NCBI GenBank assembly: GCA_045611685.1
Contig: JAZKXO010000003.1
Span: 20,767 to 84,766 of the forward strand
Reading direction: 5' to 3'
Source: Eubacteriales bacterium
GTDB taxonomy: Bacteria; Bacillota; Clostridia; Oscillospirales; CAG-272
Length of the DNA: 64,000 nucleotides
Shown: positions 1 to 64,000 of the stretch, in pieces
How positions within the stretch are numbered: the first letter of the stretch is position 1
Layout of the letters: each line of letters opens with the position of its first letter
Position numbers and translations under genes: made by a program
The notes under the pieces: model-generated
What the model saw: only the letters and a program-made list of their open reading frames with translations
What the model was told of the DNA's origin: nothing
Database searches by the model: none

Positions 1-333
1 CTTATCCCGTACGATTTCTGCGTAATCCTTTACGTTCGATGCGCTTGGAACGATCTCGGAGATAAGGCGGATGTAATCCTTACCGCCCGCTTCATCGTAT
101 ACGCCGTTTTTTACCAGTTCATCGAGAAGGGTAATGACGTCGATGGTGCGTGAACGGAGATACATTCCTCCCATGGTGCGGAACAGTTCCTGGTGTTCTT
201 CCAACTGGAAATCGTCTGCCGTCAGAATACCTGCCAGCTGATCCATGCAGGTGGGGTCAATGAGAATGGCGCCGAGAACGGATTGCTCCGCTTCGAGCGA
301 AAAGGGCATTCGTCTCTTTAGTTCACCGTTCAT
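1..333 (-). CDS. dnaB: Replicative DNA helicase, N-terminal part (runs off window)
   Basis: Manual translation from ATG at 333: MNGELKRRMPFSLEAEQSVLGAILIDP..., the typical DnaB N-terminus; directly downstream of rplI. Confidence 0.93.
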   Translation of the reverse strand, partial: MNGELKRRMPFSLEAEQSVLGAILIDPTCMDQLAGILTADDFQLEEHQELFRTMGGMYLRSRTIDVITLLDELVKNGVYDEAGGKDYIRLISEIVPSASNVKDYAEIVRDK

Positions 334-337
334 AGGC

Positions 338-784
338 TCAGCTGTCCGAAACGACAACGTTGATCTTGCCGCTGATCTCGGTGTACAGTTTTACATCCAG
401 CGCGTACGTGCCGAAAGCGCGGATCGGTCCGTCCATAACGATTTTTCTTTTATCGACCGTAACGCCGTGTACGCTTTGAAGTGCCTCGGCGATATCCTTT
501 GCGGTAATGGAGCCGTAGAGACGTCCGTCAGCGCCTGCAGTGGATTTCAGTTTTACCACGATACCGGCGAGCTTTTCGGCAACGGCACGTGCGGCAGCCT
601 TTTCTTCTTCGATTTTATGGAGGCGCGCCTCTTCCTTGGATTTCAGTTCGTTCATGATCTTGGCGTCTGCTTCAACGGCGAGACCTTTCGGGAAGAGGAA
701 GTTGCGGGCGTATCCGTCGGATACGTTGACGAGATCGCCTTTCTTTCCCTGTGCCTTCACGTCCTGTAAAAGAACTACTTTCAT
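338..784 (-). CDS. rplI: 50S ribosomal protein L9
   Basis: [36 protein letters not shown]; LYGSIT motif. Confidence 0.98.
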
Positions 785-835
785 AATTATTCACCCTGCT
801 CCCTTTGGGGAGTCCTTTCTCTATATACGAAATGT

Positions 836-2866
836 TTATTTTTTGACGGGTTTGTCTGTGCCGTCGAGATATGCATCAATCGCGGCTTTCAGCTGAACGA
901 GGGCATCATGGAGCGTGGCGGTAACCTGTGCCGCCGCCATATCGAAATGACCGCCGCCTTTCAGCTTTTCGAGGATCAACTGTACATTGATCGCATCGCC
1001 CGAGCGTGCGGAGATGTGCACCACGTCTCCGATTCGGATGAGTGCAAACGATGCCTGCACGCCTTCCACAGAGAGGAGCTTGTCCGCGGCTTTTGCGGCG
1101 GCGATACGGTCGCCCGCATCTCCGTCGCCCTCTCCGAGAGCAATTGCGGTTACACCGCGGTAGACGACTACGTTGGAACGGAATTTTGCCTCGCGGATAA
1201 AGTCGTCCAGATCCGTTTTGAATAGGTTCTGCGATTCCTGGGGAACGGCACCGCGCTCACGAAGATAGAGCGCCGCGCTGAACGTACGCGTGCCGGTGTT
1301 TTTGGTAAACTGCTTTGTGTCGAGCAAAATACCTGCCATCATGAGATTTGCTTCCGCAGGGCGGAGCAGATTCTCGGGCAGAACCTGTTCGAGCATTTCG
1401 GAAACAAGCTCACACGTTGCGGAGGCGGACGGTTCGATGTAAGAAATGAGCGGTGTTTTTTCAAATTCAGCCGTTTTTCTGTGGTGATCGATAATAACGA
1501 CGTTATCCACATTTTGGAACAGTTCGGGAGATTCGTATTTTTCGGGATTGTTCACGTCCACGATAATGAGAAGCGTATGGGCGGATACAAGATCGAGCGC
1601 TTCGCTTGCATCTACGAGAACGTCCTTGTAATCCGGCTCATTCTCAAGCATTCGGCGGCATCCTGTGAGGTTTGGATCGCGGAGATCCGTTACGATGTTC
1701 ACCTGATTGCCGCAGAACATAGCAAGTCGGGCTACGCCGACCGCTGCGCCGAACGCGTCGAAGTCTGCGTACTTATGCCCCATGATAAGGACGTTGGACG
1801 CGCGGGACAGGTGCAGGATCAGCTCGTTTGCAATTACGCGGGCACGGATCTTCGTGCGCTTCTGTACGGTTTTCGTGCGTCCGCCGTAGAACTCAATGCC
1901 CGCCTCGTTTTTGACAACGACCTGATCGCCGCCGCGTTGGAGCGCCATATCGAGCGCCGCTGCCGCCGCCCGTTCTTTTTCCGTGAACGCGCCGCGTACG
2001 TTTGCGACACCGACGGAAACGGTAACGGGGAGTTTGGCATCACCGATGCGGATATCGCGGATCTTATCAAGAATGTCAAACTTCCGAACGATAAAGTCAT
2101 CCAGGTGGCGTGCTTCAAATACGAAAAGATAACGGTCGCGTTCGTATTCCTTCAGAATACCTTCTGCTTCGTTTGCCCATTCTCTGAGGACCGTTTCGAT
2201 CTCCACCGCAACGGTACGGAATTTTTCGTGCTCGTACTGGAGGAGTTCATCAAGGTTATCCATAAGGATATAGGCGACGACTGCCTCACTCTGCGCGAGC
2301 TGGCTGTACAGACGTTCCATTTCGGTCACGTCGGTGAGCGTTACGATAGAGAAGCCCTTGTCCTTGGCGCGGATCGTCTGTATCCGTGCACGGCAGGAAT
2401 GTTCTTTGAGGGCAACGTAAGCACCGTCTGCGGCATTCTCTGAAAGCATATCGGCGACACTGCGGCTGAGGTACTCACCGGCACGGTGTCCGTAGAGCGG
2501 GACCTTTTCCTCGGTGGCGGCGGCGAACGCACGGTTGTACCAGATGATGCGTTCTTCCGCTTCATCGCAGATGAAGACAGGGGCGGCTTGCTTCATAACG
2601 GTGTCGACCATAATGTTGCCGAGCACCGGACTCAGAATCTGGCTGTCCGCGCCGTGCGGTCCGTGGCTGACCGTCAGAAATTCGATAAGCGATACGGAAG
2701 CGACGATGAGAACGAATGCCGCACCGCAAAGAATGAAAAGCGGGATCTCACTCGAGATTCCGATCACCCAAACGAGAGCAAGGATGAAAAGAACGGCTGC
2801 TGCCTTAAAAAGGGACGATAGGGAGATCCTTTCTGTGATCTGTTTAATTTTTGGAAACTTTGACAT
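836..2866 (-). CDS. gdpP: c-di-AMP phosphodiesterase GdpP (TM, PAS-like, degenerate GGDEF, DHH/DHHA1)
   Basis: Two N-terminal TM segments, RGGDQV, MGHKYADFD, IDHHR, GGGH; gdpP-rplI-dnaB synteny. Confidence 0.93.
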   Translation of the reverse strand: MSKFPKIKQITERISLSSLFKAAAVLFILALVWVIGISSEIPLFILCGAAFVLIVASVSLIEFLTVSHGPHGADSQILSPVLGNIMVDTVMKQAAPVFICDEAEERIIWYNRAFAAATEEKVPLYGHRAGEYLSRSVADMLSENAADGAYVALKEHSCRARIQTIRAKDKGFSIVTLTDVTEMERLYSQLAQSEAVVAYILMDNLDELLQYEHEKFRTVAVEIETVLREWANEAEGILKEYERDRYLFVFEARHLDDFIVRKFDILDKIRDIRIGDAKLPVTVSVGVANVRGAFTEKERAAAAALDMALQRGGDQVVVKNEAGIEFYGGRTKTVQKRTKIRARVIANELILHLSRASNVLIMGHKYADFDAFGAAVGVARLAMFCGNQVNIVTDLRDPNLTGCRRMLENEPDYKDVLVDASEALDLVSAHTLLIIVDVNNPEKYESPELFQNVDNVVIIDHHRKTAEFEKTPLISYIEPSASATCELVSEMLEQVLPENLLRPAEANLMMAGILLDTKQFTKNTGTRTFSAALYLRERGAVPQESQNLFKTDLDDFIREAKFRSNVVVYRGVTAIALGEGDGDAGDRIAAAKAADKLLSVEGVQASFALIRIGDVVHISARSGDAINVQLILEKLKGGGHFDMAAAQVTATLHDALVQLKAAIDAYLDGTDKPVKK

Positions 2867-3211
2867 GATTTCCTTCTTTCCTTCCGCAAAGGGGAACGAC
2901 GCGTATGACCGCGGCGCGTTTTTGCGGAATAAGATATAGATGCCGTACAGTCGGGCAAATAATCAAAGTAAATACCGTGCCGATGTCGGCACGCAGATAT
3001 AACAATACATGATACATTATACCACATATTTCTTACGATGGATGAAATATTTGTAAAATTTACGAATTTGTTCACAATTCACCCAAAGAAATTACCGAAA
3101 AAGAAAAACTTCTGTTGCATCCAGTAAATTTTGGTGTATAATAGTATACAGGGGTGGTGTGTGTTCTGTATTTGCCCCCCTTTTGAATCGACAGATAAAG
3201 AGGTATCCTTT

Positions 3212-4624
3212 ATGGCTATCCCGGTGTTTAAAAATAAAACAGCTGTGCTGCTCGGCGCAGGCGTATCGAATATGCCGCTTGCCGAGTATCTTTTCGCGAA
3301 GGGCGCAACAGTTGTCGTTCGCGATCAGAAAACGCCCGAGGAAATGGGCGAGCGTGCACAGAAGCTTCGCGCGCTGGGCGCGACGATCATCGGCGGCCCT
3401 TCCTACCTTTCCAATATAAACGGAGACTACATTTTTCGCTCTCCAGGATTCCGCCCCGATCTTCCCTCGATCAAAGAAGCGGTGGCAGGCGGTGCGGTTC
3501 TCACCTCGGAGATGGAGTTGTTTTTGGAGAACCGCCCCTCAACGACGATCGGTATCACGGGCAGCGACGGCAAAACGACGACCACGACGCTGATTTCGGA
3601 AATTCTGCGCCTTGCCGCAGAAGAAAGCGGAACCTCCGTCTTTCTCGGCGGTAATATCGGCGAGCCGATGCTCCACCGCATCGAGTCGATGGGGGAAAGA
3701 GATTACGCGGTGGTGGAGCTGTCCAGCTTTCAACTTATGACGGTGAATCACGCACCCGACGTGGCGGTTATTACGAACGTAACGCCCAATCATCTCAACT
3801 GGCACACGGGTATGGACGAGTATATTGCCGCCAAGGCGAAGATCCTTTCGGGATGCGCACGTGCGGTGCTCAATTATGAAAACGAGATTACGAGAGAACT
3901 CGCCCGAACAGCACCGTGTCCGGTAACACTGTTCGCCCACGAGCCGATCCCCGACAGCGCGCTTCGGCCTGAGGACTCGGCAATCTATGAAAGAGACGGC
4001 GTGATCGTCTTCCGTCTGGCAAATGAAACGGAGGAATTCCCGATTCTCAAGAGCGCAGATATTCTTTTGCCCGGCGGACATAACGTCGAAAATTATATGG
4101 CGGCGATCGGTGCCGTTCGCGGGTACGCATCACCCGAGCACATTTCCGCCGTTGCACGCACGTTCCGCGGTGTGCGCCACCGTTTGGAGCTTGTCCACGA
4201 AACGGGCGGTGTGTCGTATTACAACAGTTCTATTGATTCTTCGCCTACACGGACGGCGGCGGCGCTCAGCGCGATGAAAAAACGCACGCTCGTCGTTATA
4301 TGCGGCGGCTATGATAAAAACATTCCGTTCGAGCCCTTGGCGGAGGCACTCCTCACGCACGGGAATATCCGCGCCGTAGTTTTAACCGGCGCTACCGCTG
4401 AGAAGATTGAGGACGCGATCGTGTCGCACCCCCTTTTCGGTGAAGACACCTTCACGCTTCACCGCGAAACGGACTTCACCGCCGCGGTACTGAGAGCCTC
4501 CGATAGCGCCAAAACGGGAGATGCGGTGCTTCTCTCGCCGGCGTGTGCGAGTTTTGACGTGTTCGTCAATTTTGAAGAGCGCGGGAACCGTTTTTCCGAG
4601 ATCGTCCGTGCCATTGAGCGCTGA
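3212..4624 (+). CDS. murD: UDP-N-acetylmuramoyl-L-alanine--D-glutamate ligase
   Basis: GITGSDGKTTT, GGNIG, ELSSFQL, LLSPACASFD...FEERG; ATG 3212 after GAGG. Confidence 0.95.
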   Translation: MAIPVFKNKTAVLLGAGVSNMPLAEYLFAKGATVVVRDQKTPEEMGERAQKLRALGATIIGGPSYLSNINGDYIFRSPGFRPDLPSIKEAVAGGAVLTSEMELFLENRPSTTIGITGSDGKTTTTTLISEILRLAAEESGTSVFLGGNIGEPMLHRIESMGERDYAVVELSSFQLMTVNHAPDVAVITNVTPNHLNWHTGMDEYIAAKAKILSGCARAVLNYENEITRELARTAPCPVTLFAHEPIPDSALRPEDSAIYERDGVIVFRLANETEEFPILKSADILLPGGHNVENYMAAIGAVRGYASPEHISAVARTFRGVRHRLELVHETGGVSYYNSSIDSSPTRTAAALSAMKKRTLVVICGGYDKNIPFEPLAEALLTHGNIRAVVLTGATAEKIEDAIVSHPLFGEDTFTLHRETDFTAAVLRASDSAKTGDAVLLSPACASFDVFVNFEERGNRFSEIVRAIER

Positions 4625-4656
4625 TTATTACCAATAAAAGAAAGGAACGTAACCGT

Positions 4657-5238
4657 ATGCTGGCATCTGCATCCCTCTGTGAAGGAAGAGAAGCCGAGGC
4701 GAATGTTTCTCTGGACAGTCTCATTCCCGAAGACCATATTATTCGGAAAATTGACGCGGCCATTGATTGGCAAGCTTCATCGGAAGCGCTTCGTGCCTCT
4801 TACAGCAAAGAGCGCGGCAGACCCGCTTTTGAGCCGGAGATCCTTTTGGCGGTGGCACTTCTCAGGCATATCTACCGTCTTGAATCTCTGCGCGCCACGG
4901 CGGCAGAGCTTGAGACGAATCTCGTATACCGTTGGTTTATCGGCTGCCCGCTCGACGAGCCCGTGCCGCATTTTTCAACGATCAGCTCCAATATGCTCCA
5001 TCGGATTCCCGTATCGGTGTTCGATGAGGCATTTGCAAAGGCAATTTGTAATATTATTGATGCGGGCGTGATGCCGGCAGACGATCTGGTATATGCTTCG
5101 CCCTTTTTGAAAGAGGACGGCTGGTACGAGCGTCTTTGTGACCGCTATTTTCTGGCGGTGGATCAGCTTTCTTTCCCCGAGCCGAAGGCGGAATTGGTGC
5201 GTCCCGCATCGTCCGGTCAGATCGGATTTGAATTTTGA
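4657..5238 (+). CDS. Protein with only the IS1182/IS5-type transposase N-terminal (DUF772-like) domain; no DDE domain
   Basis: LIPEDHIIRKIDAAIDW...YSKERGRPAFEPEILL...NLVYRWFIG...VPHFSTIS; 193 aa; RBS AAAGGA. Confidence 0.7.
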   Translation: MLASASLCEGREAEANVSLDSLIPEDHIIRKIDAAIDWQASSEALRASYSKERGRPAFEPEILLAVALLRHIYRLESLRATAAELETNLVYRWFIGCPLDEPVPHFSTISSNMLHRIPVSVFDEAFAKAICNIIDAGVMPADDLVYASPFLKEDGWYERLCDRYFLAVDQLSFPEPKAELVRPASSGQIGFEF

Positions 5239-5299
5239 CAAAACGCTTTATGAGGCGATTTGATAATAAACGATAACAAACTACACGGAGGATAAAATT

Positions 5300-5941
5300 A
5301 TGAGTAAGAAGAGAATTTTGTGTTACGGAGATTCCAATACCTGGGGATTTATCCCGGGTGGCGCCGGAAGACTGTCTGAGGAGAAGCGCTGGACGGGTGT
5401 TTGTCAAAATGAGCTGGGGGATGCATATACGATCATTGAATGCGGCTTGAACGGTCGTTCGGCTTCTTTCGATCATCCCGAGGTTCCGCTCAGAAACGGC
5501 TCTGCCAGCATTGGTTATGCGCTTCTTGAGCATATGCCGTTGGATCTTATTGTACTTATGCTGGGAACGAACGATTCTGTGTATGCAGGCCTTGATGAAA
5601 TAGTTGCGGGCATTGATAATTTGGTGGAGAGAATTTTGACTGCCAATGCATGGACGGGCGGAACACAGAAAGTGTGGCTCGATGACCAGCCGAAGATGCT
5701 CCTTATGTCGCCCGTGTATATTCATGACAGCCATCCGAACAAAGAGCGTGTGGAGATCTCGCACGCATTGGCCGGTGCACTCTCCGAGGTTGCAAAAAAG
5801 CACGGCGTTTATTTTATGGATGCCGCTCCTTATGCCGCGCCCTCGGTCGTAGACCGCGTACATATCTGCCCTGAGGATCACCCGAACCTTGGTCGCGCGG
5901 TTGCTGAGAAAATTCGCTCCATTTTTGAAGATAAAGCGTAA
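5300..5941 (+). CDS. SGNH/GDSL-family hydrolase
   Basis: CYGDSNTWG, GLNGR, MLGTND, DRVH blocks. Confidence 0.9.
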   Translation: MSKKRILCYGDSNTWGFIPGGAGRLSEEKRWTGVCQNELGDAYTIIECGLNGRSASFDHPEVPLRNGSASIGYALLEHMPLDLIVLMLGTNDSVYAGLDEIVAGIDNLVERILTANAWTGGTQKVWLDDQPKMLLMSPVYIHDSHPNKERVEISHALAGALSEVAKKHGVYFMDAAPYAAPSVVDRVHICPEDHPNLGRAVAEKIRSIFEDKA

Positions 5942-5958
5942 AATTTACGGGGAAATTT

Positions 5959-7239
5959 ATGAAACAGCTTGCGGAAAAGGCCATCTCCGTGCCGGTATCG
6001 ACGAGCGTTTCTGCAGATGAGCTTCTCAGAACAGCTCTGGATATAGCGGAGCATACGCTTCGATGCGGCGGGGATGTGCGACGGGTAGAGGAAACCATTA
6101 TTCGTATCTGTGCGGCCTTCGGTGCTACCCATACGGAATCGTTTACGATCACCTCGGTGATCGTCGCATCCGTGTGGATGCCGGATGGTACCCATTCCCA
6201 GCAGATGCGCCGTGTATACGGCTCTTCCAATAATTTGGAGGCATTTGAGACCTATAACAGTATTTCGCGCAGTCTTTGCAACGGTACTATGACCTTAGCC
6301 GAAGCACGTGAGGCCGTGCGAAAGGCCCGTCAAAAAAAGACGTATCCTTCATGGGTTTATTACTTAGGTGCTATTTTGGCAGCCGGCAGCTTCGCGGTGT
6401 TTTTTGGCGGATCGTGGCAGGACGGTATTGCCGCAGGTATTTGCGGCATTGTCATTACGTTTTTGAACCGTCATTTGGGCAGTAACACGAATCAAATTGC
6501 GATCACGGTGCTTGACTCGTTTGTTGCCGGTGGTGTTGCGATCTTGCTTGTCTTTCTGGGGATAGGCTTAAATGTGGAAAAGGTAATGATCGGGTCCATC
6601 ATGCTGCTTATACCTGGTGTTGCATTCAGTGTTTCGATGCAGGATCTTCTGGGCGGAGACGTCCTTTCCGGAACCCTTCGGTTTATTCAGGCAGTTTTGT
6701 TAGCACTGTCTATCGCGCTCGGGTTTTCTGTGTCTATGCTTGTTTTCCCAATCGGTATTTCGGCTGTACAAAGTGCATCGGCGGCCAAATGGTTGTTTCT
6801 ATTTACAGGCGTTTTGGGAACGATCGGATTTAGCTTGCTTTTCAGCACGAGAATTTGTCATGTTCCTATGGCAGGTATCGGCGCTCTGATTGCGTGTGCT
6901 GTGTATCTTTTTGCAGCACAATGGCTTGAATTAAACGTGTTTTCATCCAATATGCTTGCGGCTACCGCGGCAGCTGTGTACTCGTATGTGTGTGCTACGG
7001 TGCGTAAAGCACCGCGCAATATCTTTATTATTGCGTGTATGATTCCGCTTGTACCCGGAAGCGGCCTCTATTACACAATGTATTACCTGATAGCGCATCA
7101 AACAGATATGACATTGCAGTATTTTTCACGCACTTTGGAAACAGCGCTCGGTGTTTCCGCCGGGTTTGCTTTGGTTACTGCGTTCGATCGGGCATCCGTC
7201 TATTTAAGGCAAAAGTATAAAATGAATAACGCAAAATAA
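5959..7239 (+). CDS. ThrE-family threonine/serine exporter (fused two-domain form)
   Basis: GGDVRRVEETIIRI, LIPGVAF, PLVPGSGLY; about 10 TM segments. Confidence 0.85.
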   Translation: MKQLAEKAISVPVSTSVSADELLRTALDIAEHTLRCGGDVRRVEETIIRICAAFGATHTESFTITSVIVASVWMPDGTHSQQMRRVYGSSNNLEAFETYNSISRSLCNGTMTLAEAREAVRKARQKKTYPSWVYYLGAILAAGSFAVFFGGSWQDGIAAGICGIVITFLNRHLGSNTNQIAITVLDSFVAGGVAILLVFLGIGLNVEKVMIGSIMLLIPGVAFSVSMQDLLGGDVLSGTLRFIQAVLLALSIALGFSVSMLVFPIGISAVQSASAAKWLFLFTGVLGTIGFSLLFSTRICHVPMAGIGALIACAVYLFAAQWLELNVFSSNMLAATAAAVYSYVCATVRKAPRNIFIIACMIPLVPGSGLYYTMYYLIAHQTDMTLQYFSRTLETALGVSAGFALVTAFDRASVYLRQKYKMNNAK

Positions 7240-7252
7240 AAGGAGATAAACG

Positions 7253-7852
7253 ATGAGAGAATATACGATCGTGAAAAAGGGAGAAACCCTTGAATGGAGC
7301 CGTGTCCCCGTTCTTCCTATTGATACGCTGCTTTGGCGTGAGGATTGTGGAATTTCTGCATTTGCAAAAATATGTTACGATGAAGAGAATCTGTACGTTT
7401 ATCTTGAGGCGAAGGAAGAGAATATCCGTGCCGTGGAAACGTCGCCTATCGGTTCTCCGTGGGAGGATAGCTGCCTTGAATTTTTCTTCCGACCCGAGAT
7501 TGATGACGACAGATATATGAATTTTGAGTTCAATCCGAACGCGTGCTTTTACGTCGGTATCGGTCATTCGCTTGAGGATCTCATGCGGCTGATTCCCGAC
7601 GGCAAAGTGCCGTTCAACGCCAATCCCGTACGTACGGAGGACGGCTGGTACATTACCTATCAGATCCCGCGCTCCTTCCTTCGGATTTTCTTCCCCGACG
7701 TCGAATTCGTATCCGGCAAGGAGATTCGTGCCAACTGCTACAAGTGCGGTAACTGTACGGTGCATCCGCATTACCTTTCGTGGAATCCCGTCGTGTGCGA
7801 AAAGCCTGCGTTCCACCGTCCCGAGGATTTCGGCGTAATGTACTTTGAATAA
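7253..7852 (+). CDS. Carbohydrate-binding family 9-like (DOMON-like) protein
   Basis: WEDSCLEFF, YMNFEFNP, ANCYKCG, FHRPEDFG. Confidence 0.8.
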   Translation: MREYTIVKKGETLEWSRVPVLPIDTLLWREDCGISAFAKICYDEENLYVYLEAKEENIRAVETSPIGSPWEDSCLEFFFRPEIDDDRYMNFEFNPNACFYVGIGHSLEDLMRLIPDGKVPFNANPVRTEDGWYITYQIPRSFLRIFFPDVEFVSGKEIRANCYKCGNCTVHPHYLSWNPVVCEKPAFHRPEDFGVMYFE

Positions 7853-7868
7853 TCAAGAGGGAAAGAAA

Positions 7869-8975
7869 ATGAAAATTACATTTTTGTCTCCCGTTGATGG
7901 GGATGTTATGACCCCTTTTGACGGCAAGGAAGAGCGAGAAGGACTTATCGTTGATGTAACCGTTGAGGCGCCCGTCGGTGCCGCTGTTACGGTGAACGGA
8001 ACGCCCGCTTCCCTGAACGGAGGCGTATATACCGCACCCGTGAAGCTGGACGGTTATCGGAATACCGTCGTCGCGCGGGCGGAAAAGGACGGCGAGACGG
8101 CGGAGGCGAAGATCGCGCTCTATCGCTTTAAAAATGCATTTATGAAGTACCGCCTGTCAGTGGACGACGTCATCTGGTCACTTGAGGAGGTTGCGAACGG
8201 CGATTACCGTTCTTTGTTCGATCATCCTTTCTTTGCGATCTTCAAACGTCTGAATGAGGATTTCGGTACCCAGGTTCACATGAATCTGTTTTACGAAACG
8301 GAGGACGGGCGCTTCAATCTCACGATGATGCCCGATACGTATAAAAGCGAGTTTGAAGCCGCGTCCGATTGGCTGAAATTCACGTTCCACGCACGGGCGA
8401 ATAAACCGGACCGCATTTATCGCTTCGCGCCGTATGAGGAGCTGTACGGGGATTATCAAAAAGTTACCCGCGAGATCGTTCGCTTTGCGGGAGAAAATGC
8501 CATAAAATCCGCGGCGACGGGCCTCCATTGGGGCGAGACCACCCGAGAGGGCGCACGTGCGCTTCGCGCAGTCGGCATCCGCTGTCTGCTTGGCTATTTC
8601 CGTTTTGATAAGGACGGTGAGCCGTTCGTTTCGTACTACCTGAACCGCGAGGAGACCGCCCACGCGGCCGGTCGTGATTTTTGGGTCGATACATCCGAGG
8701 ACATTATTTTCGCAAAGGATAAATTCGTCATCGATAGGCACACTGTCAAGGGAATTGCGCCGGCACTCGACGATCTCAAATCCCGTCCGCATGAAGCGGG
8801 GACGATCAATTTCCTTGTTCACGAACAGTTTTTCTATCCGCATTATCCGAAATACCTGCCCGATTACGAAGAGCGTATTCGTACCGCCATCCAATGGGCA
8901 CACGATAACGGGTACGCTCCTGTTCTCCTTGATGAGGCGATCGCGGAGGATATGGCGCTCGATTTCCTTAAATAA
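7869..8975 (+). CDS. Hypothetical protein: beta-rich N-domain plus deacetylase-like barrel
   Basis: ATG 7869 after GAGGG; LSVDD motif and several His-containing segments (FHA, LHWG, VHEQ); fold is inferred. Confidence 0.55.
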   Translation: MKITFLSPVDGDVMTPFDGKEEREGLIVDVTVEAPVGAAVTVNGTPASLNGGVYTAPVKLDGYRNTVVARAEKDGETAEAKIALYRFKNAFMKYRLSVDDVIWSLEEVANGDYRSLFDHPFFAIFKRLNEDFGTQVHMNLFYETEDGRFNLTMMPDTYKSEFEAASDWLKFTFHARANKPDRIYRFAPYEELYGDYQKVTREIVRFAGENAIKSAATGLHWGETTREGARALRAVGIRCLLGYFRFDKDGEPFVSYYLNREETAHAAGRDFWVDTSEDIIFAKDKFVIDRHTVKGIAPALDDLKSRPHEAGTINFLVHEQFFYPHYPKYLPDYEERIRTAIQWAHDNGYAPVLLDEAIAEDMALDFLK

Positions 8976-8983
8976 AAAAGATA

Positions 8984-9009
8984 CCCTCCGGGCCGTATGG
9001 CTTGGAGGG
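8984..9009. terminator. Bidirectional intrinsic terminator
   Basis: CCCTCC-GGGCC-GTAT-GGCTT-GGAGGG hairpin between convergent genes. Confidence 0.7.
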
Positions 9010-9015
9010 CTTATT

Positions 9016-11598
9016 TTATTCAGTTTCCTTTGCTTTCAGAATTTCGCCGATATTTGCGAGCGGTTCTTTTTTGAGTTCGTCAAGAACGTTCTCAATTTCA
9101 CGGTTCACTTCATCCACATCCTTTTCGAATTCGCGAGCGGGCACGCGAAGAACGCCTACGCGGATTGCGGAAAGCTGAATGAGTCCGTCGGAGGTAACGA
9201 CGCGCACGCGATCGTTTTTGCCGATCTGTGCAATGAATTTTTCAATATACATATCCGCCGTTTCGTTTTCTTTCGTGTAGACGACGTGAATACCGTCAAC
9301 TTCAAGACGCCGTTCTTCCGCACTCGTAACGTTATACGCATCGAAAACGAGGATGACCTCGCGCTTCGTGTAGGCGCTGTAATTGACCATGGTGTCCGTC
9401 AGCACCTTTCTTGCCGTATCAAGATCCGTTTTCGCGAGATTTTTTAGGCTTTCCCAGGCAAAGATGACGTTGTAGCCGTCAACGATCACGTATTCCTTTT
9501 TGGGAGATGAAGGCTCGGCTGTGATTGTACGTGGTTCAGCAACAATAGCTGCCGGTCGGTAGGATGGGCGCTTGATCGGTCCGAATTCGCGGAGCATCAG
9601 GGCTTCCAATTCTTTTTCGTCCAGACGGATATTTTTGTGGTTTACCTTCGGTGCAATCGACGGATCTTTTACCGAAAGACAACTTTCAAGATGCATATAC
9701 TCGGGCACCTTGTCCCACTTGACGGTAAAGCCGCTGCCATGGGCACAGAATACGGAATCCGGCGTGTTTTCAAGATCATGCTCGGGCATATAGCCGAAAT
9801 CAGCTAAAACCTCGTCCGGATTATGGCATACGTCGTATCCGTCGATCTGCGTGATAAGCCGTCCGCGTCCGCCCGTGTAGGCGGCCACCTCGAGTGCGTA
9901 ACCGTTGAGTGTGGAGACGGGTGCACGTCCGCGGAGAATCGTGAGCTGACCGGCATTCTCCGGAGGATCAAACGTGCCGCTTCGCTTTCGGATATCGTTC
10001 ACGGCGCGCCCGATCTGCTCCGACGGAATTTCAAGACGGAAGGAGTAATACGGCTCCAGAAGCACGGATTCTGCACGCATCAGTCCTTGACGTACGGCGC
10101 GGTAGGTTGCCTCTCTGAAATCGCCGCCTTCGGTATGCTTTACGTGTGCACGGCCTGCGGCGAGGGTGATTTTCATATCTGTGATCGGGGAGCCGGTCAA
10201 AACGCCGAGATGCTGTTTTTCGTAAAGATGCGTGAGGATCAGCCTCTGCCAGCTTCTCTCCAGCGCATTTTCCGAGCAAGCGGAGTCAAACACCAATCCT
10301 TTGCCACGCGACAGCGGCTCAAGGATGAGGTGCACCTCTGCATAATGGCGGAGGGGCTCAAAGTGCCCGACACCCTCCACCGTATTTTTGATCGTTTCTT
10401 TGTAGAGAATTTTTCCCGAGTCAAGTTCTACGGCAACGCCAAACCGTTCTTCGACAAGGCTCTGCAAGATTTCAGCCTGCACCGCGCCCATGATCTCCAC
10501 GTGGATCTCGCCGAGGTGGGAGGAGTAGCTGACGCGCAGCTGGGGATCCTCCTCTTCGAGGAGTTTCAGCTTTGGGAGCATCGTTTCGGTATCAACACCC
10601 TTTGGGAGCTTTACGCGGTAGCTCATGACCGGCTCAAGGATCGGCGTGCCGGTATCTGCTTCGATACCGATCCCCATTCCGTTTTTCGTCCTTTCAAGGC
10701 CGGGGATGACGCATACCCCGCCTGCTGTCATTTCATCTGCCGTTTGAAATTTTGCGCCATTGTAAATACGGATCTGACTGACTTTCTCCTCGTCATCTCC
10801 GAGTTTCAGCGTGTCCCGCACGCGGAGCGTGCCGCCCGTGATCTTCATATGCGTCAGGCGATTGCCCTGCGTATCGTGGCTGATCTTGAACACCTTTGCC
10901 CCGAACGCATCCGGATAGGAGTAGGGGGCGGCGTAGCGTGAGAGTGTGTCGAGAAAGGGGTCGATGCCGTCGAGTTTCAGCCCTGAGCCGAAGCTGACGG
11001 GGAAAACGAGCCGCTGACGGAAGAGGGAAGTGATATCATCATCGGTGATCGCATCGCCCGATAGGAATTTTTCCAGCAAATCCTCCCGTCTCAGAGCCAG
11101 TTGCTCCGGCCGATCGGGAAGGGTATTTTCGGTGAAATCAATGCATCCTTCGCCGAACTCTTCCCTCAGTTCTTCCATAAGGTCGGATCTTTCGCGGCGA
11201 GCAAAATCCATTTTCGTAACGAACAGAAACGTGGGAATATGATAGAGGGAAAGAAGCCGCCAAAGCGTGCGCGTGTGTGCCTGCACGCCGTCCGTTCCGC
11301 TGATTACGAGAATCGCCGCGTCGAGCACTTGAAGCGTGCGCTCCGTCTCTGCAGAGAAATCGACGTGCCCGGGTGTATCGAGAAGCGTTACTTCCAAATC
11401 TCCGAGTGTAAAAACGGCCTGACTTGCAAATATCGTGATCCCACGTTCGCGTTCGAGCGAATGCGTATCGAGTAAGGTATCGCCGTTATCCACTCTGCCC
11501 ATTTTGCGGAGTTTTCCGCTTTTATAGAGAATAGCCTCGGAGAGCGTCGTTTTTCCCGCATCCACGTGCGCCAGAATTCCAATTACAGCCTTTCGCAT
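9016..11598 (-). CDS. TetM/TetO-like translational GTPase fused to a C-terminal NYN (YacP/Rae1-like) RNase domain
   Basis: AHVDAGKTT, RGITI, DTPGH, GHFEPLRHYAEV; C-terminal VDGYN...VFDA...TAD...VVTSD. Confidence 0.88.
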   Translation of the reverse strand: MRKAVIGILAHVDAGKTTLSEAILYKSGKLRKMGRVDNGDTLLDTHSLERERGITIFASQAVFTLGDLEVTLLDTPGHVDFSAETERTLQVLDAAILVISGTDGVQAHTRTLWRLLSLYHIPTFLFVTKMDFARRERSDLMEELREEFGEGCIDFTENTLPDRPEQLALRREDLLEKFLSGDAITDDDITSLFRQRLVFPVSFGSGLKLDGIDPFLDTLSRYAAPYSYPDAFGAKVFKISHDTQGNRLTHMKITGGTLRVRDTLKLGDDEEKVSQIRIYNGAKFQTADEMTAGGVCVIPGLERTKNGMGIGIEADTGTPILEPVMSYRVKLPKGVDTETMLPKLKLLEEEDPQLRVSYSSHLGEIHVEIMGAVQAEILQSLVEERFGVAVELDSGKILYKETIKNTVEGVGHFEPLRHYAEVHLILEPLSRGKGLVFDSACSENALERSWQRLILTHLYEKQHLGVLTGSPITDMKITLAAGRAHVKHTEGGDFREATYRAVRQGLMRAESVLLEPYYSFRLEIPSEQIGRAVNDIRKRSGTFDPPENAGQLTILRGRAPVSTLNGYALEVAAYTGGRGRLITQIDGYDVCHNPDEVLADFGYMPEHDLENTPDSVFCAHGSGFTVKWDKVPEYMHLESCLSVKDPSIAPKVNHKNIRLDEKELEALMLREFGPIKRPSYRPAAIVAEPRTITAEPSSPKKEYVIVDGYNVIFAWESLKNLAKTDLDTARKVLTDTMVNYSAYTKREVILVFDAYNVTSAEERRLEVDGIHVVYTKENETADMYIEKFIAQIGKNDRVRVVTSDGLIQLSAIRVGVLRVPAREFEKDVDEVNREIENVLDELKKEPLANIGEILKAKETE

Positions 11599-11714
11599 AT
11601 CGACCTCTCCTTTCGTAGTATACCTATATTATAACAAATAATCGCGTTCGTGAAAAGAGCATGCAATAAAAAAGATATTTTGCGTTTTATGTTTTGAGCC
11701 CGAATGATGAAAAA

Positions 11715-11736
11715 ATGCGGCCTCGAAAAGCCGCAT
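11715..11736 (-). terminator. Intrinsic terminator (possibly the original tRNA-Ser terminator)
   Basis: ATGCGGC/GCCGCAT stem followed by a T-run on the minus strand. Confidence 0.6.
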
Positions 11737-11785
11737 ACATATAGGATTTTATGATAAAAACACCATTGAGTCCGAACTTATGGGT

Positions 11786-12307
11786 TCAGATTTCAATGGT
11801 GTCTTCAATTTCGTATTTATCATCAATAAGAATATAGTTCACACTATATAACTGTGCAAGTTTTAAGATTTCGGCATTGTCTACCAGCACACTCTCGATA
11901 GTACACCCCTCATCATCTAAGCGACTTTCAATTACATTTGCATATTCTTTTATGTCAGCAAAGTGGTTTCTAATATAACCCTCACTCATTACAAGGCAGT
12001 AATATTTAATCTCTTTAAGATATTCTCCTTCAAAGTCCTTCTGCCAATCGAACGGAATGTAGCAACCTTCAACAACTAAGTTCTGCCTGTTTTCAATTGC
12101 AGTTTTAATCATTTCGCGAACAATAGGCCATAAGTATGCAGTCAAATCTTTATCATCGCTCATAGGAGTAAGTTCCGTGTTGCCGCTGCGGATTAAACCC
12201 ATTTTCAAATGGTCAATGGACAAGTACGGATATTTATATTTTTCAAGCAGTTTTTGTGCGGTTGCTGTCTTGCCCGTGTGCGATGCACCTGTAATTAAAA
12301 CAATCAT
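11786..12307 (-). CDS. P-loop kinase/AAA-like protein (AT-rich passenger gene)
   Basis: GASHTGKT Walker A, SIDHLKMGLIRS, VVEG; clearly lower GC than flanks. Confidence 0.8.
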   Translation of the reverse strand: MIVLITGASHTGKTATAQKLLEKYKYPYLSIDHLKMGLIRSGNTELTPMSDDKDLTAYLWPIVREMIKTAIENRQNLVVEGCYIPFDWQKDFEGEYLKEIKYYCLVMSEGYIRNHFADIKEYANVIESRLDDEGCTIESVLVDNAEILKLAQLYSVNYILIDDKYEIEDTIEI

Positions 12308-12396
12308 TATCTTCGTCCCTACAAAATTTTATTTGTAGGTTAGATTATACCATAGATTATATTTATAATCAACGCTTAGCGTAGCAAAGCACCTAA

Positions 12397-12477
12397 ACTT
12401 CTTCACTATTCACTATTACTTATTACTTGCCAAAATCGACTTCTCAGAGAATAGTGAAAAGTGAAGAGGTGAAAAGT
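12397..12477. repeat. Degenerate 7-nt tandem repeats arranged as an inverted pair
   Basis: TTCACTA TTCACTA TTACTTA TTACTTG ... GAATAGT GAAAAGT GAAGAGGT GAAAAGT; 12400-12417 vs 12450-12467 complementary at 17/18. Confidence 0.8.
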
Positions 12478-12513
12478 AAAATCGACAAGTTTCTGTCAAA
12501 ACTTGTCGATTTT
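12478..12513 (-). terminator. 15-bp perfect hairpin abutting the tRNA-Ser CCA end
   Basis: AAAATCGACAAGTTT-ctgtca-AAACTTGTCGATTTT. Confidence 0.7.
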
Positions 12514-12601
12514 GGCGGAGGGTGTGGGATTCGAACCCACGTGGGATTGCTCCCAAACGGTTTTCAAGACCGCCTCGTTATGACCGCTTCGATAACCCTC
12601 C
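12513..12601 (-). tRNA. tRNA-Ser(UGA)
   Basis: GGAGGGT...GCGGT-CTTGAAA-ACCGT, long variable arm, GGTTCGAATCC, encoded CCA. Confidence 0.96.
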
Positions 12602-12624
12602 ATGCGGTTTATGCCGTACAAGAT

Positions 12625-12653
12625 ATGATATCACAGAGTGGCTTTTTTGTCAA
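12625..12653 (-). promoter_or_regulatory. sigA promoter of tRNA-Ser
   Basis: TTGACA-17-TATCAT. Confidence 0.75.
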
Positions 12654-12729
12654 GATATTTTTCCCGCCGCGTGTATTTTTGATGCAATCAGAAATACTAA
12701 ACGTATACGAAGAAATGAGGTGAAATATA

Positions 12730-13173
12730 ATGCACGATCCAACGAAGGAACTTCTAAAAATGGTCTACGTCGGTGCTAAGAGCGGTTGTGAAGCGATAAC
12801 CGCTATGGAGTCGAAGATTAAAAACGAGCAACTGCGGCGGGACACTGCAGCACAGCTTGAAGCGTATTCGGGATACGTAAGGCGTGCCGAGTCGATGATG
12901 AGTGAGAAAAACATTACCGATATCGGGTTTCCGCTTATGAATAAACTGACCGTACGCGGCGGCGTGATGATGGAAACGATGGGTAATCCGGATGATGGAG
13001 AATTGGCGCGTCTTTTGCGGGTCAGTTCAAAAGAGAGCGCCAACCGCATGAGAAGCGCGATCGCTGACCTCAGGGAGAGCGGATGCGACAAAGACGTGCT
13101 GGCGCTCGCGCAAAGCATGATGAGTTTTGAAATCGCCGAGGCAGAGCATCTGGGAACGACGAAATACGAATAA
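12730..13173 (+). CDS. Hypothetical helical (ferritin-like) protein
   Basis: RBS GAGGTG, 147 aa, amphipathic helical pattern; family inferred. Confidence 0.6.
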   Translation: MHDPTKELLKMVYVGAKSGCEAITAMESKIKNEQLRRDTAAQLEAYSGYVRRAESMMSEKNITDIGFPLMNKLTVRGGVMMETMGNPDDGELARLLRVSSKESANRMRSAIADLRESGCDKDVLALAQSMMSFEIAEAEHLGTTKYE

Positions 13174-13178
13174 AAAAG

Positions 13179-13206
13179 AGAAGGCGGTGCTTTAGTACCG
13201 CCTTCT
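13179..13206. terminator. Bidirectional terminator
   Basis: AGAAGGCGGT/ACCGCCTTCT stem with A and T tails. Confidence 0.8.
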
Positions 13207-13217
13207 TTTGAAAGTAT

Positions 13218-15131
13218 TTATTCGGCAACGAACAGATACGGGTAGATATCCTGTCCGCCGTCGATGAAGTACACCTCGGAATGGGGGAATTCTTTCGTGA
13301 GGAATTCCGTGAGCGCCTCAGTATCGCTCTCAGTGGCATCTTTACCGACGAAGATCGTCAGCATGAACTTCTCAGGAAGATTAAGCATACGGGAAGCGAG
13401 ACGCTCAGCGGCGGTAAGACAGATCTCCTCGGAGAGGATGATCTCTTTTTCTATAACGCCGATCGTGTCGCCTTTTTTGATTTTCACCCCGCCTATCTCC
13501 GCATCACGGATCGAGGGCGACACGTAGCCTGCCGTTGCGTGGCTCATCGCTTCTTTCATGGCGGATTCGATAAAGTCGGGATCCTCCGCTGTCAGATCTG
13601 CGGTGGAAATGGCAACGTAACCCGAGCCGATACTCTTCGAGGGAATCACATGAATCATGGCATCCTTATAGAGCGCCGCCGCCTGCTGTGCCGCCATCAA
13701 AATATTTCCGTTGTTCGGGAAGACGAAAATATGCTCGGCGGGGATCTTTTCAAAAGCGGCGAGAAAATCGTTGGTAGAGGGGTTCTGCGTTTGACCGCCC
13801 GAGATGATCTGATCTACGCCCAGCTCGGTAAAGAGCGCGTCAATGCCGGGACCGTTCGATACAGCTGCAATGCCGTACCGCTTTTTGATCTGCGGTGCTG
13901 TCGGCTTGTCCTCATCTTGATTTTTCTGTACCGGGGCGGGGGCATCCTCGCCTGCGGTGGACAGTTCGGTATGCTGCACGGACATGTTTTCTATCTTCAC
14001 CGTGAGGAACTCACCGAACGTCAAGCAGTGTGCCAGTACTTTATCCGGCGTGAAGGTATGTACGTGGATTTTCACGATGCCGTCCGTTACGAAAGCGACG
14101 ATAGAATCGCCGATTTCAGAGAGGAACGCTTTGAGCGCATCTACGTCGAAATGATCGGGATCCGCCTTGCGCCGCGTGATCTGTACGAGAAGCTCGGTGC
14201 AGTAACCGTAGGTCATTTCGCTGTCGGCATTGAAAGCGAACACGGTCGGTTTCGGGGCGGGTTTGTCCGATCCTCCTCTGTTATCGAGGAGAATCTCCTC
14301 ACCATTCAGTACGCGATTGAATCCGTCCATGATGTAGAGGAGGCCCGCACCGCCGCTGTCAACCACGCCGGCTTCTTTGAGAACGGTAAGGATTTCCGGC
14401 GTGCGATCGAGAGAGGCGTGCATTTCCTTTACCAGATCGGCAAAAAACGTACGGATGTTGCTCTCGCTTGTAATGTGAGACACTGCGTATTCTACGGCTT
14501 CACGGGCAACGGTGAGAATGGTGCCTTCGGTGGGCGTCATAACGGAGCCATAGGCCTGCTGCACACCAAGCTCCAGCGCATGTCCGAGAACTGTCGGATC
14601 TGCCGTTTCCTTGCCGAGGAATCCCTTTGCCGTTCCGGCAAAAAACTGCGAGAGAATAACGCCTGAGTTGCCGCGTGCGCCGAGAAGCATGCCGTGGGAC
14701 AGGGCGTTCATGATCTCGCCGAGATCGTCGGAGTCCATATTCTCGATAGCGGCAATACCGCTTTCGATCGTCATGCGCATATTGTCGCCCGTATCGCCGT
14801 CGGGGACGGGGAATACGTTCAGGCGGTTGACCTCATCCGCATTTCTCGAGAGAAGGGCAGCACCGCCGATCGCCATGCGGCAGAGAAGCTTTCCGCCAAG
14901 CGCTTTCAGGTTGCTCTTGATACCGCCCGATTCTTTTTTTGCCGCCTCTTTAGCGGCCTTTTCAGCCTCCCGTTCCGCTCTCCGTTCTTCTTTTTCGAGA
15001 CGGCGTTCCAGACGCTGTTTTTCAAATTCGGGATCTTTTTTTACTTTGATCTTTACAACGATATGATAGCGAGGCGTGGGCGTATCTGCATCGCCGAGAC
15101 TATCTTTAGAGGAAAAGTATCTCTGTGCCAT
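13218..15131 (-). CDS. fakA: DAK2-domain fatty acid kinase subunit A with N-terminal extension
   Basis: LNVFPVPDGDTGDNM, GARGNSGVILSQ, GVVDSGG, YGYCTE, GGQTQNPS; ATG 15131 after AAGGAG. Confidence 0.9.
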   Translation of the reverse strand: MAQRYFSSKDSLGDADTPTPRYHIVVKIKVKKDPEFEKQRLERRLEKEERRAEREAEKAAKEAAKKESGGIKSNLKALGGKLLCRMAIGGAALLSRNADEVNRLNVFPVPDGDTGDNMRMTIESGIAAIENMDSDDLGEIMNALSHGMLLGARGNSGVILSQFFAGTAKGFLGKETADPTVLGHALELGVQQAYGSVMTPTEGTILTVAREAVEYAVSHITSESNIRTFFADLVKEMHASLDRTPEILTVLKEAGVVDSGGAGLLYIMDGFNRVLNGEEILLDNRGGSDKPAPKPTVFAFNADSEMTYGYCTELLVQITRRKADPDHFDVDALKAFLSEIGDSIVAFVTDGIVKIHVHTFTPDKVLAHCLTFGEFLTVKIENMSVQHTELSTAGEDAPAPVQKNQDEDKPTAPQIKKRYGIAAVSNGPGIDALFTELGVDQIISGGQTQNPSTNDFLAAFEKIPAEHIFVFPNNGNILMAAQQAAALYKDAMIHVIPSKSIGSGYVAISTADLTAEDPDFIESAMKEAMSHATAGYVSPSIRDAEIGGVKIKKGDTIGVIEKEIILSEEICLTAAERLASRMLNLPEKFMLTIFVGKDATESDTEALTEFLTKEFPHSEVYFIDGGQDIYPYLFVAE

Positions 15132-15132
15132 C

Positions 15133-15999
15133 TTATCGCTCCTTTCCGACGAAGAAGAGTGCCATCGTGCCGGGACCGGAATGTGCACCGATCACGGCGC
15201 CGACATGGGTGACCACGTCTACGGTTGCACCGTACTTTTTATTGAGCGTATCCTTCAGATACGCAACGTCAGCATCGCAGTCTGCGTGGGAGATGAATAC
15301 CGTACCGCCTTTTGGATCCTCGGCGGTTGTACCCAGTTTATCGGCAAGTGCATCGAGGGATGCTTTCCGACCGCGCACTTTTACCATCGGGATCAGTTTT
15401 CCGGCATCGTCCACATGCATAACCGGTTTGATACCGAGCATACCGCCTACGAAAGCGGCGGTGGGGGAGACGCGGCCGCCCCGTTTCAAATATACGAGAT
15501 CGTCTACGGTGAACCAGTGGCAGAGACGGGGACGAATCTCCTCAGCGTAAGCGGTGGCTTCTTCAATCGTGGCGCCTTGTTTTCTTTTTTCGTTTACGAG
15601 ATAAACAAGGAGTCCCTGGCCGGCAGACGCACAAAGTGTATCCACGGTGATGATTTTTCTGTCTGGATATTTTTCTTTGAGCATCTCAGCCGCGATACGG
15701 CCGGAGTTGTATGTGGTGCTGAGACCGGAAGAGAATCCAAGATAGAGGATGTCCCGGCCACCTTTGAGAATTTCCTCAAAAGCGATCATAAACGTATCGG
15801 GATTGATCGCGGCGGTTTTTGCGACACCGCCCTCACGCATACGGTTATAGAAATCGAGAATGTTCATATCGTCGCCGGTGTATTCCGTGTTGTCTCCCTC
15901 AAAGCGGAAGGTGAGATTCAGATAGGGAACGTCCCACGCTTTCAGCATATCGGGCTTAATATCACAGCCGGAATCGGTAAAAAGTACAAACTCACGCAT
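15133..15999 (-). CDS. fakB: DegV-family fatty acid-binding protein (FakB)
   Basis: TDSGCD, SSGLSTTY, YLKRGGRVS, VIGAHSGPG. Confidence 0.9.
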   Translation of the reverse strand: MREFVLFTDSGCDIKPDMLKAWDVPYLNLTFRFEGDNTEYTGDDMNILDFYNRMREGGVAKTAAINPDTFMIAFEEILKGGRDILYLGFSSGLSTTYNSGRIAAEMLKEKYPDRKIITVDTLCASAGQGLLVYLVNEKRKQGATIEEATAYAEEIRPRLCHWFTVDDLVYLKRGGRVSPTAAFVGGMLGIKPVMHVDDAGKLIPMVKVRGRKASLDALADKLGTTAEDPKGGTVFISHADCDADVAYLKDTLNKKYGATVDVVTHVGAVIGAHSGPGTMALFFVGKER

Positions 16000-16035
16000 T
16001 TTTAGTCTCCTTTATGTATCAATAGTTTTGGAAGA

Positions 16036-16512
16036 TCAAAAAATATTTTTCTCAGCATCAAAACCGTTTTCTGCCATATCGCGCAGGTTATCGGTAATGG
16101 AGCGTAAAGACTCATAAAAAACGGTGCGGCGTTCTTCAGTAAGATCGCGTCCGGCGGTTTCAACCGCCTGCGCAATGCTTTTCCGCATCGCATCTGCTGC
16201 TGCGTATCCTTTGTCTGTGAGGCGCAGAACGGCGCGATATTTATTTTTTCCTGATCCTACTCTCGTAATAAGATCTTGTTCTTCCATGATTGCCATCATA
16301 CGGGAAACGTCGGATTTGTCCCGTCCGCAGATTTCCGACATTGCGGTCGCGGTAATGCCGTCGGGATGGCGGGCAAGCGTCAAAAGATACACGGAATGAC
16401 CGCCTTTAAGACCGTATTTTCCCATTTCATCCGCAGCGAGCTTATGCCAATAACGGGTGATCTCCGAGAGTGCGAAGGAAAATTGTTCAAACCGTTGGAA
16501 GCGGTCTGTCAT
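16036..16512 (-). CDS. MarR-family transcriptional regulator
   Basis: wHTH DKSDVSR...LITR...LTDKG; first gene of the marR-fakB-fakA unit. Confidence 0.85.
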   Translation of the reverse strand: MTDRFQRFEQFSFALSEITRYWHKLAADEMGKYGLKGGHSVYLLTLARHPDGITATAMSEICGRDKSDVSRMMAIMEEQDLITRVGSGKNKYRAVLRLTDKGYAAADAMRKSIAQAVETAGRDLTEERRTVFYESLRSITDNLRDMAENGFDAEKNIF

Positions 16513-16641
16513 ACGAAAATCTCCTTTTTGGGGCGCGGATCCGACGTTTTTCGGTGGGATTCGCGCATTTTGGAAAAAAGTTGTATTGTCAACATTTATT
16601 ATAGCACAAATGAAGGTGTACTGTCAATGAATTTCATAAAG

Positions 16642-16664
16642 AAAGGGCGGAAAATCCGCCCTTT
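16642..16664. terminator. Intrinsic terminator after spoVM
   Basis: AAAGGGCGGA/TCCGCCCTTT stem. Confidence 0.75.
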
Positions 16665-16688
16665 TTGATATGTGGATACATTTAGATA

Positions 16689-16769
16689 TCAGCTTGCCCG
16701 TGCCCCGAAAAAAAGACGGCGGAGCAGCGGAGAAAGAAAATGCGGGGATTTTACAATAACGATTTTCAT
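16689..16769 (-). CDS. spoVM: Stage V sporulation protein M (26 aa, missing from the ORF track)
   Basis: AAGGAG RBS then MKIVIVKSPHFLSPLLRRLFFGARAS*; Pro9, amphipathic; follows thiN as in B. subtilis. Confidence 0.85.
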   Translation of the reverse strand: MKIVIVKSPHFLSPLLRRLFFGARAS

Positions 16770-16798
16770 AGAGAATCTCCTTTTGGTGGTTTCGATAC

Positions 16799-16827
16799 AG
16801 TATATGATTCTTTATAAATCAGCGTGC
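16799..16827 (-). promoter_or_regulatory. Putative mother-cell (sigK/sigE-type) promoter of spoVM
   Basis: GCAC-N17-CATATACT. Confidence 0.55.
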
Positions 16828-17457
16828 ATCGCTTTCAACCAAAAGTACGGCCCCGCCGCTCACAGAGATCGTCGCTTTGGCGGTTGTGATCTCGTTGCTG
16901 ACCGCATACGGGTTATCGCGGGACAAAAGGGCGTTGTCGAGGGGATATTTGCAGCCTTCGAGCGTTACGTGCGCGGAGTCGAGGGCAAAAAGTGAAAAGT
17001 ACGTAAATCGGGAAGAGGAAAGCGCTACGGTCTCATCCTTCAGAAGGTGGAGTCGGTTAACACCGTCTGTCAAAACGGTACGTACGCCGCGCTCGTGGAG
17101 CGCTTCAAGAAAAAATACGTTTGATAAGGTGTGATCGAGACGTCCGCCCGTGCCTCCGATAACATAGAGTTCGGTAGCACCGCGTTCAATCGCGATACGG
17201 CAGGCGAGCATCGTGTCCGTGTCGTCTTTTTCTGCGGGAACGCGGATGATCTCTGCTGTTGTGTGGGCTGGAATGGGGGAGGAGTCAAAATCACCGACGA
17301 TAATACCAGGATGAACGCCGCACATTTCCGCTGTAATTCTGCCCGCGTCGGCGGCAATTATGAGATCGCCGTTGAAATCATCGCTTGAGAGATGGGAGAA
17401 ACTGCAAAATCCACCGGTAAAAATGACGGCACGCTTGACGGAGACATCGTTTTTCAT
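16819..17457 (-). CDS. thiN: Thiamine pyrophosphokinase
   Basis: IAADAG, VGDFDS, EKDDTD, GGRLDHTLSN, VSNE; ATGA overlap with rsgA. Confidence 0.93.
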   Translation of the reverse strand: MKNDVSVKRAVIFTGGFCSFSHLSSDDFNGDLIIAADAGRITAEMCGVHPGIIVGDFDSSPIPAHTTAEIIRVPAEKDDTDTMLACRIAIERGATELYVIGGTGGRLDHTLSNVFFLEALHERGVRTVLTDGVNRLHLLKDETVALSSSRFTYFSLFALDSAHVTLEGCKYPLDNALLSRDNPYAVSNEITTAKATISVSGGAVLLVESDAR

Positions 17458-18443
17458 GTTCTTGATTCCTCCTTGCGGCGCTTCCAATCGGGCTTCTTCT
17501 TCATTTCTGTGAAGATCTCGACGTAACTGTCGTGGCGATCTTTCGTGATTTCTCCCCGGTGTACGGCATCGAGAATGGCGCAGCCTTCCTCCTTCGTATG
17601 GGTGCATTTTGTGTATCGGCAGTCGCCGATATGAGGACGGAATTCACGGAAAGCGCTTGTAAGATCGGCGGGATCAAAAAAGTTGAAGCGCGTAAAATCG
17701 AGAATGGAGAATCCGGGCGTGTCAGCGATAAGACAGACACTTTCGTTTTGTTCAAAGGGATGCAGTTCCACGTGGCGCGTCGTCTGGCGACCGCGTTCAG
17801 CGCGGCGGCTGATCTCCCCCGTTTTTATGGTAAGATCAGGGAAGAGTTTAGACATCATTGTGGATTTTCCTGCACCCGAGGCACCCGCAAAGGCGGCCGT
17901 TACGCTCGACTCGAGAGAGGAAATGGTGCCTATGAACTTCCGAAGTGACTCTACCGCGTTGGCATCTCCGGACGAGAGTGTGAAGACAGTAAATCCCGCA
18001 GAGCGGTAGATAGCGGCGATTGCATCCGCGCTCGATTCGTCGAGATCCTGTTTCGTTACGAGAATAATAGGCTCAATGTTCGCCGATTCCGCGATCGCGA
18101 TAAGCTTATCTGCCGTTTTGAGATCCGGTGCCGGACGGGCAGCAGGAATCACGAGAAACAGATGCGTAAGATTTGCAAGCGGCGGACGGATCAGCGCGTT
18201 TCGGCGAGGGAGAATCTCGTCAATCACAAAAGAGGCAGTTTTTCCGTCATCTACGGCAGGAGCGTCGCTGTCTCTTTCAATAAGGACGAGATCACCCGGG
18301 AGCGGTGTGATCTTATCGTGGCGGAACGATCCGCGTGCCCGGCAAAGGATCAGCTCGTCTCCGGGCGTAAGCGGCAAAAGGCGGACCCCAAAAAGTCCGC
18401 CTACTCCGCGCATTATAATTCCTTTTTGCATAGATTCATGCAT
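17454..18443 (-). CDS. rsgA: Ribosome small subunit-dependent GTPase A
   Basis: TKQD, GASGAGKST, GRQTTRH, DTPGF, CRYTKCTHTKEEGC. Confidence 0.95.
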   Translation of the reverse strand: MHESMQKGIIMRGVGGLFGVRLLPLTPGDELILCRARGSFRHDKITPLPGDLVLIERDSDAPAVDDGKTASFVIDEILPRRNALIRPPLANLTHLFLVIPAARPAPDLKTADKLIAIAESANIEPIILVTKQDLDESSADAIAAIYRSAGFTVFTLSSGDANAVESLRKFIGTISSLESSVTAAFAGASGAGKSTMMSKLFPDLTIKTGEISRRAERGRQTTRHVELHPFEQNESVCLIADTPGFSILDFTRFNFFDPADLTSAFREFRPHIGDCRYTKCTHTKEEGCAILDAVHRGEITKDRHDSYVEIFTEMKKKPDWKRRKEESRT

Positions 18444-18466
18444 ACGGTTCGGTTCCTGTTATATTG

Positions 18467-20329
18467 TCAGTTTCCACCGAAAAGACCGTTCCACCACGGA
18501 TCCATTGTGCCGCCGGGGATATTCGGTGTTGTCGGATAAGAAGGGAAGAGACCCGGGAAATTGGGTACCTGTTCGGTGTCTGTAGGATACTGCGGCACGT
18601 ATTCTTCCACGGTTTCTTCGTACGGATCATCATACGTTGTTTCCTCGGGGGTAGGCTGCGGTTCAAACGGCTGTACGTAACTCGGGCCGCCGCTCACGAC
18701 AAAGTCAATTTGCGTGTTGGCATGTACGGTTTTGAATTCCGCAATGCTTTGCGAGATGACCGTGCCTCTGGCGTAGCCGGAGGACTCGTAGGTTACGTTT
18801 CCGACGCGAAGTCCGCAGTCAGACAGTTTCTGGAGCGTTTGTACCTCCGTAAGACCCACGAAGTTCGGTACGACTACGGTACCGAGAGAGGGACCTATGC
18901 TGGCGTAAACGGTTACTGTTTCGCCAAGCTTCATAACGGAGCCTGCCGTGGGTTCGGTGCGGATCACGCGGCCTACGTCAAACGATTCGCTGTGGACCTT
19001 GGAAATCTTCACCTTAAGGCCAAGCGTTTTGCAGATGCGTTCGGCTTCGCGGTAATCCTCGATGATAAGATCGGGGAGAACTACCGTTTCGGCGCCTTTA
19101 CTGATTACCAATTTGATCTCGCATTTCTGCTTGCCGGGGATGACTTTACGGCGATCGCCGCTGGCGGGATCTTGTTGGATAATGACGCCCTTATCGTATT
19201 TGGGGTCGTACTGGTAGGAAATATCGAGCGTATAGTGCTCGGATCTGTCAAAGAATTGCTGAAGCTCATCTGTATAGTAAGCGCCGACGAAATTGGTAAT
19301 CGTAATTGTTTCCGCATTGGTCGAATTATTGAAAATCAGCTTGTCCAGCATAACGTAGCCGCTGATTCCCGCGACGATGACAAGAGCGAAGAACACGCCG
19401 AGAATGATTGGCAGCATAGAGCGGCTGACACGGCTCTTTTGGCGGCTTTTCTTTTTTGCGGATTCCTTTTTGAGCTCACGGAAAACAATATGCGGGTTCT
19501 CGCGCAGTCTTTGGATCTGGCGATGCATAACGGCGGCAGTCTGGTAACGGTCCTCAGGGTTTTTCTCCATTGCCCGCGTGATGATCTGTTCAAGTCCCAA
19601 AGGGAGAGCTCCGTTCAGTTCTCTTGGCGGCGTGGCCTCGGAATTCACCTGCATGAGTGCGACGGATACGGGGCTTTCCGCATCAAAGGGAAGCTTGGCA
19701 CACGCCATCTCGTACATGAGAACACCGAGGGAGTAAAGATCACTTCTGGCGTCGATCTGGTGCCCGCTTGCCTGCTCGGGGCTGATATAGTAAACCGTAC
19801 CGATGGCTTTGTCCGTCATCGTTACCGTTTCTGCGTTCGGCAGTTTGGCAATGCCGAAATCCATCACCTTGATGAGGCCGTTTTTGAGAAGCATGATGTT
19901 CTGCGGCTTTATATCGCGGTGGACGATTCCTTTGGCATGTGCGTGCTCAAGTGCACTCAGAATCTGTTCGGTGTAACTGAGGATCTCCTTTACGGAAAGG
20001 ATTCCCTTGTGCGTCATGTAGTTTTTGAGCGTGATACCCTCCACGAATTCCATAACGATATACTTGACGTTATCGCGTACGGACACGTCGTAAATATTGA
20101 CGATATTCGGGTGGGAGAGCATGGCGACCGCCTTTGATTCGTTGATAAAGCGTCTGACGCTCGGCTGGTCTGCCGCGATTTCATCGCGCAGCATTTTCAC
20201 GGCAACGACGCGCTTCATCAGGAGATCGTGTGCTTTGTACACGACTGCCATGCCGCCGATGCCTATAATTTTTTCTATCTTATATCGGTTGTCAAAAACG
20301 GCACCGACATATCTTTCAAATTGATCCAT
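18467..20329 (-). CDS. prkC: PASTA-domain Ser/Thr kinase (PrkC/Stk1)
   Basis: GIGGMAVVY, HRDIKPQN, DFGIA, SPEQ, TM helix, three PASTA repeats. Confidence 0.95.
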   Translation of the reverse strand: MDQFERYVGAVFDNRYKIEKIIGIGGMAVVYKAHDLLMKRVVAVKMLRDEIAADQPSVRRFINESKAVAMLSHPNIVNIYDVSVRDNVKYIVMEFVEGITLKNYMTHKGILSVKEILSYTEQILSALEHAHAKGIVHRDIKPQNIMLLKNGLIKVMDFGIAKLPNAETVTMTDKAIGTVYYISPEQASGHQIDARSDLYSLGVLMYEMACAKLPFDAESPVSVALMQVNSEATPPRELNGALPLGLEQIITRAMEKNPEDRYQTAAVMHRQIQRLRENPHIVFRELKKESAKKKSRQKSRVSRSMLPIILGVFFALVIVAGISGYVMLDKLIFNNSTNAETITITNFVGAYYTDELQQFFDRSEHYTLDISYQYDPKYDKGVIIQQDPASGDRRKVIPGKQKCEIKLVISKGAETVVLPDLIIEDYREAERICKTLGLKVKISKVHSESFDVGRVIRTEPTAGSVMKLGETVTVYASIGPSLGTVVVPNFVGLTEVQTLQKLSDCGLRVGNVTYESSGYARGTVISQSIAEFKTVHANTQIDFVVSGGPSYVQPFEPQPTPEETTYDDPYEETVEEYVPQYPTDTEQVPNFPGLFPSYPTTPNIPGGTMDPWWNGLFGGN

Positions 20330-20361
20330 CAAGATACATTCACCTCAAACGTAATTTGATC

Positions 20362-21132
20362 TCAGGCTTCCATCACAATGACAACAGCGGTAATATTGTC
20401 CGTACCGCCAAGCGAGTTTGCGCGGCTGATAAGCGTTGTCGCTTTTTCGTCGACAGATGTTTCCGCTTTGAGGATTTCGAATAGTTGTTCGGGCGCCAGG
20501 TGATTCGTAAGACCGTCCGAACAGAGAAGAACGTAGGCGGGATTGACGGTCGGATCGATTTCCGTTACGAACACATCCGCATCCACACTGGATTCCGTAC
20601 CGACCGCTTTCGTGATGATGTTGCGGTTCGGGGCGGTGCGGGCTTCTTCCTCGGAAATGCGTCCGATATCTACGAGATACTGGACGTAGGAATGGTCGTG
20701 GGTGATTTGGTTGATCTCATCAGCCTGTGCTACGTACAAACGGCTGTCGCCTACATTGGCGGTGTAGAGCGTTGTGCCGACGATGAGGGCGGAAACGAGT
20801 GTCGTTCCCATGCCCTTGAGAGCATCGTCCGATTCGGAGCGGTCAAAGACCGCTTTGTTGGAATCGATTGCGGCGTTGCGCAGTGCGCGGTGAATCTGCG
20901 AATCGGTGCACTCGATCGTGTTCTCGGCGGTAATGTAGGATCCTATGAACGCGTCCATAGATGCGACAAAGGTTTCCGCCGCCGTGGAGCTTGCTTCAAA
21001 GCCGCCGCGTGCGCCGCCCATTCCGTCGCAGACGACTGCCAGAAGAATGCCGGGTGCGTATTCTTTTATCAGGAAATTGTCCTGATTGACGTTGCGTTTC
21101 ATGCCAACGTCCGTGATTCCGCTGTACTGCAT
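20362..21132 (-). CDS. prpC: PP2C Ser/Thr phosphatase (PrpC/Stp1)
   Basis: VCDGMGG, MGTT, NVGDSR, CSDGL, GTDNIT. Confidence 0.95.
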   Translation of the reverse strand: MQYSGITDVGMKRNVNQDNFLIKEYAPGILLAVVCDGMGGARGGFEASSTAAETFVASMDAFIGSYITAENTIECTDSQIHRALRNAAIDSNKAVFDRSESDDALKGMGTTLVSALIVGTTLYTANVGDSRLYVAQADEINQITHDHSYVQYLVDIGRISEEEARTAPNRNIITKAVGTESSVDADVFVTEIDPTVNPAYVLLCSDGLTNHLAPEQLFEILKAETSVDEKATTLISRANSLGGTDNITAVVIVMEA

Positions 21133-21232
21133 ATATGATTCACCTCCGAGTCGATGATGCCGTATGTTGCTATACAAATTATTGTATCATATTCCACCGT
21201 CCAAGTAAAGGCGGAGTTTGGAAATTTCTAGA

Positions 21233-22291
21233 TTATTTCACAGTTTTTGCTCCGTGGCGGAGTCTTAACTGACCGCAGGATGCGTTGATATCGCTGCCGA
21301 GCCTACGGCGGATCGTGGCGTTGATCCCGCGCCGCTCGAGCTGATCGCGGAACGCTATCGCGTTTTTTCTGGCGACGGTGGAGAGCCCGGTTTCCGAAAC
21401 CTCGTTTAATAGGATCAGATTCACGTGGCAGACTGCGTGCATGCCGCCCTTGAGGCGTGCGGCAAGCGCATCGGCCTGCGCGATGGAGTCATTTTTGCCG
21501 CCGATGAGCGTATACTCGAAGGAAACGCGGCGGCCGGTCGTGGCGAAATAATCCCGACAAGCTGAGAGGAGCGCGTCAATGGGGTATTTATTATTGATTG
21601 GCATAAGCGCGCTTCTCGTCTCATCATCCGCTGCGTGGAGAGAGATGGAAAGCGTGATCGGCAGATTCTCTTCGGCGAGTTTTCTGATTTTCGGGACGAT
21701 TCCGCACGTGGAGAGGGAAATGTGCCGAAGGCCGATGTTGAGTCCGTCGGGATGACTTACGAGACGGAGAAAGCGAACGGAGTTGTCGTAGTTGTCAAGC
21801 GGCTCACCTATACCCATCATGACCACGCCGCCGACACGCTCGCCGGTATCTCTCTCGGCCATAATCACCTGTCCGAGAATTTCCGATGCGGTAAGATCGC
21901 GCGTTTTTCCGTTTAAGGTAGAGGCACAGAAGCGGCATCCCATAAGGCATCCCGCCTGTGAGGAAACGCAGAGGGAATTGCCGTGCTCGTAGCGCATGAA
22001 AACGCTTTCCACACATTCGCCGTCAATGAGGGAAAATAGGTATTTTACCGTGCCATCAAGTTTTGAGACGAGCTTTTCTTCGATTTTCGGGAGACGGTAG
22101 TCTGTTACGGCGGCAAGCTTTTCACGGAGGTTGGCAGGCAGATTGGTCATTTCTTCAAATTGTGCGCCCTTTTGCATCCAATCATATAACTGCTTTGCGC
22201 GAAAGTCCTTCTCGCCGATGGAACGGATAAACACTTTCAGTTCATCCGGCGTCATTGAGAGTATATCTGCTTTGGATACTGTATCCGTCAT
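21233..22291 (-). CDS. rlmN: Radical SAM 23S rRNA/tRNA m2A methyltransferase
   Basis: SSQAGCLMGCRFC, MGIGEP, INASCGQL. Confidence 0.96.
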   Translation of the reverse strand: MTDTVSKADILSMTPDELKVFIRSIGEKDFRAKQLYDWMQKGAQFEEMTNLPANLREKLAAVTDYRLPKIEEKLVSKLDGTVKYLFSLIDGECVESVFMRYEHGNSLCVSSQAGCLMGCRFCASTLNGKTRDLTASEILGQVIMAERDTGERVGGVVMMGIGEPLDNYDNSVRFLRLVSHPDGLNIGLRHISLSTCGIVPKIRKLAEENLPITLSISLHAADDETRSALMPINNKYPIDALLSACRDYFATTGRRVSFEYTLIGGKNDSIAQADALAARLKGGMHAVCHVNLILLNEVSETGLSTVARKNAIAFRDQLERRGINATIRRRLGSDINASCGQLRLRHGAKTVK

Positions 22292-22304
22292 AGTGAGTCC
22301 GTCC

Positions 22305-23624
22305 TTAGTTTTTCCGTATCATTTTTGCGATAAAAAATCCGTCGCATCCGTCCGTATCGGGGAAGAATGTCCGCGTGCCCGAGGGGATGTCTCCGATCTT
22401 ATCAAGATAAAACGGTGCAGGGGCAAAATCGGGATTCTCTTTGAGAAAGCGGGTAACGATTTCCTCATTCTCTTTCGGATTCAGCGTGCAGGTGGAATAC
22501 ACGAGCACGCCGCCCGGGCGTACGTATCGGGAAGCGCCCTTCAGAACGTCGTACTGTACGGACGGGAGAGATTGAATAGCGGAGATCGGTTTGTACTTGA
22601 TATCGGGTTTTTTGCCGATCACGCCAAGCCCCGAGCAAGGGGCGTCGCAAAGAACGCGGTCAGCCGTGCCGATGAGCTCCTCACGTGGTTTTTTCGCGTT
22701 CTGCGCTTCGGCTGTGAGATTTTTGATCCCGAGCGCTTCGGCGGTGCGGCGGATGAGGGAGATCTTGTTTTCGTGCAGATCGAAAGAGTAGAGCTTGCCC
22801 TCGTTGTTCATATCAATGGCGGCGGAGAACGATTTGCCGCCCGGTGCCGCGCAGGTGTCGATCACCGTTTCCCCCGGCTTCGGGTCGAGCGCACGGACAG
22901 CCAATCGCGAGGCGGGATCCTGTACGAAGAACAAGCCGGCTTTCACGCCGTCTGCAACATGGGCGGCACTGGATACCGTTATCATATCGTCCGAAAGCGG
23001 CGAGATTTGTGGATCGGCATCTTTGAGGTAAGAAAGTGCCTCATCCATGGTCGTTTTGAGTGTGTTAACGCGAACCGTTACGGGCGTATGGCGCAGAAAC
23101 GCCTCGAGAATGGCGCCTGCTTTCTTCAAACCGTAACTGTTAATAAAAAATCGGCACAGATCGGTGGGGGTGCTGTACAAAACGGAAAGGTATTCCGCGT
23201 TGTTTTCCTCTTTGGGCAAGGGGATCGTGCATCCCTCTCGCAGAAAGGTGCGGAGAATGGCGTTGATAAAGCCGCGCGTGTGCTTCGGCATAAGGGCTAC
23301 GGTTTCTGAAACAGCCGCGTGCGGCGGGATCCGATCCATAAACGCCAGCTGATAAAGGCCGAGACGGATGGCGCAGCGCACCGATTCGTCAATTTTCTCG
23401 ATAGGCCGAGCGGACAGATGCGCCATTGTGTAATCGAGTGTAATGGCGCGTTCGATCACGCCGTAGACGAGAGCGGTATACAGCCCTCGATCCGCGTCAC
23501 TCATTTTCGAGTTTGAAAGAGACGCGTTAATTTCAAGATTGGCGTAACGCCCCTCTTTTTCCCACGCCAAAAGAGAGGCCATGGCGGCCGCGCGCGGATT
23601 TTCAGTCGTTCTTTCTTTATTCAT
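22305..23624 (-). CDS. rsmB: 16S rRNA m5C967 methyltransferase
   Basis: NusB-like N-domain, DTCAAPGGKS, DAPCSGLG, YSTCT. Confidence 0.95.
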   Translation of the reverse strand: MNKERTTENPRAAAMASLLAWEKEGRYANLEINASLSNSKMSDADRGLYTALVYGVIERAITLDYTMAHLSARPIEKIDESVRCAIRLGLYQLAFMDRIPPHAAVSETVALMPKHTRGFINAILRTFLREGCTIPLPKEENNAEYLSVLYSTPTDLCRFFINSYGLKKAGAILEAFLRHTPVTVRVNTLKTTMDEALSYLKDADPQISPLSDDMITVSSAAHVADGVKAGLFFVQDPASRLAVRALDPKPGETVIDTCAAPGGKSFSAAIDMNNEGKLYSFDLHENKISLIRRTAEALGIKNLTAEAQNAKKPREELIGTADRVLCDAPCSGLGVIGKKPDIKYKPISAIQSLPSVQYDVLKGASRYVRPGGVLVYSTCTLNPKENEEIVTRFLKENPDFAPAPFYLDKIGDIPSGTRTFFPDTDGCDGFFIAKMIRKN

Positions 23625-24564
23625 ACTGCGGTTGTGTCAGAACGTCACCCTCGGCGATGCCTCGTCCGTTCAGAAAAGCGGCAGCGGGCATTTTTCCTTT
23701 GCCCTCCGGCTGTACTTCGGTAATAGCGATCACGCCGTCCTTCGTCGCAACGGCAATCTTGCCGCCGGCGGTTGATAGGACCGTGCCGGGCGTTTTGTCC
23801 GTCTTTTCGTTTGTCATACGGGCGGCGAGGATCTTGAGCGTCCGTCCGCTTGGCATAAGTGCCACAGCCCCGGGGATGGGTGAAAGACCGCGGATGTGGT
23901 TGAAGACGTCCCGGAGCGGCGCGTCAAAGGATAAAGCGCAGTCTTTGTTTTCAATCTTTGCGGCGTAAGTGGAAAGAGAGTCATCCTGCGGCGTGCGGGC
24001 GGCGGTGCCGTTCTCAATGGCAAGGAGAGCATCGAGCATGGCGTGGCTGCCTGCCTCTGCCATTTTATCGTGCAGCGTTTCGAAATTGTCGTCGTCGGTG
24101 ATCGGTACTTGCACTTTCAAGATCATATCGCCCGTGTCGAGACCTTCTGCCATATACATGGCGGTCACGCCGGTGAGTGTATCGCCCATGAGGATCGCGC
24201 GCTGGATCGGCGCGGCACCGCGGTGGCGGGGAAGAAGCGATCCGTGGGCGTTGATACATCCGTACTTAGGATAATCGAGAATATACGACGGCAGAATTTT
24301 TCCGTAAGCTGCAACAACGATTATTTCGGGATCAATAGCGGCAAGCGTATCGGCAAAAACCCCGTTTTTCATCGTTTCGGGCTGATATACGGGTATGCCC
24401 GCTTCGATGGCGTACTCCTTTACGGGGGGCGGCGTCAGGATCTTTTTGCGCCCTTTCGGCTTGTCCGGCTGGGTTACGACAGCCGCGATCTCGTGTCCGT
24501 TCTCATGGAGCGCTTCGAGAATCGTTCTGGCGAAGTCCGGCGTTCCCATAAATAAAACTTTCAT
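23617..24564 (-). CDS. fmt: Methionyl-tRNA formyltransferase
   Basis: FMGTPDFA, NAHGSLLP.HRGAAPIQ, GLDTGD. Confidence 0.97.
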   Translation of the reverse strand: MKVLFMGTPDFARTILEALHENGHEIAAVVTQPDKPKGRKKILTPPPVKEYAIEAGIPVYQPETMKNGVFADTLAAIDPEIIVVAAYGKILPSYILDYPKYGCINAHGSLLPRHRGAAPIQRAILMGDTLTGVTAMYMAEGLDTGDMILKVQVPITDDDNFETLHDKMAEAGSHAMLDALLAIENGTAARTPQDDSLSTYAAKIENKDCALSFDAPLRDVFNHIRGLSPIPGAVALMPSGRTLKILAARMTNEKTDKTPGTVLSTAGGKIAVATKDGVIAITEVQPEGKGKMPAAAFLNGRGIAEGDVLTQPQYE

Positions 24565-24583
24565 TCGTTTATCCCTTCGTTAG

Positions 24584-25063
24584 TCAGCCGATGTTTTCCT
24601 TGATCTCCTCGGGCGTCAGCATATGAACGGCATTATCCTTGAAGAGTACACCGTCCAGATGATCGATCTCGTGGCAGAATGCGCGTGCGAGAAGACCTGT
24701 GCCGGTAACCGTGTACGTCTCTCCGTTTCGGTTCATGGCGCGGACGGTTACCTTCATCGGGCGATCGGTGATGCCCCACTGTTCGGGCACGGAAAGGCAG
24801 CCTTCCAGCTCGTTCTGCTTACCCTCACGTTCAATGATTTCGGGGTTGATGAGTTCGTACAGCTGACCGTCCACCACCTCTACAAGAGCGATACGGCGGA
24901 GTACGCCGACCTGCGGTGCGGCGAGACCGACGCCGTTTGCATCGTGGAGGGTTTCGAGCATATCGTCGAGAAGCTGAAGGATTCGGGGGGTGATCGCCTC
25001 AACGGGGCGGCAGATTTTACGGAGAACTTCGTCTCCCTCTTTTACTATATTCAAAATAGCCAT
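24584..25063 (-). CDS. def: Peptide deformylase
   Basis: GVGLAAPQVG, EGCLS, HEIDHLDG. Confidence 0.97.
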   Translation of the reverse strand: MAILNIVKEGDEVLRKICRPVEAITPRILQLLDDMLETLHDANGVGLAAPQVGVLRRIALVEVVDGQLYELINPEIIEREGKQNELEGCLSVPEQWGITDRPMKVTVRAMNRNGETYTVTGTGLLARAFCHEIDHLDGVLFKDNAVHMLTPEEIKENIG

Positions 25064-25085
25064 AATAACATCCTCGCTTTTAAAA

Positions 25086-27608
25086 TCAAAGTGTATTGGG
25101 GTTCAGATCTGCCGAGATAGTGAGCCGCTTTCCTGTGCCTTTGCCGAATTCGGTCAGTATATCGGAGATAAACTGACGGGCACGTCGGTTCAGCCGGCAC
25201 TTAATAACTATGCGGTTGCGGCAAACGCCCTGAATCTTGTATACGGGCGCTTCAAACGGGCCGAACAGAATCATTTTTATATCCGCGTATTGGCCCGATA
25301 CCGCCGCCGTGATCCACTCGCGAAGTCGCACGGTGGCACTTCCGAGGAGCGCTTCGTCGCGGCTCGATAGAGTGATGACGGCAATATCGCAGAACGGCGG
25401 GAAGAGAAGTGACTCTCTGACGCGGATCTCGCGGCGGTAAAATTCCTTGTAATCCTGGTTGGCGGCAAGCGTCAAAACGTCGTTTGACGGGTTGAACGTC
25501 TGCACGACGGCAGTCCCCGGTTTATCGGCTCTGCCGGCTCTGCCGATCACCTGCGTGAGCATAGAGAACGTGCGCTCCGAGGCGCGGTAGTCGTCGAGAT
25601 ACAAAGACGCGTCTGCGTTTATGACACCCACGAGAGTAACGGCGGGGAAGTCGTGTCCTTTCGTTACCATTTGCGTGCCGAGAAGCACGTCGGCGTCCCC
25701 TTTTCGGAATGAGCCTAAAATCTCCTCGTGCGAGAATTTCGTCTGCGTCGTGTCCATATCCATGCGAATCACGCGCGGGGACGGGGTGAGGTTTTTGAGT
25801 TCTCCCTCCACCATCTGTGTGCCGTATCCGCGGAAATGGAAATGCACGCTCTCGCACGCGGGGCATTTATCGGGCACGCGGGATCTGTAACCGCAGTAGT
25901 GGCAGGTCAGTACACCGTTTTCCGTTCTCGTCTGGCGGTATTCCTCCGCCGTTTCACTCTCGCCGAGCGGTCGGAAGACGTGGTAGGTAAGAGAGACGGA
26001 GCAATTAGGACATTTGAGCGCCTCACCGCAGGTGCGGCACGTGATAAAACTATTGTATCCGCGCCGATTGAGAAACAGGATCGCCTGCTCGGAGGCAGAG
26101 ACCGTTTCTGCAAGGCGTTCTTTAAGGAGCGATCCCAGGGGCGAGGACGCGCCGCCCGCCGGCTCACCGCGCATATCGGTGATAACGACGTGCGGAAGCG
26201 TTGCTTTGCCGTATCGCTTTTTCATCTCAATGAGCGTGTATTTGCCGCTCATCGCCTTGTAATAACTGGCGACGGACGGGGTAGCGGATGCAAGGAGCAT
26301 GAGGGCGTTGTGCCGTCCGCACCTAAAGCGCGCGATATCGTGGGCAAGATATTTTGGGTTCGTGTCGGATTTGTAGGTGTGCTCCTGCTCCTCGTCGATG
26401 ACGATAAGGCCGATGTTCGAAAGCGGAGCAAAAACGGCAGAGCGTGTGCCGATGACCACGTCGGCGAGTCCGTCGCGGATACGCCGCCACGCATCGTACC
26501 GTTCTCCCGCGGAAAGGGAGGAATGAATGACGGCAACGCGGTCGCCGTACCGTGCGAGGAAGATGCCGACCATCTGCGGCGTGAGCGAAATTTCGGGGAT
26601 GAGAACGATAGCACCGCGCCCATCAAGGCGCACGCGGTCGATCATAGAAAGGATCACACGCGTTTTTCCGCTGCCGGTGACGCCGTGCAGGAGCGCCGCT
26701 TTCGGCTCACCCGATCCGTACAGCGACGTGAGCGTGTCATACGCTGTCTTTTGTTCTTCGGAGAGCGGACTGTCGCCGACGTCGGGCGGCGTTTGTCTTT
26801 CGGAGAACGGGTTGCGGAAGTCATCCTCGAGCCGTTCGGTAATGAGACCTTTTTTGAGAAGAGCGGTGATCTGCACGCGGGAGGTTCCCGTGAGTGCTAT
26901 GAGATCCGCTTCGAGCATCTCGCCGTTTTTGAAAAGGCTTTGTAAAATTTCAGCTTGTGCTTTGGAGCGCTGCTGACGAAGCGCATCGCTAAAGGATTTT
27001 TGATCGGAAACAGTGGAAGACAGTACATAGAAGCGGCGGTAGCGCTCATTTTTCTTTTCGCGCACTTCCGTTTCTCTCGCGAGAAGGCCTGCACGTACGA
27101 GCGCCGCTAAGAGGTCCGCGCATTCCGTCCCGAATTCCGCTCTCAGTCGTGTCCCGGAGACGCGTCCTCTTGCCGCGATAAAGGAGTAAACGAACGATGC
27201 TTTATCAACGAGTTTTTGTAACTTCGGCTCGGCATCCTCGAGGGGGCACGCGGTGTAGTATTCCGTGCTTTTGGAAATGGCGGCTGTGGGGATCACCGTT
27301 CTGACGGCATCGCCGACGGTACAGAGCGTGTAATCCTTCATAAAGGTGCACAGCGCCAGCATTTCCTCGGTGAGAACGGTTCCGTTTTCCGAAAGGGAAA
27401 GGATCGGCTTTACGTGCTCGCGCGCGGAATCTGTTTTGAGTTCCACGACGACCGCCGGCACCTTGCGGTTGGATACACCGTAGGGAACGCTTACGAGCAT
27501 ACCGCGCCTGATACTGTCCGACAGTTCTGCGGGCACGTAATAATCGTACGGCCGATCGGCGTGATACGGCACGTCAAGAATATGGACGGTAGCAAAAAGC
27601 TCGCTCAT
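25086..27608 (-). CDS. priA: Primosomal protein N'
   Basis: GVTGSGKT, DEEQE, SATP, four CxxC motifs, GTQMVTKG. Confidence 0.97.
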   Translation of the reverse strand: MSELFATVHILDVPYHADRPYDYYVPAELSDSIRRGMLVSVPYGVSNRKVPAVVVELKTDSAREHVKPILSLSENGTVLTEEMLALCTFMKDYTLCTVGDAVRTVIPTAAISKSTEYYTACPLEDAEPKLQKLVDKASFVYSFIAARGRVSGTRLRAEFGTECADLLAALVRAGLLARETEVREKKNERYRRFYVLSSTVSDQKSFSDALRQQRSKAQAEILQSLFKNGEMLEADLIALTGTSRVQITALLKKGLITERLEDDFRNPFSERQTPPDVGDSPLSEEQKTAYDTLTSLYGSGEPKAALLHGVTGSGKTRVILSMIDRVRLDGRGAIVLIPEISLTPQMVGIFLARYGDRVAVIHSSLSAGERYDAWRRIRDGLADVVIGTRSAVFAPLSNIGLIVIDEEQEHTYKSDTNPKYLAHDIARFRCGRHNALMLLASATPSVASYYKAMSGKYTLIEMKKRYGKATLPHVVITDMRGEPAGGASSPLGSLLKERLAETVSASEQAILFLNRRGYNSFITCRTCGEALKCPNCSVSLTYHVFRPLGESETAEEYRQTRTENGVLTCHYCGYRSRVPDKCPACESVHFHFRGYGTQMVEGELKNLTPSPRVIRMDMDTTQTKFSHEEILGSFRKGDADVLLGTQMVTKGHDFPAVTLVGVINADASLYLDDYRASERTFSMLTQVIGRAGRADKPGTAVVQTFNPSNDVLTLAANQDYKEFYRREIRVRESLLFPPFCDIAVITLSSRDEALLGSATVRLREWITAAVSGQYADIKMILFGPFEAPVYKIQGVCRNRIVIKCRLNRRARQFISDILTEFGKGTGKRLTISADLNPNTL

Positions 27609-27686
27609 GGTGATCTCCTTTCCTCATATTTTCGGCATTCGGATAAAAGTCATGCCTGCCGCCCCGCGGCAGGCATGGTGTAATCT

Positions 27687-28004
27687 TTAGGGATTTACTT
27701 CTTCGGCCTCTTGGGCGGCGGTTTCTTCAACCGGAACGTCCTCGCCCTCGGCAACGATGGCGAACTCACCCTCGTGGATACGGTTGATTGCTGTCTTTAC
27801 AGCCTTTTCGTCTCTGTATTCACGCTTGATCATGGAAATAAGACTTTTGTCCGTTTCTTTGTTGGCGATCAGCTTTTCAGCGTATTCGCGCTGCTTTACG
27901 TATTCATCCGTGAGGATGCGGGCGCACTTTGATGTTGCGATAACGAGCGTGTAACGATTAAATTTTCCGTTTTTGGACAGATCGCTGTTGGACGGATAGA
28001 TCAT
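27687..28004 (-). CDS. rpoZ: RNA polymerase omega subunit
   Basis: NRYTLVIATSKCAR...KAVKTA; gmk-rpoZ-priA synteny. Confidence 0.8.
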   Translation of the reverse strand: MIYPSNSDLSKNGKFNRYTLVIATSKCARILTDEYVKQREYAEKLIANKETDKSLISMIKREYRDEKAVKTAINRIHEGEFAIVAEGEDVPVEETAAQEAEEVNP

Positions 28005-28068
28005 AGTATTCCTCTTTCTCCCGTTACGGGTATCAGTCGTTTATATGGATGTACAAATTTTTCTGTTA

Positions 28069-28683
28069 TTATTCGTTAAAAAAGGAGTCGGTAGTGTCTT
28101 TCATGCGGGGGGAGCGGTGGTGCTCCGCCGAGAGAATTTCTCGGATGAGGGCGGCGCATTTCTCCGCACCGTCATTCTCGTTCACGACGACGTAATCGTA
28201 CCGCTCGGCGAGAGTGAGCTCATCACGTGCGCGTGCGAGGCGGGTTTTGATAACGTCATCCGTCTCCGTGCCGCGGCCGCGGAGTCTTGCCTCCAGCGTT
28301 TTGCCGTCCGGCGGCAAGAGCATAATGGTGAGAGCATCGGGGAACTGCTTTTTCACCTGCATGGCGCCGTCCGTCTCGATCTCCAAAATCAGATCGTGGC
28401 CGGCGGAGAGCACCCGATCCGCTTCGGATTTGAGAGTGCCGTAATAGTTGCCGCAGTACATAGTGTGCTCTAAAATTTCACCGTGTGCCAAAGCTTCCTC
28501 GAAATCGTCGCGTGTCATGAAGTAATACTGCACGCCGTCCTCCTCACCGGGGCGCGGAGAGCGCGTAGTGGCAGATACGGAAAAGCCGAGATCGGGGAGC
28601 ATTTCACGGAGAAGCTTTACAACGGTGCCCTTGCCGCTTCCGGCAGGCCCCGAGATTACAATAAGAAGTCCGTCTTTACTCAT
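28069..28683 (-). CDS. gmk: Guanylate kinase
   Basis: SGPAGSGKGT, SATTRSPRPGE, NYYGT. Confidence 0.97.
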   Translation of the reverse strand: MSKDGLLIVISGPAGSGKGTVVKLLREMLPDLGFSVSATTRSPRPGEEDGVQYYFMTRDDFEEALAHGEILEHTMYCGNYYGTLKSEADRVLSAGHDLILEIETDGAMQVKKQFPDALTIMLLPPDGKTLEARLRGRGTETDDVIKTRLARARDELTLAERYDYVVVNENDGAEKCAALIREILSAEHHRSPRMKDTTDSFFNE

Positions 28684-28957
28684 GTGCTTCCTCACTTTGT
28701 TCGTCGGCGGTTTGATCTTCCGAATTTCCGCTCATACGTGCGGCGAGCGTTTCGGCAGGCAGGGCAGAAAGAATGACGTGATCGCTGTCCATAATGAGCA
28801 CCGACTTCGTTTTTTTGCCGCAGGTGCAGTCGATAGCGCGTCCGGTCTCGCGGCTGTCCTGGATGAGCCGCTTGATCGGTGCGGATTCGGGGGAAGCCAA
28901 AGCCACGATCCGCTCGGCGGAGATCATATTGGAAAAACCGATGTTAATAAATCTCAT
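28676..28957 (-). CDS. remA: RemA/DUF370 family protein
   Basis: INIGFSNMISAERI...SAPIKRLI...DSDHVILSAL.PET-like. Confidence 0.9.
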   Translation of the reverse strand: MRFINIGFSNMISAERIVALASPESAPIKRLIQDSRETGRAIDCTCGKKTKSVLIMDSDHVILSALPAETLAARMSGNSEDQTADEQSEEAHE

Positions 28958-28968
28958 ACTGTTAAACC

Positions 28969-29862
28969 TTATTCAATGTTCTGGATCTGTTCACGGATTT
29001 TTTCAAGTTCGCTCTTCATATCGACGACGAGGCGTGCGATGGCGGCGTTGTTGGCCTTGGAACCGATCGTGTTCGTTTCACGGTTCATTTCCTGGAGTAA
29101 GAAGTCGAGCTTGCGTCCTGCCGGTTCCGGGCTCTCAAGAATTTCCGCGAGAGCGGAGAAGTGGGAGTTCAGTCTTACGAGTTCCTCGTCGATCGCGGCG
29201 CGGTCGGCAAAAATGGCGACCTCGGTGAGGATGCGCTGTTCGTCGATCTGAATGGTGTAATTTTCGAGCAGTTGGTGGATACGCGTGTCAAGCTTCGCCT
29301 TGTAGCCGTCGATATCCTTTTCGGAGAGGATTTTCACCTCGGCGGCGCACGCCTTGATCTTTTCCGCTTTGGCGAGAATGTCGACTTTGAGATTTTCGCC
29401 CTCACGTTCTCTTGCAGAGAGGAAGGCGTCAATCGCAGACGAGAGAACGGCTTTGATGTCGTTCCAGTCACGCTCCATATCGTCTTCCGGCTTCTTGACA
29501 AGGAAGAGGTCGCGGTTGCCCGCCACGGACATAACGGAAATATCGTCCTTGAGACCAAAACGGTCGCGCAGGGTGTAGAGCGCATTAAGATAGGATTCTG
29601 TAAGCGCTCCGTCAAGAGTGATCTGCATACCGTCCTGCTCGAGCACGTCGATGCCGATATATACTTCAATTTTGCCACGGACGATACCGCGCTCCGTCAG
29701 ATACGCCTTGATCTTTTCCTCAAGGAAAGAGTAGGCGCGGGGAAGACGTACGCTGCAGTCCAGAAAACGGCTGTTTACACTTTTGATTTCGGCTGTAATA
29801 TCCTTCGATCCGGAGGCGGAGAGTGCCCTTGCCCGACCGAAAGCAGTCATACTTTTAAGCAT
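28969..29862 (-). CDS. yicC: YicC/YloC family endoribonuclease
   Basis: SMTAFG, SVNSRFLD, GRKLDFLLQEMNRETNTIGSK, REQIQNIE. Confidence 0.95.
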   Translation of the reverse strand: MLKSMTAFGRARALSASGSKDITAEIKSVNSRFLDCSVRLPRAYSFLEEKIKAYLTERGIVRGKIEVYIGIDVLEQDGMQITLDGALTESYLNALYTLRDRFGLKDDISVMSVAGNRDLFLVKKPEDDMERDWNDIKAVLSSAIDAFLSAREREGENLKVDILAKAEKIKACAAEVKILSEKDIDGYKAKLDTRIHQLLENYTIQIDEQRILTEVAIFADRAAIDEELVRLNSHFSALAEILESPEPAGRKLDFLLQEMNRETNTIGSKANNAAIARLVVDMKSELEKIREQIQNIE

Positions 29863-29974
29863 TTGTTTCAAAGTCCTTTTTAGGCGCATTTTTTATATAA
29901 AGATATACTGAATATATTATAATCCATTTTCGCGCTCTTTGTCAACTTTATCCGTATATTTTTGGCAAAAACAT

Positions 29975-30005
29975 AAAAAACAGGCGTATTTTACGCCTGT
30001 TTTTT
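29975..30005. terminator. Intrinsic terminator
   Basis: AAAAAACAGGCGTA/TACGCCTGTTTTT. Confidence 0.8.
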
Positions 30006-30038
30006 GCTATTTGTGTAACGATTCTAAAAGGTCGTCCG

Positions 30039-30584
30039 TCAGTCGCGGAGATTTTTAATTTTGAGGCGCCGTCTGAGACGAATGAGGTACGTCGTAATAC
30101 ACGCAGTAAGGCAGAGATCGTACAGGACGAACACGATGACGGCGAGTACCGTTTCGACGATCGCCAAGCCGTATCCCGCACCGGTCAGCCCCAGCACCTT
30201 TTGGGCGATGAGGACAAAGAGAAACTGCTCGGCCGTAAAGAACAAAATTTTCAAAGCCCAACCGGCAATCGGGCGGAGTTTTTCAAGCCCTGCCTTCACG
30301 ATTGGGTAAAACCCGCCGAGGAGATACAAAAGCGCCGCGGATTTCGAGGGGAGAAAGAGAAACGAAAGAAGGGAGGTAGCCGCCCAGACGAGCCATGCCC
30401 ACGGGATGCTGATCTCGATAACCGCAAATACGATACAGAGGGAGGAAAGGAGCATCATCGTGAGATCAAGGATCTCCGTGAGAGCGCCGACGAGCATAAA
30501 AACGACGCCCCAAGCGGTCAAAAAACTGCATACGGCGAGCCGCCGCGTGGTGAGCGCGCCTTTCGTCAAAAATGGTTTTTTCAT
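30039..30584 (-). CDS. Hypothetical integral membrane protein
   Basis: 181 aa, about 5-6 hydrophobic segments; co-oriented with the DnaJ-domain gene. Confidence 0.75.
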   Translation of the reverse strand: MKKPFLTKGALTTRRLAVCSFLTAWGVVFMLVGALTEILDLTMMLLSSLCIVFAVIEISIPWAWLVWAATSLLSFLFLPSKSAALLYLLGGFYPIVKAGLEKLRPIAGWALKILFFTAEQFLFVLIAQKVLGLTGAGYGLAIVETVLAVIVFVLYDLCLTACITTYLIRLRRRLKIKNLRD

Positions 30585-30597
30585 TGGGCTTTCTCCG

Positions 30598-31215
30598 TCA
30601 GCAGCAGCGGATCAGATCGCCGCCGCAGCATTCGCAAAGACAGTCCGCACAGATGAGGGTGGAACACAAATCGCAGCTCGAGCAAGAGGAATACTGCCTT
30701 GTCGTATAGGGTGAGCCGTACTGTGAAGCGTTGGTGCGCATCCGCTGTTTGGCTTCCCTGTATTCGAGATTCGTAGGGTCGAGGTATGCGGCGGTTTCAA
30801 TATATTTCTGTGCATCAAACACGAAGCCGCGCTTCAGAAGAACGCATCCTTTGAGGAAATTCCATTCCGCGCCGCGACCGCTTTGCGGCGTGGCATCGAG
30901 GATCAGCTCCGCTTCGGCAAAATGCCCCTCGTTCATTAATCGACGGACGTTTGCAAAATCGGTGGACGTGCCGCTTTGTGAGTAGAATCCGCCCGCGGAA
31001 CCGTAGTGCGAGCCCGTGCTGCCGCCGGCGCGCGCGTTCTGGATGGCGTCGTAGGCCTCGTTGATCTCTTTCATTTTCTCCTCGGCTACGTCCGCGAGAT
31101 TGCTGTTGGCGTAGTTGTCCGGATGGTATTTTCGCGCCAAAGCGCGGTAGGCTTTCTTTATTTCGTCGTCCGTTGCGTTGCGCGCAACGCCGAGTATAGT
31201 ATACGGATCTTTCAT
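30598..31215 (-). CDS. J-domain protein with TPR-like middle and Cys-rich C-terminus
   Basis: DPYTILGV...KYHPD...INEAYD; tail [28 protein letters not shown]. Confidence 0.88.
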
Positions 31216-31264
31216 ATACGTCTCCCCCGAAGGGCATCCTTTCCCGAATAGTCTATACGACCGA

Positions 31265-32188
31265 TTAAGTAAGCGCCAAAACGCGGCGAAGCTCCTCGGG
31301 CATGCCGAGATAGGCTATGTTCTTTACAATGCCTGCCGTTTGTGGCTGACAGCGGGTGAAATCAATCAGCTCCAGCGCGTTTTGCAGTTTTGATAAGTCG
31401 TTCAGCGCTGAGATATAAATGCTTTCCGCGATGTCGGTTGTAAGGCGCGTCCTCGTTTGTGTGCGTCCCCCGCGGTCCGAGAAAGTCCTCTCTGCAAGAA
31501 GCGAGGATACGTCCCCATCTCCGGCGTAGAGTCGGAGAATCGGATTATATTGGCCGGATACGGCATCATCCGCGGCATCATCCGCGGCGTCTGTAACGTA
31601 GATGAATCTGCCGACGGCACGGCCGACTTCGTAGGCGATGCGCCGCTCGGTGTCGGTAAGACCGTAGGCAAAAACTGTGCCGAGTACGTCGCCGAACTTT
31701 TCGGCCGTCTCATCAAGTGAGGCGCATCCTTCGTTTTCCAAAGCGGAGAGCGCGGTGAGCGATTTTGTGATCTCCCCCTCGAGATCACCCATTCCGTCCG
31801 CACGGCGGCGGACGGCGCGCGCGCCGGGCACAAGCATTTTGGCACGGAGACGTTTTCTGCCCGATTCATCGGCGATATCGTCTTTGAGTTTTGCAAAATT
31901 CAAAATTGCGGCGGCGCGTGCGGTGTACGCGAACACGTCGCTGTCCTTCGCCATTGCCCGTTTTTTCAGAGGATGGACGGCACAGCGGTGACGCTCAATC
32001 TCAAAGGGAATTCCGAGAAGAGCCGCGCGGAACGCGGCGAGAAATACGAAATCGTAACTGAGAGAGAGGCGGGAAGCACAGCCGGTGTGCTGTCCCATAG
32101 CACGGCAAAGTCCGCAGTAGATACTGCGGTAAAGCTCGTTCTCCGAAACGAGCATCTGTCCGACCAGCGGACGGATATACCCGAACAT
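31265..32188 (-). CDS. DUF5685-like protein
   Basis: MFGYIRP...YRSIYCGLC...LSYDFVF...RCAVHP; [12 protein letters not shown]. Confidence 0.75.
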
Positions 32189-32340
32189 ATGCTGCCCCCT
32201 TCTCACTATTTGATGCTTATTATACAGCATACTTTTTACAATCTCAAGGGATTACCATGGACAAACTGTAAACTCTTTGTGGAAAAAATGATTACGAACA
32301 TTGAGGAGTGATAAAAATCGGCGCATTTCGAAAAAAAGTA

Positions 32341-32369
32341 TTGACAAACCGAAATGCGTGTGGTATTAT
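32341..32369 (+). promoter_or_regulatory. sigA promoter of the tRNA operon
   Basis: TTGACA-17-TATTAT with extended TG. Confidence 0.75.
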
Positions 32370-32395
32370 ATTTAGGCGAGTTAAAAAACGCCTAT

Positions 32396-32469
32396 GCGGG
32401 TGTAGTTCAGTGGTAGAATTCCAGCCTTCCAAGCTGGTTATGTGGGTTCGATTCCCATCACCCGCTCCA
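32396..32469 (+). tRNA. tRNA-Gly(UCC)
   Basis: Anticodon arm CCAGC-CTTCCAA-GCTGG, CCA end. Confidence 0.96.
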
Positions 32470-32500
32470 GTACTTTCGTATACGGGCGGCGCGCACTTTT

Positions 32501-32577
<77 letters not shown>

Positions 32578-32580
32578 TAT

Positions 32581-32658
32581 GGTGGATGTAGCTCAGTTGG
32601 TTAGAGCGCCAGGTTGTGGCCCTGGAGGTCGTGGGTTCGACTCCCATCATTCACCCCA
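32581..32658 (+). tRNA. tRNA-His(GUG)
   Basis: CCAGG-TTGTGGC-CCTGG, encoded G-1, CCA. Confidence 0.95.
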
Positions 32659-32674
32659 TGCGGCAAAGCCGCAG

Positions 32675-32706
32675 AAAGCACACATGCGACAGCATGTGTG
32701 CTTTTT
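32675..32706 (+). terminator. Terminator of the tRNA operon
   Basis: AAAGCACACATGC/GCATGTGTGCTTTTT. Confidence 0.8.
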
Positions 32707-32855
32707 CATTTTCTGTGAGAAAAGGGTTCGCCCGCGGGCGAAGCCTTGTGTTTTCACCGGCAAGAGCATTTCGGCCAAACGATATCTTTTCTCTTGAAAA
32801 AAATTTACTGCTATGGTATACTGATGACAGAATGGCAGAAATGCGGAGGAAAATT

Positions 32856-33242
32856 ATGAGTGAGTATTTGACGAAAGAGTATGCTGCCGCTGTCAGTGCC
32901 GCCCAACTTGCGTATCTCGGGGATGCGGTGCTTGAGGTTTTGGTGCGTCGTCGGCTCATTGGCGAAAGCCACAGAAAACCGAGCGAAGAAGCGCTTTCGT
33001 ACGTAACGGCTGCAGCGCAGAGCGATGCCGCCGAGCGCATTCTCCCGCTTCTGACTGAACACGAGGATGCGGCGTATCGGAGAGGCAGAAATTGCGTCCA
33101 CGCCAATGTCCCGAAGAAGGCGACTATGGCACAGTACCGCCGCGCTACAGGCTTTGAAGCACTGTTCGGCTATCTCCATCTGATCGGTGACACGGCGCGT
33201 ATTGAATTTTTGTTTGAAGCGGCGTATCCGGCGGAAAAATAA
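32856..33242 (+). CDS. mrnC: Mini-ribonuclease III
   Basis: LAYLGDAVLE, RRGRN, YRRATGFEALFGYL. Confidence 0.92.
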   Translation: MSEYLTKEYAAAVSAAQLAYLGDAVLEVLVRRRLIGESHRKPSEEALSYVTAAAQSDAAERILPLLTEHEDAAYRRGRNCVHANVPKKATMAQYRRATGFEALFGYLHLIGDTARIEFLFEAAYPAEK

Positions 33243-33316
33243 TGCGAAGATCTGTGCTCAATTATCCATTGGGCGGATATAATGAGTAGTGACGATTACA
33301 AAATGGGGAGGGTCTT

Positions 33317-33697
33317 ATGGAATTTACGGATAAAGTAAATGAGTTCACCAAGAAGGTGTCCGATAAGGCAAACGGCCTTATCGAAATGGGGAAACTGACA
33401 GCGAAGATCCATGGAGAAACGGCGGACGTTGATGCGCTTAAAAAGAAGATAGGCGAGGTCTGTTTCGGTAAGTACAGATCGGGCGATCCGCTTGATCCTG
33501 AGGTGGAAAAGCTTTGTGCCGCGATTGAAAAGCACAAACGCAATATCGCGGAGAATGAGCGAAAGAGGGAGCGTCTTAGGAAAAGCGATCCCAAGACGGT
33601 TGATCCCGCGGCAAACGGCATTTGCCCCTACTGCGGCGAGAAGATTGTCAAGAACGGTAAATTCTGCCCATACTGCGGCGAGAAAATGGATGAATAA
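33317..33697 (+). CDS. Zinc-ribbon domain protein
   Basis: Coiled N-terminus, C-terminal CPYCG...FCPYCG. Confidence 0.8.
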   Translation: MEFTDKVNEFTKKVSDKANGLIEMGKLTAKIHGETADVDALKKKIGEVCFGKYRSGDPLDPEVEKLCAAIEKHKRNIAENERKRERLRKSDPKTVDPAANGICPYCGEKIVKNGKFCPYCGEKMDE

Positions 33698-33730
33698 AGA
33701 AAAGAGGATGCTCGGAGAGCATCCTCTTTT

Positions 33731-35050
<1,320 letters not shown>

Positions 35051-35075
35051 TTATCTTTCTCTGGTATTTTGTCAG

Positions 35076-36266
35076 TCAGCCGATCATTTCTGCCGCCAGT
35101 TCACCGATTATACGGATGCCGGCTTTGATGTCCTCATCCGACGGCGTGGAATAGTTGAGGCGGAAGGACTGGGAGGGAGCCTCCGTGTCACAGTTGAATG
35201 CGGTGCCGGGAACGACAGCCACTTTCTTTTCAATGGCTTTTTTGACGAATGCGTTCATGTCTACGCCGTCGGGCAAGGTGCACCAAATGAACAGGCCGCC
35301 CTCGGGGCGTGTGTAATGTACCTCTTTCGGCATATACTGATTAAGGCATGAAAGCATGAGATTGCATTTGTCGCGGTACAAGGCGCGGATCTTCTCGATA
35401 TGCGCGTCCATATCGCGCTCCGTCATGAAGCGATGACAGAGCATCTGGAAGAACTGGTTCGTGTGTACGTCCTCGCACTGCTTGCCGACGGCCATTTTCT
35501 GCACGATCGGATCGGGCGCGCAGACAAATCCGACACGCATACCGGACGAGAGGATTTTCGAGAACGAGGAACAGTAGATGACGATGCCCGCATCGTCCAA
35601 AGCCTTGATCGGGAGGATATCATCACCGGCAAAGCGGAGATCCCCGTACGGGTTGTCCTCGAGAATGATCACGCCGTGCTTTTTCGCAATTTCGTAAATA
35701 GCCGCGCGCTTTTCGGCGGAGGTGGTCGTTCCCGCGGGATTTTGGAACGTGGGGATGAGGTAGATCATCTTCGTGTTCGGATGCTTTTGGAGTGCCGTCT
35801 CAAGATCGGCGGGATCAATGCCGTCCTCACGGAGCGGGATGCCTACGGTTTTCGCGCCGACAGCGCGGAACGCGTTGAGCGCACCGATAAAACTGGGGTT
35901 TTCGCACAGAACGACGTCGCCGGGATTGCACAGCACGCGGCACGCAAGCTCAAGGCCCTGATTGCCGCCGGAGGTGATGATCGTTGTGTCGAAATCACGG
36001 CCGATCTTGAATTTATCACGGAGGCGTTCGGTTACCGCACGGCGAAGCGGTGGGTATCCTTCGGTGATGCCGTACTGGAGCGCGGCGGAGGCGCTCTTCT
36101 CAAAAATGTCGGCAGAAATGGCGGCAAGATCTTCCGCGGGGAACGAGAGCGGCGATGGATTGCCCGCAGCAAAACTGATGATCGAAGGATCGGAGAGACT
36201 TTTGAAAATCTCACGGATCGCGGAGGGCTTCAGTGAAGCCAGATTGTCGGAGAATTTGTATTCCAT
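35076..36266 (-). CDS. PLP-dependent aminotransferase class I/II (LysN-like)
   Basis: IPTFQNPAG, EDNPYG, SFSKILSSGMRVG. Confidence 0.9.
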   Translation of the reverse strand: MEYKFSDNLASLKPSAIREIFKSLSDPSIISFAAGNPSPLSFPAEDLAAISADIFEKSASAALQYGITEGYPPLRRAVTERLRDKFKIGRDFDTTIITSGGNQGLELACRVLCNPGDVVLCENPSFIGALNAFRAVGAKTVGIPLREDGIDPADLETALQKHPNTKMIYLIPTFQNPAGTTTSAEKRAAIYEIAKKHGVIILEDNPYGDLRFAGDDILPIKALDDAGIVIYCSSFSKILSSGMRVGFVCAPDPIVQKMAVGKQCEDVHTNQFFQMLCHRFMTERDMDAHIEKIRALYRDKCNLMLSCLNQYMPKEVHYTRPEGGLFIWCTLPDGVDMNAFVKKAIEKKVAVVPGTAFNCDTEAPSQSFRLNYSTPSDEDIKAGIRIIGELAAEMIG

Positions 36267-36499
36267 ATGCGTTTACCGCCTTTCAAGAGCCGAAGTTTTT
36301 TGTATAAACAACAGTATACCATATTTTTCAGCGGATTGCAACAGTTCAAGTTGTGAATTATAATTTGTACAGAAGAAGAAAGTTTTTCGAAAAAAGACGA
36401 TTTTTGCGCATAACTACTTGATTTTTTTTGGACTATGTATTAAAATAATGCATTATAGTGAATGATATTTACACGACAACGAAGGAGTTCAGGGAGTAT

Positions 36500-37564
36500 A
36501 TGGAAAAGAAGTTCAGAAAAATCGGCGTACTTACCTCAGGCGGCGATGCGCCCGGCATGAATGCCGCAGTCCGTGCCGTTACCCGTGCGGCTTTGGCACG
36601 CGGTGTGGAAGTAATGGGTATTTACGGCGGTTACAGCGGCCTTATTAACGATAAGATGATCGAACTGAAGGCGCGGGGCGTTTCCAATATCATCAACCGC
36701 GGCGGTACGTTTTTGTATTCCGATCGCTGTGATGAGTTCAAAACCGAAGAGGGTATGCAGAAAGCCATCGAAACGTGCAAAAAGCACGGGATCGACGGTA
36801 TCGTTGCGATCGGCGGCGACGGCACGTTCCGCGGGGCGACCGATCTGTCCGTCCGCGGCATTCCCACGATCGGTATTCCCGCCACGATTGATAACGATAT
36901 TACCGCAACGGAGAACTCCATCGGATTTGATACGGCAATGAACACAGTTCTTGCCGCTTGTGACCGCCTTCGCGATACGTGCGAGTCTCACGCCCGCTGC
37001 AACGTGGTGGAGGTCATGGGACGCGGTGCCGGCGATATTGCGCTCAATACCGCAATGGCACTGGGTGCTGTGGCTGTCGTTATTCCCGAGGTTGCCTTTG
37101 ACGAGGCCGCCTGCATGGAGAAGATCCGCCGTCTGCGTGCGGACGGAAAGCGGAGTTTTCTTGTGATCGTATCAGAGGGTGTTGAGAACTTCTCCGAGGG
37201 ACTCGCCAAGCGCATTCAGGCTGAGACCGGCGTTGAAACCAAATATGCTTGCCTTGCGCACACCGTGCGCGGCGGTGATCCCACGCTTTCTGACCGCGTG
37301 TTTGCGACCAAACTGGGCGTGGCTGCTGTTGAACGGCTTCTGGCAGGCGAAAGCAATCTCGTACTCTGCCAGCAGAAGAGCGAGATCGTAGCCGTCGATA
37401 TCGTTTATTCCCAGTGCCTCGACCGTTACTACAAGGGTACCTTGAAGGACGGCATGCTCGAGAAATTCTCCGATGCTGAGAAGGCCGAGATGGAAAAAGC
37501 GATCGCCGAGAAGAAAGAGGAATTCCGTAAGTATTACAGAATGGTCAACGATATCGCGCAGTAA
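36500..37564 (+). CDS. pfkA: 6-phosphofructokinase
   Basis: TSGGDAPGMNAA, GGDGT, TIDND, EVMGR. Confidence 0.92.
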   Translation: MEKKFRKIGVLTSGGDAPGMNAAVRAVTRAALARGVEVMGIYGGYSGLINDKMIELKARGVSNIINRGGTFLYSDRCDEFKTEEGMQKAIETCKKHGIDGIVAIGGDGTFRGATDLSVRGIPTIGIPATIDNDITATENSIGFDTAMNTVLAACDRLRDTCESHARCNVVEVMGRGAGDIALNTAMALGAVAVVIPEVAFDEAACMEKIRRLRADGKRSFLVIVSEGVENFSEGLAKRIQAETGVETKYACLAHTVRGGDPTLSDRVFATKLGVAAVERLLAGESNLVLCQQKSEIVAVDIVYSQCLDRYYKGTLKDGMLEKFSDAEKAEMEKAIAEKKEEFRKYYRMVNDIAQ

Positions 37565-37642
37565 TCTGAAATCTTTTGAACGGATAGCGTCCCGAAGTGT
37601 TATGCTTCGGGGCGTTTTTTCTCCTTTTCGTGGGCATTCATG

Positions 37643-37671
37643 TTGACAATTTGCCATATTTGGGATATAAT
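37643..37671 (+). promoter_or_regulatory. Consensus sigA promoter of sufC/sufBD
   Basis: TTGACA-17-TATAAT. Confidence 0.8.
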
Positions 37672-37735
37672 AATACGATAAAGCGAAAGCGACTTCGGCT
37701 CGCTTTGTCAAATCTGTAAATCATGGAGGAAAACT

Positions 37736-38470
37736 ATGCTGGAACTCATAAACGTCGGCTTCAACGTCGGCGGTGAGAAGGAAATTCTGCGCGGTATCAA
37801 CCTTACGATCGACGACAGATTCGTTGCTATCACAGGCCCGAACGGCGGCGGTAAATCCACTCTCGCGAAAATTATAGCCGGCATTTATCAGCCTACCTCC
37901 GGCAAAATTTTGCTGGACGGTGTGGATATAACAAACAAATCAATCACGGAGAGAGCGAGTCTTGGCATCAGTTACGCTTTCCAGCAGCCCGTTCGCTTCA
38001 AGGGACTTCGTGTGAAAGATCTTTTGAGCCTGGCAGCAGGAAAGAAAACGAATGTGGATGCGGCGTGTGCGCTCCTTTCCGAGGTAGGTCTCTGCGCGCG
38101 CGATTATATTGACCGTGAACTGAACGCCAGTCTCTCCGGCGGTGAACTCAAGCGCATCGAGATTGCGATGATTCTCGCACGCGGCACGAAACTGTCCATT
38201 TTTGACGAGCCGGAGGCCGGCATTGATCTTTGGAGTTTCCAAAACCTCATCCGTGTGTTTGAAAAAATGCATGAGGAAACGAAGGGCAATATTCTCATTA
38301 TCAGCCATCAGGAGCGAATTCTTAATATTGCCGATACGATCGTAGTCATAAAGAACGGTGAGCTTGCCGCTGTGGGTCCGCGTACGGAACTTCTTCCGGG
38401 GCTTCTCGCCGGTACGGAGAGCGGCACGTGCAGTGTCCTTGCCGATAAAGTAGAGGGGGTACGTGCGTAA
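37736..38470 (+). CDS. SufC-like ABC ATPase
   Basis: GPNGGGKST, LSGGELKRIE, DEPEAGIDL. Confidence 0.88.
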   Translation: MLELINVGFNVGGEKEILRGINLTIDDRFVAITGPNGGGKSTLAKIIAGIYQPTSGKILLDGVDITNKSITERASLGISYAFQQPVRFKGLRVKDLLSLAAGKKTNVDAACALLSEVGLCARDYIDRELNASLSGGELKRIEIAMILARGTKLSIFDEPEAGIDLWSFQNLIRVFEKMHEETKGNILIISHQERILNIADTIVVIKNGELAAVGPRTELLPGLLAGTESGTCSVLADKVEGVRA

Positions 38471-39387
38471 TGGATGCAATCAAACAGCGTCTTCTTAAAG
38501 AAGTAGCCGAGCTCGATTCCTTGCCCGTCGGCGCGTACAACATCCGTGAGAACGGAAAAGCGGGCGGACGGCAGACTACCGCCAATATTGATATTCAAAC
38601 GAAAACGGACAAGCCGGGCATCGATATTATCGTAAAAGCCGGCACCAAGAACGAAAGCGTCCATATCCCCGTTGTCCTGAGCGAATCGGGACTCAAGGAT
38701 ATGGTGTACAACGATTTCTTTATCGGCGAGGATGCCGACGTGGTCATCATTGCCGGCTGCGGTATTCATAACGCCGGCTGCGGTGATTCCGCACACGACG
38801 GTATCCATACGTTCCATCTCGCGAAGAATGCACGCCTCCGCTACGTGGAGAAGCATTACGGCGAGGGCGAGGGCAGCGGCAAGCGCCTTATGAACCCGAC
38901 GACGGTAGTGCATCTCGCCGAGGGCGCGCATATGGAAATGGAAACGACGCAGATCGGCGGTATCGACGATACCACGCGTATAACCAACGGCGATCTCGAG
39001 GCGGGCGCTTCTCTTGTCGTCCGCGAGAAGATCATGACCGTAGGCGATCAGCACGCCGTAACCGATTTCACCGTCGATATGAACGGGGAAGGCTCTTCCG
39101 TGAACGTCATCTCGCGCAGTGTCGCAAAAGAGAACAGCCGTCAGGAGTTCGTGAGCAGAATCAACGGCAATACCGCCTGCGCCGGGCACACCGAATGCGA
39201 CGCGATCATCATGGACGATGCGTGCGTGCTTGCCAGCCCCCAGATCACGGCAAACCACGTCGATGCATCGCTTATTCACGAGGCGGCGATCGGTAAAATT
39301 GCGGGTGAGCAGCTTATTAAGCTTATGACGCTCGGACTCACCGAGAGAGAAGCCGAAGAGCAGATCGTAAACGGATTTTTGGCATAA
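38470..39387 (+). CDS. SufB/SufD-family Fe-S assembly protein
   Basis: AGCGIH, GHTECDAII, LIHEAAIGKIA...QIVNGFL. Confidence 0.9.
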   Translation: MDAIKQRLLKEVAELDSLPVGAYNIRENGKAGGRQTTANIDIQTKTDKPGIDIIVKAGTKNESVHIPVVLSESGLKDMVYNDFFIGEDADVVIIAGCGIHNAGCGDSAHDGIHTFHLAKNARLRYVEKHYGEGEGSGKRLMNPTTVVHLAEGAHMEMETTQIGGIDDTTRITNGDLEAGASLVVREKIMTVGDQHAVTDFTVDMNGEGSSVNVISRSVAKENSRQEFVSRINGNTACAGHTECDAIIMDDACVLASPQITANHVDASLIHEAAIGKIAGEQLIKLMTLGLTEREAEEQIVNGFLA

Positions 39388-39446
39388 TTTTAAGGCCGGG
39401 CAGTGGACAACCCATTGTCCGGCAAATCTTTGAAAGGAGAGCGGAA

Positions 39447-41591
39447 ATGATCCTCATTATTGCGGAAAAGCCGTCGCTTGCGCGCAACATCGCCGACGGT
39501 ATCGCGAAAGCCGAAAACGTGCGGATGTCCAGAAAGGACGGCTATATCGAAGGCGGCTCGTATCTCGTGACGTGGGCATTCGGCCATCTGTTCTCCCTTT
39601 GTGATATTGAAACGTACCGCCCGAATCCCGAAGGAAACCGCTGGTCGGTCAAAAATATCCCGTGCTTTCCTGCGGATTTTCGGTTTGAACTCAGAAAGAA
39701 TGCGGACGGCACTCGCGATGTGGGTATCGAAAAGCAGTTCGGAACGATCCGCGCTCTATGCAACCGCCCCGACGTTGACGTGATCGTGAACGCGGGCGAC
39801 GCCGACCGTGAGGGCGAGATCATCGTCCGTCTCTGCATCGGGCACGCTTTGGAGAACGAAAAGGATCTTCGCCGGCTTTGGCTTCCCGATCAGACACCTG
39901 AAACTATCGCGCAGGCGCTTTCGGAGATGAAATCCGAGGCGGAATACGAGAACCTCGCAAACGAGGGGTACGCCCGTACATATATCGACTGGCTTTACGG
40001 CGTCAATCCCACCAGATACGCCACGCTGAAAACGGGGACGCTTCTGCGCGTCGGGCGCGTGATCGTGCCGATCGTCCGCGCGATCTATGACAGAGATATG
40101 GCGATTCGCAATTTCACACCCGAGCCGTACTTTGCCGTTGTCAGCCGCGCTCGGACGAACGGCGAGAGTGTAGAACTCACAAGCAAGCAGAAATTCGATA
40201 AACATCACAAAGCCGATGCCGAACGGCTCTCTGCCCGCTACAACGCGGCGAAAACGGTCGTTACGTCCGTGAAGCACAAAAAAGATAAGATGGCGCCGGG
40301 CAAACTGTACTCGCTTTCGAAACTCCAGAATGTCCTCAGCAAGAAGTACAAAATGTCCATGACGGAATCGCTCGAGATCGTACAGGGGCTCTATGAGAAA
40401 GGGTATCTGACCTATCCCCGTACCAACTCCGAGTATCTTGCCACCGCCGAGAAGGATAAGATCAGAAAGATCATCGATGGGGCGGTAAAACTCGGTTATC
40501 CGCTAGTTTTCAAGGACGGAAAGAATATTTTTGACGATTCGAAAATTGAATCGCACTCCGCGCTCACCCCCACGTACAAGATTCCCGATAAGAACCACCT
40601 TACCGAAAAAGAGATGCAGGTTTACTCCACCGTATTCCGCCGCTTTGCCGCGGTTTTCTGTCGGGAGGATTGCCTTGTTGATAAAACGGAGATCAAGATC
40701 GCCGTTATGGAAGGCGAGACGGTTCTTGAGGAGTTCACGCTCCGCGGAACGGTGATTCTCGAACGCGGTTGGATGAAGTACGACGATACCGCGCAAAAGG
40801 ATAAGATTCTGCCGCCGCTCGGGAAGGGCGATATTCTTACAACCGATTTTAGGCCTGCCGAAAAAGAGACGAGTCCGCCAAAGCATTACACGATTGAAAC
40901 GCTCAACAATTATCTCAAAAATCCGTTCCGCGAAGAAAAGGCGGCTGCCGATAAAGCCGAGCGGGCGGAGGATGAGGCAGATGACAGGGAAGAATACCGC
41001 GCGATGCTTGAGGGATTGGAACTTGGCACAGAAGCGACGCGAACGGGCATTATAGACAACGCCCGAAAATCCGGATACATTGAACTGAAGAAAGACGTAT
41101 ATACGATTTTGCCGGACGGCGAATTTCTCATTGAATCCATCTCGCAGATGGGAATAGGCATGGATAAGTACAAAACCGCCGAGGTCGGGCGTGCTTTGAA
41201 GCGTGTGTTCCGCGGCGAATCTACCGTGCGCGAAAGCGTGGCGATCGCCGAGGCGGAGATCTCTGCCGTGTTTCAGAAAAAGGATGCGCCACCTGCCGAA
41301 GATACGGATACCGGCTATTTCGGTGATATCGTGGGAAAATGCCCCCTTTGCGGTATGGACGTCCGCCGCACGCGCCGCGGCTACGGCTGCGCGGGTTATA
41401 AAGAGAACGGCTGTAAATTCAGCATTTACTCGCCGATCTGTGCGCGTGTGATTCCCAAAGCGAGCGTGGAGCAGCTTCTGCGCGACGGACGTACCGATAT
41501 AATCAGCGGTTTTGTGTCGAAACGGACGGGAAACAAATTCGACGCGCGCCTAAAACTCGAAGGCGATCGTGCTGTGTTTGATTTTTCATAA
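39447..41591 (+). CDS. topB: Type IA DNA topoisomerase (Topo III-like)
   Basis: IAEKPSLA, DADREGE, LTYPRT, HSALTPT, LGTEATR, C-terminal Zn ribbon. Confidence 0.88.
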   Translation: MILIIAEKPSLARNIADGIAKAENVRMSRKDGYIEGGSYLVTWAFGHLFSLCDIETYRPNPEGNRWSVKNIPCFPADFRFELRKNADGTRDVGIEKQFGTIRALCNRPDVDVIVNAGDADREGEIIVRLCIGHALENEKDLRRLWLPDQTPETIAQALSEMKSEAEYENLANEGYARTYIDWLYGVNPTRYATLKTGTLLRVGRVIVPIVRAIYDRDMAIRNFTPEPYFAVVSRARTNGESVELTSKQKFDKHHKADAERLSARYNAAKTVVTSVKHKKDKMAPGKLYSLSKLQNVLSKKYKMSMTESLEIVQGLYEKGYLTYPRTNSEYLATAEKDKIRKIIDGAVKLGYPLVFKDGKNIFDDSKIESHSALTPTYKIPDKNHLTEKEMQVYSTVFRRFAAVFCREDCLVDKTEIKIAVMEGETVLEEFTLRGTVILERGWMKYDDTAQKDKILPPLGKGDILTTDFRPAEKETSPPKHYTIETLNNYLKNPFREEKAAADKAERAEDEADDREEYRAMLEGLELGTEATRTGIIDNARKSGYIELKKDVYTILPDGEFLIESISQMGIGMDKYKTAEVGRALKRVFRGESTVRESVAIAEAEISAVFQKKDAPPAEDTDTGYFGDIVGKCPLCGMDVRRTRRGYGCAGYKENGCKFSIYSPICARVIPKASVEQLLRDGRTDIISGFVSKRTGNKFDARLKLEGDRAVFDFS

Positions 41592-41629
41592 AAAAGAGCC
41601 GATGCTTTCGCATCGGCTCTCAATTTTTT

Positions 41630-42916
41630 TCATTTTTTGGGAATCAGTTTTTCCGTGCCGCCCATGTAGGGACGGAGGGCAACGGGAATATTTACGGATC
41701 CGTCGGCGTTCAGGTTGTTTTCGAGGAACGCGATCAGCATACGCGGCGGCGCTACGACGGTGTTGTTGAGAGTATGTGCAAGATACTTGCCGTCCTCGCC
41801 GTTTACGCGGATTCTGAGGCGGCGCGCCTGCGCTTCACCGAGGTTCGAGCAGCTGCCGACTTCAAAATACTTCTTCTGGCGGGGAGACCATGCTTCCACG
41901 TCGCAGGATTTTACTTTCAGATCAGCAAGGTCGCCGGAGCAGCATTCGAGCGTGCGTACTGGGATATCCAGAGAACGGAACAGATCGACAGTGTTCTGCC
42001 ACAGCTTGTCGTACCACATCATGGAATCCTCCGGCTTGCAGACGACGATCATTTCCTGCTTTTCAAACTGGTGGATGCGGTATACGCCGCGCTCCTCGAT
42101 GCCGTGCGCGCCTTTCTCCTTGCGGAAGCAGGGAGAGTAGCTCGTCAGCGTGTAGGGGAGTTCTGCTTCGGGGATGATCTGATCGATGAATTTACCGATC
42201 ATGGAGTGCTCACTCGTACCGATGAGGTAGAGATCCTCGCCCTCGATTTTGTACATCATGGCTTCCATTTCCGCGAAACTCATAACGCCCGTTACGACGT
42301 CGGAACGGATCATAAACGGCGGGATGCAGTACGTGAATCCGCGCTCGATCATGAAATCGCGTGCGTAGGAGATAACGGCGGAGTGCACGCGTGCGATATC
42401 GCCCATGAGGTAGTAGAAGCCGTTGCCGGCAACGCGGCGTGCGGATTCGAGGTCAATACCTGCGAAACGCTCCATGATGTCCGTGTGGTAGGGGATCTCA
42501 AAGTCCGGAACGACGGGCTCGCCGTATTTTTGGATCTCGACGTTTTCGCTGTCGTCCTTACCCATCGGAACGGAGGGATCAATGATGTTCGGGATGATCA
42601 TCATGATCTTCTTGATCTTTTCATCCAGTTCCTTCTCGAGTGCCTCGTCCTCGGCGAGTTTGTTGGCATTCTCGGTAACGAGACGCTTCATCTCTTCCGC
42701 TTCCTCGCGCTTGCCCTGCGCCATGAGAGCACCGATCTGCTTCGAATATTTGTTGCGGCTGCCGCGTAGCTCGTCCGCCTCGCGGATCACACGGCGGCGC
42801 TCGGTGTCAAGTTCAATCACCTCGTCCACGAGGGGCAGCTTCTGATCCTGGAATTTGTTTTTGATATTCTGCTTTACGATTTCGGGATTTTCTCTCAGAA
42901 ATTTAATGTCGAGCAT
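41630..42916 (-). CDS. serS: Serine--tRNA ligase
   Basis: MLDIKFLREN, GTSE, FRKE, HQFEKQE, EVGSCSN, TLNNT. Confidence 0.97.
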   Translation of the reverse strand: MLDIKFLRENPEIVKQNIKNKFQDQKLPLVDEVIELDTERRRVIREADELRGSRNKYSKQIGALMAQGKREEAEEMKRLVTENANKLAEDEALEKELDEKIKKIMMIIPNIIDPSVPMGKDDSENVEIQKYGEPVVPDFEIPYHTDIMERFAGIDLESARRVAGNGFYYLMGDIARVHSAVISYARDFMIERGFTYCIPPFMIRSDVVTGVMSFAEMEAMMYKIEGEDLYLIGTSEHSMIGKFIDQIIPEAELPYTLTSYSPCFRKEKGAHGIEERGVYRIHQFEKQEMIVVCKPEDSMMWYDKLWQNTVDLFRSLDIPVRTLECCSGDLADLKVKSCDVEAWSPRQKKYFEVGSCSNLGEAQARRLRIRVNGEDGKYLAHTLNNTVVAPPRMLIAFLENNLNADGSVNIPVALRPYMGGTEKLIPKK

Positions 42917-43045
42917 GGGTCCATGCCTCCTAATATCGGTATAATACTGTTATTATACCGCTTTACAGGAGAAAATGCAAGGGAAATATAAAAAAAGAAA
43001 AGAATCGGAGAACCTTTTCGGCCTTTCCGATTCTTTCTATGGATG

Positions 43046-45637
43046 TTACAAAACTGTCAGCCCCGTCTCGTCAAAGTCAACGGTGATCGTCGTTTCGGGT
43101 GCGGGATCGTCTCTGAGAATCTTACGCGCGATCTTCGTTTCGAGATTCGTCTGGATATACCGTTTGAGAGGACGTGCGCCGTACACGGGATCATAGCCTG
43201 CATCGGCAATGTGCGCTTTCGCGGCGTCCGTTACCGCGAGGGTGAGGCGGCGGTCGGTGAGACGCTTTTCGAGATCGGCGAGGATAAGATCCACGATGCC
43301 GCGGATGTTTTCTTTCGTTAGCGGCTTGTAGAATACGATCTCGTCCATGCGGTTGAGAAATTCCGGGCGGAAACTGCGTTTCAAGAGATCGTGTACGTTC
43401 TCCCGTGCGGTATCGCTGATTTCCCCCGTTTCTGTGATGCCGTCGAGGATTCTGTCTGAGCCGAGGTTGCTCGTCATGATGATGATGGTATTTTTGAAAT
43501 CCACCGTGCGTCCCTGGCTGTCCGTGATCCGTCCGTCGTCAAGTACTTGGAGAAGGACGTTGAATACGTCGGGATGTGCTTTTTCCACTTCGTCAAACAG
43601 TACTACCGCATAGGGACGGCGGCGAACCGCCTCGGTCAGTTGACCGCCCTCGTCGTATCCGACGTATCCGGGCGGCGCACCGATGAGACGGGACGTGGAG
43701 TATTTCTCCATATATTCGCTCATGTCGATGCGGATCATGCTGTGTTCGTCGTCAAACAAGGCCTCTGCCAAGGCTTTGGCAAGCTCCGTCTTACCCACGC
43801 CCGTCGGGCCGAGGAACAAGAACGAGCCGATCGGGCGGCGGGGATCCTGAATACCGGCACGAGAGCGGAGGATCGCGTCGGTAACGCGTGCAACCGCTTC
43901 GTCCTGACCGATCACGCGGCGATGGAGGGTATCGTCAAGGTGGAGGAGCTTGTCGCGCTCGCCCTCCATCAGTTTTGAGAGAGGAATACCGGTCCAGCGC
44001 GAGATGATCCGCGCGATCTCCTCTTCCGTTACCGTATCGCGAAGCAGCGATGCGGTCTCATTTTCACACTCGCTGTTTTCTGCCTTTTCCAACTCTTTTT
44101 GAAGTTCGGGCAGTTTGCCGAATTTGAGTTCTGCGGCTTTGGCAAGATCATATTCGTTCTCAGCGCGTTCGATGGCGGCGTTTGTCAGATCAATTTCCTC
44201 GCGCAGTTTTTGCACACGGGCGATCGACTGCTTTTCGTTCTCCCAGTGTGCTTTCATTTCGGAGAACGTTTCGCGCATACCGGCAAGTTCTTCATGAATG
44301 CTTGCGAGCCGTTCGGCGGAAAGTTTATCCTTTTCTTTGGAGAGTGCCGCCTCCTCGATTTCAAGCTGCATAATTTTACGGGAGATTTCGTCCATTTCCG
44401 TCGGCATCGAGTTTATTTCCGTTTTGATAAGTGCGCAAGCCTCGTCTACAAGGTCGATTGCTTTATCGGGGAGGAAACGGTCGGAGATATAGCGGGCAGA
44501 GAGCGTAGCCGCTGTGATGAGCGCCTGATCGTGGATCTTGACGCCGTGGAAGACCTCGTATTTCTCCTTGAGTCCTCTCAGAATCGTGATCGTATCCGGC
44601 ACGGCCGGCTCTTCTACGAGCACGGGCTGGAAACGGCGTTCCAGAGCCGCATCTTTTTCAATATACTTTCTGTATTCGTTCAGGGTTGTCGCACCGATGC
44701 AGTGGAGCTCTCCTCTGGCGAGCATCGGTTTTAAGAGATTACCCGCATCCATCGCGCCGTCCGTTTTGCCGGCGCCTACGATCGTGTGGAGCTCGTCAAT
44801 AAAGAGAATGATCTTCCCGTCGCTTTCTTTTACCTCGGTGAGAACGGCTTTGAGGCGCTCTTCAAACTCACCGCGGAATTTCGCACCTGCAATGAGGGCG
44901 CCCATATCGAGAGAGAAGATCGTGCGGTTTTTCAGATTGTCGGGAACGTCTCCGCGCACGATGCGCTGTGCCAATCCCTCCGCGATCGCCGTTTTGCCGA
45001 CGCCCGGCTCACCGATGAGGCAGGGATTGTTTTTCGTCTTGCGCGAGAGAATGCGGATCACGTTTCTGATCTCGTCGTCTCTGCCGATGACGGGATCGAG
45101 TTTTTGCCTCCGCGCCATTTCCACGAGATCCGTGCCGTATTTTTTGAGGGCGTCGTATGTGCTCTCGGGATTGTCGCCGGTTACGCGCTGCGTGCCGCGC
45201 ACGTTTTTGAGTACGTCGAGAAATTTTTGGCGGGTGATTCCGTGCTTTTTGAATAGTTCCGTGAGCGTTCTCTCTGCCTTTTCAAGAAGTCCCAAAAACA
45301 GGTGCTCGACGGAAACGTATGCATCCTGCATCATTTCCGCTTCCTGTTCGGCTTTCGTCAGCGCATCGTTCAGTTCACGGGAAAGATATACCTGTTCCGA
45401 ATCGATACTGCCGCTTATTTTTGGCAGAGATCGTATGGAACTGCTAACTTCTTCGTTTAGTTGAGCGGTTGAAATCTCCATCGAGCGGAGCATTTCCGGG
45501 ATCAGTCCGTCCGATTGTGTCAGAAGGGCGGAGGTGAGGTGTAAAGCGGTCAATTGTTGGTTGCCATACTCGACGGCAATATCCCGTGCACGCTGCACGG
45601 ATTCAAGACTTTTTTGTGTCAGCTTGTTTAGATTCAT
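43046..45637 (-). CDS. clpB: ATP-dependent chaperone ClpB (start may be 45700)
   Basis: Two AAA+ modules ([16 protein letters not shown]), M-domain coiled coil, GARPLKR. Confidence 0.96.
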
Positions 45638-45782
45638 CGGGCGTAAACAGACGGCGCACGGTGTGTTTTCGGGGAATGGGGCGCCGCTTCTCCTTATCAT
45701 TCGTACTTTCCCCTGTACAAACAGTATCATACACGAGAAATGTGAACGTATATACGATGATATGTGATCAGTTTGTAAATGT

Positions 45783-45809
45783 TTAGCACTCTGTTTTTAC
45801 GAGTGCTAA
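45783..45809. promoter_or_regulatory. CIRCE element (HrcA operator) upstream of clpB
   Basis: Perfect TTAGCACTC-N9-GAGTGCTAA. Confidence 0.95.
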
Positions 45810-45810
45810 A

Positions 45811-47874
45811 TCACAGGGTAAACCAGGATACAAAATTCACGAGAATGCACGTGATCACTCCGATGACGGTTGGAAGTAAAAAGGCAACCGCCGTCCATTT
45901 GAGACTGCCGCTTTCCTTTTTGATCGTCCAAAGTGTAGTGGAGCAAGGCCAGTGCATAAGACTGAACAGAACGACGGTGAGGGCAGTTACCCACGTCCAT
46001 CCGTTAGCTTCGAGAAGAGTTTTGAGTGCGGTCAGGGACTCGTATCCTTTGATCGTTCCTTCTGCCATATATCCCATCATCATAATCGGGATGACCGTTT
46101 CATTAGCGGGGAATCCGAGAATGAATGCGAGAAGAATTACGCCGTCCATGCCCATGATTTTTCCGAGCGGATTTAATACATCGGTCAGATGCGCGAACAG
46201 GGAGGCATCCCCGACGTTTATGTTTGCCAAAAGCCATATGACGATTCCCGCAGGGGCGGCAACGGCGACGGCGCGGCCGAGAACGAATATCGTTCGATCA
46301 AGAAGAGAGCGAACGAGGACGGAGAGAATCTGAGGGCGTCTGTACGGCGGCAGTTCAAGCGTAAAGGAAGACGGTACGCCGCGAAGAAGGGTCTTGGATA
46401 AGAGAGAAGATACGAAAAGCGTAATCATGACGGAGAAAACGATGATCGCCGCCAAAAAAGCCGCGCCCCAGAACGAGGACACCGCCGTGTCAGTGGAAAT
46501 AAAGAACATCGACGTCATGGCGATGAGTAGCGGAAAACGTCCGTTGCACGGGACAAAGTTGTTCGTAAGGATCGCGATCAGCCGTTCTCTCGGTGAGTCA
46601 ATAATGCGGCATCCGACAACACCCGCGGCGTTGCATCCGAAGCCCATACACATGGTAAGCGCCTGCTTGCCGCAGGTACTGCATTTGTGAAAACAACGGT
46701 CAAGATTGTACGCGATGCGCGGCAGATACCCCACGTCTTCAAGAAGCGTAAACAGCGGAAAGAAGATCGCCATAGGCGGCAGCATAACGGAGACGACCCA
46801 GTAAAGAACGCGGTACATACCGAATACGAGCATCTCCGTGAGAAATTGCGGTGCGCCGAGGCCTTGGAGAAAGCGGCAAAGAGGCATCTCAAAAGAGGAG
46901 AATAAGTCCGAGAGAAACGACGACGGGTAATTCGCACCGACGATGGTGATCCAGAAAATGAGAAGGAGCAAAAGAAGCATCACGGGGTACGCAAAAATGC
47001 GGCCTGTCAAAACGCGGTCGATTTTCTCACGGCGCATATCCGTGGCTTTTTCGACGGACACCACCTCTTTGGCAATGGATTCCGCCGTCTTGACGAGAGT
47101 TTTCGCGATTTCGTCTGAAAGTCCGGCGGCTGTACGAGCAGTTTGGAGCGCCGCTACGGCACCAGCCGCTCCCGAGGAGGCGGAGTCCCCGTCCGCCTCT
47201 TTCGTGCCGTCCAGAAGGCGCAGAGCCTCGAAACGGGTTCCCACGCCGCCTTCCCGGAGAGTGGCTATCGCTTTCTCGATTTCGTCGTCGTATTGAACGG
47301 TATATGCACTCTCGGACGGATTGTCGGACGCGCGAGCCACCGCTTCTTGCAAACGTGCGATATCTTTTTTTGATCGCGCGGTGATGGCAATCACCGGTAT
47401 ACCGAGCCGTTTTTTCAATTTTCCTATGTCAATTTTGATATGCCTTTTTTTCGCTTCGTCTATAAGGTTTACGCAGAGAAGCACTTTTGGGGTTGCTTCG
47501 AGTATTTGGAGAACAAGATTCAGATTCCGCTCAAGGCAGCAGGCATCGCACACGACGACGGTCAGGTGCGGATTTTCATTTACGAGGAAATTCTTGGCCG
47601 CATCTTCCTCTTTCGAATGTGTGAGGAGGGAGTACGTCCCCGGCAGGTCCACCACGCAATACGTGCGTTCATCGTACGTGTATTTTCCAAAGGCCGTGCC
47701 AACCGTTTTTCCCGACCAGTTGCCCGTGTGTTGGTGCATACCGGTCAAGGCGTTGAAAACGGTACTTTTTCCTACGTTGGGATTGCCTGCAAGGGCAACG
47801 ACACAGTCGTGTTTATCGGTGTAATTTGCTACTCGGCCGGTTTCGGCGGCGAGAGAGGTTCTTGTCAGTCCCAT
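45811..47874 (-). CDS. feoB: Ferrous iron transporter B
   Basis: GNPNVGKST, DLPGTYSL, GFGCN, PCNGRFP, ELPPYR, HWPC. Confidence 0.95.
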   Translation of the reverse strand: MGLTRTSLAAETGRVANYTDKHDCVVALAGNPNVGKSTVFNALTGMHQHTGNWSGKTVGTAFGKYTYDERTYCVVDLPGTYSLLTHSKEEDAAKNFLVNENPHLTVVVCDACCLERNLNLVLQILEATPKVLLCVNLIDEAKKRHIKIDIGKLKKRLGIPVIAITARSKKDIARLQEAVARASDNPSESAYTVQYDDEIEKAIATLREGGVGTRFEALRLLDGTKEADGDSASSGAAGAVAALQTARTAAGLSDEIAKTLVKTAESIAKEVVSVEKATDMRREKIDRVLTGRIFAYPVMLLLLLLIFWITIVGANYPSSFLSDLFSSFEMPLCRFLQGLGAPQFLTEMLVFGMYRVLYWVVSVMLPPMAIFFPLFTLLEDVGYLPRIAYNLDRCFHKCSTCGKQALTMCMGFGCNAAGVVGCRIIDSPRERLIAILTNNFVPCNGRFPLLIAMTSMFFISTDTAVSSFWGAAFLAAIIVFSVMITLFVSSLLSKTLLRGVPSSFTLELPPYRRPQILSVLVRSLLDRTIFVLGRAVAVAAPAGIVIWLLANINVGDASLFAHLTDVLNPLGKIMGMDGVILLAFILGFPANETVIPIMMMGYMAEGTIKGYESLTALKTLLEANGWTWVTALTVVLFSLMHWPCSTTLWTIKKESGSLKWTAVAFLLPTVIGVITCILVNFVSWFTL

Positions 47875-47880
47875 GGCAGA

Positions 47881-48120
47881 TTACCGCGTTATGTGTACGG
47901 ATTCGGCATCGTTGTTTCTCAGAGCAATCACGGCGCCGCGGATCTCGTATGCCCTCGGATCCCCGAGAGGGCTTACACCGACGCATCTGACGGATGTGCC
48001 GGGGATCAGACCGATGTCCTGCAGTCGGCGGCGCATAGCACCGCCCAGCGTGATGTCCGACACGGTACCGCACTCACCGGGAGACAGCGCGCACATAGGT
48101 GTATAAGATAAAGAAATCAT
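47881..48120 (-). CDS. feoA: FeoA
   Basis: RRLQDIGLIPG...SPLGDP...IRGAVIALR; RBS GGAGG. Confidence 0.92.
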   Translation of the reverse strand: MISLSYTPMCALSPGECGTVSDITLGGAMRRRLQDIGLIPGTSVRCVGVSPLGDPRAYEIRGAVIALRNNDAESVHITR

Positions 48121-48199
48121 ATAGATTTTCCTCCGTGCATATTTTGGTGTAGGGAAACAATCTTTCCATTCACTACTATATGTCGGAGGTTGACGAATC

Positions 48200-48652
48200 G
48201 TGCCTGATGAAAGAGGGGAGCGCGAAGCGTTTCGCACGCTTAACGGATACCGAGAAGCGGAGAAAATGAAAATCACGCCGTCCATGGAAGATTATCTCGA
48301 AATGATTATGCGGCTGTCATCGGACGGGGAGACTGTACGTGTCTGTAATCTTGCGAGAAAACTGCACGTCACGCCGTCGTCTGCTACAAAAATGATTACT
48401 CAGCTTTGTGAAAAAGGATGCGTGTATGCAGAGCGGTACGGAGACGTTACGCTCACGGAGTACGGGCGGAATATGGGCACGTTTCTGATGCGGCGGCACG
48501 AGACGATCCATGCGTTTTTCTGTATGCTCAACGGGAGCCGTTGTGAACTGAGTCAAACGGAGAAGGTAGAGCATTTTATCGAGCCGCATACGCTCGCTTC
48601 CATGGAGAGGGCTCTCGAGCTATACAAAGAAAAAGAACAAGCCGCCCGATAA
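48200..48652 (+). CDS. DtxR/MntR-family metal-dependent regulator
   Basis: TPSMEDYLEMI, LHVTPSSATKM, RRHE, EKVEH. Confidence 0.88.
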   Translation: MPDERGEREAFRTLNGYREAEKMKITPSMEDYLEMIMRLSSDGETVRVCNLARKLHVTPSSATKMITQLCEKGCVYAERYGDVTLTEYGRNMGTFLMRRHETIHAFFCMLNGSRCELSQTEKVEHFIEPHTLASMERALELYKEKEQAAR

Positions 48653-48666
48653 GGGCGGCTTACGTA

Positions 48667-49125
48667 TTATCCTCTTTTTTCTACTTCCATGATGCGTGCT
48701 ACGCGTTCGGCGTGGCGGCCTCCCTCAAATGCGTGATCGAGGAACGCGTCCACGATGTCGAGTGCCAGTCCTTCGCCGACCACGCGTGCACCCATACACA
48801 AAACGTTCGCGTCGTTGTGGCAGCGGGTCATCTTGGCGGAATACGGTTCCGAGCAGCAAGCGGCGCGTATGCCGTGAATCTTGTTGGCGATGAGACTCAT
48901 GCCGATGCCCGTTCCGCATACGAGGATCGCGAGGTCCGCTTTACCTGCTACTACGGCGCGGCAGGCGGGCTCTCCGTGATCGGGATACTCGCATCTGGCA
49001 GTTGAGTCCGTGCCGAAATCGAGCACGCCGTATCCCTTTTCGCGTACGTGCGCAAGGATTGCGTTCTTCAGAATATATCCGCCGTGATCACAGGCGAAAG
49101 CGATGGTTTTCTTTGTTTGTTCCAT
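48667..49125 (-). CDS. rpiB: Ribose 5-phosphate isomerase B
   Basis: CDHGG, CGTGIG, HNDANVL, FEGGRH. Confidence 0.96.
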   Translation of the reverse strand: MEQTKKTIAFACDHGGYILKNAILAHVREKGYGVLDFGTDSTARCEYPDHGEPACRAVVAGKADLAILVCGTGIGMSLIANKIHGIRAACCSEPYSAKMTRCHNDANVLCMGARVVGEGLALDIVDAFLDHAFEGGRHAERVARIMEVEKRG

Positions 49126-49153
49126 GTTTTATTCCTACCATTTCTCCAAAATT

Positions 49154-49870
49154 TTATAAAGCACCACTCGCCGAAAGCTTTTCTTCCCGCGCGCGTTCGG
49201 CCTCTGTTTTTCTTAGATATATGGGTGTTACAGAGGATGCCGTGAATACGGATTTGTCCTCGGCCTTCGTGTATATGTCGTACGCGGCTTCGGCAACGGA
49301 AAAGGCAGAGGGCATCCGCTGTGCGACGGGTGTTGACAAAAGACGCGGATGCGTGAGGATGCCATACAGCTCATCGTATCCGTCACCGGTCAAATGAACG
49401 GGCATATCGTACGGCGCAAGATATTCGTCCATTTCGGAGGCTAAGACGATATCGTCTTCAGTGAGCCGTTTGACCTGCTCGCCGTCCGAAGAGAAGAGCG
49501 CTGAGTAAAACTGTGATCGGCGTGCACCGATGACGGGGCACAGGATACCCTCGAATCCTCTTAGGTTATATGCCATAGCGGTGAGTGAGGAGACACCCAC
49601 AGAGGGCTTTTCTGAGCCGAATGCAAGTCCTTGGAGTGTGGCGGCACCGATGCGGATCCCTGTAAAAGAGCCGGGCCCTACCGCTGTGGCGAAAAGATTA
49701 ACGTCGGAAAGACTGCATCCCGTGGCGGTAAGCATTTGCTCAACAAGCGGCAGAAGGGTCGTGCTGTGCGTATTGCCGGACGAAAGGGAAGAGAGCGCCA
49801 GCATTTCTCCATCCCGCCAGAGAGCGGCAGAAGCGGTTTTTGCGGTGCTTTCCAGTGCCAGTATCAGCAT
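49154..49870 (-). CDS. tsaB: t6A biosynthesis protein TsaB
   Basis: GPGSFTGIRIG, P.YLR. Confidence 0.93.
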   Translation of the reverse strand: MLILALESTAKTASAALWRDGEMLALSSLSSGNTHSTTLLPLVEQMLTATGCSLSDVNLFATAVGPGSFTGIRIGAATLQGLAFGSEKPSVGVSSLTAMAYNLRGFEGILCPVIGARRSQFYSALFSSDGEQVKRLTEDDIVLASEMDEYLAPYDMPVHLTGDGYDELYGILTHPRLLSTPVAQRMPSAFSVAEAAYDIYTKAEDKSVFTASSVTPIYLRKTEAERAREEKLSASGAL

Positions 49871-50340
49871 GGTGAACTCCTTTCGGGGGATAATGCTATA
49901 TTGTCGGGCAAGTTCATAACGATCTTCCTCGCGGTCTCGCCGGTTTTTGTAATGGTTACGGACAAAAGGTTGTCCGGTATCCGATCGCCGAGATGCTCGC
50001 TCCATTCCGCAATGCAGATGCCCGTTTTTAGGTATTCGTCAAATCCGATGGAGTCAAGGGAGTCGGCGTCCTCCATACGGTAGAGATCAAAGTGAAAGAG
50101 AGGGAAGTCACCGCGGCGGTATTCGTTGACAACGGTGTAGGTGGGGCTTTTTACGCGGCTCAGGGGTGATAAAACAGAGGCAAATCCACGGACGAACGCC
50201 GTCTTTCCCGCGCCGAGATCGCCGTATAACGCGACGAAGCAGGGTGTCTTCGGCATGGTTTCCACGATTGCTTCGGCGAGTGATGCACCGAGGTTTTCCG
50301 TTGTTTCGACAGCATCGGACAGAAATGTGAATTCTTTCAT
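49864..50340 (-). CDS. tsaE: t6A biosynthesis ATPase TsaE
   Basis: GDLGAGKT, SPTY, HFDLYR, EW. Confidence 0.95.
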   Translation of the reverse strand: MKEFTFLSDAVETTENLGASLAEAIVETMPKTPCFVALYGDLGAGKTAFVRGFASVLSPLSRVKSPTYTVVNEYRRGDFPLFHFDLYRMEDADSLDSIGFDEYLKTGICIAEWSEHLGDRIPDNLLSVTITKTGETARKIVMNLPDNIALSPERSSPC

Positions 50341-50476
50341 TTTATCCCCTCCTTTTACCGAATTTCATACGCGTATATTATAGCACAGATGGTGTTATCT
50401 CTGCAATACGGAAGAGAAAAATATTTGAAAAACTCTTGCAATAAAGTTGCCCATGGTGTATAATATTATAGTCAAT

Positions 50477-50553
50477 CCGCCCTTAGCTCAGCTGGATAGA
50501 GTATCAGATTCCGATTCTGAGGGTCGTAGGTTCGAATCCTGTAGGGCGGGCCA
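50477..50553 (+). tRNA. tRNA-Arg(CCG)
   Basis: TCAGA-TTCCGAT-TCTGA, GGTTCGAATCC, CCA; TTGCAA-17-TATAAT upstream. Confidence 0.95.
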
Positions 50554-50614
50554 AAAAGCCACTTGCGTGAGCAAGTGGCTTTTTTATGAGAAATGGAGAG
50601 AGGACGGTAAAACT

Positions 50615-51253
50615 ATGACGAAGCTATATCTTATACGCCACGGCGAAAGCGAGGCAAACCGCGAGAGGCTGTTTGCAGGCAATTTCGATATTGATCTGAC
50701 TGAACTTGGCTACGCACAGGCGGAGCATATCCCCGAATACTTTCGTGAGATACATATTGATGGCATTTTCGCGTCCGATCTGAAGCGGGCGTATCATACC
50801 GCGTGCCCGCTTGCGAAAGCGAAAAATCTATCCGTAGTAAAAGAGCCTTCATTCCGTGAAATATCGGCGGGTGCATGGGAGGGCGTTCACTTCGATACGA
50901 TCATGGAGAAATATAAAGAGGATTATACCATCTGGCGCGAGGATATCGGCCGTGCCGTTTGTACGGACGGCGAGAGCGTACTCGCACTCAGCCGCCGCGT
51001 TTTGGATGCAATCACGCGAATCGCCGAAGAATACGACGGCAAAACGGTAGTGATCGCCACGCACGCGACGCCGATCCGTTCGCTCATCAGTCTGTGGGCA
51101 ACCGGCAGTCTCGGGGATATGAAAGAATACAAATGGGTGCCGAACGCGTCGATTACCGAGGCGTCGTATGAAAACGGCGTCTTTACACTCGAAAACATTG
51201 GCATAACCGAACACCTCGAGGGACTTCTCACAAAACTGCCGCCGACCGTGTAA
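50615..51253 (+). CDS. Histidine phosphatase (PGM family)
   Basis: RHGES, SDLKRAYHT, ATHA. Confidence 0.9.
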   Translation: MTKLYLIRHGESEANRERLFAGNFDIDLTELGYAQAEHIPEYFREIHIDGIFASDLKRAYHTACPLAKAKNLSVVKEPSFREISAGAWEGVHFDTIMEKYKEDYTIWREDIGRAVCTDGESVLALSRRVLDAITRIAEEYDGKTVVIATHATPIRSLISLWATGSLGDMKEYKWVPNASITEASYENGVFTLENIGITEHLEGLLTKLPPTV

Positions 51254-51259
51254 AATCGG

Positions 51260-51601
51260 TTACGGATTGCAGATGCCGCACGGCTTGTACCCGTCGGCGA
51301 TGAGATTCTCGCGGGAGCCTTCGAATTCTCGTTTATTCGAGTCATTCATTTGTCCGACGCTCCTGCAGTCGGAATAGTGAAATCGTTTGGTGCTTATATT
51401 TAAAACATATTTTACGGTTTGACGTAAAGATGACTCCTCGCCTGCCTCTGCGGCAAACGGCGTTGTGTCACCGGTGTACTCTGTCGCTGTGCTCTCCGTT
51501 TCGGCGGGGATGATCGTAATCGGACGCGGGCCTGCGTCTGCTGCACCGATGAGTACTGCCAATACCAAAGCCGCCGATGCGGCAATAATCTTGTTCTTCA
51601 T
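51260..51601 (-). CDS. Exported small protein with Ada-like metal-binding C-terminus
   Basis: Signal-like N-terminus; YVLNISTKRFHYSDC...GYKPCGICNP. Confidence 0.7.
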   Translation of the reverse strand: MKNKIIAASAALVLAVLIGAADAGPRPITIIPAETESTATEYTGDTTPFAAEAGEESSLRQTVKYVLNISTKRFHYSDCRSVGQMNDSNKREFEGSRENLIADGYKPCGICNP

Positions 51602-51699
51602 ACAGATTGCCCTTTTTGAGTTCAGAAGATATGCCAAAGTTCGACATAGAATATAAAAGAAAGCGGAGAGTGTACGGCGGTACATTTCTCCGCTTTTTG

Positions 51700-52509
51700 T
51701 TAGAATTTTACCTCGTTAAACCACGGCACCTCTGATCTATAAGGGAAAACTTTCCCTTTTGGAAGAGAATAGAGTGCCGTGGCAGCAAAAACATCTATTG
51801 CACCGGCTGCGATAAGTTTTTCGGCGCAGGATGAGAGTGTTGCACCCGATGTGAGGATATCGTCGCAGAGGATGTAGCGCTTGCCTTGGCAGTCGGCTGT
51901 GGACCGAACCGCGTATGTGTCGGCGGCACTCTTTATGCGGTCCGCTTTGCGCAGCCGTTTCTGCTCTGTCTCACGTTTGCGGGTGAAAACAGTTTTGAAT
52001 TCGGCACCGAGATCCTTCGCCACAAATCGGGCAATTCTCTTTGCTTGATCTACACCCGTCTTTCGTTTGTTCCTTCGCCGACGTGGCGGATAGGTGATGA
52101 TCCACTCGCGGACGTCCTCGCCGTTTTTGAGAAAGTGCTTTAGGAGTTCTTTCGAAAGCATTCGTGCGAGAACGCGCGCGGCGGTATCGTCGGTACTGTT
52201 TTTGACTGTATAGATGAGGCGATTCAGGAGGGCCTCTTTGTTTTTCGGCTGATAAAAGCCAACGGTAACAAAGCGGCGGCCGCCTACGGTCGATATCGTC
52301 TTTCGCAGCGGTTTCGGTGCACATCGGCATTCAGGCGCGCGACAGCGGCACACGGGACAGCGGATCTCGAGTTCCGCCGAAAGATAGCGGGCGCACTCCT
52401 TGCATAGATGTGCCTCCTCTCCCTCCGGTGCGATTTTGCCGCAGAGCGGGCATTTACGCGGAAAAAACAAGGAGAGAATAGCATCACCGAATTTTGAAGG
52501 CGTAATCAT
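51700..52509 (-). CDS. comF: ComF-family (double Zn ribbon + PRTase) protein
   Basis: CPLCG...CKEC...CPVC; LCDDILTSGATL. Confidence 0.85.
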   Translation of the reverse strand: MITPSKFGDAILSLFFPRKCPLCGKIAPEGEEAHLCKECARYLSAELEIRCPVCRCRAPECRCAPKPLRKTISTVGGRRFVTVGFYQPKNKEALLNRLIYTVKNSTDDTAARVLARMLSKELLKHFLKNGEDVREWIITYPPRRRRNKRKTGVDQAKRIARFVAKDLGAEFKTVFTRKRETEQKRLRKADRIKSAADTYAVRSTADCQGKRYILCDDILTSGATLSSCAEKLIAAGAIDVFAATALYSLPKGKVFPYRSEVPWFNEVKF

Positions 52510-54740
52510 TTGTGAAACGCCTCCCTGACGAACGCTTTGAGATGCGTACAACGGACGGCGTGTCTGTCATTTGCGACCATATCGGCGAGAATATCCTGCC
52601 GACCGACGAGGATGACCATCCTCTCCGCTCTTGTAACGGCGGTATAGAGAAGATTTCTCGTTCGGAGCATCGGAGGGCAGTTGAAAATCGGCAGAATGAC
52701 GACCGGATATTCGCTGCCCTGGCTTTTATGTACGGTTACGGCATACGCGTGTTCGAGCTCGTCGAGCATGGAAAATTCGTAGATGACCTCTCTGTCGTCA
52801 AAAGAGACGACGAGCGATTCGGAGACGGGATCTATATCCGTTATGACGCCTATATCTCCGTTAAAGATACCCATGCCTTCCTTGCCGTTTTTCGTCCAGA
52901 CAAGGGAATAATTGTTTTTGATTTGCATCACCCGATCGCCCGTTCGGAATACGGACTCACGAACTTTGCGCTCTGCCTTCTCGGGGCTTTTCGGATTGAG
53001 CGCCGCCTGCATCATTTGATTGAGGCGTACCGTGCCGGCAGCACCGTTGTGGGAGGGGGTGATGATCTGAATATTACCGACGATCTCCTCGCCGTACGAG
53101 CGGGGAAGACGGTTTTTGCAGAGATCGGCAACGGTCAAGGCGATTTCCTCGTCCGTTCTTCGGGTGAGGAAGAAGAAATCCTTATTTTTCTCTGTGATGT
53201 TCGGGAAGCGTCCCTCGTTTATCGCGTGCGAGTTCGTTACGATGAGGCTTTCTTCCGCTTGACGGAAGATCTCCGTGAGTCGGATCGTCGGGATGACACC
53301 GGATGCGATCAGATCGCCGAGGACGTTTCCGGCACCCACAGACGGCAGCTGATCTGCGTCTCCGATGAGGATGAGACGGGCGCCGTTTTTTACGGCACGT
53401 AAAAGCGATTCGAGGAGAAGCACGTCCATCATAGAGCACTCATCCAGAATGATGACGTCCTCGTCCAGATAATTCTTTTCGCCTCGTTGAAAGGACGTTC
53501 GGTCCTCGGTACCGAACTCCATCTCCAAAAGGCGGTGAACGGTTTTTGCTTCGCGGGATGTGGCTTCGCTCATCCGTTTAGCGGCGCGCCCGGTAGGGGC
53601 GGCCAAAGCGCAGTCAAAGCCGAGGCTTTCAAAAATGGAAATCAATGCGCGGATGATGGTCGTTTTTCCTGTGCCGGGACCGCCCGTGAGGAGCATCACG
53701 CCTTCGGCGAGCGCCGTGCGGATCGCGTGCTTTTGGGCGGAGGCGTACTCGATTTTGTTTTCCGATTCAAGTTTCCAGATCAGCCGTTCCGTATCGCCCG
53801 TATCGGTTTGTGGGCAGACGCGGCAAAGTTGGCTCATTTTCTTTGCGATATACTGCTCCGCGCGGTAATAGTTTGGCAAAAAGAGAAGAAGATCGCCATT
53901 CTCCGAAACGAAGGAAAGACGTTTTTCATCAAGCATAGAGGAAACGGCATCGGCACAAAGTTCTGCGTCAACGGTCAAAAGATCGGCGGCAAGCCGGATA
54001 ACGTCCGATTTTGGGAGACATGTGTGGCCGTTCTTTTGTGCTTCGTTTTCGAGCACGAATCGGATGCCCGCCGTAATGCGGTCAGGGGAGGATTCGGGCA
54101 TACCGAGGGACATGGCGAGCCTGTCCGCGTTCTTAAAACCGATACCGTCGATATTCTCACAGAGAATATACGGGTTTTCACGGATGAGATCCACGGAGGC
54201 ACCGCCCCATCGTTTGAATATTTTGACGGCGGCCGACGGCGAAAAATAATCACGGCAGAACATCATAACGGCGCGCACACCGGCAGTTTCGGCAAAACTT
54301 TCACTGATTGCCGCGGCTTTCTTTTGAGAAATGCCCGGAATCTCCGCCAGCCAATCGGGGTGGTTGGCGAGAACGTCGAAGGTGTCCGTGCCGAATTTCT
54401 CTACGATCCGCGAAGCCGTTCTGGGGCCGATCCCTTTCACGTTTCCCGCTGAAAGATAGCGGAGAATATCGCTCTCCTCGGCGGGGAGCGTCTTTTCGTA
54501 AAAATCCGCTTTGAACTGCGGGCCGTAAACCGCGTGATTCACAAAAGTGCCCTTTGCCGTGATCTTGTCCCCCTCCGTGAGAAAGGGAAGTATGCCGGTA
54601 ACGGTGATCTCGTCGCCGTCCGGCGTTGTGATCTCGCATACGGTGTAGCCGTTCTCTTCATTCTGGTAGATGATCGCGGATACCGTGCCGGACACGGTAT
54701 GCTTGTCGTGGGGGATCATGGGAATTTCAGAATAACTCAT
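52506..54740 (-). CDS. recD2: RecD2-like ATP-dependent helicase
   Basis: HhH region, GGPGTGKTT, APTGRAAKR, DECSM, HKSQGSEY, YTAVTRA. Confidence 0.95.
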   Translation of the reverse strand: MSYSEIPMIPHDKHTVSGTVSAIIYQNEENGYTVCEITTPDGDEITVTGILPFLTEGDKITAKGTFVNHAVYGPQFKADFYEKTLPAEESDILRYLSAGNVKGIGPRTASRIVEKFGTDTFDVLANHPDWLAEIPGISQKKAAAISESFAETAGVRAVMMFCRDYFSPSAAVKIFKRWGGASVDLIRENPYILCENIDGIGFKNADRLAMSLGMPESSPDRITAGIRFVLENEAQKNGHTCLPKSDVIRLAADLLTVDAELCADAVSSMLDEKRLSFVSENGDLLLFLPNYYRAEQYIAKKMSQLCRVCPQTDTGDTERLIWKLESENKIEYASAQKHAIRTALAEGVMLLTGGPGTGKTTIIRALISIFESLGFDCALAAPTGRAAKRMSEATSREAKTVHRLLEMEFGTEDRTSFQRGEKNYLDEDVIILDECSMMDVLLLESLLRAVKNGARLILIGDADQLPSVGAGNVLGDLIASGVIPTIRLTEIFRQAEESLIVTNSHAINEGRFPNITEKNKDFFFLTRRTDEEIALTVADLCKNRLPRSYGEEIVGNIQIITPSHNGAAGTVRLNQMMQAALNPKSPEKAERKVRESVFRTGDRVMQIKNNYSLVWTKNGKEGMGIFNGDIGVITDIDPVSESLVVSFDDREVIYEFSMLDELEHAYAVTVHKSQGSEYPVVILPIFNCPPMLRTRNLLYTAVTRAERMVILVGRQDILADMVANDRHAVRCTHLKAFVREAFHK

Positions 54741-54768
54741 AAACCGCGCCGGAAATCCGGCATCCTTT

Positions 54769-54930
54769 CTACATTTTGTTTCTATTATTATACCCTAAAT
54801 CCCGTTCATTGTCAATTTTCTTGCTCCACCGTTCTGCCAATCTAAAGAGGAGCTTTTTCAGTTCGTATAAGGCTGAATAGAAGCCGAAAACGGCGAACAT
54901 TGCGACGAGAACGGCGAGAATTTCGTTCAT
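54769..54930 (-). CDS. Small membrane protein (53 aa)
   Basis: GGGAGG RBS; MNEILAVLVAMFAVFGFYSAL... single TM. Confidence 0.6.
   Translation of the reverse strand: MNEILAVLVAMFAVFGFYSALYELKKLLFRLAERWSKKIDNERDLGYNNRNKM
54787..54815 (-). promoter_or_regulatory. Consensus sigA promoter of recD2-comF, inside the small ORF
   Basis: TTGACA-17-TATAAT. Confidence 0.8.
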
Positions 54931-55031
54931 AACTGCCTCCCACGTTTTTTCTAATAAAGTATGCCGGGAGACGGACGTGTGTGCATAAAAAAGGCACCGT
55001 ATCAAAGATACGGTGCCTTTTGGATAACCAA

Positions 55032-56207
55032 TTACAGAAGTGCCTTTTTCATTTCATCGGCAAGGTCGCGCTTTTCCCACGGGAGACCGAGCTCTTCGCG
55101 TCCCATATGACCGTAGGCAGCCACCTGCTTGTAGATGGGGCGGCGGAGATCGAATTTCTGAATAATTGCCGCGGGGCGAAGATCGACGTGCTTGGTAACG
55201 TAGGCGGAGATTTGCTCCTCGGCGATCTTTGCCGTGCCGAACGTGTCAACGAGCACGGATACGGGGTGAGCTACGCCGATCGCGTAGGCAAGCTGGACCT
55301 CGCATTTGTCGGCGAGGCCGGCGGCAACAATGTTTTTCGCAATATAGCGCGCCATGTAGGAGGCGGAGCGGTCTACCTTCGTCGGATCTTTGCCGGAGAA
55401 AGCGCCGCCGCCGTGACGGGAATAGCCGCCGTAGGTGTCTACGATAATTTTTCGTCCGGTAAGGCCGCTGTCGCCGTGCGGGCCGCCGATAACGAAACGG
55501 CCGGTGGGGTTCACGTGGATGATCGTCTTATCGTCAATCATAGAAGGATCGACGATCGGCGTGATGACGTGTTCGATGACATCCTTGCGGATATCTTCAA
55601 GCGCTACGTCAGGGTCGTGTTGAGAAGACACGACGATCGTGTCGATGCGAACGGGCTTTCCGTCTTCGTATTCCACGGTAACCTGCGTCTTTCCGTCCGG
55701 ACGGAGATAGGGAAGCGTGCCGTTCTTTCTGACAGCAGTCAGCTGAATGGCAAGCTTATGTGCGGTCGAGATCGGATAGGGCATAAGCTCCGGCGTCTCA
55801 TTGCAGGCGTAGCCGAACATAAGGCCCTGGTCGCCGGCACCGATATCAAACGGATCGGTATCGCCGTTCTTGGCTTCGAGGGATTTGTCAACGCCGAGAG
55901 CGATGTCTGCGGACTGCTCATGAATGGAGTTCAGGACAGCGCACGTATCGCAGTCAAAGCCATATTTCGCGCGGTCGTAGCCGATTTCGCGGACGGTCTC
56001 ACGGACGATACTTTGGATATCGACGTATCCGGCGGTCGTGATCTCGCCGAGGACCATGACGAGGCCCGTCGTGCACGTAGTCTCACACGCAACGCGAGAC
56101 ATAGGGTCTTGGCGCAGCATTTCGTCGAGGATCGCATCGGAGATCTGATCGCAGATCTTGTCGGGATGTCCCTCGGTTACGGATTCGGAAGTGAAAAACT
56201 GTCTCAT
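55032..56207 (-). CDS. metK: S-adenosylmethionine synthetase
   Basis: [28 protein letters not shown]. Confidence 0.98.
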
Positions 56208-56281
56208 AGTGTTCCTTTCTCTGACGGATAAAAAATTGCCCCGGACAGAGTCCGAGGCAAATCAACCGTTTGCTTATCGAC

Positions 56282-56372
56282 TCTTATCTATCGGGAATTA
56301 GCACCTTGCCGACTTTTATCGGTAGGTTGCCGGGCTTCATGGGGCCTGTCCCTCCGCCACTCTTGATAAGAT
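56282..56372 (-). promoter_or_regulatory. SAM-I (S-box) riboswitch; terminator at about 56230-56260
   Basis: CTTATCAAGAGTGGCGGAGGGACAGGCCC-ATGAAGCCCGGCAACC...GGTGCTAATTCC...AGATAAG. Confidence 0.95.
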
Positions 56373-56448
56373 TCATTTTTTACACAGTAGAGTATAGCAC
56401 ATCTTCGCGTAAATTGCAATAGGAAGTAGAAAAAAAGACGAAAAAACA

Positions 56449-56473
56449 GAGGCGACGATGAAATCGCCGCCTC
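56449..56473 (-). terminator. Terminator of the 57082-57555 gene, now separated from it by an insertion
   Basis: GAGGCG.CGAT-GAA-ATCG.CGCCTC followed by a T-run on the minus strand. Confidence 0.7.
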
Positions 56474-56487
56474 GACTTTTACGCCAA

Positions 56488-57082
56488 ATCCCAATTCCCT
56501 TTTGTGTTCCCATAAACCACAAGGGGAAATGGACGATAAATTGGAATTTTACGAATTCTTCAATATCTGATATTCTATGAATTTTGCCACACCATCTGCA
56601 TCATTAGCAATACCAACCAAATCATCGGAAAGAATCGTTTCATAATCCTCAATTGGAAGATTAGAATATGCACAATCTCCTGTTTCAAGAGTAATTCGTA
56701 GATTTGGATAGCGTTTCAACTCATTCAATAAATACGCAGCACTTCTTAAGCATATACCATAATCTGTTCGTTGGTTTCTGTAAATAATTCTTGCTCCATT
56801 GGAAACAACCATTGCATCAAAATCAATCAAATCACAATATTGTTTTGTGGTGCGAAATGGTCTGGCAGTAGCAACCATAATTTTGATTCCACATTTTTAA
56901 CATTCATTAAGGACTTTAATAGTATATGCAGATAGGGTTTTATCTGTATGTAGCAATGTTCTATCTAAATCTACAATGATGGCCTTAATATTTACAGTTT
57001 TTTGCATTGCCGTTACCCCTATCCAAATCCTTGTTTATCGAACACATTATCATAGTCCGGGAACATAAAGTCGAATTGGGAC
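56488..57082. mobile_element. Non-autonomous mobile insertion cassette (595 bp)
   Basis: 24-bp TIRs 56488-56511 and 57059-57082 (19/24 identical), 8-bp direct repeat TACGCCAA at 56480-56487 and 57083-57090, AT-rich interior, no transposase. Confidence 0.85.
56549..57007 (-). pseudogene. Cof-type HAD hydrolase pseudogene
   Basis: MQKTVNIKAIIVDLDRTLL...NEC*KCGIKIMVATARP...SNGA...; in-frame TAA; motifs III/IV missing before NDADGVAKFIE. Confidence 0.85.
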
Positions 57083-57555
57083 TACGCCAAAAAGGATAAA
57101 AAGGACAAAAAACCGTAGGAGATTCCGCTCATAATGAACGCTGCGATGATGACACCTGCGAAAATTGAGGGGAGGGAATACTTCATACGCATGTTTAGAA
57201 GCGCGGCGGCAAGAGCGCCCGTCCACGCACCTGTTCCGGGAAGCGGAATACCGACGAAAAGCATAAGACCGAACGAGGCGTATTTCATCACCTTCACCGT
57301 GTTCTTTTTTCCTTTTTCCTCTACCCACAGTGCAATTTTTGAAAAGGCTTTCGTTGTTTTCATCCAAGCGAGAATATGGCGGATGAAAAGGAGAATAAAC
57401 GGCACGGGAACCATGTTTCCAATAACGCTGACTGAGAAATTGGCGAGCCATGGAAGCCCCAACGCCGCACCGATCGGGATCGCGCCACGCAACTCTATGA
57501 GAGGCACCATGGAACAGAAAAAGACGTATAAGTAATGCTCAATTTGCTCTAACAT
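57082..57555 (-). CDS. Small multi-drug export-like membrane protein (COG2426-like)
   Basis: PLIELRGAIP, GNMVPVPFI, FVGIPLPGTGAWTG. Confidence 0.85.
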   Translation of the reverse strand: MLEQIEHYLYVFFCSMVPLIELRGAIPIGAALGLPWLANFSVSVIGNMVPVPFILLFIRHILAWMKTTKAFSKIALWVEEKGKKNTVKVMKYASFGLMLFVGIPLPGTGAWTGALAAALLNMRMKYSLPSIFAGVIIAAFIMSGISYGFLSFLSFLA

Positions 57556-57635
57556 GGCCGTTATTCCTTACTCCTTATGTGGATTGTGACGTATGTATTT
57601 TACCATATTCCGGTGGTGATTGCAAGGGTAATGCG

Positions 57636-58253
57636 TCAGATGTGGAGGATTTTCGATACGCGCTTATACAGCAAGAGATTGATAACCGAGCACAGAACGC
57701 CTTTTATAATATTAAAGGGCGCAACTGCGAAAACGACGAGCGTTTTGAGATCGGTTACAAGCGGATTTACCGCGGTGCCCATGCCAATAATTGAATCGAT
57801 GGGCATATCGTAAAGCTTTGAGAAGGCGGGGATCAGGAAAATGTAGTTAAAAAGACCGCCGATGGCCGCGAGAGAAAGCGTGCCGACGATGAGCGAGATG
57901 ATCGCACCTTTTCTGTTTTTGATGAATTTATAAATCAGCGAAGCGGGCACTACGAACGCACAACCTGTGATGAAATTGGCCAACTCGCCGACATAGGTGG
58001 TAGTGGTGCCGTTCAGAAGGATATTGATGAGGTTTTTGAGAAACTCAATGACGGCGGCTGCAACGGGGCCCATGGCGAATCCGCCCATTAGGATCACCGC
58101 TTCGGAAAGATCAAGCTTATAAAATCCCGGGACGAACCAAAGCGGGAATTCGAAGAGCATAATGATGGAAGAAATTGCGGCGAGAACCGCAATCTTCGTA
58201 ATATCGTGAATGGTTTTTCTGGATTTGGTGAGGTTGTTTTTTTGTGTTGACAT
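57636..58253 (-). CDS. ribU: ECF S component, riboflavin transporter
   Basis: KLDLSE, GELANF, PFNIIKG; FMN riboswitch upstream. Confidence 0.9.
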   Translation of the reverse strand: MSTQKNNLTKSRKTIHDITKIAVLAAISSIIMLFEFPLWFVPGFYKLDLSEAVILMGGFAMGPVAAAVIEFLKNLINILLNGTTTTYVGELANFITGCAFVVPASLIYKFIKNRKGAIISLIVGTLSLAAIGGLFNYIFLIPAFSKLYDMPIDSIIGMGTAVNPLVTDLKTLVVFAVAPFNIIKGVLCSVINLLLYKRVSKILHI

Positions 58254-58367
58254 AATAATTCTCCTTCGTAAATACACAAGGAGAAGATAAAACCCCGAGC
58301 GAAGAATCGACTCGGGGAAGCTAACTCCGTTTGGAGGCTGAAAGCCTGCCATTATGCGGTTTAGTAT

Positions 58368-58480
58368 ATCTTCTCTCATCCGGACTTTAACCGTCGGTGC
58401 AGGAATTACGCCTGCTCGGCGCCTGTGGGCGTTCGTGGACTGTACCACCGGTATGGATTTTCACCATTCCCCGAAGACTT
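58368..58480 (-). promoter_or_regulatory. FMN (RFN) riboswitch
   Basis: TCTTCGGGG..GGTGAAA.TCC..ACCGGTGGTA.AGTCCACGA...CCGACGGTTAAAGTCCGGATGAGAGAAGA. Confidence 0.95.
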
Positions 58481-58559
58481 GTTCAATTTTTGAAAGAGCA
58501 CCGACGCGGTCGCGCCGGTGCTCTCGGAAAATCGGTTTTATCCGATAGGCAGAGTAAAA

Positions 58560-59765
58560 TTACTCAGCGATCTCAGATACAACGCCGGAACCTACGGTTC
58601 TACCACCCTCACGGATAGCGAAACGCAGACCCTTCTCGATAGCGATAGGAGTAATGAGCTCAACGTTCATTACAACGTTATCGCCGGGGCGGCACATATC
58701 AACGCCTTCGGGAAGAGTGATGGTACCGGTAACGTCGGTCGTTCTGAAGTAGAACTGCGGACGGTAGCCGGAGAAGAACGGCTTCTGACGACCGCCCTCT
58801 TTCTCGTGCAGAACGTAAACCTGACCGGAGAACTTGGTGTAGGGGTTGATGGAGCCGGGCTTGCAGAGAACCTGACCGCGCTCGATCTCGTTCTTCTGGA
58901 TACCACGGAGGAGGAGACCTACGTTGTCGCCTGCCTCAGCGTAGTCAAGCAGCTTACGGAACATTTCGATACCGGTGATGACGGTGGTCTTCTTCTCGTC
59001 AGCAAGACCAACGATTTCTACGTTGTCAGACATACGAACCTGTCCACGCTCAACACGACCGGTAGCAACAGTACCACGACCGGTGATGGAGAATACGTCC
59101 TCGACGGGCATCAGGAAGGGCAGATCAGCCTTTCTGTCCGGAGTCGGGATGTAGCTGTCAACAGCAGCCATGAGCTCCATGATAGGTGCGTAAACTGCAT
59201 CGGAGTTATCGGTAACAGCGCTCTCGAGAGCTTCACGAGCGGAACCGCGAACGATCGGAATATCATCACCCGGGAAGTCGTACTCGGAGAGAAGATCACG
59301 GATCTCCATCTCAACGAGGTCGCACAGCTCAGCGTCATCAACGAGGTCGCACTTGTTCATGAATACAACGAGTGCAGGAACGCCTACCTGACGAGCAAGC
59401 AGGATGTGCTCACGGGTCTGAGCCATCGGGCCGTCGGTAGCAGCAACTACGAGGATAGCGCCGTCCATCTGAGCAGCACCGGTGATCATGTTCTTAACGT
59501 AGTCGGCGTGGCCGGGGCAGTCAACGTGTGCGTAGTGACGGTTCTCAGTCTCGTACTCAACGTGACGGGTGTTAATGGTGATACCACGAGCCTTCTCTTC
59601 GGGAGCGTTGTCGATCTGGTCATAAGCCAAGAACTCAACGTTGCCGGCACCGAGAGACAGAGTCTTGGTGATAGCTGCGGTCAGAGTGGTCTTACCGTGG
59701 TCAACGTGACCGATGGTACCAATGTTAACATGGGGTTTACTACGCTCAAATTTTTCCTTTGCCAT
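58560..59765 (-). CDS. tuf: Elongation factor Tu
   Basis: [32 protein letters not shown]. Confidence 0.99.
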
Positions 59766-59805
59766 GGATATGTCCTCCTAAAAATTTAGAGATTTGGATT
59801 TTTAA

Positions 59806-61893
59806 TTAACCGTTGTTTTTAGCGCGGGTAGTAACGATCTCGTCCTGAATAGACTTCGGCACGGGTGCGAAGTGTGCGGGCTCCATGGAGTACATGGCAC
59901 GACCCTGGGAACGAGAACGAAGGTCGGTTGCGTAACCGAACATGTTAGCCAGCGGAACGAATGCCAGAACTTCGGTAGCACCGTTGCCCTGGGGCTCCAT
60001 GGACTGGATCAGACCGCGACGGGAGTTGAAGTCGCCGATGATATCGCCGAGGTAGTCGTCGGGCGTAATGGTAACGACCTTCATGACAGGCTCGGTGAGA
60101 ACGGGGTCTGCGAGTCTCATAGCTTCCTTGAACGCCATAGAACCGGCAATCTTGAACGCCATTTCCGAAGAGTCAACTTCGTGGTAAGAACCGTCATACA
60201 GAGTAACCTTAACGTCTACGACGTTGTAGCCGGCGAGAACACCGTTCTGCATAGCGCCCTGAATACCCTGGTTAACAGGCTCGATGAATTCCTTCGGAAT
60301 TGCCCCGCCGGTAACCGCGTTGACAAATTCGTATCCTGCACCGGGCTCGTTCGGCTCAAGAGTAATCTTGACATGACCGTACTGACCGGGACCACCGGAC
60401 TGACGCTTGTACTTGCATTCGTGATCGACTTTCTTGCGAACAGTCTCCTTGTATGCAACCTGCGGTTTACCGATGTTTGCCTCTACCTTGAATTCACGGA
60501 GGAGTCGGTCCACGATGATTTCGAGGTGGAGCTCACCCATGCCGGCGATGATGGTCTGACCGGTTTCTTCATCCGTGTAGGTACGGAACGTGGGATCTTC
60601 CTCAGCGAGCTTCGAGAGAGCGATACCCATCTTCTCCTGACCGGCACGGGTCTTCGGCTCAATAGCCTGACGGATAACCGGCTCAGGGAATTCCATGTTC
60701 TCAAGGATGATCGGGTGCTTCGGATCACAGAAGGTATCACCGGTAGTGGTGTACTTCGTGGAAACAACGGCAGCGATATCACCTGCATAGCAGTGATCGA
60801 TATCGGTACGGTTGTTGGCGTGCATCTGCAGAACGCGGCCGAAACGCTCGGACTTGTCCTTAGAGGAGTTGTAAACGGAAGAACCGGATTCAACTACGCC
60901 GGAATACACGCGGAAGAAGCAGAGCTTACCAACAAACGGGTCGGTCGTGATCTTGAACGCCAGAGCAGAGAAGGGTTCTTCATCGGAAGAATGACGAGCC
61001 TCTTCTTCGCCGGTATCGGGGTTCACACCGGTGATATCCGGAATGTCGGTAGGAGCGGGCATGTAATCGATAACTGCGTCGAGCAGTTTCTGAACGCCCT
61101 TGTTCTTATAGGAAGTTCCGCATACGACGGGAACGATCTTGTTGTCGATCGTAGCCTTGCGGAGAGCAACCTTCAGTTCGTCGATGGTGATCTCTTCGCC
61201 TTCGCAGTACTTCATGAAGAGATCCTCATCGGTTTCGCAGATGGATTCAACCATCTGGGAGCGGTACTTTTCAGCCAGCTCCTTCATGTCGTCCGGAATC
61301 GGCTCGACACGCATGTCCTTGCCCAGATCATCGTAGTAGATGTCTGCTTCCATGTTCATCAGATCGATGATGCCACGGAAGGTGCTTTCAGCACCGATGG
61401 GGAGCTGAATCGGAACAGCGTTTGCGTGGAGTCTGTCGTGCATCATTTCAACAACGCGGAAGAAATTTGCACCGTTGATGTCCATCTTGTTGACGTAACC
61501 CATGCGCGGGACCTTGTACTTATCGGCCTGTCTCCAAACCGTTTCGGACTGCGGTTCAACGCCGCCTTTTGCGCAGAAAACGGTTACAGAGCCGTCGAGC
61601 ACGCGAAGAGAACGCTCAACTTCTACCGTAAAGTCAACGTGACCGGGGGTATCAATGATGTTGATTCGCGTATCTTTCCAGAAACAGGTGGTAGCGGCAG
61701 AGGTAATGGTAATACCTCTTTCCTGCTCCTGCTCCATCCAGTCCATGGTAGCGCCGCCTTCGTGCGTCTCACCCATCTTGTGCGTCTTACCCGTGTAGAA
61801 CAGGATACGCTCGGTGGTGGTCGTCTTACCGGCGTCGATATGTGCCATGATACCGATATTTCTGGTACGCTCAAGTGAATATTCCCTTGGCAT
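59806..61893 (-). CDS. fusA: Elongation factor G
   Basis: [32 protein letters not shown]. Confidence 0.99.
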
Positions 61894-61952
61894 ATTTGAT
61901 GTTTCTCCTTTTGGTTAAACAAAGCAGCAAAGCTTACGCTGCAATCCGTATA

Positions 61953-62423
61953 TTAATATCTGAAATGCGCGAATGCCTTGTTGGCTTCTGCCATCTTGTG
62001 GACTTCTTCCTTCTTCTTGAAGGCGCCGCCGGCGCTGTTCTTAGCGTCAACGATTTCTGCTGCAAGGCGCTCAGCCATCGTACGTTCGGATCTGTTGCGT
62101 GCGGCGTTAGTGAGCCAACGCAGACCGAGCGTCTGACGTCTTTCTGCGCGAACTTCCATAGGAACCTGGTAGTTGGCACCACCTACGCGGCGAGCCTTTA
62201 CTTCCAGAACAGGCATTACGTTGTCCAATGCTTCAGTGAAAACTTCCAGAGCATTCTGTCCCTGCTTTTCTTCAACCATCTGGAATGCATCGTAAACGAT
62301 CTTCTGAGCTACGCCCTTCTTACCGTCGAGCATAATGTTGTTGATGAGCTTGGTTACAGTCTTGGAATTGTAAAGCGGATCCGGCAGCACATCTCTTTTA
62401 GAAATCTGACCTCTTCTCGACAC
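61953..62423 (-). CDS. rpsG: 30S ribosomal protein S7 (GTG start)
   Basis: [23 protein letters not shown]. Confidence 0.98.
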
Positions 62424-62586
62424 TGTACTTCCCTCCTTCATTAAAAATAGATGAGATCATAGGTACTCGAAAGATGCTTTCGCAAGTGCCGGCCGGCCAG
62501 ATGTATATAAACAATATCACATACAGTCTGTTCCCGTGCTTGGCACGCTGAAAGGGAACTTTACGAGGATCAAAGAACTTTAAGAA

Positions 62587-63009
62587 TTACTTCTTAGCGG
62601 CCTTTGCGCGCTTTGCGCCGTACTTGGAACGGCTCTGGTTGCGGTTAGCAACACCCTGTGCATCGAGCGTACCACGGATAATGTGATAACGGACACCAGG
62701 GAGGTCACGAACACGGCCGCCGCGAATAAGAACGACGGAGTGCTCCTGCAGGTTGTGACCGATACCCGGAATGTAAGCGGTTGCCTCCATGCCGTTGGTA
62801 AGTCTTACTTTCGCAAACTTACGAAGAGCCGAGTTCGGCTTCTTAGGCGTGGTGGTACCTACCTTCGTGCAGACGCCGCGCTTCTGAGGCGCGCTCTGAT
62901 CGATTGCCTTGTTCTTCAGCGAGTTGAAGCCCTTCTGAAGTACCGGGGCTTTGGACTTGTAGGTCTTGTCGGTTCTGCCCTGTTTGACAAGCTGGTTAAA
63001 GGTTGGCAT
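62587..63009 (-). CDS. rpsL: 30S ribosomal protein S12
   Basis: [33 protein letters not shown]. Confidence 0.98.
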
Positions 63010-63130
63010 TCTTTTTCCTCCTTCTTTCGTAATATTGTTTATATACATCGGCGGAAAGAGAACCCGCCAAAGTATCGAGGTTTTTTCGTTTTTGCGCACA
63101 GAAAAAACTGCACACACAAACGTACAGCAT

Positions 63131-63159
63131 ATTATAACATTTTAATCCCGCGCTGTCAA
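63131..63159 (-). promoter_or_regulatory. sigA promoter of the str operon
   Basis: TTGACA-17-TATAAT with extended TG. Confidence 0.85.
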
Positions 63160-63350
63160 GCATTTTTTTCTAATAAATACAATGAAAATAGATTTTCCTA
63201 TTCCTACAAATTTATGCGTAAAAAGTGCTGATATTTGTGATTTTTATGCCTGTTTTTCCACCGCTACACAAACGCATTCCGAAATAACGAAAAGGGCGTG
63301 ATCTTTCGATCACACCCTTGTTCATTTTTATGGGGATTCAGGCGGTTCGA

Positions 63351-64000
<650 letters not shown>

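Follow-up and report, generated by a model that had tools for sequence, protein, structure and literature searches.

To our knowledge, mobile insertion cassettes (MICs) are known from only a few bacterial groups. In the portion of their description available to us, they are units in which inverted repeats without a transposase gene flank at least one passenger coding sequence, with a conserved region beside the left repeat; they are moved in trans by a cognate transposase and carry different passengers between common ends (PMC6199540). Examples given in the available parts of the literature are MIC231 of the Bacillus cereus group and the Tn3-derived MICs of Xanthomonas (PMC6199540; PMC4337579; PMC4133298). 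For integrons, the available part of a genome survey states that no Firmicutes genome yielded a complete one (Cury et al., 2016; PMC4889954).

We report here an element of comparable organization from a window of 64,000 nucleotides (the whole stretch of DNA analysed) of a Eubacteriales bacterium. It is a 594-bp insertion on the minus strand (56489..57082) that consists of a left end, a passenger and a right end. The orthologous site is empty in the closest relative (G009), whose flanks are 95-97% identical to those of the window: the empty site reads ...CTTGGCGTAAAAGTCGAGG... uninterrupted, while the window has TTTGGCGTA on either side of the 594 bp. The left copy of this target-site duplication, which contains the end of the upstream host gene, lies at 57083..57091 and the right copy at 56480..56488, both on the minus strand. 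The genome to which the window belongs (G000) has a single copy bounded by these terminal inverted repeats (TIRs), and no MITEs were found in it.

The two ends of the element are about 58 bp long and inverted, the right end being an inverted version of the left: reading inward, each comprises an outer repeat of 23 bp (TCCCAATT..TGTGTTCCC), then a spacer, then an inner site of 16-17 bp. The outer left TIR, G-TCCCAATTCGACTTTATGTTCCC, is at 57059..57082 on the minus strand and the outer right TIR, TCCCAATTCCCTTTTGTGTTCCC, points inward on the plus strand at 56489..56511; the repeats have the form CCAATT-N7-GTGTTCCC, in inverted arrangement. The inner inverted sites, termed L and R, are CGATAAACAAGGATTTG (57024..57040) and AAATTCCAATTTATCG (56534..56549), both on the minus strand, with R abutting or overlapping the TAA stop of the passenger. 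An earlier note on this DNA had reported three 15-bp sites, and all of them are present with the positions and layouts that it described. In the HAD islet the minus strand reads GATAAT (57051-57046), 7 nt, ATAAACAAGGATTTG (57038-57024), an AGGGG ribosome-binding site and an ATG at 57007, while ATAAATTGGAATTTT, the inverted copy on the plus strand (56536-56550), shares bases with the TAA stop (56551-56549); L encloses the former site (57024-57038) and R corresponds to the latter. The promoter had been taken to be resident at the locus; however, the GATAAT box sits in the spacer of the left end, within the mobile unit, and has travelled with the cassette. It forms the -10 part of a promoter-like site, TCGACT-17 nt-GATAAT (57046..57074, minus strand), that matches the consensus at only 9 of 12 positions, and promoter-consensus matches in the islet do not exceed the shuffled background (5 found vs 2.9 +/- 1.3).

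The upstream host gene (57082..57555, minus strand), which is co-oriented with the cassette, belongs to the small multidrug export protein family (PF06695); its stop codon is TAG in the window (57084-57082) and TAA in the empty site. A host intrinsic terminator with an 11-bp stem and a T run (56449..56473, minus strand) now lies behind the cassette, and the same terminator is found directly 3' of the upstream gene in G009. A scan of 56100-57300 at Rfam gathering thresholds recovered a SAM riboswitch as its sole match.

The passenger is a pseudogene of 153 codons (56549..57007, minus strand) of the Cof-type HAD family (Pfam Hydrolase_3). It matches PF08282 with an E-value of 2e-17 over profile positions 1-111 of 255 only, its frame is interrupted by a TAA at codon 37 (56899-56897), and about 305 bp have been deleted internally near 56599-56608, such that it offers neither a full-length Cof-type HAD profile match nor an open frame. 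Contigs of two other runs have about 305 extra bases at 56599-56608, and in contigs of three runs AAA replaces the TAA at codon 37. These comparisons indicate that the passenger is a decaying gene that was apparently once a full-length Cof-type HAD phosphatase. The HAD family assignment of the earlier note stands, but what it treated as an ORF is a pseudogene with a stop and a deletion.

In other genomes these ends were found to enclose at least 10 different passengers, one per element, and none encodes a transposase. A P-loop kinase of 171 aa occurs at no fewer than three different sites in at least two genera; the others include GNATs of 164 and 180 aa along with further partial ones, a 253-aa MBL hydrolase, an unassigned protein of 261 aa, a secreted protein of 170 aa and membrane proteins with lengths of 58-102 aa. 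The target duplications agree at 9/9 bases in the window element (WIN), L015, L017 and L067, at 8/9 in L018, L057, L066 and L069, and at 7/9 in L014 and L062. Of 14 elements, 6 have a long co-oriented ORF that ends at most 15 nt from their left terminus (another 3 could not be judged), and 9 are followed by a terminator-like hairpin. Short non-coding relatives, which we treat as MITE siblings (71-250 bp), share the outer 23-bp repeats and the AT-rich duplications of 8-9 bp, and genomes of the genus each have several of them; they are devoid of L and R. Across 14 genomes of the genus the outer-repeat pattern has 93 matches against 3 for the control, and exact matches are seen in 25 of 301 genomes of the family (control, 2 matches). 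None of the short elements fetched was an 'empty frame' with L abutting R within the outer repeats.

Other sequence collections were less informative regarding the ends. The outer-repeat pattern had more than 119 single matches in viral contigs, which we regard as chance matches since no inverted pair was present in the 80 loci with flanks. A metagenome scan with the right-end pattern returned 2 loci, one of them (L078) a chance match, and the plasmid collection yielded no ends, only homologues of passengers ('adenylate kinase', Clostridium butyricum, Paraclostridium).

Given that the same ends hold different passengers and that no transposase gene is present, we place the element in a MIC family with MITE siblings. 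Our preferred reading, to which we assign a probability of roughly 0.8, is that the HAD islet is a non-autonomous transposable cassette of the MIC kind with two nested layers and an exchangeable passenger. The outer layer would be the carrier, comprising the inverted ends of about 58 bp whose outer 23 bp are common with the short MITEs. We infer that a transposase acts in trans and mobilises the 594-bp unit, which would be cut and pasted into an AT-rich 8-9-bp target, here one between the stop codon of the host gene and its terminator that was duplicated as TTTGGCGTA; the insertion as such is established by the comparison with G009. The earlier note had seen the ORF bounded by the 15-bp sites as the unit that is loaded; this has to be revised, in that the 594 bp entered whole, together with the outer inverted repeats, by transposition. 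The inner layer would be a passenger slot bounded by L and R, holding one ribosome-binding site and one ORF, with L placed just behind the -10-like box and ahead of the ribosome-binding site and R placed at the stop codon. The -10-like box would thus be provided by the carrier, and read-through transcription and the terminator by the host.

Target duplications of 8-9 bp are also generated by the IS256/Mutator group, and the length seen here fits that group; no linked transposase was found. A transposase was absent beside every outer repeat inspected, including inward of 8 orphan repeats, and no autonomous element with these repeats was recovered from the fragmented MAGs. PF00872 had one match in 10 MITE-rich MAGs, and its ends are different; in MITE-rich MAGs, PF01609 also had one match, and PF06782, PF12762 and PF01610 had none. 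An IS256-like element (G012:C32) was considered as the cognate element and rejected, as it has other ends and its repeat shares only the TTTTGTGT core. The absence of a cognate transposase carries little weight since these MAGs are fragmented and lose repeats.

We then consider the inner sites, whose consensus is CGATAAAT-nnn-AATTTG for L and CAAATT-CCA-ATTTATCG for R. Within the window, the loose pattern AYAAA-N6-TTTG implied by the earlier note has 6 matches against 1.18 +/- 1.17 expected, a count reached in 0 of 100 shuffles; on its own this statistic is weak because a single palindromic place, matched on both strands, accounts for two of the six, and because the inverted copy at 56536 itself falls outside the pattern. 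It is the comparison between genomes that gives the sites strong support. The 16-mer AAATTCCAATTTATCG with at most 1 mismatch has 75 matches in 28 of 61 related genomes of the order, reaching 8 of its 24 other families, and none with the reversed control; with at most 2 mismatches it has 107 matches in the genus against 5 for the control. Accessory genes that have no outer repeats are likewise bracketed by L and R, both in hot spots of the chromosome and in a single tandem array. About 10 of the 15 matches in the window's own genome have the syntax -10 box, 5-8 nt, L, ribosome-binding site, ATG to stop, R and terminator, and the same layout is found for 17 of 21 matches in 20 regions fetched from other genera. 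We distinguish four frames around these modules, namely A and B, which are TIR carriers, and C and D, which are TIR-less promoter/terminator carriers. The proposal of conserved, inverted 15-bp sites that bracket a variable single-gene passenger is upheld, and in many genomes the bracket is found again ahead of ribosome-binding sites and at the stops of small accessory genes. The tandem arrays it anticipated are represented by one clear case, with two units (G003:C3).

The third site of the earlier note, in an islet near a tRNA-Ser gene, belongs to the same system. Its layout is TATAAT-7 nt-ACAAATAAAATTTTG (12336-12322), with a ribosome-binding site next and then an ATG at 12307. The islet (11808..12334, minus strand) shares 80% DNA identity with L015, a kinase cassette bounded by TIRs, and the homology starts inside ACAAATAAAATTTTG, which is a diverged L site (12322..12336, minus strand). 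Its content comprises the inner part of the L site, the ribosome-binding site and most of a 173-codon P-loop kinase ORF (12307-11786); neither outer repeats nor an R site were found in it. Judged by this alignment, the islet is an older, decayed copy of the kinase cassette. The tRNA-Ser(tga) itself is at 12513-12601.

In five comparisons, including that of L015 with the tRNA-Ser islet, the homology between two carriers has a boundary at or within L or R. L059 and L077 have in common the right end and its flank (283 nt, 93.6%), while their passengers differ from R inward. The alignment of L015 (frame A) with G011:C85 (frame C) opens at the first base of L and closes 10 nt short of R. The loci G000:C79 and G009:C10 have flanks that are 95-96% identical around 981 vs 1850 bp between L+14 and R-4, the content at this locus being longer and different in G009. 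The cassette L069 (frame B) shares 231 nt at 97% with G009:C10 (frame D). Thus, alignments establish both the co-occurrence of L-to-R modules across carriers and the placement of breakpoints at the sites, with the caveat that, by construction, the edge of a conserved block is where breakpoints would in part be expected anyway. This agrees with the earlier view of cassettes that cross carriers, as the same passenger is found in different carriers, different passengers are found in the same carrier or locus, and homology ends at or inside the sites. In the nested-cassette reading the passenger would be exchangeable, with the L-to-R module moving among frames A/B, frames C/D and tRNA-adjacent islets; we consider a passenger swap by short-homology or site-directed recombination at L/R more likely than repeated fresh capture. 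The transposon layer does not by itself account for L and R: they are dispensable for transposition, given that the MITE siblings do without them, and their function is therefore not explained by it.

One possible, though doubtful, explanation for these sites is the integron-like reading of the earlier note, in which they are substrates at which a dedicated recombinase would load, excise or swap ORF cassettes, the TIR element being only one vehicle. Consistent with this, the sites show base-for-base conservation across families, whereas the adjoining spacers diverge (frames A vs B; order-wide). In the comparison of L069 with G009:C10, the near-identical stretch runs from the inner arm of L to a point within R, so that hybrid sites result, and at a hot-spot locus downstream of a conserved gene the content differs between close relatives, to which may be added the two-unit tandem array. 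Such an activity would also fit passengers that are ORF-tight, a stop codon that is provided by the site (TAAATTCC) in WIN, L018, L059 and L062, the internal palindrome of R (CAAATT-CC-AATTTG), and contigs that end within about 450 nt of a site on the passenger side in 6 of the 20 fetched regions. Against it, the dedicated recombinase that the earlier note expected to co-occur with the 15-bp sites was not encountered, no recombinase or transposase being linked to them. Of 21 tyrosine and 6 serine recombinase matches in the window's own genome, none is at a cassette locus (C79, C123 and the window included) except on contig C84, where tandem tyrosine recombinases adjoin one L cassette; these were rejected as a consistent partner because only 2 of 9 homologues have L/R sites alongside. 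Moreover, since L and R are inverted, simple L x R recombination would invert rather than excise the module, and the breakpoints in the L069/G009:C10 comparison are not symmetric within the sites. Neither a circular or excised form nor a joint across the empty site was present in contigs of 4 runs from 4 studies, in which rare forms would not be visible, such that the result is uninformative on excision. Units in succession have an imperfect inverted pair, formed by the R of one and the L of the next, around 50-165 bp; the absence of attC structure stated in the earlier note may therefore not hold.

The second explanation, which we also entertain only tentatively, takes L and R as no more than the inner halves of long bipartite ends, either subterminal sites bound by the transposase or the 'inside ends' of a minimal composite transposon. 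Passengers would then differ because the conserved frames are portable homology arms, used by ordinary homologous or microhomology recombination once genes have been transferred. It would account for the inverted arrangement of L and R at a fixed distance from the outer repeats, the co-variation of left and right frame subtypes, the TCCAATT core in R that resembles the outer terminus TCCCAATT, and the recurrence of 60-100-bp frames with different passengers. One of the breakpoints in G009:C10 involves a secondary fusion of R and L that sits at a microhomology of 5 bp (AATTT), which is also in keeping with it. However, the multi-copy forms are MITEs with outer repeats only, implying that the inner sites are not required for movement; L and R are spread order-wide, far beyond the 25/301 family genomes with outer repeats; and the same L-to-R module is lodged in unrelated frames where only 16-22 bp of homology would be available.

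It is improbable that L and R are instead an operator for a DNA-binding regulator carried along with the accessory genes, the fallback named in the earlier note. In many units L does lie at or just after the likely transcription start, 5-8 nt behind the -10 box in frames A-C and about 23 nt behind it in frame D, and it is sequence rather than position alone that is conserved. Moreover, ATTTATCGAAC and TTTGTCGAAC resemble what we take to be the Spo0A '0A box', TGTCGAA, but the resemblance extends to only 6/7 bases in most copies. An operator would leave unexplained the second inverted copy after the stop codon, the homology breakpoints at the sites and their location in transposon ends. We think it very unlikely that L pairs with R in the transcript (as a 5'-3' panhandle) or in single-stranded DNA, acting via structure. 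The consensus sequences of L and R are complementary at 14/16 positions and a transcript would span L to just past R, yet there are no compensatory changes: the L of the window element has C and G changes absent from its R, the L (CGGAAAAT.., CGATAAAACTG..) and R (..TTTGTCG, ..CAACTTGTCG) of frame D differ independently, and no Rfam family other than the SAM riboswitch was detected in 56100-57300. Finally, chance similarity of AT-rich promoter-proximal sequence, which the short and degenerate loose pattern and the background level of promoter-like matches in the islet might suggest, is refuted by the counts against reversed controls (75 vs 0 and 107 vs 5), the consistent layout (17/21 sampled matches) and the conservation of the ends around different passengers.

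Taken together, the cassette idea of the earlier note was largely right, and its interpretation as a whole is partly supported. A broader version of it, namely that gut Clostridia of this order have a cassette system distinct from integrons, in which ORF-tight modules bounded by the quasi-palindromic L/R pair are moved by a recombination activity between expression carriers (TIR frames, chromosomal promoter/terminator frames in hot-spot arrays and tRNA-adjacent islets) and the HAD islet of the window is a loaded carrier, is one we put forward only as a tentative possibility. With the sites, carriers and polymorphic loci now defined, the finding is directly testable. In practical terms, the units break metagenome assemblies and can be mistaken for ordinary intergenic promoters.

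Compared with known systems, the nested cassette is closest to MICs, which would extend this kind of element to a family in uncultured animal-gut Clostridia. Like MICs, it has inverted repeats at both termini (outer and inner L/R blocks) and no transposase gene, its only ORF being the Hydrolase_3 pseudogene while its siblings carry kinase, GNAT, MBL and other genes; the target duplication and the empty site in G009, along with the duplications in 9 further elements, complete the likeness. It differs in that no cognate IS was found beside the repeats or through five transposase Pfam families in fragmented MAGs, and in its bipartite ends with an outer repeat and an inner L/R site. Further differences are the single ORF whose -10 box and ribosome-binding site come from the frame, the frequent insertion between a stop codon and its terminator, and inner sites that bracket genes outside transposon ends across the order. 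With MITEs the element has in common, through its siblings, the outer 23-bp repeats and 8-9-bp AT-rich duplications; the siblings are MITEs in size (less than about 300 bp), copy number and lack of coding sequence, whereas the window element is 594 bp long, has a gene with expression signals and is single-copy in its genome. In Tn5/Tn10 composite transposons and plant Pack-MULEs a passenger likewise lies between inverted end-modules with an outer and an inner end; here, in contrast, the end-modules are about 58 bp long without a transposase, and the passengers are whole ORFs rather than fragments.

The unit also resembles a natural expression vector, with a -10-like box and ribosome-binding site in the frame, a stop often supplied by the R site and a terminator borrowed from the host. 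In this it approaches the integron cassettes, in that the passengers of both are ORF-tight and promoter-dependent and many either are small enzymes (GNATs, for instance) or have no known function, the repertoire of GNATs, an MBL hydrolase, kinase and small membrane proteins being reminiscent of integron cassette content. Further parallels are the inverted core-like sequences that flank each ORF, often with the stop in the site, and a variable array at a fixed locus. The two differ in that no IntI-type integrase was found beside the units (C79, C123 and the window; the C84 pair, 2/9), and in that L and R are conserved in sequence, while attC is conserved in structure only, and each unit has its own promoter-side site. 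More important than the extension of MICs are the inner sites, which are found order-wide and mark the edges of modules common to unrelated carriers. If a dedicated activity acts at L and R, it would explain the shuffling of small accessory genes in Firmicutes; and were the distinct cassette system to prove true, it would be an exchange system in a phylum for which the available part of the 2016 genome survey records no complete integrons (PMC4889954).

The AT-rich HAD islet on the minus strand (GC 0.32-0.35 against about 0.52-0.57 in its surroundings) is, as comparison with related genomes shows, an insertion. A 1.6-kb query around the islet, searched in 41 related genomes, revealed that in the closest relative, G009, both flanks are adjacent (97% and 95% identity) and the islet is absent; it is likewise absent in G008, G005 and G003, the other members of the genus keeping both flanks together. 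The alignment shows an uninterrupted G009 junction, ...CCTTCTTGGCGTAAAAGTCGAGG..., where the window reads ...TTTGGCGTA / 594 bp / TTTGGCGTA AAAGTCGAGG..., and this delimits the element as 56489-57082, with a target duplication of 8-9 bp. The element abuts the 3' end of a small multidrug export family gene (PF06695; 57555-57082, minus), whose stop codon is TAA in the empty site and TAG with the insert, and the host's strong intrinsic terminator (56473-56449, minus) now lies behind the insert. Directly downstream of this borrowed terminator, likewise on the minus strand, are a SAM riboswitch (56372-56281; 74 bits) and metK (56207-55032); both are ordinary, and the cassette thus sits between two housekeeping transcription units. 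Four runs, each from a different study and labelled as pig gut, gut or manure metagenomes, yielded contigs with the filled site, and a joint across the empty site was found in none of the contigs of these runs.

The passenger of this copy, the 'HAD ORF' of 153 codons, has an in-frame TAA at codon 37 and matches Pfam Hydrolase_3 over positions 1-111 of 255 only, followed by a short C-terminal tail. It is a pseudogene with a nonsense mutation and an internal deletion. A 2.37-kb contig in two runs has about 305 extra bases at 56599-56608, and position 56899 is T in three runs, making codon 37 AAA; hence, the passenger was recently a full-length Cof-type HAD.

The two approximately 58-bp ends are inverted versions of one architecture, namely an outer block, TCCCAATT-(5 nt)-T(T/A)TGTTCCC, a spacer of 18-23 nt, and an inner block, CGATAAAT-nnn-AATTTG. 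We term the inner blocks L (57040-57024, minus) and R (56549-56534, minus). The earlier note had described 15-bp sites behind a -10 box as the brackets of a passenger: all its sites are present where it placed them, its GATAAT falls in the left spacer, and its bracketing pair corresponds to L and R, but the whole mobile unit is larger, being 594 bp with the outer repeats. Two carrier frames bounded by these terminal inverted repeats (TIRs), A and B, differ in both spacers and keep the outer and inner blocks, with the left and right ends co-varying; each has five or more different passengers when ends at contig edges are included.

Paired ends of this kind lie 300-930 bp apart in other genomes of the genus and family, at 16 loci of a 185,579-species collection and at one further locus from metagenomes. 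By record titles the 16 loci belong to uncultured Clostridia, Oscillospiraceae, 'Eubacteriales' or Ca. Flemingiibacterium MAGs, and the titles naming a host point to animal guts. Every L-to-R interval holds a single ribosome-binding site with a single ORF, always oriented alike. The encoded proteins vary: they include a 171-aa P-loop kinase-like protein (three or more different sites, two or more genera), GNAT acetyltransferases (164 and 180 aa, with three or more others observed solely at contig ends), a metallo-beta-lactamase-fold protein of 253 aa, two proteins lacking any Pfam match (one of 261 aa and a secreted one of 170 aa), and membrane proteins of 58-102 aa as well as one of the HXXEE family. 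None of the passengers between L and R has a transposase domain. Direct repeats of 8-9 bp, as read from the sequences, surround the elements (9/9 bases in four, 8/9 in four and 7/9 in two). Since the left terminus lies no more than 15 nt from the end of a long co-oriented ORF in 6 of 14 elements (in three more the flank is too short to tell) and a terminator-like hairpin follows the element in 9 of 14, insertion between stop codon and terminator is recurrent. The kinase-like protein is the most widespread passenger (loci L224 in G023, L229 in G026 of another family, L212 in G011, and window 11786-12307); its Pfam matches are weak (AAA_33, CPT, Zeta_toxin-like), and it is annotated as 'adenylate kinase' on Clostridium butyricum megaplasmids.

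Non-coding elements (MITEs) of 71-250 bp, with a GC-rich palindromic interior and AT-rich duplications, are delimited by the outer blocks alone; because the MITEs lack L and R, these sites are dispensable for transposition. The outer-repeat pattern yields 93 matches in 14 genus genomes against 3 for the reversed control, and 25 of the 301 family genomes, representing 14 of 97 genera, have exact matches (control hits, 2); the window's own genome, G000, has just one TIR-bounded copy. L021 (G009:C3:17300-18838), an element of 1541 bp, likewise has these outer inverted repeats, plus an 8-of-9 duplication; it encodes an ECF sigma factor and a zf-HC2 anti-sigma factor, so that this regulatory pair moves as transposon cargo. 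No cognate transposase was found inward of orphan repeats, and a search for five transposase families in MITE-rich MAGs recovered only one IS256-like and one DDE_Tnp_1 match, with different ends, on a single contig (G012:C32; L075, L076). The IS256-like ends there, AAAATTTTGTGTAAAsCAT, have only TTTTGTGT in common with the cassette repeats. Together, this shared core and the 8-9-bp duplication are no more than a hint at an IS256/Mutator-type enzyme.

L and R also occur beyond the transposon. Allowing up to two mismatches, the R 16-mer has 107 matches in the genus against 5 for the control; with up to one it has 75 against 0 across 61 genomes. These 75 are spread over 28 genomes, and of the order's 24 other families 8 are represented. 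About 10 of 15 matches to either site in the own genome share one layout without outer repeats: a -10-like box, 5-8 nt, L, ribosome-binding site, ATG to stop, R and terminator. Such units enclose a chrA-like gene pair directly after another tRNA-Ser, three small ORFs (C79), an SDR gene (C84) and a GrpB-like gene (C130). The first (G000:C123:58645-59857 and the end of C56) comprises two chrA-like half-genes, by eye of the chromate transporter family, behind the second tRNA-Ser gene, in a tRNA neighbourhood like that of the window islet. In other genera and families, 17 of 21 matches in 20 fetched regions have the layout, one is unclear and three are chance-like; two of the 17 are L sites with 'TATAAT, 7-8 nt, site, ribosome-binding site, ATG' exactly as the earlier note described. 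A contig edge lies within about 450 nt on the passenger side in 6 of the 20 regions. Frame D, the TIR-less promoter/terminator frame of G000:C79, has a strong promoter, TTGAAA-17-TGaTATACT, about 23 nt before L; it recurs with other spacings in G006, G012, G004 and G008, and in G003:C3 two units of it stand in tandem. Behind R, two additional conserved sequences, ..GGTGCAAATTTGGTGCAACACTTTA.. and ..AAAAGGGTTTTAGNTTNTCCTAACAAGTGA.. (L224, L233 and L235 in G023, G049 and G021; L227 and L229 in G015 and G026), occur across genera and families and appear to be further carrier frame types.

The likeness of the HAD islet to the tRNA-Ser islet is real: the latter aligns with the kinase cassette L015 at 80% over 527 nt, from inside the third site of the earlier note to 14 nt before the stop of the cassette ORF. 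Neither an outer repeat nor an R site is present there; instead, two other repeats flank the islet, and G009 has a different 948-bp segment at this position. The first (window 12396-12481), which separates the kinase remnant from tRNA-Ser, is a palindromic repeat of about 85 bp with arms CTTCACTATTCACTATT / AATAGTGAAAAGTGAAG; many genus genomes have pieces of 80-84% identity to it elsewhere, and it is probably another small MITE-like element. The second (11685-11807; also in G005:C19, G003:C71, G013:C44 and G012:C84) lies immediately behind the kinase homology, and the islet ORF owes its final codons and its terminator to it, so that the 3' end of the kinase gene is a junction. The islet is thus a decayed kinase cassette, which accounts for 'the same layout' having been seen twice.

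Homology breakpoints coincide with these sites, in the alignment of L015 with the tRNA-Ser islet and in four further comparisons. The right end together with 220 nt of flank is common to a goat-gut MAG locus (L059) and a metagenome contig (L077) (283 nt at 93.6%); similarity begins at TAAATTCCAATTTATCG, and the passengers are unrelated. The flanks of G000:C79 and its G009 counterpart are 95-96% identical, and between L+14 nt and R-4 nt lie 981 bp and 1850 bp, respectively, of different DNA. The 62-aa ORF that comes first in the G009 array is also the passenger of the TIR-bounded, frame B element L069 of G013 (231 nt, 97%), with near-identity running from GAATTTG in the inner arm of L to ..CCAATTT inside R, and unrelated sequence outside; the right junction in G009 reads like an R/L fusion at AATTT. 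The alignment of the kinase cassette L015 (frame A) with G011:C85 (frame C, TIR-less, decayed ends) opens at the first base of L and stops 10 nt short of R.

We therefore adopt a two-layer model, in which a transposable carrier holds an exchangeable passenger bounded by L and R; the exchange may proceed by either site-directed or short-homology recombination. A role of L and R as recombination sites agrees with the breakpoints and the hybrid sites. Their inverted orientation, the asymmetry of the G009/L069 breakpoints and the lack of any linked enzyme speak against it. Of 21 tyrosine and 6 serine recombinase matches in G000, none is at a cassette locus except a tandem pair on the 2.3-kb contig G000:C84 (L243, 2259 bp), where downstream of the two tyrosine recombinase genes come a terminator, a strong promoter (TTGAAA-17-TGATATAAT), an exact L and the SDR gene. 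Homologous pairs occur in at least eight related genomes with varied downstream genes, and L or R lies beside only two of nine homologues, on which ground this recombinase was rejected as a consistent partner of the sites. L is positioned at or just after the likely transcription start and R at the stop codon, with the TAA coming from the site in four elements; the sites also bear a resemblance to the Spo0A box, TGTCGAA. An operator function would, however, leave the downstream copy and the breakpoints unexplained. L:R pairing as RNA or single strands is disfavored, as L and R do not co-vary.

Our results come from MAGs and contigs, from which we infer promoter activity, transposition of the cassette and exchange of passengers; by consensus scoring the promoter match is at background level. 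We found no literature on such cassettes in Clostridia. The earlier note had proposed an integron-like logic; according to Cury et al. 2016 (PMC4889954), complete integrons are absent from the Firmicutes genomes surveyed. In its architecture, the window element is a mobile insertion cassette (MIC), defined in PMC6199540 as two inverted repeats without a transposase around one or more CDS. MIC231 variants have shared ends and a left-hand conserved region with different passengers and are mobilised in trans by IS231 (PMC6199540); no cognate transposase was found for the family described here.

Follow-up and report, generated by a model that had tools for sequence, protein, structure and literature searches.

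A conserved long-range RNA helix encloses the whole of rpsL in the str-operon mRNA of CAG-272-family Clostridia and probably helps to control S12 and S7 production

Ribosomal RNA processing stems are long-range helices that flank a functional unit, and their cleavage by RNase III or Mini-III frees that unit. In Bacillus subtilis mRNAs, RNase III also cuts long-range intramolecular duplexes of 10-36 bp, the cut sites being at most 505 nt apart (Taggart et al. 2025, PMC11780869). A related arrangement is found in the icaR mRNA of Staphylococcus aureus, in which a short UCCCCUG motif in the terminal 3′ UTR pairs with the 5′ UTR and covers the Shine-Dalgarno (SD) sequence, thereby blocking initiation and creating an RNase III substrate (PMC3868564). 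End-to-end pairing is likewise described for the small, highly expressed and monocistronic hbs mRNA of B. subtilis, where it influences ribonuclease access through a mechanism involving RNase Y and J1 (PMC5737220). In the str operon of Escherichia coli, the S7 operator is a structured leader before rpsG that resides wholly within the rpsL-rpsG spacer, and leaves the rpsL 5′ UTR uninvolved, in an operon where S12 and S7 are known to need co-regulation (PMC3616713, PMC10931766); after S7 binds the spacer, rpsL is retro-regulated by mRNA destabilisation (PMC10931766). This structure is reported not to be conserved outside Gammaproteobacteria, and many species have extended rpsL-rpsG spacers in which it was not found (Fu et al., PMC3616713).

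The locus considered here lies in a 64-kb stretch of DNA (the window) from Eubacteriales bacterium GCA_045611685.1, contig JAZKXO010000003.1, which belongs to the family CAG-272 of the order Oscillospirales. On the minus strand, the end of rpoC is followed by a terminator-like hairpin, a promoter, the 5′ UTR of rpsL (approximately 115 nt), rpsL itself, a spacer of 163 nt, rpsG, fusA and tuf. In the direction of transcription, the features are as follows:

Minus strand: 3′ end of rpoC (Pfam RNA_pol_Rpb1_5)
63319-63292, minus strand: terminator-like hairpin of rpoC, upstream of the operon promoter
63159-63131, minus strand: sigma-70-type promoter of rpsL-rpsG-fusA-tuf, TTGACA-17-TGnTATAAT, with 12/12 hexamer matches
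63050-63068, minus strand: GC-rich local hairpin GGCGG..CCGCC, which folds and directly abuts the 5′ arm
63029-63049, minus strand: 5′ arm of the long-range helix; conserved core GUAUAUAAACA
63017-63023, minus strand: rpsL SD sequence AAGGAGG, 5 nt downstream of the 5′ arm and a conserved column block in the alignment
62587-63009, minus strand: rpsL (S12, 140 aa; Pfam Ribosom_S12_S23), AUG at 63009-63007, enclosed by the helix
62530-62559, minus strand: spacer hairpin GUUCCC..GGGAAC, which folds between the rpsL stop codon and the 3′ arm
62500-62520, minus strand: 3′ arm of the long-range helix; conserved core UGUUUAUAUAC; begins 66 nt past the rpsL stop codon and ends 76 nt short of the GUG of rpsG
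62421-62490, minus strand: rpsG leader, a candidate S7 operator, with conserved elements up to the GUG
61953-62423, minus strand: rpsG (S7; Pfam Ribosomal_S7), start GUG at 62423

At the place of the GC-rich hairpin in the 5′ UTR, many relatives have a hairpin of different sequence. Directly downstream of tuf, and before an ORF for a membrane protein, is an FMN riboswitch (58364-58482, minus strand), with a SAM riboswitch (56281-56372, minus strand) beyond it.

The segment GAUGUAUAUAAACAAUAUUAC (63049-63029) in the 5′ UTR is complementary on the minus (mRNA) strand to GUGAUAUUGUUUAUAUACAUC (62520-62500) in the spacer over 21 nt, with 508 nt between the two. The sole position that is not a Watson-Crick pair is U63031-G62518, which reads as A-C on the other strand. 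The position of the promoter at 63159-63131 places both arms on one predicted transcript, and no terminator-like site was found in the rpsL-rpsG spacer. Only 5 nt separate the 5′ arm from AAGGAGG, and 19 nt separate it from the AUG; neither arm is in the path of translating ribosomes. On re-reading the minus strand, the coordinates, letters, 21-bp complementarity and single U-G wobble given by the first-pass annotation all proved correct, as did its placement of the 5′ arm end 19 nt before the AUG, adjoining the SD. Its remark that it knew of no such stem in a ribosomal-protein mRNA needs qualifying, in that the kind of structure is already known from the B. subtilis RNase III duplexes (PMC11780869) and from icaR (PMC3868564); pairing between 5′ and 3′ UTRs around a whole ORF is established for icaR, and so a closure of this kind is not unprecedented.

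Taken by itself, the duplex is predicted to fold with -24.8 kcal/mol, and the helix is present in both the minimum free energy (MFE) and centroid folds of the 711-nt region (z = -7.6 versus 20 shuffles). When the long-range helix is formed, UCCUC (62565-62569, minus strand), 18 nt after the rpsL stop codon, is also predicted to pair with the rpsL SD; the surrounding sequence, CCUCGUAAAG, is conserved only within the genus. The 18-nt core of the arms matches only two sites in the 64-kb window at up to 3 mismatches, namely the arms themselves, and a two-match count was reached in 0/100 shuffles. At up to 2 mismatches, there are likewise only two sites in the 2.31-Mb genome; the repeat is thus unique in the genome and not a dispersed element. 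In the window, 36 pairs of inverted repeats measure at least 16 nt and lie no more than 3 kb apart, and the 25 longest of these include no second pair with 20 nt at 95% complementarity. A 20-nt inverted repeat with 90% complementarity occurs at 39370-39389/40908-40927, its arms 1518 nt apart; one falls at the 3′ end of the upstream ORF 38470-39387, immediately ahead of an ORF of 714 aa (39447-41591) that contains the other. This repeat is probably without significance.

Conservation was assessed at homologous loci from 40 relatives, 60 more genomes from the family (58 of which were each the first to represent their genus) and 80 named contigs from across Clostridia and beyond, with rpsL and rpsG located at each locus by tblastn. 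Because RNAduplex returned meaningless, sprawling structures on long flanks, the best ungapped helix pairing the spacer with the final 70 nt of the 5′ UTR was sought instead, allowing G-U pairs and at most one mismatch. Under a fixed criterion of at least 14 pairs between UTR positions -70 to -6 and a zone of the spacer 18-85 nt ahead of the AGUACC motif, the helix is present in 45 of the 66 CAG-272-family genera, with one locus counted per genus, and in 11/11 extra loci from the same genus; at least 16 pairs are formed in 41/66 genera, and the best helix has fewer than 14 pairs in 21/66. The same criterion identifies a helix in 4/66 loci from other families, one of which (L033) is on the same contig as a family member (L135). 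In relatives, 10-29 nt lie between the end of the 5′ arm and the start codon, the arm running into the SD in a few genera (L117, L118, L132, L168), and the 3′ arm mostly ends 73-95 nt before rpsG. The core AUAAACA/UGUUUAU is common to most genera, and the flanks vary. When applied to the MAFFT alignment of 66 sequences, RNAalifold did not return the helix, a failure that is put down to gappy flanks and weak AU pairs and that still counts as a negative result. A second long-range pairing, between CUCGAUAC in the 5′ UTR (63072-63079, minus strand) and GUGUCGAG (62416-62423, minus strand), which comprises the start codon of rpsG plus the five bases that follow, was rejected as a feature of the family: four loci of the same genus extend it to 12 bp, and only 6/75 loci have p <= 0.05.

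The arms of the helix change together. Wholly different arm sequences occupy the same place in, for example, L017, L024, L115, L116, L137, L151 and L164; the arms of L017 (AAAUCAUUUCAUUAUUUUG/CGAAACAAUGAAAUGAUUU) and of L137 (CGAUUAUAUAUUUUAUAAAAACAUG/CAUGAUUUUAUAAGAUAUAUAAUCG) are each unrelated in sequence and identical in position. Within the genus, L006 presents a paired change from GAUGUA../..UACAUC to GACGUA../..UACGUC. When each UTR was compared with every spacer across 68 loci (the 66 of the family plus L022 and L023 from other families), cognate arms formed a mean of 17.0 pairs versus 11.7 for non-cognate arms, and the observed mean was reached in 0/10,000 permutations, a figure that, like the other permutation figures given here, overstates significance because the genomes are related rather than independent. 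The single best partner is the UTR's own spacer in 27/68 cases. Projection of the 21 window pairs onto the MAFFT alignment (A1, 66 sequences) gives 68.5% paired cells versus 63.3% (sd 0.8) when shuffled; the observed value was reached in 0/500 shuffles for four measures and in 2/500 for pairs changed on both sides, and sliding the partner by 1-3 columns leaves 31-51% paired. With the register instead anchored on the conserved C-G pair of the core and extended without gaps, which was possible in 64/66 sequences (two are gapped at the anchor), the variable flank beside the SD is 63% paired, compared with a mean of 48% and a maximum of 54% over 500 partner swaps.

The strand on which this structure acts can be judged from its mismatches. 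Where helices were called by Watson-Crick pairs only (at least 12 such pairs in 48/67 loci), internal mismatches on the sense strand comprise 34 G-U/U-G, 6 A-C/C-A and 25 others, and the excess of G-U over A-C indicates a structure on the sense RNA. The same result bears on the possibility that the arms are simply an inverted repeat in DNA, whether as two protein sites, a cruciform, the relic of a mobile element, or a product of chance. The arms do form such a repeat, and the sequence conservation of the AU core is what a protein site would show; nevertheless, this reading is disfavoured and highly improbable, given that the arms change together between genera at a fixed position, that sense-strand wobbles are G-U rather than A-C, and that the repeat was not reached by shuffles. 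The helix is a selected RNA structure. The first-pass annotation had suggested selection at the RNA level, which is borne out by a position conserved in most genera of the family, by co-varying arms and by the predominance of G-U over A-C; the check that it proposed, for compensatory changes in both arms, was favourable in that the cognate-arm, alignment and anchored-register tests all exceed their controls. The two arms are therefore the strands of a conserved long-range helix that closes rpsL into a loop of approximately 510 nt in the str-operon mRNA, and this helix probably helps to control production of S12 and its neighbour S7.

The most likely role of the helix, by analogy with known long-range duplexes, is that of an RNase III processing or decay stem coupled to the rpsG leader, a reading to which a probability of roughly 0.4 is assigned. 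Like the B. subtilis substrates, the helix is an intramolecular duplex formed across hundreds of nucleotides in a Firmicute possessing RNase III, and its dimensions (21 bp, 508 nt between the arms) may be set against the 10-36 bp and the limit of 505 nt between cuts described there (PMC11780869); the helices of the relatives also fall within that range of lengths. In contrast to the B. subtilis duplexes, the helix here is known from sequence, is family-wide and co-varying, flanks exactly one ribosomal-protein cistron, and has a conserved AU core. The elements expected of a long-range RNase III substrate are in place, namely a duplex between distant parts of one RNA and an encoded RNase III with a double-stranded RNA-binding domain: the canonical enzyme (251 aa; Ribonucleas_3_3, Ribonuclease_3 and dsrm domains) is encoded on another contig of the host genome (L173:1411-2166). 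Compared with rRNA processing stems, the helix is shorter and AU-rich, and the enclosed unit is a protein-coding cistron rather than a mature stable RNA, the loop containing the S12 coding sequence and no rRNA or tRNA. A Mini-III-like ORF of 128 aa is present in the window (32856-33242, plus strand), just after three tRNA genes, and contains the RNase III catalytic domain only; NCBIfam gave no name for this ORF, its domain being recognised by Pfam, and nothing links Mini-III to the helix site. Likewise, no support emerged for the circular rpsL RNA that the first-pass annotation had suggested testing for.

In the proposed sequence of events, the duplex would form once the 3′ arm has been transcribed, and, as the ribosomes on rpsL and rpsG run through neither arm, it would not be melted by translation. 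A near-perfect 21-bp duplex that is free of ribosome transit should be cut, and RNase III would presumably cut it on both strands. One such cleavage would strip rpsL of its 5′ leader and part rpsL from rpsG-fusA-tuf, so that the S12 message and the S7/EF-G/EF-Tu message would each gain their own 5′ ends and lifetimes. Since the duplex ties the rpsL ribosome-binding site to a probable S7 operator, S7 binding may in turn alter duplex formation and cause a retroregulation of S12 such as follows S7 binding in E. coli. Against the RNase III reading, the AU-rich core AUAAACA/UGUUUAU is conserved in sequence, which a plain RNase III duplex would not need, and a translational role would account equally well for a 5′ arm that is constantly near the SD. 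The names rpsL, rpsG, fusA, rplGB and ybxF are absent from one supplementary file of the B. subtilis RNase III map (PMC11780869), and thus that file provides no direct precedent in the str operon. The 18 sequencing runs retrieved in a search for RNA evidence each had a word share of at most 0.17; in four metatranscriptome runs, the Logan contigs of relatives (mostly 90-95% alike) cover only conserved parts of the rpsL coding sequence and the rpsG leader with its start, and neither arm.

The 3′ arm sits 10-30 nt upstream of a conserved rpsG leader. In the window, this leader (62490-62421) consists, on the minus strand, of GCAC..ACG, a hairpin termed P2 (62482-62468), GAGUACC (62468-62462), UAUGAUCUCAU, AUGAAGGAGGGAAG (containing the SD at 62438-62431) and the GUG. 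Across Clostridia, the order is GCAC..ACG, P2, GAGUACC, UGAnnUCAU or UGAAUUAAU, a variable loop, AUGAAGGAGGGAAG or AUUAAGGAGGGAAG, and the start codon. Outside the family, the motif was read in loci L025-L109, and the leader is present on contigs labelled Oscillospiraceae, Ruminococcus, Acutalibacteraceae and Lachnospiraceae, in a Clostridiaceae MAG, and in Helcococcus and Kallipyga; it is absent, and the spacer short, on contigs labelled Sporolactobacillus, Coprobacillus, Dehalococcoidia and Acidobacteriota. P2 displays compensatory changes, its first pair being G-C in 49 cases and A-U in 13, and the UCAU/AUGA segments of the leader co-vary with UUAAU/AUUAA and CAAU/AUUG. RNAalifold predicted almost nothing on a 139-sequence leader alignment. 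A possible internal promoter at the TATGAT of the leader (9/12 match) was rejected, as relatives vary at the required -10 positions.

On these sequence features, the leader looks like an S7 operator and is regarded as a candidate for one. It shares with the E. coli operator the same operon and spacer, a structured element beside the rpsG start, and the same need for S12/S7 co-regulation, and differs from it in adjoining a helix that makes use of the rpsL 5′ UTR. Homology to the E. coli structure or to a curated RNA family was not found: Rfam gave no match at E values up to 10 in 61800-63500, and none for the leader at gathering score in the whole window. The leader words AGUAC and UGAAU/UGAUA do resemble AGUAA and UGAAN of the gammaproteobacterial S7 site, albeit weakly. 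A 16S rRNA from the same order has GGUGAAUACG after helix 43. No assembled 16S rRNA was present in the host genome or in four family genomes examined, and with only a same-order 16S to read, mimicry of rRNA by the leader stays a lead.

In other families of the order, the spot corresponding to the 3′ arm is often occupied by the downstream strand of a local, AU-rich hairpin, as judged by eye in approximately 21 of 31 MFE folds. Local stems of at least 12 pairs occur in 20/66 other-family loci versus 9/66 loci of the CAG-272 family; one example from other-family spacers is GGUGUAUAU..AUAUACGCC, and spacers with such a hairpin include those of L025, L023, L037, L039, L042, L045, L054, L055, L058, L060, L071, L074, L085 and L095-L097. 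Given a local hairpin there and the 3′ arm here, the partner strand appears to have moved to the front of rpsL, and the stem thus apparently switches between local and cistron-spanning forms. A UTR-spacer helix reached by 0/100 shuffles is also present in 5/66 other-family loci (L101, L054, L069, L083, L086). The clearest is that of Helcococcus bovis (L101), which has 27 pairs and a 5′ arm ending 12 nt before the AUG; L054 forms 17 pairs with a different spacer site, its 3′ arm lying 11 nt after the stop codon. On the evidence of these closures, with Helcococcus bovis the clearest, the closing of rpsL may have arisen more than once.

The junction of helix and leader raises the possibility of a closed-loop translational switch that does not oblige cleavage, an alternative that is the main rival to an RNase III stem and only somewhat less probable. 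Here, the helix would be the outer stem (P1) of an S7-binding leader, its 5′ strand positioned before rpsL instead of in the spacer, and excess S7 would bind the leader and stabilise the helix. As the helix abuts the rpsL SD, one binding event could then block initiation on both rpsL and rpsG. Such a split operator is consistent with the placement of the 3′ arm beside a Clostridia-wide leader whose P2 undergoes compensatory changes, with the local AU-rich hairpin at the equivalent position in other families, and with a 5′ arm that is always close to the SD and overlaps it in L117, L118, L132 and L168. The conserved AU core would also suit protein recognition or a meltable switch better than it would plain double-stranded RNA. 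As for the words AGUAC and UGAAU/UGAUA, the gammaproteobacterial S7 site that they recall is said to mimic 16S rRNA (PMC3616713), but the resemblance is weak, and both words are on one strand here rather than on the two strands of a helix. Moreover, the 21-bp arm of the window does not cover the SD, the predicted pairing of the SD with UCCUC (62569-62565) does not extend in conservation beyond the genus, and RNase III, where present, would be unlikely to spare a near-perfect duplex of 21 bp.

The comparison with icaR is instructive in this respect. As in icaR, the 5′ UTR pairs with a sequence downstream of the same ORF; the helix here is a 21-bp pairing with an intercistronic spacer that stops 5 nt before the SD, and so sequestration of the SD, which the UCCCCUG motif achieves in icaR (PMC3868564), is not seen in the window. 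Processing by RNase III and an S7-dependent switch can nonetheless both hold, as blocked initiation and cleavage do in icaR. Both mechanisms were raised in the first-pass annotation, the former as excision or destabilisation of rpsL by RNase III/Mini-III, and they stand as the leading candidates. A combined form, rather unlikely, would make the helix the closing stem of the Clostridia-wide leader, with one S7 clamping the loop of approximately 510 nt, thereby turning off both S12 and S7, and RNase III finishing the process. The site of S7 in 16S rRNA sits beside long-range helices that close a domain of approximately 400 nt. If the combined form were true, the helix would echo that site and would constitute a bacterial closed-loop mRNA switch, and the closures in Helcococcus bovis and other Clostridia would mark a recurrent solution.

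A further alternative is that the loop is protective or architectural, the paired ends of rpsL shielding AU-rich single strands from RNase Y or J1, or else holding both ends of the rpsL reading frame close to the start of rpsG, which would favour re-use of ribosomes and coupled production of S12 and S7 at 1:1. The hbs mRNA resembles the present case in its end-to-end pairing and in being a small, highly expressed message of a Firmicute, and its 5′/3′-UTR interaction is reported to control RNase action in B. subtilis, although as a monocistronic message dependent on RNase Y and J1 it is unlike the operon here (PMC5737220). Both arms are AU-rich, and RNase Y is reported to prefer such sequence when unstructured (PMC11780869); the arms lie outside the path of translating ribosomes, and closures of rpsL occur independently outside the family (L101, L054). 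Even so, a purely protective loop seems improbable, as it leaves the conserved core sequence unexplained and as a long perfect duplex is more likely to attract RNase III than to protect from it. Cleavage by RNase III, coupled to the leader, is preferred over a protective loop.

No description of the helix or of the leader was found in the literature or in Rfam, which does not prove that none exists, and Table 1 of the ribosomal-protein leader survey of Eckert and Weinberg 2020 has no entry for an S7 or S12 leader. Long-range RNase III duplexes, 5′/3′-UTR closure and ribosomal-protein operators are all known kinds; what is new is a helix that is family-wide, co-varies and surrounds exactly one ribosomal-protein cistron, the way in which this helix adjoins a conserved rpsG leader for which no description was found, and the apparent switch of the same stem between local and cistron-spanning forms. 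Motif searches that consider one intergenic region at a time, such as the 2020 survey of ribosomal-protein leaders, have a blind spot for a helix whose strands reside in two regions. For the organisms concerned, the finding bears on how the products of the str operon (S12, S7, EF-G and EF-Tu) are balanced outside Gammaproteobacteria, and it gives a large group of gut Clostridia a concrete RNA, a cistron-spanning helix together with a leader that has no Rfam match.
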